In this document: one piece after another, positions 1-64,000 of the stretch
Numbering within the stretch: position 1 is the stretch's first letter
How the letters are laid out: each line of letters opens with the position of its first letter
Origin: Vairimorpha necatrix
Lineage: Eukaryota
Direction of reading: 5' to 3'
Assembly (NCBI GenBank): GCA_036630325.1
Contig: CP142734.1
Location: forward strand, 496,001-560,000
Length of the DNA stretch: 64,000 nt
Notes under the pieces: generated by a model
Database searches by the model: none
What the model was told of the DNA's origin: nothing
What the model saw: only the letters and a program-made list of their open reading frames with translations
Program-made: the position numbers and the translations under genes

Positions 1-345
1 TACGAGTCGACAGTAGGATACATTCAAGTATTATAATAAAGTATAACAAGCCTGATATACTAATTGTAGACAAGTTGAGGAAGAAGTGATCGTTGTAGAA
101 GTTGGAATCACAAGTTTTAACAACCTCCATGCAGTAGAAACAGAAAAGAAACATAAATACGACTTGCTCGCAAATCATGTGGCTTCCTCTACAAATACAA
201 GCCGAAAATTATTCCTTATGTGATGAAGTGGGATGGAATAGTAACTAATTTTCACCGTACGCATATCAAAGTGCTCAGATTAGAACCCAGAACGGAAGCA
301 TATATACAGTCATGAGTCCTTAAAATGACTTTAGAAAGCCTAACT
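1..345 (+). pseudogene. 3' remnant of a non-LTR retrotransposon, restriction-like endonuclease (RLE) domain, frameshifted
   Basis: Piecewise translation gives KPDILIVDK..VIVVEVGITS..AVETEKKHKYDLLA..IIPYVMKWDGIVT, the PD..E..K..KY pattern of RLE-type LINEs. Frameshifts and stops are present. Confidence 0.75.
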
Positions 346-580
346 ATGTCAGCCAGACATGGGCTTGATACATATCAGGAAGGGGTCTTCGAGAGCCCAA
401 TGAGTGAATCTCAGAAGGAAGTCCTGGAACTGCCAGACGAGACTGTAAGCGTATCTTGTGAAAAGTAATTAATAAGCCGAATATTATACCCAAATAAATT
501 ATATATGTTTGTATATGTAGTTTAGAAATTTTAAACCCACAAAACATAGAGGTAAAAAATTAAATAAAATTCTTTTACAG

Positions 581-700
581 TTCATTTCAGTTTTATAGAC
601 ACTTTGTTTTATTTTTATAGACACTTTGTTTCATTTTTATAGACACCTTGTTCCATTATTATAGACACCTTGTTTCATTTTTATAGAACCCTTGTTCTAA
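581..700. repeat. Left subterminal 22-bp tandem repeats of the Tc1 TIR
   Basis: About 5 copies of TTTTTATAGACACCTTGTTTCA. Confidence 0.9.
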
Positions 701-741
701 AATTTATTTTACTTGCCTTCAAAATTTTTAACCCTTAAAAT

Positions 742-1824
742 ATGAGAAGCCGAAATGTCAGAGAAGAACTTGAAGAGTACGTAAAGAAGAATCATTTGTC
801 GAGATAGAAGATGAAACGCAGTTACCCCAAGAAAAACCAGGAAGATGATTACCAGGTCGAGTAACGAAAGTTTTCTTTCGTTACTCGACACTGGTATGAA
901 ACTTATTGATATGGAAGTTGCTTTAAATCTCAATAAGTCTAGCGTAAAACGCCTATATAAAAGATATCTTACAGGAGAATTTACCAACCTTAAAACTTTT
1001 AAAACGGCAGGACAAAAAAAAGAGTGAATTTTTAAAAGATATTTCTATGGTTTCAAATATTATTGCAACAAAAATAGCCCTGAATCCTTGTCTAGGTCTT
1101 TAAAATTTATCCGATAAATTGCAAAATGCAAATTCCACGGGACATTACTCTGAGTCAACTGTTTGCAGACTTGTTAAAAAATTAGGGTATAGTTCTAAAA
1201 CCCCGACCTTGATTCCACTAAGTAGAAACAGTCCTCAGAACAAGCTGTTGAGGTCTCAATATGCGAGAGTAATATAAAACATATCGAATGATAATTTAAT
1301 ATTTCTCGATGAAACTGGTTTAAATCTGCACCTTAACAATACTTTTGGTTATTCTTTAAGAAATACTAAGTGTTGTGTAACGGTCCCGAATTCGAAAGGG
1401 ACTAATGTTTCTTTAATGTGTGCTATAAGCGTTAATGGATTATATGCGCATAAAACTAAAGTCAGAAGTTTTAAATCTGCAGATTTTGTCGAATTCATTA
1501 ACAATAATTTACCTATTTGTGAGCAAGAGGAAAACAGAATTTTAATATTGGATAACGCATCATACACAGAACATCCGAAGTAGCTGCTGCTCTTAGAAAC
1601 AAAAGATACAGTCTAAAACTTCTACCTCCATATTCTTTACAACTAAACCCCATCGAGAAGTTTTTTAACAGTTTCAAGTCCCGAGTAAAACAGAGACCTA
1701 GACCAACAACCACTCCTTTGTTAATTGATTGTATTGAAGACGTGTTGAACACAGAAGTATTCGTCATGATTGGTTTTTTTCTCATATGAGAGAATTTATC
1801 GAGAAAGCTCTAAGTCAATGGTGA
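742..1824 (+). pseudogene. Tc1-family transposase, frameshifted
   Basis: FLDETG (~1305), ILDNAS (D at 1551), LPPYSLQLNPIE (E at 1655). The 104-nt spacing equals D34E with a 1-nt loss. ORF 845-1027 is the HTH-like part. Confidence 0.85.
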
Positions 1825-2235
1825 TTTTTTTTCTGAATTTATATTAAAAATTTTAATTAAAAACTTCTAAGATGTTTTCATTGTTTGTGCCGTCCCCCAA
1901 GCGGAGGTACGTCTAAATGAGATTATTAGATTGGTGTATGTAAATATGATTTTTACTATATTGAGTTTTATTGCTTTTATTGCTCATCATCCTCTTTCTT
2001 GGGTGAGGGGCCATTTTAAATATTTTAAATAATTAATTGTTTGTAAACAAACAAATGAATGACATTTAGTTTAAGAAAATATTATAAACTAAATGATTAA
2101 TGTGATGATGTTTCACATTCATTGATAAAAGTCATCACAGTTTGCCATGTAAATATTGATGTTTATATCTTTATCGTTATCTATACTTTACGATTCAACT
2201 ATATAAATAAATTATGAAAAAAATAAAAATAAATT

Positions 2236-2380
2236 TTATAACAAGGTGTCTATAAAAATGAAACAAGGTTTATATAAAAATAAAATGAGGTGTCTATAAA
2301 AATGAAACAAGGTTTCTATAAAAATAAAATGAGGTGTCTATAATTATGAAACAAGGTGTCTATAAAAATGAAATGGATTG
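2236..2380. repeat. Right subterminal 22-bp tandem repeats of the Tc1 TIR (inverted)
   Basis: About 6 copies of TGAAACAAGGTGTCTATAAAAA. Confidence 0.9.
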
Positions 2381-4571
2381 TATATATATGAGCAGTAATT
2401 TGAATACTATGCTTGCTCCTCCTTTTTATGCAATTCGTTTTTTTTTTTGGGGGGAGATTTAAAAAATTTAAATGAACCCTCTAGTTGGGGTCGTTTAAAC
2501 TCTTTACCCAGTAATGAAACATAATTAAAGATCTTTATTGTTATAAAATCGATAAAAAATATAAATATGATTCTACACATTTTTTTTATAGCTTTCAAAC
2601 ATTATATGTTATTTGACGATATGTTAATAGTCATCAATCCCCGATTTCTATTTAATATGGTTTTTTTCATATAATAAACTACATTGGCAATCATTACTGA
2701 GATACGTAGTATTGATACTTCCATTTATGGCAAATGAAATTATTTTCGTAATAAAATTTTATCTCACATGCATATTTGCCATTATTACAAAAAAAAATTT
2801 TCTCCTGAAATGAGATTTAAGTCATTTTAATTTAGTTAGAGTATTTGAGCAAATGTTTCAAAGAGCACGTTAGTTTAAATAATGATTACACTCTAATTAT
2901 CTGAAATTTTCTTAGCTCATCAAAGTACCTTTCAACAACGTCATATTATGGATCTTAACAGTAATAGGAAATATTTTTAAATTTATAAAAATTTAACTAA
3001 CTATTTTATAAAAAAACGCAAATTTAGTTAATATCTAAATTTAGGTTGAAAAAATGACAATGTAACTAGAAAACATATCGGAATCATATAAATATGATAA
3101 TATACCGTTACATATGACTTCCTACACTATATATCTGTTCATAAACATTTAAAGTAGAATGACATTTAGATTTTTTTCAGTTCAAGAAAAGTATTAGAAA
3201 AAGCAAATCGGAAATAATGAAAATTAAATAGAGGGCAAATGTATGAAATTGCAAAAAAAAAATGTTAATAGATTTTTGTTAAAAATTCCATAACCTTTAA
3301 AAATGCAATTGAATGATTTTATTACAGCATATTTATCATACTTTCGCATATTTTCATCGATAATTACTTTAATTGGCATTTTTACTTCTAATACATAGGT
3401 TCTAATGCATCTACAGTTTAAAGATTTATAAATCCTCTTATGAATTTTAGTCCTTTTGAGTCAAAAAACCAACATTGCCTTTTTTTACTGAAAGTTAAAT
3501 CCCGTTTTTTCTCACGATTTAGTATCTAAGTAAAATATTTTTAAAAAATTATTCCGTAGAGTTTTCAATTATTTTTTCTACGATATCATAACTTTGAAGC
3601 AATTAGTTTCACTTGAACTGTATCTGTTGGAAATAGCAGACGAGTCTGAATGAAATTGCATATTTATTAAGAAACTTTTTCTTTTATATTTAATTCTAAA
3701 ACACTGATTAGTGATAACCATATTCGATTGGACCAGCTTGTGATGAAACAGTTTGATGTTTGATAAAGAGCAATGATTTGTACTTAGAGTTACAACAGTA
3801 TCATCATAAATATTCTTATATAAACCAGTTGATTTATGATAAATTCAGTATTGTTGTGGTCAGAATAATTACCGAAAATATGGGTTTATTTGTATATTCA
3901 ATTTATAGTAAATATCAAATGATATTTAATATATCAGTGATTGACATGCTATGCTCAACAACTATAAAACAAAACACAAATGTCATTCAAAAGACCGACG
4001 CTGATTTTAAGACTTTTTAAAATAGAAAGTCAGTAAGATAGCAGTGTTATTTTAGACATCTAACGGTGGAAAAATAAAGAAAGATGTAAAACGGATGCTT
4101 TGAGCATACGTCATTATAACATAGCTATAATCATGTTTTTAACACAATATCTATGTGATTTCTGACTATGATACAACAATACATACTTCGTTAGAATTAC
4201 TTTAATTTATTTTATGCCAAAGTTTAAAAAATAAATAAATATAATTAAACCACTTCTTTTCCACGGATAAAATGTTTGAAGATAACTAAATGTAATAATG
4301 CCTTTTGTGGATCATTATATTTCTAGATTTTTTGTTTAATATGTACTAATAAATCCAATAGTGCAATATTTACAATTGGAAAAAATAAAAATTAAATAAT
4401 TAAGTGGTTTTAATCATTTAGACACATATCCCAATATCCAATAAAATTTTATAAAGTTAATTAAATACATTAGCATCAACAAATTTAACGAAAATAATGT
4501 AACATAGCTTAATTCAAACGAAAATACAATTTTGTATGATGTAGACAAGTATTTAAAATTAAAGAGATTTT

Positions 4572-5588
4572 TTATTTCTCAATCACTTCAATGCATTTCT
4601 CATAAATCCTTATAACTTCATTCGATCTATACATCAAACTAAATAAGTCTCTTGTGATAGATTTTAAAATAGATCTGACTTCTGCTTTAATTAATTCACT
4701 TTTGTATTCTTTGCTCAACAAATCTATTTCGACCTGTTTAAAAGTTTCTACAATTGGTATATAATTAAATACAGACATTATTTCTATATTGTAACGAATT
4801 AATTTGACGAAATATTTGGTGGCTAAAAATTTGTTATGTATGATATTTTCTCGCTTATCATAAATTTTTATAAACAATTTAAATACTTTTATAAATTCTA
4901 AAAGCATATCTTTGATATAATCATCCACATCCAAACTAACTATTAGTTTGGATAAATTTTGTAATCTTTTATTATCTAGGCTGTAAATAAAATCTCTTTT
5001 AAAATAACGTATTAGATAATTATGATTCTTAAGAATACTATCTTTGCAAGTATCCAATTTTTTTTTACTGTAGAGTCCTAAATTGGTGCCAAATGTTAGC
5101 TTTTTGTTTTCTATAAAATCTAAAATGGTGTTATTGCATTCTTTAATTATTGTTGAGATATTAAGAAAATTTTCATTATTTAAAAAAATACTACTCGCTT
5201 GTGATTTATATATGTCGCTTTCAAATGAAAAAATATCTCCGCAATTATCTAAGCCTAAATTAATATTAGTAACTACATCATTGCTATAATTTTTATTTTG
5301 ATTGCTTTCCGTAGAGTCATAGGGGATTTTGTTACTTAAAGACACGTCATTTCTTAGAATGATCGAATTATCATAGTCATCATCAACAACAGAACGTTCG
5401 ATATTTGAAAAAACTAAATTGTCATTATAATGCACATTATAAATAGATTTATCTAATTCGCAGCATGTTGAATTATGGCCCGTAAAATTCTCATGTTTAT
5501 GCTCATTAATTTTTATTGTTGTGTAATCATTGCCATATAAATGTGTACATCGTAAAAATCCGAAACTAAATAGCATTATGAAGGGCAT
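4572..5588 (-). CDS. Hypothetical, probably secreted protein (true start may be ATG 5576 after CCC)
   Basis: 338-aa ORF in AT-rich DNA with a short hydrophobic N-terminus. No family recognised. Confidence 0.75.
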   Translation of the reverse strand: MPFIMLFSFGFLRCTHLYGNDYTTIKINEHKHENFTGHNSTCCELDKSIYNVHYNDNLVFSNIERSVVDDDYDNSIILRNDVSLSNKIPYDSTESNQNKNYSNDVVTNINLGLDNCGDIFSFESDIYKSQASSIFLNNENFLNISTIIKECNNTILDFIENKKLTFGTNLGLYSKKKLDTCKDSILKNHNYLIRYFKRDFIYSLDNKRLQNLSKLIVSLDVDDYIKDMLLEFIKVFKLFIKIYDKRENIIHNKFLATKYFVKLIRYNIEIMSVFNYIPIVETFKQVEIDLLSKEYKSELIKAEVRSILKSITRDLFSLMYRSNEVIRIYEKCIEVIEK

Positions 5589-8500
5589 AATTATATTGAA
5601 AATTAAATCAATTATTGTTTTATATTGTTGTTAAAATTAAAAAATTACTGTATGTTCTTTTTTTGTTTCCATATATGATTTATACGTATCTTTTATAATA
5701 ATTTTGAAATGTTTAAGAAGCTAAATAGGGTCATTGTAATTCTTGACTTGCATTTTTTTATAAGAAATAAAATCACTGTATTTCCTTACTATAAGAAACA
5801 GGTGGAATTTGTTTTCAATGATTTATACTAAATACGCCGCCGACTAATGTATCACAATGAAAAAAAAATTTAGAATAGCGATATCATCTAGTTATGATTA
5901 TAATATTTGGAACGTTCTTTATATTAGATTTGATTTTATTTATAATAAGACTAGGAATAATTATTGAATTTTTAAAATAATTTTCCTGGTACATGTATTG
6001 CTTAATGAATATTATAATGTTCAGGAGCTTCAATTACTTTATTTATATTAAATATAGTTGCTATTTAAATAAAATATACATTTTTTTAATTTGTAATTTT
6101 TTATATATACATACTACAAGCTAAATCATACGATAGTATCAATATCGTTTTTTTCCTTGAGCTTGGTTTGATGTTTTGGTTTTTTTGTAATAATACAAAT
6201 GTATGGATATATTATATGTTCTTATGTATAAAATAAATCTTTTTTTTATTTAAAGCATTTAAATTTTTACAACTTTAAAACAATTGACATAATATGATTA
6301 CTAGTACAACTTAGATTGCCAATGTCGTGATTGATCTTCTTGTTTTAGTTGAGAGATCTAATTTTCTTTTGAATGCTACTATTTATTTAATATAACGGTA
6401 GAAACAATTAAGCCATCAATGTCCTTAACAAACGATTAAAAATTGAACTGCAAAATCGTTACCAAGAATATCTATATTTATAAACTCTTAACAATATATG
6501 TGCATACTAATATAATCGTGCTAACGATTTCATATATATATATATCAACTAAAGTGATAAAATTTTTCGAGGAAGCTGCATTTTTTTACATAAAAAAAAT
6601 GACCAAAATTTATTGACTTCTTGTTGGTTAGCTAATCATATTTAAAGAACGTCGTTTAAACACAAATATCATACCAGTATTATATTTATTAAAATTTTGT
6701 ACAAAAATTTTTGTGAAAAAGAACGAATACTTTTAAACAATTATAATTGTTTAATTGTTTAGGCATACAACGAAAAAAAATATTGAAGGTTTTGTTTTGC
6801 TAAACAATTATAATATATAAATTTAATAGAGACAAATTTAATAGCAAATATAAGTACAATGAATATTATTTAAATCTAATATAGACTAAATTGAAGAAAC
6901 ATTAGCCGTATTTAACAAAAATAAAAAAAATATAAAGAACACCTATGTGTTCCTGACTACTACTTATGAAGTTTTTCATCTGAAGAAGCATGTTAATTGA
7001 TCCTTAATGTATATAAAGGATTTTGTAAATTAATAAAAAAACTTATTTATATTCGTTTCGAAAAAAATGATGATTTTGCATTTTCAAAATATTTTAATTC
7101 ATTATTTCTTGATTTTGTACGTGTAACTTAATCTACAAAAGGTGCTAATAAAATTATTAGATTTATGATAAAGATAAGTATGTTTTATTGTAGATACATG
7201 ATTTTTTGATTTTTATACAAAAATAAAGAATATCTAAAAAAACACAAGAATATGAAACTTGACAACAAATATGGACAGAAATTAGACAACTGCTGTTTAA
7301 AGTGATTACATCTTTTTTCTAATCTAAAAAAAGTTAATGCATTCGAACTTCTGTGCTATATATTTTTTTTATAATTATTTAATAGAAGAAAGAAAATATC
7401 ACAAAGATTATTACTTTTAGATTAAATGGGCACTTTATTTGAGAACAACTACCAGATTTTATTTGTAATTTTATGTATTGATTTTATAACATGTAAAAAA
7501 TATGTTTGAAGATGATTAACATATTTTGCGCTAGTAAATACATAAATTTCGATTCGAAAATTTTTTGCATTATAATTAAATGTTGAAATTTTTCTCAAAA
7601 AATAATAAAAGAATATAATAAATAGTATCTTACATTGTCAGATGAATATGTGTCAATAATATGATTCAAGTGAATTTTTAAACGTACTACATAAATTTAA
7701 AATTTAACAAATAGTTTATTAACCTATAAGCATAGGGTTGAAATACTATAGAAATTGGAGGCAAAAATAATGCAATACAGTGAATAATTATATAAAAAAC
7801 ATAATTAAAACAAAATAATTTCATGTAAAAGACCCCAGGAAATTATGCAGATTAACCATTTAGATTTTAAATGAAAAAAAAGTAAATTTCGCTTTTAATT
7901 TTTATACAATATGTTAATATCTTTTCTTATGAATTATAATAATTTCATACATTATACGTCAACAAATACGGTATTATCTGTTTATTTTACAGATATATTT
8001 ATCAAAAGAAGATTTAAATTGAAAAATTACATTCACAGATTTTTCTTATTTATTATTACATGAAAAACATCATGAGATGGTATGAAAACGCATCATTTTG
8101 AACATTATTGTATGTTTCTGTGCTAAAAATTTTATCATATGCACATAAATAACAGACGCTGCCCAGAGTTGTCATTTGTAAGTTAAATCAAAAACATAAA
8201 AAAACTGTTTTACATTTGCAAAAATACATCATATATGAACAATAGTAATAGGATATATGATATAATTTTAATAAATGTCATAAATTAAATGTCTTGGATT
8301 AAATCGATTCTTCATGTACTGTTGAGTTTTCATTAACGATTATATATGCAATTACAAATGGCTTCTCATATATACCACTTGTTTTTAAGACATTAAATCT
8401 TATCTATATAGCTTTAAAGGTACCCTGTTAATCCAATTCATGACACATGAGTAACACTTAATTATGCTTACAAAGCTTACGTGTTATATTGATAAATAAT

Positions 8501-8717
8501 AAATTCGTATCGGATCATTGTTAATTTTATCTATAACGACTTAAGAAAGATTTCTGTAATCATCATTCAATTTGTTACATTTAAAATTAACTATATGTAG
8601 AAATATTTAGTCGCTATATCTAATAATACAAACTTATGAATAACTTATTCGTAAGATAATATATAATTGTTAACTTTTATAATAATTCACAAAAAATATA
8701 TTTTGTTTATTGTCCCC

Positions 8718-9260
8718 ATGAAAAATTTGAATATGATAGGAATATTAATAAATCTAATAAACACTACTTATGTGTATCAATACGATGTTGACACCTTATG
8801 TTATGAAAATATTTGCAAAGAATATTATAAATTGAAGATACAAGATGAAATTGAAAAGGAACTTGAAACATATAATATATTTAAGAAATGGGGAATAAGA
8901 GGAAAATTTCTTAAACATGAAGATGAAATGTTCGATTTTAAGGAAAAGATAAAATTGGTGCTGTTGGCCTGTGATAACCTTTGTTTTGAAGTAAATAACT
9001 TTTATAAGAATCCATTTAATTTGCAAAAAAAAGATATGTTTATTGTGAAATGTATTAAAATTATCCAATCTGCCTTCATATTTCCAATGATCTCATCTAA
9101 AGGTGTTAATAAAATAATTTATTCAATGATTAATACTGGTGTTTTTAAATGTTATGTTATGATTGATGATTATAGTAAAGAAAACAGAGAACGTTTAACA
9201 AAAATTTGCAGCGATGGGCAAAACGATTTTCATGTTGTACAAGAAAAATATATCGTATAA
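8718..9260 (+). CDS. Lineage-specific hypothetical protein, paralog of 13616-14170
   Basis: CCCC-ATG at 8718. Shares KEYYKLKI.DEI..ELE.YN, DMF..KCIK and F.CY.MIDDY..ENR with the 13616 ORF. Confidence 0.85.
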   Translation: MKNLNMIGILINLINTTYVYQYDVDTLCYENICKEYYKLKIQDEIEKELETYNIFKKWGIRGKFLKHEDEMFDFKEKIKLVLLACDNLCFEVNNFYKNPFNLQKKDMFIVKCIKIIQSAFIFPMISSKGVNKIIYSMINTGVFKCYVMIDDYSKENRERLTKICSDGQNDFHVVQEKYIV

Positions 9261-10462
9261 AGAAACCTATTAAATAATTTATGCTATGCTTTTTGAACCG
9301 GAGTCGAACTTTTTACTGTGTTTTAAGTTAAATTTATTCAAATACCTAAAAGCTTAACGTACACAAAAATTCTAGTTTTATAATATAAAACTTTTTTTCT
9401 TCTAATTTTATATAGAATAAAAAATTGATACTAAGGGTCAAAATTATTTTTACATTTACCTAAATTTTTTATATACAAAATAAAAGGAATCAAAAATTTA
9501 TATTTGATAAATATTATCCTGATACTACAAAACATAATTATGTTAGTTATAACTATATAAACAAGCTTATTACGGCATTCAATTTTCCATAATACTATAT
9601 AACTTCGCAGCATTCGATATAATAAAAAACGAATCTATATGCAACAGGTAAAATTTGTATTTATTAAACAAGTTATGGTCTTTTGACATTATTCTTCAAA
9701 TAAAACAAATTATTGTTTGTCTATAAAAAATAACGATTGCAATAAAATGTATAAGAGTAATTAGGGGATATATAATTGCGCATTTTTTTTTAAAAGCTAA
9801 GAGAAATTGATCATATTTTAGAAACAGTTTACATTTTAAAAATCGAGAAGCTTAGGAATTTTAGTTTGTATTAGTGTGGATGAAAATCATAAGAATATTA
9901 GGGATAATGTTAATGTTTTTATACAAAGCGTAGGCTAAGTTTGTCTTATTTATCGTCTTAGTTGCTATTTTAAAGGTATTACCGGAGGTTCCGGGCCAAG
10001 AGATACATTCATAAAAAAGACCAGGGATCTCTTCTATAGGTGGATCTTTTCTATTAATAGAATATTTAAAATTTCTTTTAAATGTTTTTAATTTACCTCC
10101 TGGAAAAAACCCTTACACTAAAAAAAACATTATAAATATTACAAAAATTACGTGAAACAAGGTGACATAAGTATGACTGCTCTCGTGTTGCAGATTACTA
10201 GGAAAATTTAAAGGTAATTATATTAAAGGTTTCATTTTTTTAAATTAAATTTTTGACCATTTGGCTTGGGTGTTCTCTTCTTGGTATGAAAATTCCCCTT
10301 TAAAATGTCGTAAAATTCGAATTTGGGGGTGAATCTCATATCTAACAATCCCGGTACTTTTTTATATTACTAATTATTATGCTTTCAAGTGATTCTTTAA
10401 GTTTATCATTGCTTCAAAGGGCAGTTTTTCCAGGTCTCTTTTATGTACATACAAGAATTATA

Positions 10463-11133
10463 GGTACATGACCGTTTGGAACCCGCTTTGGGAAAATGAA
10501 CCCGCTTCGAAATTTTAAAGGACCCCCTTTAAAAAAATGGCAAAATTGGCAAAAACATTTTTTGTTGAGGCAGATGAGGTTTTTAGTATTGAAATGTATT
10601 TACTCATGGAATATAAAGAAAAGTATATTTTGGAAACATTTGATGCTGGATCGTCGTGCGCCTTGTTCGTTTCTGTAACTAGTAGAAATACTGCTTTTTC
10701 CTTGAGGTAAAAAAAGAAATTGTATAACCTGTTTCTATTATGATCTCTAATCAATGGATAGCTATGATGCCACATTAGCTAAGCAAAGGGATGGAGCACA
10801 GTTATAAGAATCACTTCATGAATTTGTAACCTCTAGCGATTTTACGTCACAATACCATATAATTTAGTTGGTTTGGGCTCAAATCTAAAAGAGATATTCG
10901 ATCTAGATATAAACAAAGAAGAACACTATGAGTACCTTTTACAGTTCCACTGGTCTTATCAAATACCAAAAAAACCAAAGAATTAATCGACTTCTTTCAT
11001 TATTCAAAATAAATCATTAAGTCCCTTTTTTTATAATTTTTTTTATTTTTTCCTTTTTTGAATTTTTCAAAGCGGGTTTATTTTCCCAATGCGGTTTAAT
11101 TTTCCCAAAGCGGGTTCCAAACGGTCATGTATC
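10463..11133 (+). mobile_element. Non-autonomous Merlin (IS1595-like) deletion derivative, copy 1
   Basis: TIR GGTACATGACCGTTTGGAACCCGCTTTGGGAAAAT. 8-bp TSD GAATTATA at 10455-10462 and 11134-11141. Confidence 0.9.
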
Positions 11134-12783
11134 GAATTATATGTTTTACCGTCATTATAAAAAAATTTGTATATTGCTTTATACCTTCGTCGTCGTTTGA
11201 TCTTTTTTTTAGAGATTATTTTAATTTTCTAAGTTTTTAATATTCAACTTTTTTTTGTTTAATAAAAATTTCGATTTTAGCTCGTGATATAATTCTTTAA
11301 TGTTTAAACATCAATGCAATATACCGCTTGATATACGTGTATTTTATATCGCTTCTTTATTTACGCACATAGGTCTACAAGATTAAAAGACGGAGTTGTT
11401 TAACAAATGTTTTTTGATTATTTTTCTGTGGCTGTTTTATTAATTACAAAGTATTAGATAAACGTACTGAGCTCTTAATTTCTACATTCACGTAACAATT
11501 TGATATTTCTGATATTTAATAACTTACAGTTATATGATCCAACGTTTTTGTTTTGTCACAGTGAATTATGATTTATTTCTTAAATGAAAAAAAAACTCCC
11601 CTCCAAAACCAGGGGTTGCTCGTGCGTAGGTCTTTTTCAATCTTTTGTTGGCTTTTATCTAAATCTTTGGTCGATAGAAACTTTTTCTTTTTACACACTT
11701 TCAAGTTTTGTACATATTTTGATAAATATTTTTTGTAAATTGTTTTATTGTGTTTGAATTAAGTGTTTAACGCTATGAAGTTTTGTTTAAAAATTTAATT
11801 ACTTTTGTTCATATTCAGATGGGTTCTTAATATTGTTCTACTGAAAAGCATAGTCGCACCTCAATTGAGACATTTTGGTATGTGAAAAGAGCATAAAAAC
11901 ACATTAGGTATTTTTAGAATGTAAAAATGCTAGTCCTTTTTCGAGCTCTTTTTTTGCTGCTACACTATTTTCCTTTAAAAGGAAATCATAAATTTATATA
12001 TAATAGCATGATTTTTTATTATCTAGATACATTTAGTCGCAAAAAAAGTATTAGATATATATATATGCATACGATTTAAATATTTCCAAAAAATTAATAA
12101 AATTAAGATTTAATAAGAACTTTATAAAAATTGAATTTTCAAGACAAAACATGTTTAGTATTACTGTACGTTTGTATTTCAACTAATTTTGGGTTTAGGA
12201 TAAAAATTGAAATTTTAGAATTTTAGGCAAGAGAGGTTCAAATCTATTCAACTACTACAAATTTGCAACAGCATCTATTATTTTAATGCTTTTTAACGAT
12301 CAACAAATATATTATATTAAACCATGTTTTGTCATGATCTTTTCTTAATCTATACACAGTCGTCTTTAAACATTTAACATCTGAGACTTCGGTTAGTATG
12401 AATTTACAATACAAAACATGTAAATGGTTATATTTTTTTTGAATTGGGTTTACATGACCTTATGTTATTGATAAAGAACATATTTTTATATAAATAATAA
12501 CTGTCTGCTAAAATTATATTGGAGCCTTTTATATTACTAAAATCATCAAATAATTATTTTGTACTATTTTATACAAACGTATCAGAGCCTTTTACTATCA
12601 TAAGACTATTGAATATTGTGCCAAAGCTAAAGTATAGTAATTTTTACTGTTTGAGGATTTTTGAAAAGTTTCTTTGGCGCCTAAATGATATTACATGTGA
12701 TCTGAACATTTGCACGTGAAATATATAAATGTTTTTAAAAAGTTAAATATTCGACATAAAATTTTAAAATAATAATAAAAATG

Positions 12784-13447
12784 GGTACATGACCGTTTGG
12801 AACCCGCTTTGGGAAAATGAACCCGCATTGAAATTTTAAAGGACCCCCTTTAAAAAAATGGCAAAATTGGCAAAAACAATGTTTGTTGAAGAAGATGAGC
12901 TTTTTAGTGATGAAATGTTTTTAAACATGGAAATAAATGAAAATTTTATTTTGGAAACATTTGATGCTGAAGAGTCGTCGCCTTGCTCGTTTCTGTAACT
13001 AGTAGGCATACTGCTTTTTCCTTGAGGTAATACAAGAAATGTATAACCTGTTTCTATTATGATCTCTAATCAATGGATAGCATATGATGCCACATTAGCT
13101 AAGTAAAGGGATGGAGCACAGTACTAAGAATCCCTCCATAAATGCTATAACTTCTAGCGATTCTAATTCACAACACCATATAATTTAGTTGGTTTTCGCT
13201 CATTTCTATAAGAAATTCGATCTAACAAAACAAATAAGAACACTATGAGTACCTTTTACAGTTTCACTGGGCTTTCCAAATTCCCAAAAATCACCGGATA
13301 AATTGTCTTCTGTCATTATTTAAAATAAATCGTTAAGTCCCTTTTTTATTTTTCCCTTTTTTATAATTTTTTTTATTTTTCCCTTTTTTTTGAATTTTTT
13401 CAATGCGGGTTCATTTTCCCAAAGCGGGTTCCAAACGGTCATGTACC
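12784..13447 (+). mobile_element. Non-autonomous Merlin deletion derivative, copy 2
   Basis: Perfect 50-bp TIRs. 8-bp TSD TAAAAATG at 12776-12783 and 13448-13455. Relic transposase-like motifs ISNQWIAYDA and GMEHSTKNPS. Confidence 0.92.
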
Positions 13448-13615
13448 TAAAAATGATATAGTATTTAATTAAAAATCTAAATCCTTTTCGATTCTTTTAT
13501 AGACAAAAATAAAATTCAAAAGTAGTTTTTAGCAAAAAATAATTTTAAATCAACAAGTTTAACGTTTAAAAAACGATTGACTTAATATCAAATATTTTTT
13601 CTTTTTTATATCCCC

Positions 13616-14170
13616 ATGCAAAATTTATACATATTTAGAATATTACTCGAGAATATTAATGCTACTAATTCGATTAAAAACGACTTGTATAATGAAGGTG
13701 TTACTAAAGAATATTATAAATTAAAAATACACGACGAAATTAATTCGGAACTCGAATCCTACAATAATTTGAAAAAATACAAAAAGAGATATAAAAATTT
13801 TAGTATTGAAGAGGAAGTTATTGAATACAAGGAAAGACTAAAGATAATACTGAAAGTTTGTAATAAACTTTGTTTTGATGTCAGTAATTTATACAATAAT
13901 CATCTCAATAAACAAAAAACTGATATGTTTGTTATAAAATGCATCAAAACAATACTTTCAATCTTTATACATCCTATAATTTCACCGACATGTGTTAACA
14001 AAATAATTGATTATTTGGTTTATACTAGCCTTTTTAGATGTTATATAATGATTGATGATTATAACGAAGAAAATAGAATACTTTTATATGATATTTATAT
14101 AAAGATTAAAAATGAAATGAATTTTGTCAAGGAAAATCAAAAAATATTGAGAAGAAAAAAATCAAAATAA
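13616..14170 (+). CDS. Lineage-specific hypothetical protein, paralog of 8718-9260
   Basis: CCCC-ATG, 184-aa ORF, clear colinear similarity to the 8718 ORF, basic C-terminus RRKKSK. Confidence 0.85.
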   Translation: MQNLYIFRILLENINATNSIKNDLYNEGVTKEYYKLKIHDEINSELESYNNLKKYKKRYKNFSIEEEVIEYKERLKIILKVCNKLCFDVSNLYNNHLNKQKTDMFVIKCIKTILSIFIHPIISPTCVNKIIDYLVYTSLFRCYIMIDDYNEENRILLYDIYIKIKNEMNFVKENQKILRRKKSK

Positions 14171-14174
14171 TTCT

Positions 14175-14500
14175 TTCGTTTTTATTAGATAAATACTAAA
14201 ATTTTTATTTATCTAATTGATAAGATCAAATTTCTATTTAATTGTTATTCAAAATAAATTGTTTATTTTATTAGATAATTACTAAAACCGTTATTTAAGT
14301 TAGAAATAAAATCAAATATCTATTTCATTGTTAGTCGAAATAAATCGTTTATTAACTATAATTACTGTTACCTTTTGTTTAGTTAGAAATAAAATCAAAT
14401 ATCTATTTCATTGTTATTCAAAATAAATTGTTTATTAACTTAGAAAATTACTAAAACCTTTTATTTAGCTAATTAATAAGATCATATATCTATTTGATCA
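14175..14500. repeat. Degenerate AT-rich tandem repeat
   Basis: Recurring blocks TTAGAAATAAAATCAAATATCTATTTCATTGTT and TTATTCAAAATAAATTGTTTATT. Confidence 0.6.
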
Positions 14501-16299
14501 TTCTGTTTACCGATAAAATATAATTGTATTATACATAAAAGGTTGTGTTTTCTATTCAAACATATAATCAATTTTAAATACCACTTATCTGATCAAATAT
14601 ATTTTTTTATATATTTGTATAAACCGAAAGGTTAATTCTAATGTACATGATCATTACAAAGAAATATTAGTTGCCACAAATGATGTTTTTATACTGTAAA
14701 CGATATTTTCTAATAATGCTGCAAAATAGGTTCATATTCGTAGAAAAATTACATACCATATAGTATATCAAAAGTAAAATTGTTATGAATCACTACTTTA
14801 TTCTTATGATAAACACTAATTTATAACCTAAAGAAGACCAATTTATCAAAGAAATACGACCAATTTAAATGTCTAAAATTTATTAAAGTTCTAAATGAAA
14901 TTTGAACATTTTGTCTACTAAAAATACTAAGGAAACATTTAATAATATCTATATATAAAATACTGTAAAATTAGATAATTGCAAACATTTCTGTTTGAAT
15001 ATTATGCATATTTTTTTACGTTTGATGGTTTTTTTTTTCTAGTACTATATTTTTGAAGTAAAATAAACATCATTATAAATGCACCAAGATCATAAATTTA
15101 TAGTGCTTATGAATATTTCCATTTTTTTAGTTTTTTAAATATATATTTTGTTGATACTTAAATTTACAATAAACATGATTTATTTCTAATTTCAAAATTA
15201 TAAAGAATTTTAAAATTTTTTTGTTGTATTTATACAAAAATTGCGCTTAAAAGTTATTATTAATCTTTTTAGTATTTTTTTATCTTAAAAATTTCAAGTT
15301 TTACTTTTGATTTTAGTATCCTGAAAAGTCGAAAGAGAGTTTTATGTAGGAATATTTTTGATAGATTAATCATTCTATATTTGCCAAAAACAGGTTATGT
15401 CATTTCAAACAGCAGATATTACGAACGAAGCTGTCAAAACATAACAAAATAATTATCATTTGAATATTAAACATATTATTTTATGATATTAAGAGTAGTA
15501 TAAATGTCGTCAAATAATATCATCATATATATAATATTTATATAAATTCTAATAATCTGTTATAAGCCAAAATACGATAATTATTCTAAAATAAATACTG
15601 CCTCATGTACTTAGTTTATACATCATGTTTCTTATGCTCCAATCAGAAAGAAACTGCTTTAAGGTCAAAATCTTGGCGCATTTTTTGATCAATTATATTT
15701 TTTATAGCGCTTTATTACATTGCCTAATTATATGATAGTTAAGCTGCGATCAAAGTATAAAAATGTCTTTTTTTAAGTGCTTAAAGATATTTATAAAAAT
15801 TTTTTATTTGATGTCATACCCCTTACAACTGTCTACATAATTTAATATAGAAATATTTTTTTACACAGTAAATTATAACGCAAAAAAACGTAGACCTGAA
15901 GATAGCTGGCATCTTCATATTATTCCATAAGCTCTTGTCTTCACACGACCAAAGATACATTTCGCCGAAATTTAAAATAGGCACAGTAAAAATGTCTTTT
16001 TAGGTTGCAGAAAATGAGGATTATAGCATTTATTTATAGTCGAGAGCATATTTTTTTGTCTTCGTGTAATATTACGGGAATGACAATTGGGAATTGCCAT
16101 ATTGTATTTTAAGTTGATGTACTGGTTAATTTACAAAATGCACGCTGTAAAATACACCCCTAGATATTTATGTCATCTTCATCGCATGTATTGTAAATAT
16201 TTAATTGAGATTTGCATTCATTTTAAAAAAAATGAGCTTACTATTATGGTTTCCCTTTTTCAATATAAACATCGTTTTTTATATTTTGATCATACAGAT

Positions 16300-19100
16300 T
16301 TTGCCTCCCTTTTTATTATATACGAATATTAGAAACAAGCCTTCTTTTTAATTTATTCTCATCCTGCGTATATTTCGGCCATTTGTTGGCATCAACTTTT
16401 CACTTGTACTCATGAGATCAAGAATGATTTAAGCTCGTAAATTTTTCTAAATCTCTAACTCGCTTCACAGCACAATTCTTGTTTCATATTTCCCCAGATT
16501 AGATTATATTCCATCCATAACTTTAATATTTCTTGATGATAGGTGATATTCTAGTTCTTTAGAATGTTTATACATTTAGAGATCAGTAGGTAAGAATTAA
16601 CTGTATCTTAGTCGATGATTTACCACCAAAACATTCTTAAGTTTCTTGTAAAGAAGAGATGTTAGATACATAATTGTTTTTTACAATTTAAGTAAGAGTT
16701 TACTTGATTATAAGTGCAGATATGATGACTTGTTTCTTTTTTTAGTCTTAATAATAAGAGATTTAGATTTATCAGGCGAAACTGGCCTTATTTTTGATAT
16801 AAAGAACCCCTTTCTCCGTATAAATTTACCTTGAGGTTCAAACTTGTAATATAAATCTTTTCCAGTGAAGTATGGCCGTCTTTTTTTATTATCATTAAGA
16901 GTTTTATGTCAGTAAGGGCCTATTGGTTTGCTGATTGTGCTATCTACTACAGAATTGTGCTTTTTCTTATTTAGAAATATGCCCTCCTAAACTGATTGAA
17001 ATGAGGCTAACCCGAGATATCAAGCAGTACAATAAAATATCTCATGAAAATTGTGACACAATATCTTCATATTTATGTATCTTAGTATAAAGAGATCTAT
17101 AAGAAATCTGTCTATTTTGTGTCTTAGTCGAGGATGCTTGGTAAGTTGGTTAGTCTTGAGATATTTCGGCCCCTTAGCAAGATCTACTTGTATTGAATAA
17201 AGCTTACTCTCTAGTGTAACTTATTATCTTAGCACTATATCCCCAGAGAGCAGATATCTTTCTCTAATTTTATACTTGGTAGAACATTGTTCTCGCTACT
17301 ATTGGTCTTGTTTTAATATATACTAGTTTCTATATTAGAGATAGCCCGACAGGGGAATGTTAGCATCTCAATGGACATAACTTTATCTGGGCAAATTATC
17401 TTAGTCCCGTGGCTTTCCTTAGATTTAATTTAAGACAGGAGTAATCTGTTTGGACAATGTATTCTACTCAATTTGATTTAATCTTATCTTCTCAGAAATA
17501 CATCAAACTGCTGTATGGCATACCAGCGGATTCGCAGTGCTAAAAGACGCCGTTACTTGTAGAAATATTTCATAAGTCAACTATTTGCTCATGTGTCATT
17601 TATTTATCTCAAGAAGTTTTTTATAAATTATCTTGTTTACAATATTGTATTAAGTCATATCATGGCTCTAGAAGATACTCGCTTTATAGAACTCTTTACA
17701 GATGATCTCCTTCCATCGTGTATTTGTCGATTTTAGGCAGAATTGAGTCTGTATTCTCTGTCATAGCATTCCACTTTATTCAAAAAAAAAAGAACTTCTT
17801 GATTTGGTGCAAGGGATGATCTTCTTCCTCTTAAGTTTTAGAGTTCTTTAAAAACAAATTTACAATATAAATTCGAGATTTTACAATAGAAATTCGAGAT
17901 ATTTACAATATAAATTTGAGATATCTATTATGTTTGAATTAAAAGAGTAATTAAATTTATATTTCACAATGTAGTCGATTAAAAGTTGGACATCTAAGGC
18001 AATCTTATCTTTATCATTGAGTTGGATGAGACTTTTCGCATGGCTTCCGCTTAATTGTCTGTAGATAATTCGTCATCACATTAAAGTCTCAACTTATCTA
18101 CACGTCCTCCATTTCGATGTGTTCTCCTGAAATAAAACAATTTTATCTTAGTTTCTCCTCTACATTCAATTTAGACTTTACAATTGAACGCTTGTTTGTG
18201 CAACTCGAATAAGACTATGAAGTGCCAAGAGACAGTCATATTGCCGTAGGAGTGCGGGGAAACTTCGCGGCGCTGTAAAAACCAAACTCAATTTATATCT
18301 CGCATGTTATTTCTTAACATTAGCCAAGCAACATGATCTATATAACCATCTGTAGTGAATTAACTATAGGAACTAGTTGTCATCCAGTTTAAAATCAAAT
18401 GCCCAATATTTTTCGTGGGGGTTTCTTTATCAGTAATTTGCTAGAATCAAGGCGCAAAGATCTTTTGGCGATTGAAGCCTTTATAATGACAAATTCATCA
18501 CATGTTGACTTTCTGTGTCTTCTATATAATTGAGAAATTATTGGTACTATCATAGCCAATGTTACAATATCAAATTGGTTTAGATTTATATGTGCGTGTA
18601 CTTGCTTTGAGATATTACGCTATTTTATTAATATACAAGTTTATTTAGCTTATGGTGCTGCGCAGTTACAAAGATATTTTTTAGGGTGGATTTATAGACA
18701 AATCGTTTAAATTTCAGAGCTCATTATATAAAACAAATCTCGTTCATCTAGTCTTGTTATATTTCAGACAGGATTTGAAGTCATAAGTTAAGATTATTTA
18801 TTGCTAATCATTGTCTTAACTGATTTTATCAATATCATGAAATAGACCATAGTTTGAAATAAACCACAGAATTTTATTTAACGAATTTAGCTGGAGGCTT
18901 ATCTGGATCAAGAATAAATTTTTAGATTTCCTAACGCCAAGGACGAGCAGAGGTGGATTTTTATACTTTAAAGCGTTTAAAAATATTGAACTGACTCTAG
19001 ATATTGTGAAGTCGAAGTTAGAGAATTTAGCGATCATAGATCGACTTATGCTAAGAAATTTTTGATAAAGGAAATCATTTATTTTTTTCTTAAGTTTATA
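16300..19100 (-). pseudogene. Possible highly decayed non-LTR retrotransposon (RT region)
   Basis: Less AT-rich, stop-riddled region. Minus-strand fragments LLRQYDCLLAL (cf. GLRQGDxLSP) and SKLYSIQVDLAKG (cf. RLYLPRxxxGRG) occur in the expected order. Boundaries are uncertain. Confidence 0.35.
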
Positions 19101-20598
19101 GCTGATTTTGATTATCTAGTTTCAACTAGATATATATTGCAAATACAATACATATTCCTATAAAACAGCATTTTGTAAGGTATAAGTGCACATGATTTTA
19201 TTCTTGCAAGAAAATATAGCAACTCCTCTCTTTGCAATATCATTGACATCTATAGCATAGAAATATACAGTAAAATTGCGTCTTATTGGAAGACCAATAT
19301 GATCTTTTTTACGAATTATAAGTATGATTGCGCATATATACCTGTTCATATTCATTTGCGACCATGTCATGTATTTAGCGATTTATTTGTTCGGGCGTTT
19401 TTTGACGTAATAGACTTTAAGACCAGTTAAGACATTAACTGGTCTTTATGTATCATAAGAAAAGTAAAAGTGGGGAAAATCAACGACGAAAATTAGGATA
19501 TAACATAATCTGATACTAGTACTCCTTCCCGCGAATCTCAATTTGTGCATATGAATGGGCTTAGCGCCCGTCTCTATCGTAAAAACTATCAACTACTAAG
19601 AAGGGAGGTAGTAGATTCCTTAGATTGAAAGTCTACCTACACAAGGCTGGTCATTGCCATAAAATTTAAAAAATCTTTAAACATATGTAGAAAACTTTGA
19701 CATTGCTTTCGCCTTGATACTTTACTAGTAGTATTTTCGGCCAATGTAATAATATTCATTAAATCTTGTACTGTTGAATTCAAAATTATTTCACCAAATG
19801 CACTGTTTCCCAATCAATAGTCTATAATTTTAAAACCTTTAAATTGATTACAATTAATATTATCAAAATTTCGGGCTTTTTCATATCGACGCAGATGTAT
19901 AAAATGGCGGCGAATAACTAACATGGATGTATTCTATGTCATATTGATAAGTTATTTTATAGTCAACCCGATTTGAATATTTAATAAGTCAAATTGAGTG
20001 TTATAATTTATATATAAACTAGTTCTATTGCATACTAAATTATTTAAGTTGTGAATTAAATCATTTAAAAAACATTACTAAATTCTTTTCGTCTATGGTT
20101 GATATTCTTGTTTTTTTTACGTAGTAAAATTAATATCTTTGGAATTGACGAGAGTATAAGACAGATATCTAATTATACTGTTTTTTTTTCATATTTTTTT
20201 AAGTTTTGATAATGACCTATTTTTTAGTAAATAGATATATGACAAAAGTTAATATTTTTTTATTTATATAAAAAATCTGATACTCTATATTCGCAATTTA
20301 CATATGCATTCATACTATTCTATATTACATTTCCTACGATATGCTATGATAAATATTTTAATAATAATACAATAAACATTGGTTCAATATAAATTGATTT
20401 TTAAATTAATAAAGAATGTTTATATTAGTAGATATTATAAATTATTTCTGTGCTACTATAATTATATTAGATTCTTTATGTTTAGTAATTTAGGCTAAAT
20501 ACTTTGTTTAGCTCTATAAAAAAAGTTTATCTATCTACTATTATGATTAAACACCTGAATATAATTTTTTATGTACTTGTATAATTTATTTTTTTTTC

Positions 20599-21060
20599 AT
20601 GATGTTTAATTTCGCAACATTAAATACTAAAAATTTCGCAATCTGACATTCGATTTAATTGTCAACAATTAAACATCGACATTCAAAAATCAAGTTACTA
20701 AAGAAGAAATAGCTCATTTTAAAATTCAGAAGAGCTTGTCAAATGTATCCCGATAAATCGACAATGATCGACGATACAAGCATTTGATGAGTTGAGTTCC
20801 CTTGCCGTATGGGATTTTTTTTTAATATTTTTGTTTGTGTCAAAAAATTTTTAAACACACTTCTTGGATTTACCCATTATGATAAAAAAATTTACGATCT
20901 GTTTTTCCGAACTGTAAAAGAGAATTTACTAAGAGTAGGATATTAAGTGAAACTTGAGTCTCCCGTTGATAGTATTTTTTCTAGATAGATCTGATATAGC
21001 TTATGGTGCATTGAAATCGAACGATAAGTCATATAGAAATAGTAATTAAAAAGATACGAG
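20599..21060 (+). pseudogene. Decayed tandem duplicate of HAM1/ITPase
   Basis: GCTTGTCAAATGTATCCCGATAAATCGACAATGATCGACGATACAAG aligns to GCTTGTCAAATATATCCCGATAAATGGATAATGGTCGACGATACAAG in the intact gene. Colinear, with many indels. Confidence 0.8.
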
Positions 21061-21831
21061 AATAAAATAAATCACAAAATATGGATAAATGAAAATTTTA
21101 TATTAGATTAAATATTGTTATTTTTCCTCCATATAGATTTTTTATATAAATTTCTAATTCGCATATTATCATAGTAGCTATACGGCGAAATACCGATTAT
21201 GTTGAATGATAAGTTTGACAACCAATAGTAAGAAATTACACCTTGTTCTCATTATATGTATAATATATGTGATTAGATCATTCACTTAACTCAAAGTAAT
21301 AAAGACTTACAATCTCTCTTCAATTTTCACTTTATCCGTATTTTATACATCTCGTAAATTATGTTATAAACATTCTCTAGTTTTTATTATATTCTCAAAC
21401 AATCATCATCTTTTTGTTGGTGTTATTACACAACCTATAAAAATAATCTTGGTTTTGATTTTATTATCAAGTCAGAGTATCTAAAGATCACAATATCATG
21501 ATATTTAACATGTATGAGATACTTATTTATAAAAATAAGCTAGTGCGACAAATTTATTTTAAATAAATATGGACCACTTATTTATACACGTAATCTTGTG
21601 CAACAAGATATAAAAGTAGTTATATCTTCCTTTTTTGACTTTATAATATCATACAAATACATTTTACACGTGTTACTATGACATATAAAAAACAAATTTT
21701 TATTTTTTTTTTAATAATAATCAAACATGTCTAAAAATATAATAAAGTATCAAATAACAAGTATTTTCATTCAGTAATATTTTTTTTTAATATAATATTA
21801 TTTTTTTATAACTCGTTATCTTTATTACCCC

Positions 21832-22377
21832 ATGCTGATATATTTTGTCACTTCAAGTTTCTTAAAATTCAAAGAAGTAGTCGACAATTACAACTTAAAC
21901 TTCTCTCAATTAAACATTCCTCTTACAGAAATCCAAGGTACTCAAGACCAAATAGCTCTCCATAAACTTAAAACTGCTTGTCAAATATATCCCGATAAAT
22001 GGATAATGGTCGACGATACAAGTATAGAAATAATAGCTTTAAACGGGTTCCCTGGTCCGTATGGTAAAGATTTTTTAAGTATTGGTATTGATTGTATAGA
22101 AAATTTAGTATCAAAAATAGGTAGAGATACAAAATTAAGTTGTGTTATAGGATTAGGTAATGAAAAGTTAAAAATTTTTAAATTGTTTAATGGAAATTTA
22201 AAAGGGAAAATTGTTAAAAGAGAAAAAAATGAATATTGTGAGTTTGATGGGTTTTTTGTACCTGATGGGTTTGATATTCCGTATAGTGATTTATCAAATG
22301 ATGTGAAGAGATTGATTAGTCATAGAGGAATGGCTATGAGGAAAATGGAGATGTATATTAAAGAGAAAGAATTTTAA
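21832..22377 (+). CDS. HAM1: Inosine triphosphate pyrophosphatase (Ham1/ITPase)
   Basis: FVTSS..K, EIQG, VDDTS, LNGFPGPYGK and SHRG motifs. CCCC-ATG. Confidence 0.95.
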   Translation: MLIYFVTSSFLKFKEVVDNYNLNFSQLNIPLTEIQGTQDQIALHKLKTACQIYPDKWIMVDDTSIEIIALNGFPGPYGKDFLSIGIDCIENLVSKIGRDTKLSCVIGLGNEKLKIFKLFNGNLKGKIVKREKNEYCEFDGFFVPDGFDIPYSDLSNDVKRLISHRGMAMRKMEMYIKEKEF

Positions 22378-22928
22378 TTTATCAATTCAATAAAATATGT
22401 CTTTGATTAAATGTGTAATATTCATAGATAAGAAAAGTAAATTTCTCGTGTACGAAGACTATAAATAAATGTAGAGTATTTTATAAGTCTGACTGTTCTT
22501 ATATTTATAAGAAAATGTTCTGAGTTTTTATACTCAGTTTACTATTTCTTTTGTAATTATAGTACATATTTTTAAAACATTACTGTAAAATGTCAGAAGA
22601 TTAATGATCTCAAGTATAAACTCTAGACCACCCGATCTTCTATGGATTTCTCTTTCTGGAATCCACACCATAAATATTTATGATATTACTTAAGAAAGAT
22701 GGGGGTAAAAAAAAGGGAAATATTTATACTATAAAATTTTTATAATATTTGTAATATTTATAATATATTTGTATCTATAATATTTATGCTATAATTATTT
22801 ACAGATGTATTGTACAAAATTATAAATCTTGACATATCAAATAAAATTATAAATCTTGACATGTCAAATATTTACTTACAGCAAATATTATAAATATTTT
22901 TTTAAAATTCATGTTTATTTTTTTTTCC

Positions 22929-25121
22929 TCATATTTTAGTAAATCCCTTCTTTATTTCTTGTACTACTTCACTATTAACACAAGTACTTAAATCTTCACT
23001 CACTTTCCCCAATATTATATCTCTCAATACTCTTCTCATTATCTTCCCAGTAGCAGTCTTCGGTAAACTTCTACATATATAAATATTCTTAGGATGTACT
23101 AATCTCCCTATTTTATTCCTTAGAGTATTCCTTACAGATTTAGTGACTATTTCTTCTTCTACTTCTCTTTTTAGTACTATGAAGATATTTATAGCCTGCC
23201 CTGTGATCTCGTCATCTACAGAGACGACAGCAGATTCGGCGACATGTTTGTCGCCGCATACAGCGCTTTCTAATTCTGCAGTACTTAGACGATGCCCTGA
23301 TACATTTATGACGTCATCTGCTCTACCTCTGATCCAAATGAGACCATCTGAATCTTTATAACCTTCATCACCTGTGAAATAACAGTCTTTATAACAGAAG
23401 TATGAGTTTAAGTATCTTTTTCTATCATTTAAGACACCTCTTGAGATACCAGGCCAAGATTTCTTAATTACCACATGACCCAATTCAAATGGATCTGTTT
23501 CCACTAAATCAACATGATCTATTTCAATTGTATTAGATCTACTAGTAGTAGTATCATAATTATTAATATTTGCAGTATCTACCAAACTATTACTAACATT
23601 ATCTTGAACACCAACATAGATATGTCTATCTATGTTGGTGTTATTGGGCTTTATTATTGATACTTCTATCCCATAAAATGGTAAAGATGCACACTCTGGT
23701 TGCCCTATCACTGTATTAGGCAAGGGTGCTATCATTATCCCTCCTGTCTCAGTCTGCCAATATGTATCAACAATATGTAAATTATTAAATGCCTCTGTAA
23801 ACCATTTATAAGCTTCTTTATTTATTGGCTCCCCTACTGATCCCAGTAGTCTTAAACTTGATAAATCATATTTCTTCTCCATTTTATTAGTACTAAAGTA
23901 CTTCTGTAATGTCCTTACTACTGTAGGGGCAGTATAAAGTTGAGTAATTTTTAATTTATCTACTAGTAGAAAGAGACGGTAATAATCAGGGTATACTGGT
24001 GTACCACCAAATAAGACAGTAGTAATACCATTTAGTAGTGGACCATAGAATGAGTAAGTGTGTCCTGTAATCCAGCCTATATCTGCAGTACATGCGAAGA
24101 TGTCATTTTCTTTTAAGTTGAAACATTCTCTAGTAGTTAAGGCTGCGTAGACTAGAAATCCGCCTGTTGTGTGGATCATCCCTTTTGGTTTACCAGTGGA
24201 TCCACTTGTGTACAAGTAGAAGAGAATGTCTTCTGAGTCGACACTCACAGGATCTACAAATTTAGAAGGTAAGTTCTTTACATCTGACCAATAGATGACA
24301 TTTACACCAATATCCACTAAATTTACAATATTATCTTTAGTATTTTCAAAATCGAATATAAGAATGTCTTTTACTTTACTATCAAAATTAGTATATACTG
24401 TATTATCTACTTTATTATCTATTGTATTATCAATATTAGTAGATACTGTATAATCTAATGTATTATTATCAATTTTAGTAGATACTGTATAATCTAATGT
24501 ATTATTATCAATTTTAGTATTGTTTATGAGACTTTCTTGTACTACTCTTTGGAAATTTATCTCGGTTTTTCCTCGCTTAATGACGTCACATGTTATTACA
24601 TATTTACTCTTAGAATCTTCTATCCTCACTCTCAAACTTCTACTACTAAACCCTCCAAACACTACATTGTGTACAATCCCAAGTCGAGTACAAGCCAGTG
24701 CACTGAACACTGCCTCAGGACACATAGGCATATAAATAGTGACACAGTCTCCTTTATTTAATTTATCTTTTAGTACACTAGATATCTTACATATAATATC
24801 TAGTGACTGTTTATAAGTATACTCTGTGATCTGGTTATCATTATCAGTGTAGATTATGGCTACTTTATTGGGATATTTAGAGACATGTCTGTCTATACAA
24901 TTGTAACAAGCATTAAGTTTCCCATTAGTGAACCATTTAGAATTAGAGAAGTCATTATTGAAGACTTCAGAGAAATCTTTAGACCAGGAGATGAGTTTAG
25001 CCTTTTCTGACCAGTACTGTGAATTATGACTTATAGATTTCTTATATTCTTTTTCATAAATATATGTATTCATGGATGTATTATCATTTATGGATGTATT
25101 CATGGATTTATCTGTATTCAT
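22929..25121 (-). CDS. ACS: Acetyl-CoA synthetase (AMP-forming)
   Basis: YTSGSTGKPKG, ADIGWITGH, DTYWQTETGG, GRADDVINVSGHRL and LPKTATGKIMRR motifs. Confidence 0.97.
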   Translation of the reverse strand: MNTDKSMNTSINDNTSMNTYIYEKEYKKSISHNSQYWSEKAKLISWSKDFSEVFNNDFSNSKWFTNGKLNACYNCIDRHVSKYPNKVAIIYTDNDNQITEYTYKQSLDIICKISSVLKDKLNKGDCVTIYMPMCPEAVFSALACTRLGIVHNVVFGGFSSRSLRVRIEDSKSKYVITCDVIKRGKTEINFQRVVQESLINNTKIDNNTLDYTVSTKIDNNTLDYTVSTNIDNTIDNKVDNTVYTNFDSKVKDILIFDFENTKDNIVNLVDIGVNVIYWSDVKNLPSKFVDPVSVDSEDILFYLYTSGSTGKPKGMIHTTGGFLVYAALTTRECFNLKENDIFACTADIGWITGHTYSFYGPLLNGITTVLFGGTPVYPDYYRLFLLVDKLKITQLYTAPTVVRTLQKYFSTNKMEKKYDLSSLRLLGSVGEPINKEAYKWFTEAFNNLHIVDTYWQTETGGIMIAPLPNTVIGQPECASLPFYGIEVSIIKPNNTNIDRHIYVGVQDNVSNSLVDTANINNYDTTTSRSNTIEIDHVDLVETDPFELGHVVIKKSWPGISRGVLNDRKRYLNSYFCYKDCYFTGDEGYKDSDGLIWIRGRADDVINVSGHRLSTAELESAVCGDKHVAESAVVSVDDEITGQAINIFIVLKREVEEEIVTKSVRNTLRNKIGRLVHPKNIYICRSLPKTATGKIMRRVLRDIILGKVSEDLSTCVNSEVVQEIKKGFTKI

Positions 25122-25584
25122 TATTAAGGGGAAATATTAATTTATTTATATTTACACTAACCAATCATATAATAATAAATAATAAATAAAAATATTATAG
25201 ATATATTTTAGATATTATAGTATGTCTTTTGATAAATTAATTTCCCTGAATTTTTAATTGACAAATGAAATTTGATCAAAAAGAGAAGTTTGATGTCTCT
25301 CTAGATCTTAGACATGATTTGTCTAAGAGAAATGATTTGTCTAGATCTAGAGAGACATGATTTGTCTAGTTAGATCATGATTTGGTTACCAGAAGGAGAG
25401 TTAGTCAAATTCAAGATGAACTATGTTCAATTAATTATTTCATTATTCATGCTATTTTTAAAAATGAAAAATATTTAAATAAAAATGCATAAATGCATAA
25501 ATAAAATATATCTTAATATTATAAAATATATAATATATAATATATCTTTTATACTATAATGATAAGTTTCTTACCCTTAGTTTT

Positions 25585-25896
25585 ATGTTCAAAATTGAGT
25601 ATCTTCCTGGCGCCTCTAAGATTCAGAATATTAATGGTATTTATAAATGTTTTGCTTATGAAGATGGGTTTATAGACCCAAATAAGGGCGGCCTGATCAG
25701 CGTGGGCTTCAAGATGCAAGTCACTAAGGAGTATTTTATTTATGTGTTCAGTACTAAATATCATGGCCTAGGGGGAGTGGGGGACTCAGACTACAGGGGA
25801 ATATTCAATATAATAGTATTTAATAATACAGAAGAAGTAATAAAGTATAAGAAAGGGGAGTATGTAGGGAATATATCAATTATAAGAATAAACTAA
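25585..25896 (+). CDS. Short, degenerate dUTPase-like protein
   Basis: Motif III-like GGVGDSDYRG and KKGEYVGNI (cf. GDRIAQL). CCC upstream of the ATG. Motifs I, II and V not recognisable. Confidence 0.75.
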   Translation: MFKIEYLPGASKIQNINGIYKCFAYEDGFIDPNKGGLISVGFKMQVTKEYFIYVFSTKYHGLGGVGDSDYRGIFNIIVFNNTEEVIKYKKGEYVGNISIIRIN

Positions 25897-26050
25897 ATAA
25901 TTAAATATTAATAATGTATTTAATGTATTTGATAATATTGTATTATTATATAATGTATTATGTAAGTATATTATAATAAATCTAATAAATCTTATAAATC
26001 TAATAAATCTTATTTAATTATTAGATTTATTTGTTTATCTTTGTTATCCC

Positions 26051-26227
26051 ATGACGAGTACTCAAACTCAGACACTCAAGTCTCTCGCTCTAGTAAAAAG
26101 AAAGAGTGTCTCCTTCTCTCAAGACACAGTGGACAATGAGCACATGAATAAGAAGAAGAGTAAGATATGCTGCATATTCCACATGAAGAATGAGAAGAAA
26201 GATAAGAATAAATATGAGAGATATTAA
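26051..26227 (+). CDS. YPI1: Protein phosphatase 1 inhibitor Ypi1 / Inhibitor-3 (PPP1R11), 58 aa, absent from the ORF track
   Basis: [50 protein letters not shown] contains an RVxF-type motif (KSVSF) and the VDNEHM.KKKSK.CCI signature. Confidence 0.92.
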
Positions 26228-26251
26228 AATTTACCCTTCATTTTCCAGATT

Positions 26252-50500: not shown

Positions 50501-51653
50501 TCTATAGTTCCTGTTGACTCATGTTTTGTGTTGATTATGAGTGGGATATCGAGTTGTTCGACAATGTTAGGATTTTCTAAAATAACATAGTTTAAAGAGT
50601 TTTTATTTTCCCTGGGCTCTGAAGTCTTTCTCGTTGTATTTTTTAAATTTTGATTGGTATCGGGAACTACTGTCTTTTTGTAGTTGTTGAATTTTTCGTG
50701 TTTTACTTTGCTCATATTCGATCGATTTGTTTCATTGCTTTGCCCGCAGTCTCTCGTTGTATGTCCCAAAGTTTTGTGGACTTTACACCATTTTTTCATG
50801 AATCTTATACCTGAGGTGTTATTTAGCTTTCTCGGTATGTTAAATCTTGTTATTATGTTTTCTTCAATTCTTTTTAGGGCTGGTATGATTTCGGGTAGTG
50901 TTTCGAAGTTTTGTTCCTCGAGATATCTTACTGTTTCTAAGCCTAGTCCTCTGTATAGAGATTCCTTTGATCTTCGTTCATATTCTTTCATGCTACAGTT
51001 GGATACTTTACTGTAGATAGTTAATCGATTCATGATTTCGTTTACATAGTCGTCGAAGAAGATGTGGTCAGTCTGTTTGAGATTACTCAGTTCTGCTATT
51101 AAGTTCTCGACCCTTTTCTGTGAAAATACTTTGGACATGATGTATTTTTTGTTCTCTTCATAATCATCTTTCAATTTGGTTTTATCTATAATCTGATCTT
51201 CTATAAGATCGTATAAAAAGAGCCTTTTAGTTTCTTCATTCCATTGGTTCCTTTGGAAAATTTCTTCGATCTTTTTGAACCATCCTAGTAGATCGATTTC
51301 GAATATGTCGTTGATCAGTTCTACATTCTTAGTGATTCCTAGATCCACTTCACCTGTCTTAATTCTTATGGTGACTACTTTTGTTTCTTGAATTTTGGAG
51401 TTGTGCCCTGCGATTTCTCTTCCTCGCGTGGGTGGGAGTTCATTATATTTGTACTCTTTTATTGAATTCAATATGTCGTACCTCCTGCGGAAGTACAACT
51501 CCAATAAAGATAAGTTTTGAGTAAATAGTTTATTTCTCTTATCTTCCATACCCCTAAGTATGGAATTTTCTTTTATAGTTTTTTTTGTTTGTTTACAGGG
51601 TAAACAAATCAAGAAATGTCAAAAATGATATGTTTGACATGTGGGATACCACA
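47558..51653 (-). mobile_element. Intact Ty3/gypsy LTR retrotransposon with identical 180-bp LTRs
   Basis: LTRs 47558-47737 and 51474-51653 appear identical. TSD GGTAC, PPT GAAGAGGGTAGGA. Confidence 0.97.
47740..51549 (-). CDS. Gag-Pol polyprotein (gag, protease, RT, RNase H, integrase), single ORF
   Basis: CKVHKTLGHTTRDC knuckle, IDCGA protease, YIDD, CDASELGMGAVL, HHCC, DNGTQF, ERQNS and YKGPC. The first ATG (51549) lies inside the 5' LTR. Confidence 0.95.
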   Translation of the reverse strand: MEDKRNKLFTQNLSLLELYFRRRYDILNSIKEYKYNELPPTRGREIAGHNSKIQETKVVTIRIKTGEVDLGITKNVELINDIFEIDLLGWFKKIEEIFQRNQWNEETKRLFLYDLIEDQIIDKTKLKDDYEENKKYIMSKVFSQKRVENLIAELSNLKQTDHIFFDDYVNEIMNRLTIYSKVSNCSMKEYERRSKESLYRGLGLETVRYLEEQNFETLPEIIPALKRIEENIITRFNIPRKLNNTSGIRFMKKWCKVHKTLGHTTRDCGQSNETNRSNMSKVKHEKFNNYKKTVVPDTNQNLKNTTRKTSEPRENKNSLNYVILENPNIVEQLDIPLIINTKHESTGTIDCGAGLNFLKADLVEQWNITTRENKEIQVMFGNKSSEKTNTTIELDLKLKDQNETCKIEFYLLKNLPVNIILGRDFISRNDIILDFTRKKIIWNNATVNMKTNAEETEFEKPPGKILITKEEERLREIIDNYKREIKENCPINTDHVKLQVSNNDIKCKKINYAVPSNFKEDAIAEIQRLITADIIEECNERYTSPAFFKKKKNGKMRLIVDYREINNFVEDEVEIIPKMDDIIYQLGKSEVISKLDLTNGFNQLLLAKDSRKWTAFSIFGKTFRYKRLPFGLKNGPKAFQKIMNKILFGINNISVYIDDIIIATKDYESHLNTLKELFTRLKHYNVNVNFAKSEFCTKDTEILGTRIFNGKMYPLTKDCKLTENMKCHTKKDLQKIIGIFNWYRKYIPNLSLEILSLTEKLKGNEKKVKLTKEDNLIINKLVSTLKNNSHLVLPDYSKKFTLHCDASELGMGAVLSQEHGIILNISMKFNKTERNYTIVEKEYFAIVYAMDKCRNIVLGNYVEIYTDNRNCLFKSKISRRIERWDAMMIEHNYCIKQIAGENNSVADYLSRCFKIENVRHGNNLTNIIEQYVEKISDDKSGKENWERNKDDKIMIKNTEAENFLTKIHELAGHPGIVVLNKNLSPFYNIIGLKNKIIAITKNCRMCNLNKKEKVKTQKLQIESDKIYGTIAMDIFGPFELENFEHDTIHYKAYYLCITDVYSRISRVYLLYNITEDTIIKCIDKWIQEFQQPEKIIMDNGTQFTGEKLREKYEKSRGIKLVNTPIYHPQSNGMAERQNSIIAECLRINKLNNINDITNKINIKLNVNYKRTIGCSPFELEKQYSFFDPFRRQSNLKEPKYKSVPATLNQNNDKKLKINDKVFVRDFKAGKMDEQYKGPCTIKEVGKKGNWVKVEEGGNWIHIKDIKRRG

Positions 51654-52329
51654 GGTACCTTTAATATTTTTTTCAAGAAGAAATAAAAATTATTCCTCTT
51701 TTTTATATATTAATTTTCTAAAATTTTTTATGTTCATTTTAGGGGCGTAATTTTATTCCTTTTTTATTTTTCCCTTTTTTTATTTTTCCCCCTTTTTTTT
51801 ATTTTTTTAGGGGGGGGGGGGGGGTAACATCGCAATTTAACCTTAAAAGGTTAAATTGCGATGTTACTGGTCAAGAATGAAGGAACAGATAACTAAAACT
51901 TTAAAAATTCTGGAGTATTTAATATTAATAACAGAAAAACGACCCTTAGATGCAATTTTGTAACAACATTTAGAAATCGGCGAAAGTAGCTTTAGACATA
52001 ATGAATATTGGAGAAAAGAAAGATACGTACTATTAGGGATTGACTACTTTACGAGAAGAGTATGGAACGCAAAGATAGAAAATAAGAGAAGTGATGGTAT
52101 TATAAAAATTTTAGAAAATGTATAAATGAAGAAGGATTCCTTGATGATTTTTTATGGATAACTGTAAGGTATTTTTTTGTGAGAAATTTGTAATTTGGTG
52201 TAACGAAAACGGAATTATGCAACGGAAAGTAGGTCTAGAAGCTCATAGAGGCAATGGAAGAATAGAACGATGTATTAGAACAATAAGGGAATCCATGATC
52301 AAACAAAAAGAAGGGGAATCATAGGAAAA

Positions 52330-52402
52330 GGTGCCCTTGGCCCAGCGGTTGAAGGCAATACTTTCATTGAGCAGTGGCTAAGTTCGATTCCCAGGGGCAC
52401 CA
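52330..52402 (+). ncRNA. tRNA-derived head with Pol III A and B boxes (not a convincing functional tRNA)
   Basis: Acceptor-like GGTGCCC...GGGCACCA, A box TGGCCCAGCGG and B box GTTCGATTCC. Anticodon and T stems pair poorly. Confidence 0.7.
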
Positions 52403-53096
52403 AAATTGTTTCTACTTTCTATGATGTAGTTGGAACAACTCAGATGATGAAAATGTCCACGATAATCATTAGGTTGATTCAATGAAACTTGTGTGTATCC
52501 AGCCACAAGGGGATTAGCACCTAGTGTAGAAACGCACCTCGAAGCCAAAAAGCAGTATCACCCTTTGGTGACTTAATGATACATAAAAGTATCTAATGGG
52601 TACGGCCTAGTTGGTGCCCATGGCTGGTGCACTCTAGAGTAGGATCCTAGAGCTAACTAAGAGACTAGACGAAGTAGGGCAATAGAAGGTCTCGTGGACC
52701 CTATCCTACAAGATTCTGTAACACGGTGGCCGAAACTAGTGGGAGACTAGTGGTCAACGCAGCCCTATAAAAATGCCGGGCTGGTGATGTGATCGTGTAA
52801 GGAGCCGTGTGTGCAATACAGATGATTGTAGAGACCTTTGAGTCAGTAAGATGATGTCTCTCCTCGGGTTATAGATAACCATGCTCGTTAAGTATATTCG
52901 CTTTGAGGTAGAAATGGAAAGTGTTCTCCTGGAGCCAAAGTCCAATGAATACGGCGGAGCTTGCTGCACCGGCAAGTTGTATGGAAGGAGTTTTAGCGAG
53001 TAAGAATCTCACAGTACCAGTTGGATGGGGATCACACCCAAATTCCTCTGGTTCCTATGTAAGGTTTCTCCCCACCTCTTATAAGCAAGGGGAAAA
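52330..53096 (+). mobile_element. tRNA-headed SINE-like element, apparently full length (~770 bp)
   Basis: tRNA-like 5' head, GC-richer noncoding body and short A end. 13-bp TSD AATCATAGGAAAA at 52317-52329 and 53097-53109. Second copy at 42.8 kb. Confidence 0.85.
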
Positions 53097-54144
53097 AATC
53101 ATAGGAAAACTAAAACAAGTTGTAAAAACTTTTAATAACACCTACACACAATTATAAAATATACACCAATGTAAGGACCAAGGAAAAGAAGTTTTTATGG
53201 AAAACGATGAAAAGAGGGTGTATGAAAGTAAGTTTAACAAAGGCATAGAGAAAATTTTTGAGTATATCGGGTTGTAAGAATCGTAAGAAGTCAAAACTTG
53301 GTTAAGAAGATGAAAGGATTTTAACAAGTTTTGATAAAATAATTTGAAATATGAGAGAGATTCTTATTTTGTAAGGACTGATAGCGGGTTGTACATTAAG
53401 AAACGATATTATGACTCAAAAAAGATATAAAATGGAAAAATAGAAGCTTATAGCGTGAGACTACCTGTTTGAAGGGGAGTGAAGGCTGAACCCTCATTAA
53501 ATACATGTATAACATATAATCGTGAAAGACGAAGATGACAACCTTATACATCCAATTCTTTGTTATTAATAGCAGTAAAGTCATTTTATCGTATATTTTA
53601 ATAATCAAAACCTCACTAAGTATTGTACATGTTTATCTCAATATTATTTATATGTACTAACTTCACTTGCATAGATTTATATAGATTTTTTATCTATTAC
53701 AATATACTATAAATATTTATAATATGCTACCAAAATAACTATATAAAGCGGTACTTATTTATTTATTCCAGTTTTATTTTTGCAATTTGTGCATGGAACA
53801 CCGAAACATCGTAATTAATCATGTTTCCAATGAATGTGTTACCACAAACAAATACATTTTCCAAAAAAAACTTTTTTATATACGTATATATCAATAGCGT
53901 CTTCCGTGTCTCATTTCTCTTTTCGGATCTTGGAGCCACTTATTTTACATTTTGATTATTTAGCATATTCATTAATATTTCATGATTTCTCTTACATTTT
54001 GTCTTAAAAACATCTTCAAAAAATGATAGAATTTTTTAATTTATCCACAATCTAAATTTTGTATAAAAATTTGAATTAAGACTTTCCTAATGCTTGTGAG
54101 AACTTAAATAGCAATTATGGCTTCTATAACGTAGATAATTTTCT

Positions 54145-54270
54145 ACAAAATTATCTTACAAAACTATCTTACAAATTATCTTACAAAACTATCTTACAAA
54201 ACTATCTTACGTAACTATCTTACAAAACTATCTTACGTAACTATCTTACTAAACTATCTTAAATTTCTTA
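54145..54270. repeat. 13-bp minisatellite
   Basis: About 9 copies of ACAAAACTATCTT. Confidence 0.9.
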
Positions 54271-54329
54271 ACATCAAATTATAATATTAAATTTTATAGC
54301 ATATGTTAACCATTTATTTATTAAGGGTT

Positions 54330-55397
54330 CTAAACCCTACATCCCCCCTCCAGACGGGTAGTCTCTCCATCTTCTAAACAACTCTTCCTTATCTCTTTCA
54401 AATCATAATGCCTCTTTTTAACAATTTTACCATCCAGTAGTCTCACAATATATGAATCATTTTCACTTATAGCTACGATCCTTCCGCGACCCGTGAATCT
54501 TCCCTTGTCTGTTTTCGCACGTGTACCTAAATTTTCTCTCCTAGCGATTCTTACCTCTTGGCCTACTGTAAATGTCTCTCTGTGTCTTCTCTTGAACCGA
54601 CCAGCATATTTTCCATTTTCATCATTTTCAATTATAACTTCAGCAGTTTGATCTCTCCACGCTTCCATCGGCGTACATTTTATTGCTGTATGTAGTGTAT
54701 TATTATATCCTTTGATTGCTCTTTCTATCTTTTCAGAAATATTCCCATCATTTTGCTTTATCAATGTCTCTCTTATAGTTCTGATGCATCTCTCGATTCT
54801 ACCATTACTCCTATGAGCTTCTAAGCCCATTTTCCTATGTTTAATATCATTAATACTACACCATTCTTTAAATCTATTACTTACAAACTCTTTTCCGTTG
54901 TCTGTCACATATTCCTCTGGAAATCCATCTTCCCTTATCCACTTTTGTAATACCTCTATAACTTCACTACTCTCTTTACATCTCAAATTCGAACCCCACA
55001 ACCTTCTAGTAAAGTAATCAATACCCAGTAACACATACCTATTCTCTCCACCTATGTCCATTAAATCCAACGCCACTTTCTCCAATTTCTTTCTAGTTAC
55101 TACGAAATCACATCCTCCTGTGTTTTTCCTATTGTTAATCCCACATATTTCACAATTCTTAATTACCTTATTAATATGATCTTTCATACCAGGCCAATAC
55201 CATCTTTGTTTAATGTTATAATAAGTGCCTTTGACACCTCTATGGTTTAACTCCTCATGTACTCTTGTTATTTCATGTTCTCTACTATCTAGGCTCAATA
55301 TCTCTTTCACCTCACCTGTTGAAAATTCCCAATACTGTTTACCGTCCTTTTCTTTAATATGTTTCTGCTTTTTTCCCAAAATTTGTTTTTCGATCAC
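54330..55397 (-). CDS. Integrase portion of the polyprotein
   Basis: HEELNH..CEIC, LDLMD, TDNGKEF and SNGRIER motifs. The stop lies inside the 3' LTR. Confidence 0.9.
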   Translation of the reverse strand: MIEKQILGKKQKHIKEKDGKQYWEFSTGEVKEILSLDSREHEITRVHEELNHRGVKGTYYNIKQRWYWPGMKDHINKVIKNCEICGINNRKNTGGCDFVVTRKKLEKVALDLMDIGGENRYVLLGIDYFTRRLWGSNLRCKESSEVIEVLQKWIREDGFPEEYVTDNGKEFVSNRFKEWCSINDIKHRKMGLEAHRSNGRIERCIRTIRETLIKQNDGNISEKIERAIKGYNNTLHTAIKCTPMEAWRDQTAEVIIENDENGKYAGRFKRRHRETFTVGQEVRIARRENLGTRAKTDKGRFTGRGRIVAISENDSYIVRLLDGKIVKKRHYDLKEIRKSCLEDGETTRLEGGCRV

Positions 55398-55441
55398 TTC
55401 TTTTCTCTTGTTGTCCTTTTCTTTTTGTTCATCCGAAACTT

Positions 55442-57202
55442 CTACCTATCATACTGCCTACTTAACGCATCTGCATCTGTCATCAACTCCCCTTTCACAT
55501 ACTCTATTGTAAAGTCAAACTCTTGTATCTGTTCTACCCATATGTTTATTCTGTTATTATTGAAGTATGGCTTATTTCTGATCTCTACTAATGCTTTATG
55601 ATCCGTCATCAAATGAAATTTCCTTCCTCTCAAATCACTTTCAAACTTCTTTATTCCAAAAAACACCGCCAACATCTCCTTCTCACTTATCGTATATCTT
55701 CGCTCGGTAGGAGTCAACATTTTCGATGCCCATTGTATCGGAATCCACTCACCCTCTTTATTTTCTTGTAATAGAATTGCTCCGATCCCCGTATCACACG
55801 CATCAGTTCTTACTCTAAATAGCTTTTTTCCGTCCGGAATCTTCAACTTTTTCATATCTCTCAAGCCTTGCTTCATATCCTCAAAAGCTCTTTCCATATC
55901 CTCCGTCCAATTCCACTTAACATCTTTCTTTAAAGCCTCAGTAAGCCTTACTGTTCTATACGCATAGTTGGGAATAAAGTCTCTAAACCAACCAGTTAGT
56001 CCTAAAAATCTTCTTAACTCTCTAACATTCTCAGGTTTTCTATATTCCAATGTCTCCTGCTTTTTAATCTCATTCGGTCCCATGACCTCCCCATTAATTG
56101 TTACTCCCAGCAACATCACCTCATCTTTTTTGTATTGTATCTTTGTTTGGTTTATTCTCAACCCACACTCTTTAAACTTCTTAATTACCCTCTCTAGTAA
56201 CTCGTCATGCACTCTTACGTCTTTACCATGAATAACTATATCATCCATATATACTTCCACGCCTTTACCTCTGAATTCATCTAAAACTCTGTTCATTACT
56301 CTCTGCATTATATGAGGCGAATTCTTAAACCCCATAACCATACTATTCCATTCGTATACTCGACCATTCACTTCAAATGCTGTTTTGTGCTTATGGTTCT
56401 CCTCAATCTCAATATGATAAAACCCTTCTTTTAAGTCGATAACCGTAAATACTTTTGACCCCTGTGTGGCTCTCAAAATATCCTTAATTAACGGTAGTGA
56501 GTACGGGTCCTTGTCAACCAAATCGTTTAACGCCATCAAATTGCTTACCAATCTTACGTCCCCATTTGGTTTTTCAAGTGCTCTTATTGGACTCCTCCAC
56601 TCACTTTTGGAACGTCTTATAACCCCTCTATTTTCCAACTTATTCAAGTACTCCTCAAATTTCACCCTAAGGTAGTATGGCACATTCTGCCCTCTTTTCA
56701 CAACCTTTTCACCTTGCTTAGTATTTATTGGACACTTCTCTCCTGTGAGATATTTTATCTTTTCTTCTGATTCTTTAAAAACTTCCGGATACTTTTCAAT
56801 TAAATTTTCTAACTTATTTACTGTTTTACATCTTTTCCCTTCATTGTTGATAATTGGTTCTTTCTGTAAAACTTGTTCCTTTTTAATTTTATATTTTTCC
56901 CTGCCAGCTACACTTTCATGACATTCTCTAGCGTAATGCCCTTCTTTCTTACATATAAAACATTTTGTAGTTTCTCTGATTTCTCTTCTTTTCCTATACA
57001 TCCTAAGATTTTCTTTTCTTTCTTCCCTAAACTCTTTCAACACTTTATCCATAATCTCTTTAATCATTTCTTGTCTTTCTTCTGACTCTCTCTCAAATTC
57101 TGCTCCTTTTTGTAAGCCTTTATAAATTTCCTCCCAACTGCTCCTTCCGTCACAAAAATTTTCAAAAATATAATCCTGCAAGTTCGCAGATGCCAAATCC
57201 AT
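55442..57202 (-). CDS. gag(NC)-RT-RNase H portion of the polyprotein, bounded by apparent 1-nt frameshifts
   Basis: CFICKKEGHYAREC, IDLKEGF, YMDD, TDACDTGIGAIL and DADALSR motifs. Confidence 0.9.
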   Translation of the reverse strand: MDLASANLQDYIFENFCDGRSSWEEIYKGLQKGAEFERESEERQEMIKEIMDKVLKEFREERKENLRMYRKRREIRETTKCFICKKEGHYARECHESVAGREKYKIKKEQVLQKEPIINNEGKRCKTVNKLENLIEKYPEVFKESEEKIKYLTGEKCPINTKQGEKVVKRGQNVPYYLRVKFEEYLNKLENRGVIRRSKSEWRSPIRALEKPNGDVRLVSNLMALNDLVDKDPYSLPLIKDILRATQGSKVFTVIDLKEGFYHIEIEENHKHKTAFEVNGRVYEWNSMVMGFKNSPHIMQRVMNRVLDEFRGKGVEVYMDDIVIHGKDVRVHDELLERVIKKFKECGLRINQTKIQYKKDEVMLLGVTINGEVMGPNEIKKQETLEYRKPENVRELRRFLGLTGWFRDFIPNYAYRTVRLTEALKKDVKWNWTEDMERAFEDMKQGLRDMKKLKIPDGKKLFRVRTDACDTGIGAILLQENKEGEWIPIQWASKMLTPTERRYTISEKEMLAVFFGIKKFESDLRGRKFHLMTDHKALVEIRNKPYFNNNRINIWVEQIQEFDFTIEYVKGELMTDADALSRQYDR

Positions 57203-58530
57203 AACATCTTCAACTCAACTTTCTCAACTTTCAATATTAACTTTAGTCTCTTATCTATCCTAATTGCCTCTTTCTCTAATGTTCTAGCCTCTTGACTACG
57301 GGACTCTCTTGTTTCCCTGTTCATCCTTGAGTTCGCCATGTTAACCATTTATTTATTAAGGGTTCTAAACCCTACAGTATATAACAATTGTTTTGTATGT
57401 TTGTGGATATTTTGCGATTGTTTGATAATATTAGAAATATGATGGAAAATCTGAATTTTCCATCCTTTTAAACCGAATAAAAGATTGGATCGTTACTAGT
57501 TCATATAAATTCAAACGAGCTTAAATTATAAAGTCCAAGACAATTTTCAATGGATATATTTTGAACATATTAACGAGAGTCAATTAAATCGACTAGTCTA
57601 GCCCAAGTAATTGAATTCATAGAAAAACTGGTCTAAGTTGGAAGGAAAATTTCGGGATAATACAAATTTTAGGCTATTGGCTGGTTTTAGCAAAATTTAA
57701 GTATATATACAATTGTAAGCTTTATCAAAATTAACAGGTTCAAAGATGAGTATTTGAAAAAGTTGACCTTAAAACCAGGTTTTTAACAAAATTAATTTGC
57801 TAGAGTTAATAAAAAGACTTTACGGATCTGTATTACGCTGAAGAATTAGAGTTTATGTGATAACAGAAGTTATGATCTTCGATTATGAATTTTATAATGT
57901 CAAACTCATATAGCACTATTATAAATATAAATGAGCCAATGTTTAATGTTTGTCTGTTATATAATGTTATGATGCTGAGAAATATAAATTGTATTAATGC
58001 CAATATGGTTGTGGCAAAAATGAAAATTTACCATGTTCCAAATTTCTTACGCTACGACATTGTCTCTTGTGAAAAGAAAGGAAGTATAGTTTAATTGATT
58101 CCCATCTTGTTTAAGATAAAATAAATTTTTAAACCGCTTTTGGTTCCTCAATGCTTTCTTTCTGTTCAAAACTAAAAATATGACATCAATAATTAATTTA
58201 CGAAATTTTCTATTCGAAAATAAGAGCTTCAGTAATTGCTATAAAATATTATTTAAAGGTTCTTAATGCGGTTAATGAAACAAATTTACAGATATGATTG
58301 TATATTTTTTTTTTTGAAAGAAAAAAATATTCTAAAATCATTTAATATTAAATAAATCGAAATTTGGCCGATTATTGATATTTGTTTGTTTATCGAAAAA
58401 AAACAGAATCAATAATTTAATGTATGTTATAGAAAGATGATACATTATGAATCGAAAAAAATTGCTTTGTTTTTATTGCGTCATAGTATCTTTATTTCTT
58501 AAAATATATTATAATTTTACCGTTCAACCC

Positions 58531-59283
58531 ATGATTTTTCCCGCTAACCTAGTTGTTCATTTTTGTATCTCTCCAATACTTGAAAAATCGAATTTACTTC
58601 CTAATAACGATATCAGAACAAATGAAGAAGTCAAATCTTTAGAAAATAAACTTAATAGTAATTTTTTAATGAATTTTGATGGCTTGTCGCGGAATGTAAA
58701 CCAAGCGATTGACCTTAATATTTATAATAAAATAGTTCGAGATTTTTTTGCAATTATTACTCAACATCCCGATATTAAAAAAAAACTTGATAATTTGATA
58801 TCTAAGAAAACAGAAATTTCCCAGACTCTCTTCTTCCCACTCTTCAAAGAATTTTTATATGATTTGGACTTGGGAAAATTACAAGAAACGAAATGTTTAG
58901 CTGTTACAACTTTTTTAAATTCATTGGCCGAGAAAAGTTATAATTTATTATTAAGATTATCTAGTATTAAAAACTTGAATATTTATAAAAATAACAGGGG
59001 AAATATAAAATATCAGATACTTAATAGTGTAGATCTGGAATTTGATGAAAATTGCGAAAGTAAAATTACTCAACTTTTTGATAATCAGGAATACAATAGG
59101 TTCATCATAACGTTTAGTGAGATTAATGACGAGGAACATGTTCGAAACAAAAGAAATGTTCCGATTTATATTACTACAAGAAAACCGATATTATTGGACG
59201 ACGTAAAAAAAGTATACTTAGCAGGGGACAATAGGGTAATGTGTATAAATGGCATTTGCACGCCATTATTAAGTATTTCGTGA
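58531..59283 (+). CDS. Hypothetical, probably secreted protein
   Basis: CCC-ATG at 58531, hydrophobic N-terminus, long ORF in AT-rich DNA. Confidence 0.75.
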   Translation: MIFPANLVVHFCISPILEKSNLLPNNDIRTNEEVKSLENKLNSNFLMNFDGLSRNVNQAIDLNIYNKIVRDFFAIITQHPDIKKKLDNLISKKTEISQTLFFPLFKEFLYDLDLGKLQETKCLAVTTFLNSLAEKSYNLLLRLSSIKNLNIYKNNRGNIKYQILNSVDLEFDENCESKITQLFDNQEYNRFIITFSEINDEEHVRNKRNVPIYITTRKPILLDDVKKVYLAGDNRVMCINGICTPLLSIS

Positions 59284-61491
59284 ATTAAATGGCTTCCTTT
59301 ATAAATACGTATTAATTAATTTTTATCATGAAATTCAAAAATATTTATATTTATCTTTGTTTAAATCGCGCTTGCAAATTTTTTGAAAAATTTCATTGAA
59401 TATAAAATATGCTCGGTTATTGCGCCATAAACTTTAACTTGTGTTAAAGAGGAATATATTTTCTTGATGTACATTTTAAAGTTTTGAATTCTATATAAAA
59501 AACAACCCAAAGTCAATAATTATACATAATTCTCTTAGATATTTTTCATAAAGCAATTTGACTTGAGATAAAAAAATATTAAATGTAAAGCTTTGGCTTA
59601 TATGCCGGAATTAACTCATGAAAACTTGGCACGCCAACTAGTCTATCGAAATTTGTTTAATTATAGAACCAAGAATTGCTTTTTTGTCATAAAATCCCCA
59701 TACAGTTCTTTTATCTTCTTTGCATAGTCACATCAAAATTGCCTTGTGAATTATTATGTCTAATAGTTTTTTAAATTATAATATGAAATGATATAATTTG
59801 ATTTATAAATTCTTGTCTTTTTAATTAGAAGGTAAATAAAAAATGAAAATATTTTGTTTTTATATAAACTACATTTTGAAATTTATTTGATTAAAACATT
59901 TAAGTTAAGCCCATTTGTGCAAATAATGTAGATATGTTTCTATCACATCATAAATAACATTATTATCTTAGTTTTTAATTCAATGATGCTTAAAAAAATT
60001 TCTCATGGGCTTCTTTGACTTATAAAATAAAAAACTATCTATTGTAAGGGATGACTGAACGATATAGATCGACTATTTGCTTTGTTTTATTAATTTATGT
60101 GTTTATATGCCTTGAGATAAAAAGCTTTCAAAAAATACGTATCATTATCATTTAAGAAAACTTTTAAGATCCAAATGTATCAAATTCTAGAATGATATTA
60201 ATTATAATAGCAACAGTTCACTAGATTCTTGTCTTTAATCTTTTGCTTTTATATGGTTTAGTTTTTTATGGTAGTTACAACAAGTTCGATATAAAGATTC
60301 TTTGAATAAAATCAACAGAAATTTAATATTTTTATATATTACTGTATTGTTTAATTTGTCTATATAACAACTGAAGCTATGGTTTTTCATAACATTAATT
60401 TCCACTTAGTTGTTTTCTACCTGGGGTTGTTTGGTGGGGAATCCTCGACGCATTGACGATTAAATAGTTTTCTAGTTTCATTGAACCAGAATCTAGCTCT
60501 CAGATATTTTTATCAATAATATCATATTTATTCTGAACCAATATGCCTTATAGTACTTTATTTTTGATACCAGCGTCAAATTTGTAACAAAGAAAATAAG
60601 ATAACAACATCATAGGCCTAAAAAAATATTCATTGAAAGAAATTATTTTGTAATTATAGTACACAATGATAAAATTTATAATGGTCAAATTTTAAAATTT
60701 TCTATATGCCAAAAATATCCTATTTAATAATAAAATTATATTTAAACAAATGTCAAAAAATAAATAATTGAAATATTACAGTATGCATATTATTTATTAA
60801 ACCTCGGCTGAATTTTTTCTAAAATATTTTAGATCGCTATATTCAATATGCAGGAAGCTCTAAGATACTCTTAAAAACATCATTTGATCAATCAAAATAA
60901 AAACACAATTATTATAGATCACTTAGCATACAGCTAAAGAATAATTTAAAATATATGGCATACTACGTGTTTTTTACATTTTAATTTTAATTAAAACTCT
61001 GCCGTTTAAATACTGATTGAGCCTTATTAATTGTAAAAAATTGTCTTTTGGGGCAAAATAAATCATTATATATTGTATACTAGCCTCTGATAGTTTCTTA
61101 TATGTTAACCTGGACTAAATGGTAATAAATGATCACGAAACACTTTAATGAGGAGCTACAAGTCAAGTCAAATTGTGACACATATTCAAATATACCCTCG
61201 AAACCCCCATTTTGTATGTCTCAAATTTTTTTAGAACCCGCTCATTATCAGTAGAAAACAGAGGCTTTAGTATTTAAATAGCAATTTTGTGACCTTACAT
61301 TGACTATATTAAATTTCAAATAATTATAATTACAACAATTCTTGCTTAAAAATTTGATTATCTTTGTATACTGGACCAAAACACTGTTTTTTATGTTAAT
61401 ATGAAATATATAAAACGATATTAATGTATCTAAAAATAATAAAGAAAGTGAATTTATCAAAAAAAGAGAAGTAAATATTAGACAAGTTGAT

Positions 61492-61884
61492 TTATTTGTA
61501 GTTAATCATTCCACAACTTAGATTTTTCATGAACCACGCCTTCCACGAATTTTGTCTCTTTTTTTCTTCTTGTGCTCTATTGTTTTCGTAATTTATTTTA
61601 TCTTGAATAAAACTTTTGACTTTGGACTGCTTTATTCCCTCCCACCAAAAAATATGCTTGACAACCTCACCATTATTTTTATATCTTATAATATCGACAA
61701 ATGGATCAGCCAGCCAACCAGTTAGCTGATTAATTTCTGCCTGTGAATCCCCCGATACTTCCACTATGGCATCAGTGGGTTTGGTTACGGTGTCCTCATA
61801 CATTGGGCCTAACATATTTTCTTTTCTTTTGGCATGTTTTAATATATCAAAGATATATGAGAGTCTTCTAGGTTTGAATAACAT
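61492..61884 (-). CDS. Hypothetical protein, 130 aa
   Basis: CCCCA-ATG start and coding-like composition. No family recognised. Confidence 0.7.
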   Translation of the reverse strand: MLFKPRRLSYIFDILKHAKRKENMLGPMYEDTVTKPTDAIVEVSGDSQAEINQLTGWLADPFVDIIRYKNNGEVVKHIFWWEGIKQSKVKSFIQDKINYENNRAQEEKKRQNSWKAWFMKNLSCGMINYK

Positions 61885-64000
61885 TGGGGTGTTGATAATT
61901 TTTAAAATAAATATTTTTTTTGTTTATATATATTAATTTACAAATAAACTGTTTTAATTTATTTTTAGAAGGGGCTTTTTTAAAAAAAAGCAGAAAAAGA
62001 GCAATATATTGAGACAGAAGACTGAAATTTACATCAAAAATTAATTTTTTTTTTGTTTACATGATTTGCAAAAGTTTTATTACAATAAAGTAATCAATTT
62101 TATTACATATATTTTTTTTCATTAATCTTTTAATAATTAACAATTTTTATGTTGTCTATAATTGTTTGTTTTTATAATGCCTATTGAATATTTCTAGTAT
62201 TTTATTGTGTCTTATAATATTATATGATAACTATGATACAGTCACGATTTGCAAAAAATAATAATTTTTTACATTTTAATGTCTTTTAAATTTTTAGTTT
62301 TAATTACATAAAAAAAGATCAACCGTCAAAAATACAATCTAGAATATACGTAAGTAATTTACATTATCATTGATTCTTATATCATGGTACAACGTCGTTT
62401 ATTATATTTAAAAAGATCAATATATTTTGCTTTTTCTAAGTTTTATGGTAAAAAATGTGGTATAAATGTTGAACATGCGTAGTCTTTAAACGCGCAAAAT
62501 TTTTACATAAATTTTGTCCAAAACCTTGAAACAAATAGGTCTATTTTGTCAATATTGTTTATTAAAGATGTATAATTATAAGGATAAAAGTACAACCAAA
62601 ATATTTTTTAATAGATGTAATTTTATACATTTATCACAAAAAGTGAGCCTTTTTTGTTATATTATTTATAAAAAACTCCACTACTATCATGTTAAATTGT
62701 GATTTATCAAATACATAAAATATTTAATATGTAATAAAATTGAAAATGTACAAGCTATAGGATAAAGTTTTAAAATAATCATTTTTCTATGGCTTATAAT
62801 TGTGGCTAAAAGCGATTATGTATTTTTTAGTAATAAAAAAATTTTATATTGTTGTTTAAGAAATTTTAGGAAAATAATTTAATCTTAATAAAAAATTTAC
62901 GAATTTTCTCAATTTTTTCCTGTTTCTAACAAAAAGTTTATTGTTTTATTGTAAATTATTGAATCGAAAACTCGAAAGAAAACAAAATAATGTTATTTTT
63001 TAAGACTTATTTTTAAAAATTTTTAAAAGAGATCATGTAAATTTTTATTTAGAAAGTATAAATGACAAAGATATAAATGATATTAGAGTTCGATCAACGT
63101 CCTACTGTCTTTTTTTAAAAATTTAATCAAATTACGCTATGATTTTTTGAAGATTATATACATTATTTTAATTGTCACGTTTTGAAGAGACCTTAACAAT
63201 TCAATATAATCAAAAATGATTTTTAGAATTAACAACAACTGAAACCATGAATTTTTAAGAAGGTCATTGAATTAATCTTCTAACAATGCTCAAAATCTTG
63301 CAAAGAAATCAATGAAACGAAGAATTGTGTGGGAGTTTTTAAGTTATAATTATTCTATTAACTTTAGTATAAGACAAAGAATACTTGCGTCTAAATGTTT
63401 GTATCTAATGTTTCTATTTTATATTTTATGTGCTAGATACATTGACTTTTTCGTGTTGTATTTTTTTTAATATTCTATAATTAATTTGTTTTTTGAAATA
63501 TCAAGTTCAATCACAAAAAAAATTACTCAATAGGTTATTTTAATTAGACGTGCATTCAAGAGGCACAAAACATTTCAAGTATTATATATAACAAAACCGA
63601 GCATTAATCAACCTCAAGATAACCGTTCATTCATACTTTTTTCAAAAAACAAACTAAAATTATTACTTTAGCCAAATAGTTTTTTTAGTTTATAATGAAC
63701 TATCATAAAAAGTATATGGATAAATCTAAATTATTATATGTTTTGGCGAAAATTAAAATCTGGTATATTACAGATATTAGTTATAATTTTTAGTTAGAGC
63801 TTTTGTTTCTTGTAGGCAATTCCACGGCCTTCAAAATTATAATACACCCAATCATATACTATAATTGTCAATTTTGATCGAAAAAAGCTGATAATCGCAT
63901 ATACTCTGTAGTTTACACAAGAAAAACATTAGTTGATGATTGTAAAGATGTCAACAATTTCATTTAAAAAATGCTATTTAATAAAAACATACCTCTAATT

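Follow-up and report, generated by a model that had tools for sequence, protein, structure and literature searches.

A conserved palindrome in the primer-binding-site position of a microsporidian Ty3/gypsy element points to an undescribed start of reverse transcription

In a Ty3/gypsy retrotransposon of Vairimorpha necatrix, the position beside the 5′ long terminal repeat (LTR) where a primer-binding site is expected is occupied by a perfect palindrome, and the same arrangement is kept, with compensatory changes, in six related elements. Such a conserved palindrome in the primer-site position points to a start of reverse transcription that has not been described. The best explanation, which we hold tentatively, is that this palindrome acts as the primer-binding site by pairing with the same sequence on another copy of the genomic RNA, from which the primer itself would presumably be derived.

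The DNA examined (the window) is a stretch of 64,000 nucleotides covering positions 496,001 to 560,000 of the forward strand of contig CP142734.1 in the V. necatrix assembly GCA_036630325.1. The element and its parts are located in the window as follows.

47558..51653, minus strand: whole Ty3/gypsy element, 4096 bp, supported by the LTR pair, the order of Pfam domains and the empty site
51474..51653, minus strand: 5′ LTR, 180 bp, TG..CA ends, six stems, 100% identical to the 3′ LTR
47558..47737, minus strand: 3′ LTR, 180 nt, matching the 5′ LTR at 100%
51654..51658: upstream copy of the target-site duplication, GGTAC on the plus strand, single in the empty-site contigs
47553..47557: downstream copy of the target-site duplication, 5 bp, read from the sequence and the empty-site contigs
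47738..47754, minus strand: polypurine tract abutting the 3′ LTR, read from the sequence
47740..51549, minus strand: single gag-pol frame of 1269 codons, with its ATG at LTR position 105 and its stop codon TAG within the polypurine tract
51460..51473, minus strand: perfect 14-bp palindrome TATTGAATTCAATA at the primer-binding-site position; the conserved unit is the inner 12-mer, 51461-51472

The sequence-only reading of this DNA had called the element an intact gypsy retrotransposon, and this is borne out by the LTR pair, the duplication, the domain order and the single frame. The TG..CA termini, the target-site duplication and the polypurine tract are Ty3/gypsy hallmarks, and the Pfam matches follow one another by residue position in the gypsy order of protease, reverse transcriptase (RT), RNase H and integrase, the protease match lying under the Pfam cut-off (24.4 versus 28.2 bits). 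A chromodomain at the C-terminus of integrase is a chromovirus feature; no chromodomain family is present among the seven Pfam matches of the element (E ≤ 0.001). Contigs of three public runs (X1-X3) connect 47557 to 51664 without the element. The identical LTRs, the 5-bp duplication and these empty-site contigs together indicate a recent and genuine transposition, and the latest replication cycle of the element was therefore primed at the first base after the LTR. Further copies of the family were not found in the 64-kb window, nor was a close DNA copy of the whole element in a DNA search of G001. A word-index search with the gag part as query gave no match, a scan of viral contigs returned two loci, both unrelated, and no Rfam family was found in the window at gathering scores.

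The gag-pol proteins of relatives are 1237-1281 aa long, and their N-terminal homology extends into the part encoded by the LTR. The palindrome corresponds to the Gag residues Ile-Leu-Asn-Ser-Ile. Matches from Nosema bear the name "Tf2-6 polyprotein", a label given by their source.

The palindrome begins immediately after the last base of the 5′ LTR and stands in place of the primer-binding site, as the earlier reading had proposed. The TGG site complementary to a tRNA, which is usual though not defining for Ty3/gypsy elements, is absent beside the 5′ LTR, and no TGG occurs within about 90 nt after it. A TGG inside the LTR (TGGAGTTGTAC.., from LTR position 151) was weighed as a possible concealed tRNA site and discarded, since the LTR end, as set by both the target duplication and the empty site, lies 30 nt further on. 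The window contains 21 perfect 14-bp palindromes, so that one such palindrome is not rare in itself; what is above chance is its exact position and its conservation in relatives. Reverse transcription must start one base past the terminal CA of the LTR, this start being what defines the LTR end, and it is there that a self-complementary sequence of 12-14 bases is found, conserved throughout a clade of microsporidian gypsy elements.

Comparison of the primer-site position across relatives, which had been suggested as a check, was made on seven elements including this one, from only three sources. In the six relatives, which belong to the two other sources, the LTR ends in CA and is followed by one base (T or A) and then by a perfect 12-mer of the form NNTGAN-NTCANN, so that the 12-mer occupies positions +2 to +13 in all seven elements; in the six relatives it lies in the identical gag codon register. 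Six distinct palindromes are found among the seven elements, around an invariant and symmetric core, TGA-NN-TCA. Pairing is kept in 42 of 42 cells; in three of the six pairs both sides have changed (10 cells). Covariation scores 0.667, as compared to 0.129 in shuffles, none of which (0/500) reached this value, and when the partners are slid out of register pairing falls to 23-51%. In an unbiased count, protein matches to the gag N-terminus identified six loci (L080, L081, L082, L087, L103, and L002); five of these contain the LTR-gag junction, and the palindrome is present in all five, whereas the remaining relative, L043, was noticed by a search for the palindrome. The LTR end is proven in L080, where three copies diverge directly past ..CATGACA. 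In L081, L087, L002, L043, and L103 it is deduced not from two LTR copies but from the polypurine tract and TG start (weak in L103), the similarity of LTR termini and the common ..CA ending.

At the codon level, Ser is TCA and Leu or Met is NTG in 7/7 elements, which indicates a constraint on the nucleotides and not on the peptide. At the protein level, all 22 motif-bearing homologues could encode an in-register palindrome of at least 12 nt, compared with 15% of 5-residue windows in which Leu and Ser are fixed and 3.0% of such windows overall; this test, which covered the closer homologues (Nosema granulosis, Vairimorpha necatrix, Dictyocoela, and JGI contigs), is partly circular because the regular expression used for selection demanded [LM]-x-S. 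A check based on BLAST found L-(N/S/I)-S in six of seven alignments (E ≤ 0.13); the seventh (P0152) has RDS at the motif position, which may be a misalignment.

The relatives with a normal TGG site that would speak against a special priming mode were found only in distant gypsy lineages, with 28-29% RT identity, and none belongs to the clade of the element. A tree built from RT-RNase H with 40 rows is divided by a split (SH-aLRT 100): on one side stand the four rows whose palindrome was verified in DNA (4/4), together with 13 L-x-S proteins, and on the other all six TGG-site elements. Two of these TGG-site gypsy elements lie in this window.

The LTR had been described as a chain of six hairpin stems, and all six were found.

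51640-51653, 51617-51639, 51588-51608, 51544-51565, and 51509-51543, minus strand (within 51509..51653): LTR stems 1-5, from folding; LTR positions 1-5/10-14, 15-21/31-37, 46-54/58-66, 89-96/103-110, and 111-116/140-145
51475..51499, minus strand: hairpin of 11 bp closed by a 3-nt loop at the U5 (3′) end of the LTR, positions 155-179; it includes the sixth stem, whose GTAC arms are at LTR 158 and 173
51570..51577, minus strand: TATA-like box, LTR 77-84, putative function
51529..51534, minus strand: AATAAA, possible poly(A) signal, LTR 120-125

The LTR RNA folds at -48.2 kcal/mol, compared with -29.2 ± 3.8 kcal/mol in 200 dinucleotide shuffles, none of which folds as well (z -5.0); for the LTR with its leader, a fold also proposed by the earlier reading, z is -4.7. 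In the six relatives the z values of the LTR fold are -3.6, -2.6, -2.5, -1.25, -0.9, and 0.05, and strong LTR folding is not a family-wide trait.

The earlier reading had suggested tRNA-independent priming by fold-back, by an RNA dimer or by LTR pairing. Self-pairing between two RNAs fits best among these, as a mechanism that we infer together with priming at the palindrome and the cleavage step; LTR pairing was not supported (see below), and simple fold-back of the loopless palindrome gives a stem of only 4-5 bp. The self-duplex of the palindrome is predicted at -13.4 kcal/mol in the element and at -11.8 to -22.4 kcal/mol in relatives, and the predicted homodimer (-97.6 versus 2 × -42.9) is paired through the palindrome. 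In the mechanism proposed, two genomic RNA copies would pair via the palindrome, which would thereby also be the dimer-linkage site; one strand would then be cleaved where the duplex ends on its 3′ side, probably by the RNase H of the element itself, and the new 3′-OH would prime minus-strand DNA on the partner RNA. The RNase H of Tf1, with which this step may be compared, is able to cut an RNA duplex and to yield a primer, according to the part of PMC7175516 consulted. As the site lies within gag and carries an in-frame ATG in some relatives, pairing could also govern whether the RNA is translated or packaged. A more far-reaching proposal, possible but on the doubtful side, is that the second RNA of the packaged dimer acts in trans as the primer for reverse transcription, one palindrome being at once dimer-linkage site, primer and primer-binding site and being cut by RNase H within the RNA-RNA duplex.

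Several considerations stand against the self-pairing model. The model relies on a short duplex, which is AT-rich in this element. A cut at the palindrome separates the LTR leader from the rest of that genomic RNA, which means that one partner may be cut while the other must stay whole, for which there is no precedent. A long RNA primer complicates plus-strand transfer and is likewise without precedent. Finally, identical covariation would be expected if the palindrome served dimerisation or packaging alone.

That last consideration corresponds to the alternative that survives best, although it seems unlikely: the palindrome would serve only for RNA dimerisation, packaging or translational control, and the primer would be another molecule needing little or no pairing next to the LTR. 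Covariation that preserves self-complementarity is expected of such a site, the predicted dimer does form via the palindrome, and in L081, L087, and L002 the palindrome contains an ATG in frame. Retroviral dimer-initiation sites of the HIV-1 type are self-complementary leader sequences whose variants keep the palindrome, but these lie in a hairpin loop, alongside the tRNA site, whereas here the palindrome occupies the primer site itself. According to PMC5445492, retroviral dimer sites are indeed palindromes, but they accompany the primer-binding site and do not replace it. Moreover, a primer would still have to act no more than one or two bases from the LTR end, where the palindrome fills +2 to +13 in 7/7 elements, and no other candidate primer site is visible after the LTR of this element.

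It is improbable that the element uses Tf1-like self-priming within one RNA, in which part of the LTR transcript would fold back upon the site that follows the LTR and would then be cleaved to serve as primer. The candidate partner is the one put forward by the sequence-only reading.

51500..51508, minus strand: TTTATTGGA, candidate partner of TTCAATAAA, LTR positions 146-154

The fold of LTR plus leader does pair LTR 146-154 with leader positions +8 to +16 around the U5 hairpin, which resembles the Tf1 arrangement as outlined in the sections of PMC7175516 and PMC4600332 consulted. Among 1000 shuffled LTRs, however, 32.8% do as well as or better than the pairing of TTTATTGGA with TTCAATAAA (-7.2 kcal/mol), as do 28.4% of 658 pieces of 180 nt taken at random from the window, and the proposed LTR pairing is thus indistinguishable from chance. 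It is lost in two folds with longer context (from LTR 86 and LTR 95), a fold from LTR 100 leaves both segments unpaired, and the pairing begins 7 nt from the LTR end. Five relatives were computed and none has a better upstream partner (best -3.9 to -6.8 kcal/mol). Because the candidate primer is downstream of the gag ATG, a cut there would probably remove the repeat region needed for strand transfer. A self-complementary site would moreover be needless for priming of this kind. Tf1, Tf2, and Tj1, of the Tf1/sushi group, are like the present element gypsy-type and do without tRNA, and their primer comes from the element's own RNA, with RNase H cutting an RNA duplex (consulted parts of PMC7175516, PMC4600332, and PMC6317226). 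The element differs from them in its LTR partner, no better than chance, in the self-complementarity of its site and in that a chromodomain was not found.

A site acting at the DNA level, bound by a dimeric protein (a host factor reading TGA..TCA, or a protein of the element), has a comparably low probability. The invariant TGA-NN-TCA core is symmetric, and L081 carries TGACGTCA, which we take to be the CRE consensus. Nevertheless, the flanking and central positions vary freely yet always as complementary pairs, whereas half-sites for proteins usually drift independently, and the fixed spacing of one base from the LTR end is left unexplained.

Priming by a host tRNA fragment, such as a half-tRNA, or by another small host RNA appears still less credible. 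Half-tRNA priming exists in copia-type elements, which like this one lack a TGG beside the LTR; their sites correspond to a region inside a single conserved tRNA, as stated in the part of PMC6317226 consulted, while here the site differs by family yet stays palindromic. Complementarity to tRNA fragments, another check suggested earlier, gave a weak match to the only tRNA-like sequence of the window, a degenerate one at 52330-52402 (14.7 bits, where the tRNA model has a gathering score of 29). Of the first 13 leader bases, 11 pair with its nucleotides 19-31, in an arrangement that is anchored at the first base and has an energy of -10.1 kcal/mol; among 1608 pieces of 73 nt taken at random from the window, only 1.2% do equally well. 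However, six palindromes in seven elements would each need a different host RNA, itself palindromic, and a loopless, contiguous self-complementary stretch of 12-14 nt would fit poorly into a tRNA cloverleaf. The covariation between families, whose palindromes differ, speaks against a host tRNA as the explanation of the site.

Coincidence, by which a conserved Gag peptide Leu-Asn-Ser chances to be encoded by a palindrome, is most improbable: the motif is conserved in homologues and, as noted, perfect 14-bp palindromes are not rare in the window, but the middle residue is Asn, Ile or Thr, chemically unlike, whose codons AAT, ATA and ACG are exactly those that preserve pairing at the centre, Ser is invariably TCA and the flanking wobble bases covary.

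The closest precedent is the palindromic site of the fungal GalEa elements (Ty1/copia), described without a mechanism. [quoted passage not shown] They share with the present element a single ORF, LTRs with TG..CA ends and a duplication of 5 bp. According to the same passages, the authors found no Tf1-like partner and no described model that fits. The differences are also clear: GalEa is copia-type, while the domain order here is of the gypsy type; its palindrome is 9-10 bp, compared with 12-14 bp here; and a second, inverse-complementary copy 12-41 bp downstream makes a hairpin (PMC5445492, same part). Such a second copy was not found within 80 nt downstream in the element or its six relatives, where the best downstream pairing is -3.7 to -5.8 kcal/mol in 6/7 elements and -9.5 kcal/mol in L080, at inconsistent distance. 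In addition, the palindrome described here sits inside the gag reading frame.

To our knowledge, LTR elements prime reverse transcription in few ways, namely, with the 3′ end of a tRNA, with a half-tRNA or by self-priming of the Tf1 type. No description of the primer sites of microsporidian LTR elements was found in the literature open without subscription. The microsporidian gypsy elements are a second, unrelated lineage with a GalEa-like palindrome solution; what is new in them are the clear compensatory changes, the constant spacing of one base behind the LTR end and the overlap with gag codons, by which an oddity becomes a testable class of mechanism. Annotation that relies on scoring primer sites of tRNA type could overlook or misjudge elements of this clade. 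If priming in trans is true, DNA synthesis would occur only once two genomes have paired, and pairing would also shut off translation where the palindrome has an in-frame ATG or early gag codons. The fungal GalEa copia elements may then share the mechanism, which would make it an old and recurrent alternative to tRNA priming.

The Ty3/gypsy retrotransposon at 47558-51653 on the minus strand is very compact (4096 bp) and is delimited by two long terminal repeats.

51474-51653, minus strand: 5' LTR, 180 nt, 100% identical to the 3' LTR; TG start, CA end
47558-47737, minus strand: 3' LTR, 180 nt, 100% identical to the 5' LTR; TG start, CA end

The same five bases, GTACC in element sense, border the element at both ends. 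Contigs of three public runs connect 47557 to 51664 without it. They represent empty sites within further copies of a repeated flank and show the five bases a single time, so the insertion is real and recent. The interior is one reading frame of 1292 codons (47740-51618, minus strand, stop to stop), whose stop codon lies within the polypurine tract adjoining the 3' LTR. In a Pfam search the domain order was protease (below cut-off), RT, RNase H, integrase zinc domain, and integrase core, and no chromodomain was found. The first ATG of the gag-pol frame is located at LTR position 105 (window 51549) and yields a product of 1269 residues, similar in length to its nearest homologues (1237-1281 residues). 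These have been annotated in Nosema granulosis, Vairimorpha necatrix, Dictyocoela, and further microsporidia and share 34-45% identity from RT to integrase; homology of the Gag N-terminus extends into the LTR-encoded part. A second copy of the element is absent from the window.

The flank (46958-47557 and 51654-51900) shows very high depth in the public sequencing run X2, besides the empty sites in three runs. It contributes to an open frame (46958-47656) with weak matches to IS1595-like and IS66 transposase families. At 51760-51866, a T/C-rich tract is followed by a 15-G run and then by a perfect 42-nt hairpin (51825-51866) whose 18-bp arms are formed by TAACATCGCAATTTAACC.. and the complementary sequence. 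This stretch may represent one terminus of the flanking transposon. Elsewhere in the window, 22-bp units resembling ATGGCAYTATARMGATTCAAAC are repeated in tandem over 36113-36304.

All six stems that a sequence-only reading had described in the LTR were found, and the folding energy of the LTR RNA is -48.2 kcal/mol versus -29.2 ± 3.8 in shuffles, none of 200 being as good. The perfect 14-bp palindrome reported by the same reading indeed forms the first 14 bases past the LTR (51460-51473), and TGG, which it had noted as absent, is lacking within about 90 nt after the 5' LTR. Since the AT-rich window holds 21 perfect 14-bp palindromes in all, such a sequence is not rare by itself, and the case for this site depends on where it lies and on its conservation.

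Protein homology was used to gather related loci from public collections of metagenomes and genomes and from the genome bin G001, which has 38 gypsy matches, and all were scanned for palindromes of the type NTGA-NN-TCAN. A perfect 12-mer of this type occurs in the Gag N-terminal region of six elements, in the codon register of the studied one, and each begins one base past a sequence ending like its LTR (..GACA, ..GGCA or ..GCCA).

Palindromic 12-mers at the primer position
Studied element: ATTGAATTCAAT
L103: ATTGAATTCAAT
L043: TTTGAATTCAAA
L002: AATGAATTCATT
L087: GATGAATTCATC
L080: GCTGATATCAGC
L081: TATGACGTCATA

The comparison of primer-site position across relatives, which had been proposed from the sequence, thereby returned the palindrome in six relatives with compensatory changes in three pairs. 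Covariation was counted over six palindrome pairs in the seven elements, which come from only three sources (the window, G001, and one metagenome assembly), on an ungapped alignment (A3) of LTR end, spacer, and palindrome. All 42 cells are paired. Three pairs, the TGA/TCA core, are invariant. In each of the other three, both partners have changed (10 cells in total) and three types of pair occur. The covariation score is 0.667 versus 0.129 in shuffles and was reached by 0 of 500; sliding the partners by one to three columns lowers pairing to 23-51%. L043 came to notice through the palindrome search, and L103 was already among the protein-match loci. In the unbiased set, defined by a protein match reaching the Gag N-terminus (L080, L081, L082, L087, L103, and L002), the palindrome is present in all five loci containing the LTR-gag junction, the sixth, L082, beginning within gag. 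The LTR end is proven in the studied element by LTR pair, duplication, and empty site, and in L080 by three copies alike through ..CATGACA and diverging directly after. In L081, L087, L002, L043, and L103 it was inferred from a polypurine tract with TG directly behind it (a weak sign in L103), from the resemblance of the two LTR termini, and from the shared ..CA. An in-frame ATG lies 49-130 nt upstream of the LTR end in all seven elements, and initiation of gag within the LTR characterises the group.

The palindrome encodes the peptide x-(Leu/Met)-(Asn/Ile/Thr)-Ser-x. Codon comparison shows selection on bases and not on this peptide: the middle codons (AAT, ATA, ACG) are precisely those of the form A-N-N', which preserves pairing at the centre, the Ser codon is TCA and the Leu/Met codon NTG in 7/7 elements, and the preceding codon has a third base that complements the second base of the following one, again in 7/7. 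An L-(N/S/I)-S motif is present in the protein sequences of closer homologues having an N-terminus. All 22 homologues could encode an in-register palindrome of at least 12 nt, the background being 3.0% over all windows, or 15% once Leu and Ser are fixed; this test is partly circular, protein-level, and silent on actual codons.

Further features of the LTR were observed. A hairpin starting from the second LTR base occurs in five of eight LTRs examined (51640-51653, L080, L081, L103, and the related locus L120), in differing sequences (GUGG..CCAC, GUCGU..ACGAC, GUCGUGU..ACACGAC, GUGGUA..UACCAC); the LTR start of L120 equals that of the studied element over 16 bases. LTR 150-159 (TTGGAGTTGT, window 51495-51504) is a perfect 10-base complement of leader +70 to +79 (51395-51404), and this long-range pairing appears in folds starting at LTR 86 and 95. 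A second peptide island, [IL]LE.YF, is kept in closer homologues. Here it is Gag LLELYF (51487-51507), whose coding sequence overlaps both the TTTATTGGA motif and the 5' arm of the U5 hairpin, with the two Tyr codons in the two GTAC arms; it may be another RNA constraint showing as protein conservation.

Two other gypsy elements of the window, whose RT is 28-29% identical to that of the studied element, served as outgroups.

30271-33613, minus strand: element B, gypsy; 57-bp LTRs 94.7% identical, then TGG site TGGTGGAGAATATG; duplication GCAAT
54304-57376, minus strand: element C, gypsy; 38-bp LTRs (TGTAGGG...GGTTAACA), then TGG site TGGCGAACTCAAGG

RT and integrase lie in separate frames in element B and in two overlapping frames in element C, which also has a polypurine tract, a near-perfect 5-bp duplication (TATAC/TATGC), and an RT very close to locus L096 of G001. 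To our knowledge, 38-bp LTRs would rank among the shortest. Nine distant loci with LTR pairs were inspected, and TGG lies one or two bases past the LTR in all three with both LTR ends resolved (L075, L083, L085); L049 probably also has TGG after its LTR, and five are without resolved ends. An RT-RNase H tree was built from 40 rows (IQ-TREE, LG+G4, short search, SH-aLRT only, midpoint root), leaving out L087, L043, and the homologous protein P0146 (short matches) and L103 (without RT). One split, with support 100, has 4/4 DNA-verified palindrome rows and 13 motif-bearing proteins on one side and 6/6 elements with a TGG site on the other.

By well-established retroelement biology, the first base copied from a primer sets the LTR end, so the last replication cycle was primed at the CA or one base after. 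The palindrome is the only sequence at this position and, beyond the TGA/TCA core, self-complementarity is its only conserved property; RNA-RNA pairing is therefore judged most likely. Two genomic RNAs would pair through the palindrome, a cut at the duplex edge would free the 3' end of one, and this end would prime DNA synthesis on the partner, a scheme that we consider plausible but hold tentatively. The palindrome self-duplex reaches -13.4 kcal/mol in the studied element and -11.8 to -22.4 in relatives, and a homodimer predicted for the segment from LTR 95 to +80 is joined through it (-97.6 versus 2 x -42.9 kcal/mol). In Tf1, RNase H cleaves an RNA duplex and so releases the primer (PMC7175516). 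The main rival, in which the palindrome serves dimerisation or packaging alone and the primer is another molecule, seems unlikely.

A tRNA primer was considered with the only candidate of the window.

52330-52402, plus strand: tRNA-like sequence, sole ARAGORN hit in the window; Rfam 14.7 bits versus a gathering score of 29

Its 7-bp acceptor stem is perfect but its anticodon arm and T arm are poor; it is 677 bp away from the studied element and is probably a pseudogene or tRNA-derived repeat. In a complementarity check covering this window candidate, pairing between its nucleotides 19-31 and the first 13 leader bases covers 11 of the 13 and gives -10.1 kcal/mol, a value reached by only 1.2% of 1608 random 73-nt window pieces, and it is a weak lead as primer source. 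A host tRNA is considered improbable, and the stronger argument is comparative: the seven elements carry six different palindromes, which would call for as many host RNAs, every one of them palindromic as well.

The sequence-only reading had offered fold-back, RNA dimer or LTR pairing as tRNA-independent routes. Priming without tRNA is likely and the dimer is favoured, while LTR pairing was rejected as unsupported. Pairing of TTTATTGGA with TTCAATAAA shows up when the LTR is folded together with 74 nt of leader, yet its -7.2 kcal/mol is no better than controls: 32.8% of 1000 shuffled LTRs and 28.4% of 658 random 180-nt window pieces do equally well, as do 11.6% of shuffles with LTR 95-180 only. 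It gives way to other pairings in the two longer-context folds from LTR 86 and 95, and in the fold from LTR 100 both stretches are unpaired. The pairing begins 7 nt from the LTR end and lies downstream of the gag ATG, where a cut would presumably lose the repeat region needed for first strand transfer. No stronger upstream partner was found in the five relatives computed (-3.9 to -6.8 kcal/mol), the L081 contig ending without upstream sequence. Fold-back of the loopless palindrome gives a stem of only 4-5 bp.

By the two features tested, LTR partner and chromodomain, the studied element stands outside the Tf1/sushi group. A search of the openly accessible literature found no account of primer sites for LTR elements of microsporidia; the first description of Nosema bombycis LTR elements is in a subscription paper. 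The nearest precedent is the site of the fungal GalEa elements (Ty1/copia), which are without a tRNA site and have a conserved 9-bp sequence directly past the 5' LTR, CTGATCAGT or CTAATTAGT, palindromic when the last A of the LTR is counted, with a complementary copy 12-41 bp downstream; according to its authors, no described model fits (PMC5445492). The studied site has its place, its palindromy, and a TGA/TCA-like core in common with the GalEa site. Unlike it, the studied site belongs to a gypsy-type element, has a longer palindrome, lies within gag codons, and has no second copy in the 80 nt examined downstream. A palindromic site at the primer position is of a known but unexplained kind, and what is new is the evidence of covariation across a clade.

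Follow-up and report, generated by a model that had tools for sequence, protein, structure and literature searches.

The window analysed here, a stretch of 64,000 nucleotides of Vairimorpha necatrix contig CP142734.1, carries at positions 52330 to 53096 an insert that is a member of a real, recently active family of tRNA-derived SINEs, a conclusion of which we are nearly certain. It is quite probable that these SINEs owe their mobility, in trans, to a LINE of the APE-RT type with one ORF and a poly(A) tail, through a signal that the two elements share in their 3′ regions.

The insert is 767 nt long and is framed by a 13-mer, AATCATAGGAAAA, that occurs exactly twice within the window, at 52317–52329 and 53097–53109; the first two A's of this 13-mer may equally be part of the SINE tail. 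Both flanks of the insert match, collinearly, the intact integrase at 54333–55445. Since stops and frameshifts are found in both flanks, the interrupted host gene is a dead integrase. The preliminary description of this DNA, which reported an insert of about 770 bp with a 13-bp target-site duplication in a dead integrase gene, is thus confirmed by the exact pair of 13-mers and the collinear integrase halves. That account also had the insert beginning with a 73-nt tRNA-like head and consisting of GC-richer non-coding DNA. Both points hold: ARAGORN calls a single tRNA in the window, tRNA-Met(CAT) at 52330–52402, and the insert has 45.9% GC, compared with 19–37% for the remaining 1-kb bins of the window, and contains no long ORF. 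In two young copies of the SINE, the longest ATG-started frame is 29–52 aa. The features are as follows.

51850..52316, plus strand: dead gypsy-type integrase, left part (interrupted), matching residues 78–243 of the intact integrase.
52317..52329, plus strand: 13-bp target-site duplication, 5′ copy (exact repeat).
52330..52402, plus strand: tRNA-derived head, in which the 7-bp acceptor stem is intact, the anticodon position reads CAT and the anticodon loop is degenerate.
52338..52348, plus strand: TGGCCCAGCGG, which we take to be the A box.
52381..52391, plus strand: B box, AGTTCGATTCC (GGTTCGATTCC in most family copies).
52403..52924, plus strand: non-coding body; the window copy is missing 22 nt of the consensus near 52902.
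52706..52850, plus strand: central block, the best conserved part between the young family and an old lineage of about 70% identity.
52925..53019, plus strand: LINE-derived block; the homologous stretch of a poly(A)-tailed APE-RT LINE runs from the last 16 codons through the stop into the beginning of the 3′ UTR.
53020..53089, plus strand: terminal segment of about 70 nt, weakly similar to the LINE terminus, with a similar predicted stem and a pyrimidine-rich end.
53090..53096, plus strand: decayed A tail, GGGAAAA (about 8–26 A in young copies).
53097..53109, plus strand: 13-bp target-site duplication, 3′ copy (exact repeat).
53110..53427, plus strand: dead gypsy-type integrase, right part, matching residues 239–352 of the intact integrase.
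42751..42846, minus strand: 5′-truncated copy of the same SINE, consisting of the last ~85 nt and poly(A), with its own target duplication of about 18 bp.

Of 30 copies compared, none has diverged further from the consensus than the window copy (94.7% identity); it is an older, decaying member of the family that landed in a gypsy integrase. The surroundings hold other elements and genes. Ends of Merlin/IS1595-like DNA transposons, a G-run followed by GTAACATCGCAATTTAACC, lie at 46640–46960 and 51780–51870, and two of them form a 48-nt palindrome at 51822–51869, adjoining the dead integrase. A housekeeping cluster at 21796–30179 (Ham1, acetyl-CoA synthetase, glycerol-3-phosphate dehydrogenase, phosphomannomutase and thymidylate kinase) sits among at least four gypsy elements.

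The genome searched comprises 15.0 Mb in 12 contigs; it is microsporidian, one of its LINE proteins being identical to a database entry labelled Vairimorpha necatrix. With the best 40 of 329 candidates scored, a DNA search gave at least 41 matches over 600 nt, the window copy included. Pattern counts gave 58 exact head–body junctions of one type (A1), 20 of a second type (A2) among 41 rows, and 146 SINE 3′ ends with at most one mismatch, for which reversed-pattern controls gave none. The family has at least 78 head-bearing copies. These are about 790 nt long (767–795 nt) and poly(A)-tailed; all 30 fetched copies start with GGTGCC and end with CAAG or CAAAG followed by the A tail, and 27 of them have target duplications of 11–17 bp. 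In a wider set of 43 copies, duplications of 10–18 bp are present in 33 (mode 14, one probably spurious), insertions carry 0–3 extra 5′ bases, and there is no clear target motif. The mean pairwise identity of the 30 fetched copies is 96.7%. Subfamily A1 is 1.46% diverged from its own consensus (n = 15) and subfamily A2 only 0.28% (n = 14); the two differ at 14 of 74 head positions and at 10 of about 715 body positions. Old copies, of 68–85% identity, are also present. The tRNA head, the poly(A) tail, target duplications of variable length, 5′-truncated copies and many dispersed copies place the insert in a SINE family, as had been proposed.

Several loci have unusual arrangements. Old copies of about 70% identity (L141–L145) form part of a larger repeated unit, in which sequence like the 3′ UTR of a T-tailed LINE lies downstream of them; L035 is a chimera of a young 5′ part and an old 3′ part; and at L033 (C9:791338-792947) a young copy is inserted into the B box of an older one. 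At L032 (C6:347804-347967), two extra heads of 82 nt stand in tandem before one SINE copy, and so head swapping by template switch may be possible.

The head carries A and B boxes and has a tRNA-like fold; in the youngest subfamily its best fold is a rod. ARAGORN reads 30 of 30 heads as tRNA-Met(CAT), one of them below the default threshold, and among 10 selected heads the acceptor stem shows no variation while one D-stem pair switches between A-U and C-G. These features would suit a reading in which the copies are working tRNA-Met genes that carry a long trailer, or else retropseudogenes of a host non-coding RNA, which we nevertheless hold to be extremely improbable. The head scores 27.3 bits against the Rfam tRNA model, below the cut-off of 29, whereas host tRNAs (63 matches) score 54–75 bits. 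Ordinary Met genes, both initiator and elongator, are present in the host and agree with the SINE head at only 33–36 of 74 positions; the nearest of 50 distinct host tRNA sequences is a tRNA-Ala, with 45–46 of 74, and tRNA-Met is ruled out as the head's parent by this comparison. The parent tRNA is therefore not fixed, Ala being merely the nearest and Met far. In addition, the anticodon arm differs between subfamilies, no terminator follows the head, and the copies have a LINE-derived tail. As members of a SINE family, they can inflate counts of tRNA-Met genes, because ARAGORN calls every head a tRNA.

Two features of the copies bear against a Pol III step in their mobility. In an older lineage (L345, L346 and L354), the head has lost the 3′ acceptor strand and the greater part of the B box; this deletion is common to two independent older insertions, the third site being a segmental duplicate, and therefore counts against strict dependence on Pol III. 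The second feature is a T4 run inside the element: 29 of 30 copies have one near nt 683, and for some host tRNA genes the only adjoining run is a T4. No T5 run occurs in the SINE, but 72% of shuffles also have none, so that this absence is not significant.

The possibility that tRNA-processing enzymes cut off the head ahead of copying was considered and rejected, as none of 41 junctions, checked by eye with a pattern that misses sites with A at the first position, starts cleanly at nt 74 with an unrelated flank. In the body, 52611–52624 is a near-copy of the first 12 nt of the head; in the window copy it complements the 3′ acceptor strand along 13 nt (the consensus has one mismatch more) and could give an alternative pairing with that strand. 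Elsewhere, at L223 (C1:1431973-1432076), there is an intron-containing tRNA that ARAGORN labels, possibly wrongly, Leu(aag).

What, then, is the machinery that copies this SINE? Three families of non-LTR elements were found in the genome: a T-tailed two-ORF APE LINE, a second family that we take from its motifs to be of the RLE type, and a rare A-tailed LINE with APE, RT and CCHC domains. The last, at C6:721057-724439, has a single ORF, a poly(A) end and 45.5% GC. The preliminary description had suggested comparing the 3′ end with LINE 3′ UTRs. SINE nt 618–711 and the end of the A-tailed LINE are identical at 76 of 96 nt (E 5e-18), and their alignment scores 82, compared with 25 for the best of 30 shuffles; the T-tailed LINE and the RLE element score 25 and 24, the level of shuffles, and are rejected as sources of the tail. 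The shared block consists of the last 16 codons of the LINE and the start of its 3′ UTR. In the frame of the LINE, the SINE block reads FSWSQSPMDTAELAAP, which is identical at 13 of 16 residues to the C terminus of a full-length relative of 1465 aa from a V. ceranae cluster. A similar C-terminal word, defined by a regular expression, is carried by 9 of 120 LINE homologues, and three more distant ones carry, by eye, the second half of the block, one with 9 of 12 residues identical (pairwise E 0.001). These words suggest that a signal is conserved at the nucleotide level in the LINE clade. It is likely that the LINE-derived block serves as a recognition signal for the reverse transcriptase, and we think it probable, judging from these alignments, that the A-tailed APE-RT family is the driver of the SINE.

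Some of the evidence runs the other way. The last ~70 nt of the SINE and of the A-tailed LINE align weakly, and the covariation of the shared block does not exceed that of shuffles; its score is lowered by three old-lineage rows that are one base out of register in the first columns. By eye, TCC-AAT-GGA and CTC-AAT-GAG in the shared tail are compensatory, but RNAalifold does not recover the stem. Among the best candidates scored in this assembly there is no intact A-tailed LINE, yet subfamily A2 has diverged by so little. The best copy is truncated by 379 of 1465 residues at its N-terminal end, so that the endonuclease lacks its start; the others among the scored candidates are one long decayed copy and short 3′ fragments, and the missing 5′ part was not found in the neighbouring loci examined. 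An ESM Atlas search returned generic RT clusters only.

Given this, it could be asked whether the SINE is now copied, with relaxed recognition, by the T-tailed two-ORF APE LINE or the RLE element, its LINE-derived tail being a relic. The lack of an intact A-tailed LINE among the candidates scored argues for it, as do the facts that 11 of 20 endonuclease matches are within the 1242-codon open frame of the T-tailed LINE and that the duplications of the latter are, by eye, of similar length (14–15 bp). We consider this reading unlikely. The similarity of the T-tailed LINE to the SINE is not above shuffles, its copies end in T-rich tails without poly(A), and a non-autonomous partner that shares the 3′ end of this LINE exists already. 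Moreover, no other part of subfamily A1 has mutated as little as the shared block (0.8%, with 1.2–2.4% elsewhere, although the numbers are small).

The other retroelements can be described briefly. The T-tailed APE LINE is abundant (L106 43-5810, L110, L111 and L115; contigs C6, C7, C4 and C3), with an ORF1 of about 560 aa that has no Pfam match and an ORF2 of 1242 aa; it starts almost at the ATG, has a T-rich tail after AATAAA, and is often self-inserted. Its non-autonomous partner, of about 400–480 nt, occurs in tandem arrays (L115 5865-6815; L106 6280-7110; L122 1430-2165) and has a long hairpin near the 5′ end, no tRNA head and no Rfam match. At L170 2420-6019 (C10) there is a single-ORF RT element of 1199 aa with many decayed relatives and, presumably, a C-terminal restriction-like endonuclease motif. 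At L122 290-1400 (C6), what we take to be sequence like large-subunit rDNA adjoins a 24-kb LINE nest that contains the partner LINE.

Returning to the A-tailed LINE as driver, a pathway can be proposed from the SINE anatomy, the dispersed copies with their duplications, the 5′ truncation, the recent spread and the 3′ homology to one LINE family only; the polymerase, the binding step and the driver are inferred, on the model of stringent SINE/LINE pairs as treated in parts of PMC1636434 and PMC3747384. Transcription by Pol III would start from the internal A and B boxes, pass through both the T4 near nt 683 and the templated A tail, and halt in a T run of the flanking DNA. The LINE protein would bind to the LINE-derived block of ~95 nt, and its endonuclease would nick AT-rich DNA with little sequence preference. 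Reverse transcription would be primed within the A tail. The duplication would arise from a second nick some 14 bp off, often with 0–3 extra 5′ bases.

There remains the long body between the head and the LINE-derived block. Ribozyme-bearing retroelements include retrozymes, and R2-type elements have an HDV-like ribozyme. The preliminary description had named three hairpins and suggested a captured ribozyme or other structured RNA. The hairpins are present in the sequence, but they are no evidence of a structured body, and the perfect ACTAGT/ACTAGT arm of one is peculiar to the window copy, the family consensus being ACTGGT. It is very unlikely, in our view, that the body is a captured ribozyme or other large folded RNA required for mobility. 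No Rfam ribozyme or large RNA matches the window copy up to E 1 or a young copy up to E 10; hammerhead, HDV-like and other self-cleaving Rfam families, which cover known motifs, have no match in the SINE. The best Rfam match in the body, R2_retro_el, is sub-threshold (E 0.079) and is treated as chance, and the end of the partner LINE likewise gives sub-threshold matches only. Windows of 100 nt on the sense strand have folding z values from −1.65 to +1.55. The whole body folds slightly better than shuffles in two tests, with z of −1.46 (2 of 20 shuffles) and −1.78 (0 of 20), which favours a folded body. So does the conservation of the central block across old lineages and, in part, in the contigs of another organism: the region of about nt 401–520 is the best conserved against the lineage of ~70% identity, with 68–82% per 40 nt against mostly 40–72% elsewhere. 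The block has a compatible consensus fold in which 90% of cells are paired, but among its 27 pairs a single one shows a double change, and the covariation score is reached by 390 of 500 shuffles. Furthermore, SINE copies start at the tRNA head, for which self-cleavage is not needed. Outside the 3′ block, the body has no match to the coding region of the partner LINE, whose 5′ end is missing.

It is tempting to read these parts jointly, as a modular SINE with a fast-changing or swappable head, a folded core of ~135 nt and a LINE RNA signal common to the clade, but this is rather doubtful. If true, the tRNA head would keep a perfect stack of acceptor and T arms, and the element would be under unusual selection; the central domain would be a conserved folded RNA of cellular origin; and the LINE signal, overlapping the end of the ORF, would be conserved in the clade, with traces in relatives of 32–42% identity. 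The family would then be a microsporidian counterpart of the conserved-core SINE superfamilies, still spreading on a very rare partner.

Sampled words of the SINE are present in 20 of 24 listed sequencing runs (18 studies), with half or more of the words in three. Contigs of four runs were compared in detail, the matched pieces being selected for likeness. In RNA run X19, two contigs match four blocks of the SINE with the spacing kept (174 against 177 nt and 76 against 77 nt) and carry 54 of 54 nt of the LINE-shared block; a third, of 1005 nt, shares 45 of 47 nt of that block and has LINE-like flanks. Therefore, a diverged SINE and its LINE seem to co-occur in another sample. These are contigs that may include DNA, and we do not infer transcription from them. 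A long motif had no match in metagenomes; a shorter one had 118, which we attribute to chance because none has further similarity and only three are able to form the hairpin. No relatives were found in the viral contigs or the phages searched.

In the literature searched, we found no description of a microsporidian SINE family; Repbase, Dfam, the supplementary libraries of genome papers and subscription journals may hold an automatic consensus. "SINE" does not occur in the main text of PMC7313128, PMC4202319, PMC12449221 and PMC10133504, nor in that of PMC10759460 (as the start of a word) and PMC8206274 (in the singular). The relevant passage of PMC11585130 gives SINEs as absent in its species, a figure in PMC13702014 has SINE as a plot category, and SINEs are mentioned only generally in a passage of PMC6416283. 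PMC8010984, in the passages, one section and part of the supplements covered, does not mention microsporidia and has no matching tail motif.

The family is apparently new, ordinary in kind and previously uncharacterised in microsporidia. For microsporidia, which serve as models of genome reduction, the literature searched yielded neither a SINE family nor a SINE/LINE pair that had been characterised. This young family, whose full-length copies number about 80 and by our own arithmetic make up roughly 0.4% of the genome, may represent a Pol III-type parasite RNA that is still spreading. Its insertions are markers for strains, and the shared block is a concrete candidate recognition signal for an uncharacterised LINE lineage. 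The concept of SINEs is unchanged by it.

As for known systems, one table row of PMC3614468 gives an unspecified "SINE" category at 0.18% of the genome of Nosema bombycis. The likeness is that of SINE-class repeats in a related microsporidian, and the main text of that paper gives no family, sequence or partner. The preliminary description had considered the length of the insert unusual for a SINE. This does not hold, because fungal SINEs listed in part of PMC5063351, which include Foxy, span 472–900 bp (MgSINE 472 bp, Egr1 700 bp, mgsr1 800 bp and EGH24 900 bp). They resemble the present family in length range and copy number (about 40–160), a comparison made by description only; the V. necatrix family differs in being microsporidian and in having a true poly(A) tail. 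The fungal SINE/LINE pairs described in a section of PMC3747384, Mg-SINE with MgL/MGR583 in Magnaporthe and SINE2-1_BG with Tad1-24_BG in Blumeria, have a similar tRNA head, non-coding body and 3′ region from a resident LINE. Likened again by description only, they belong to another host group, and the V. necatrix partner is a single-ORF APE-RT-CCHC element. In the eel, UnaL2 and its partner SINE share a 3′ tail, proposed in a passage of PMC1636434 as the handle for the reverse transcriptase, and the silkworm SART1, which part of PMC3747384 describes as a poly(A)-tailed stringent LINE, indicates that a poly(A) tail is compatible with stringent recognition. Unlike in UnaL2 and SART1, the best-shared block in V. 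necatrix lies 70–165 nt away from the terminus, and it extends over the final 16 codons of the LINE ORF.
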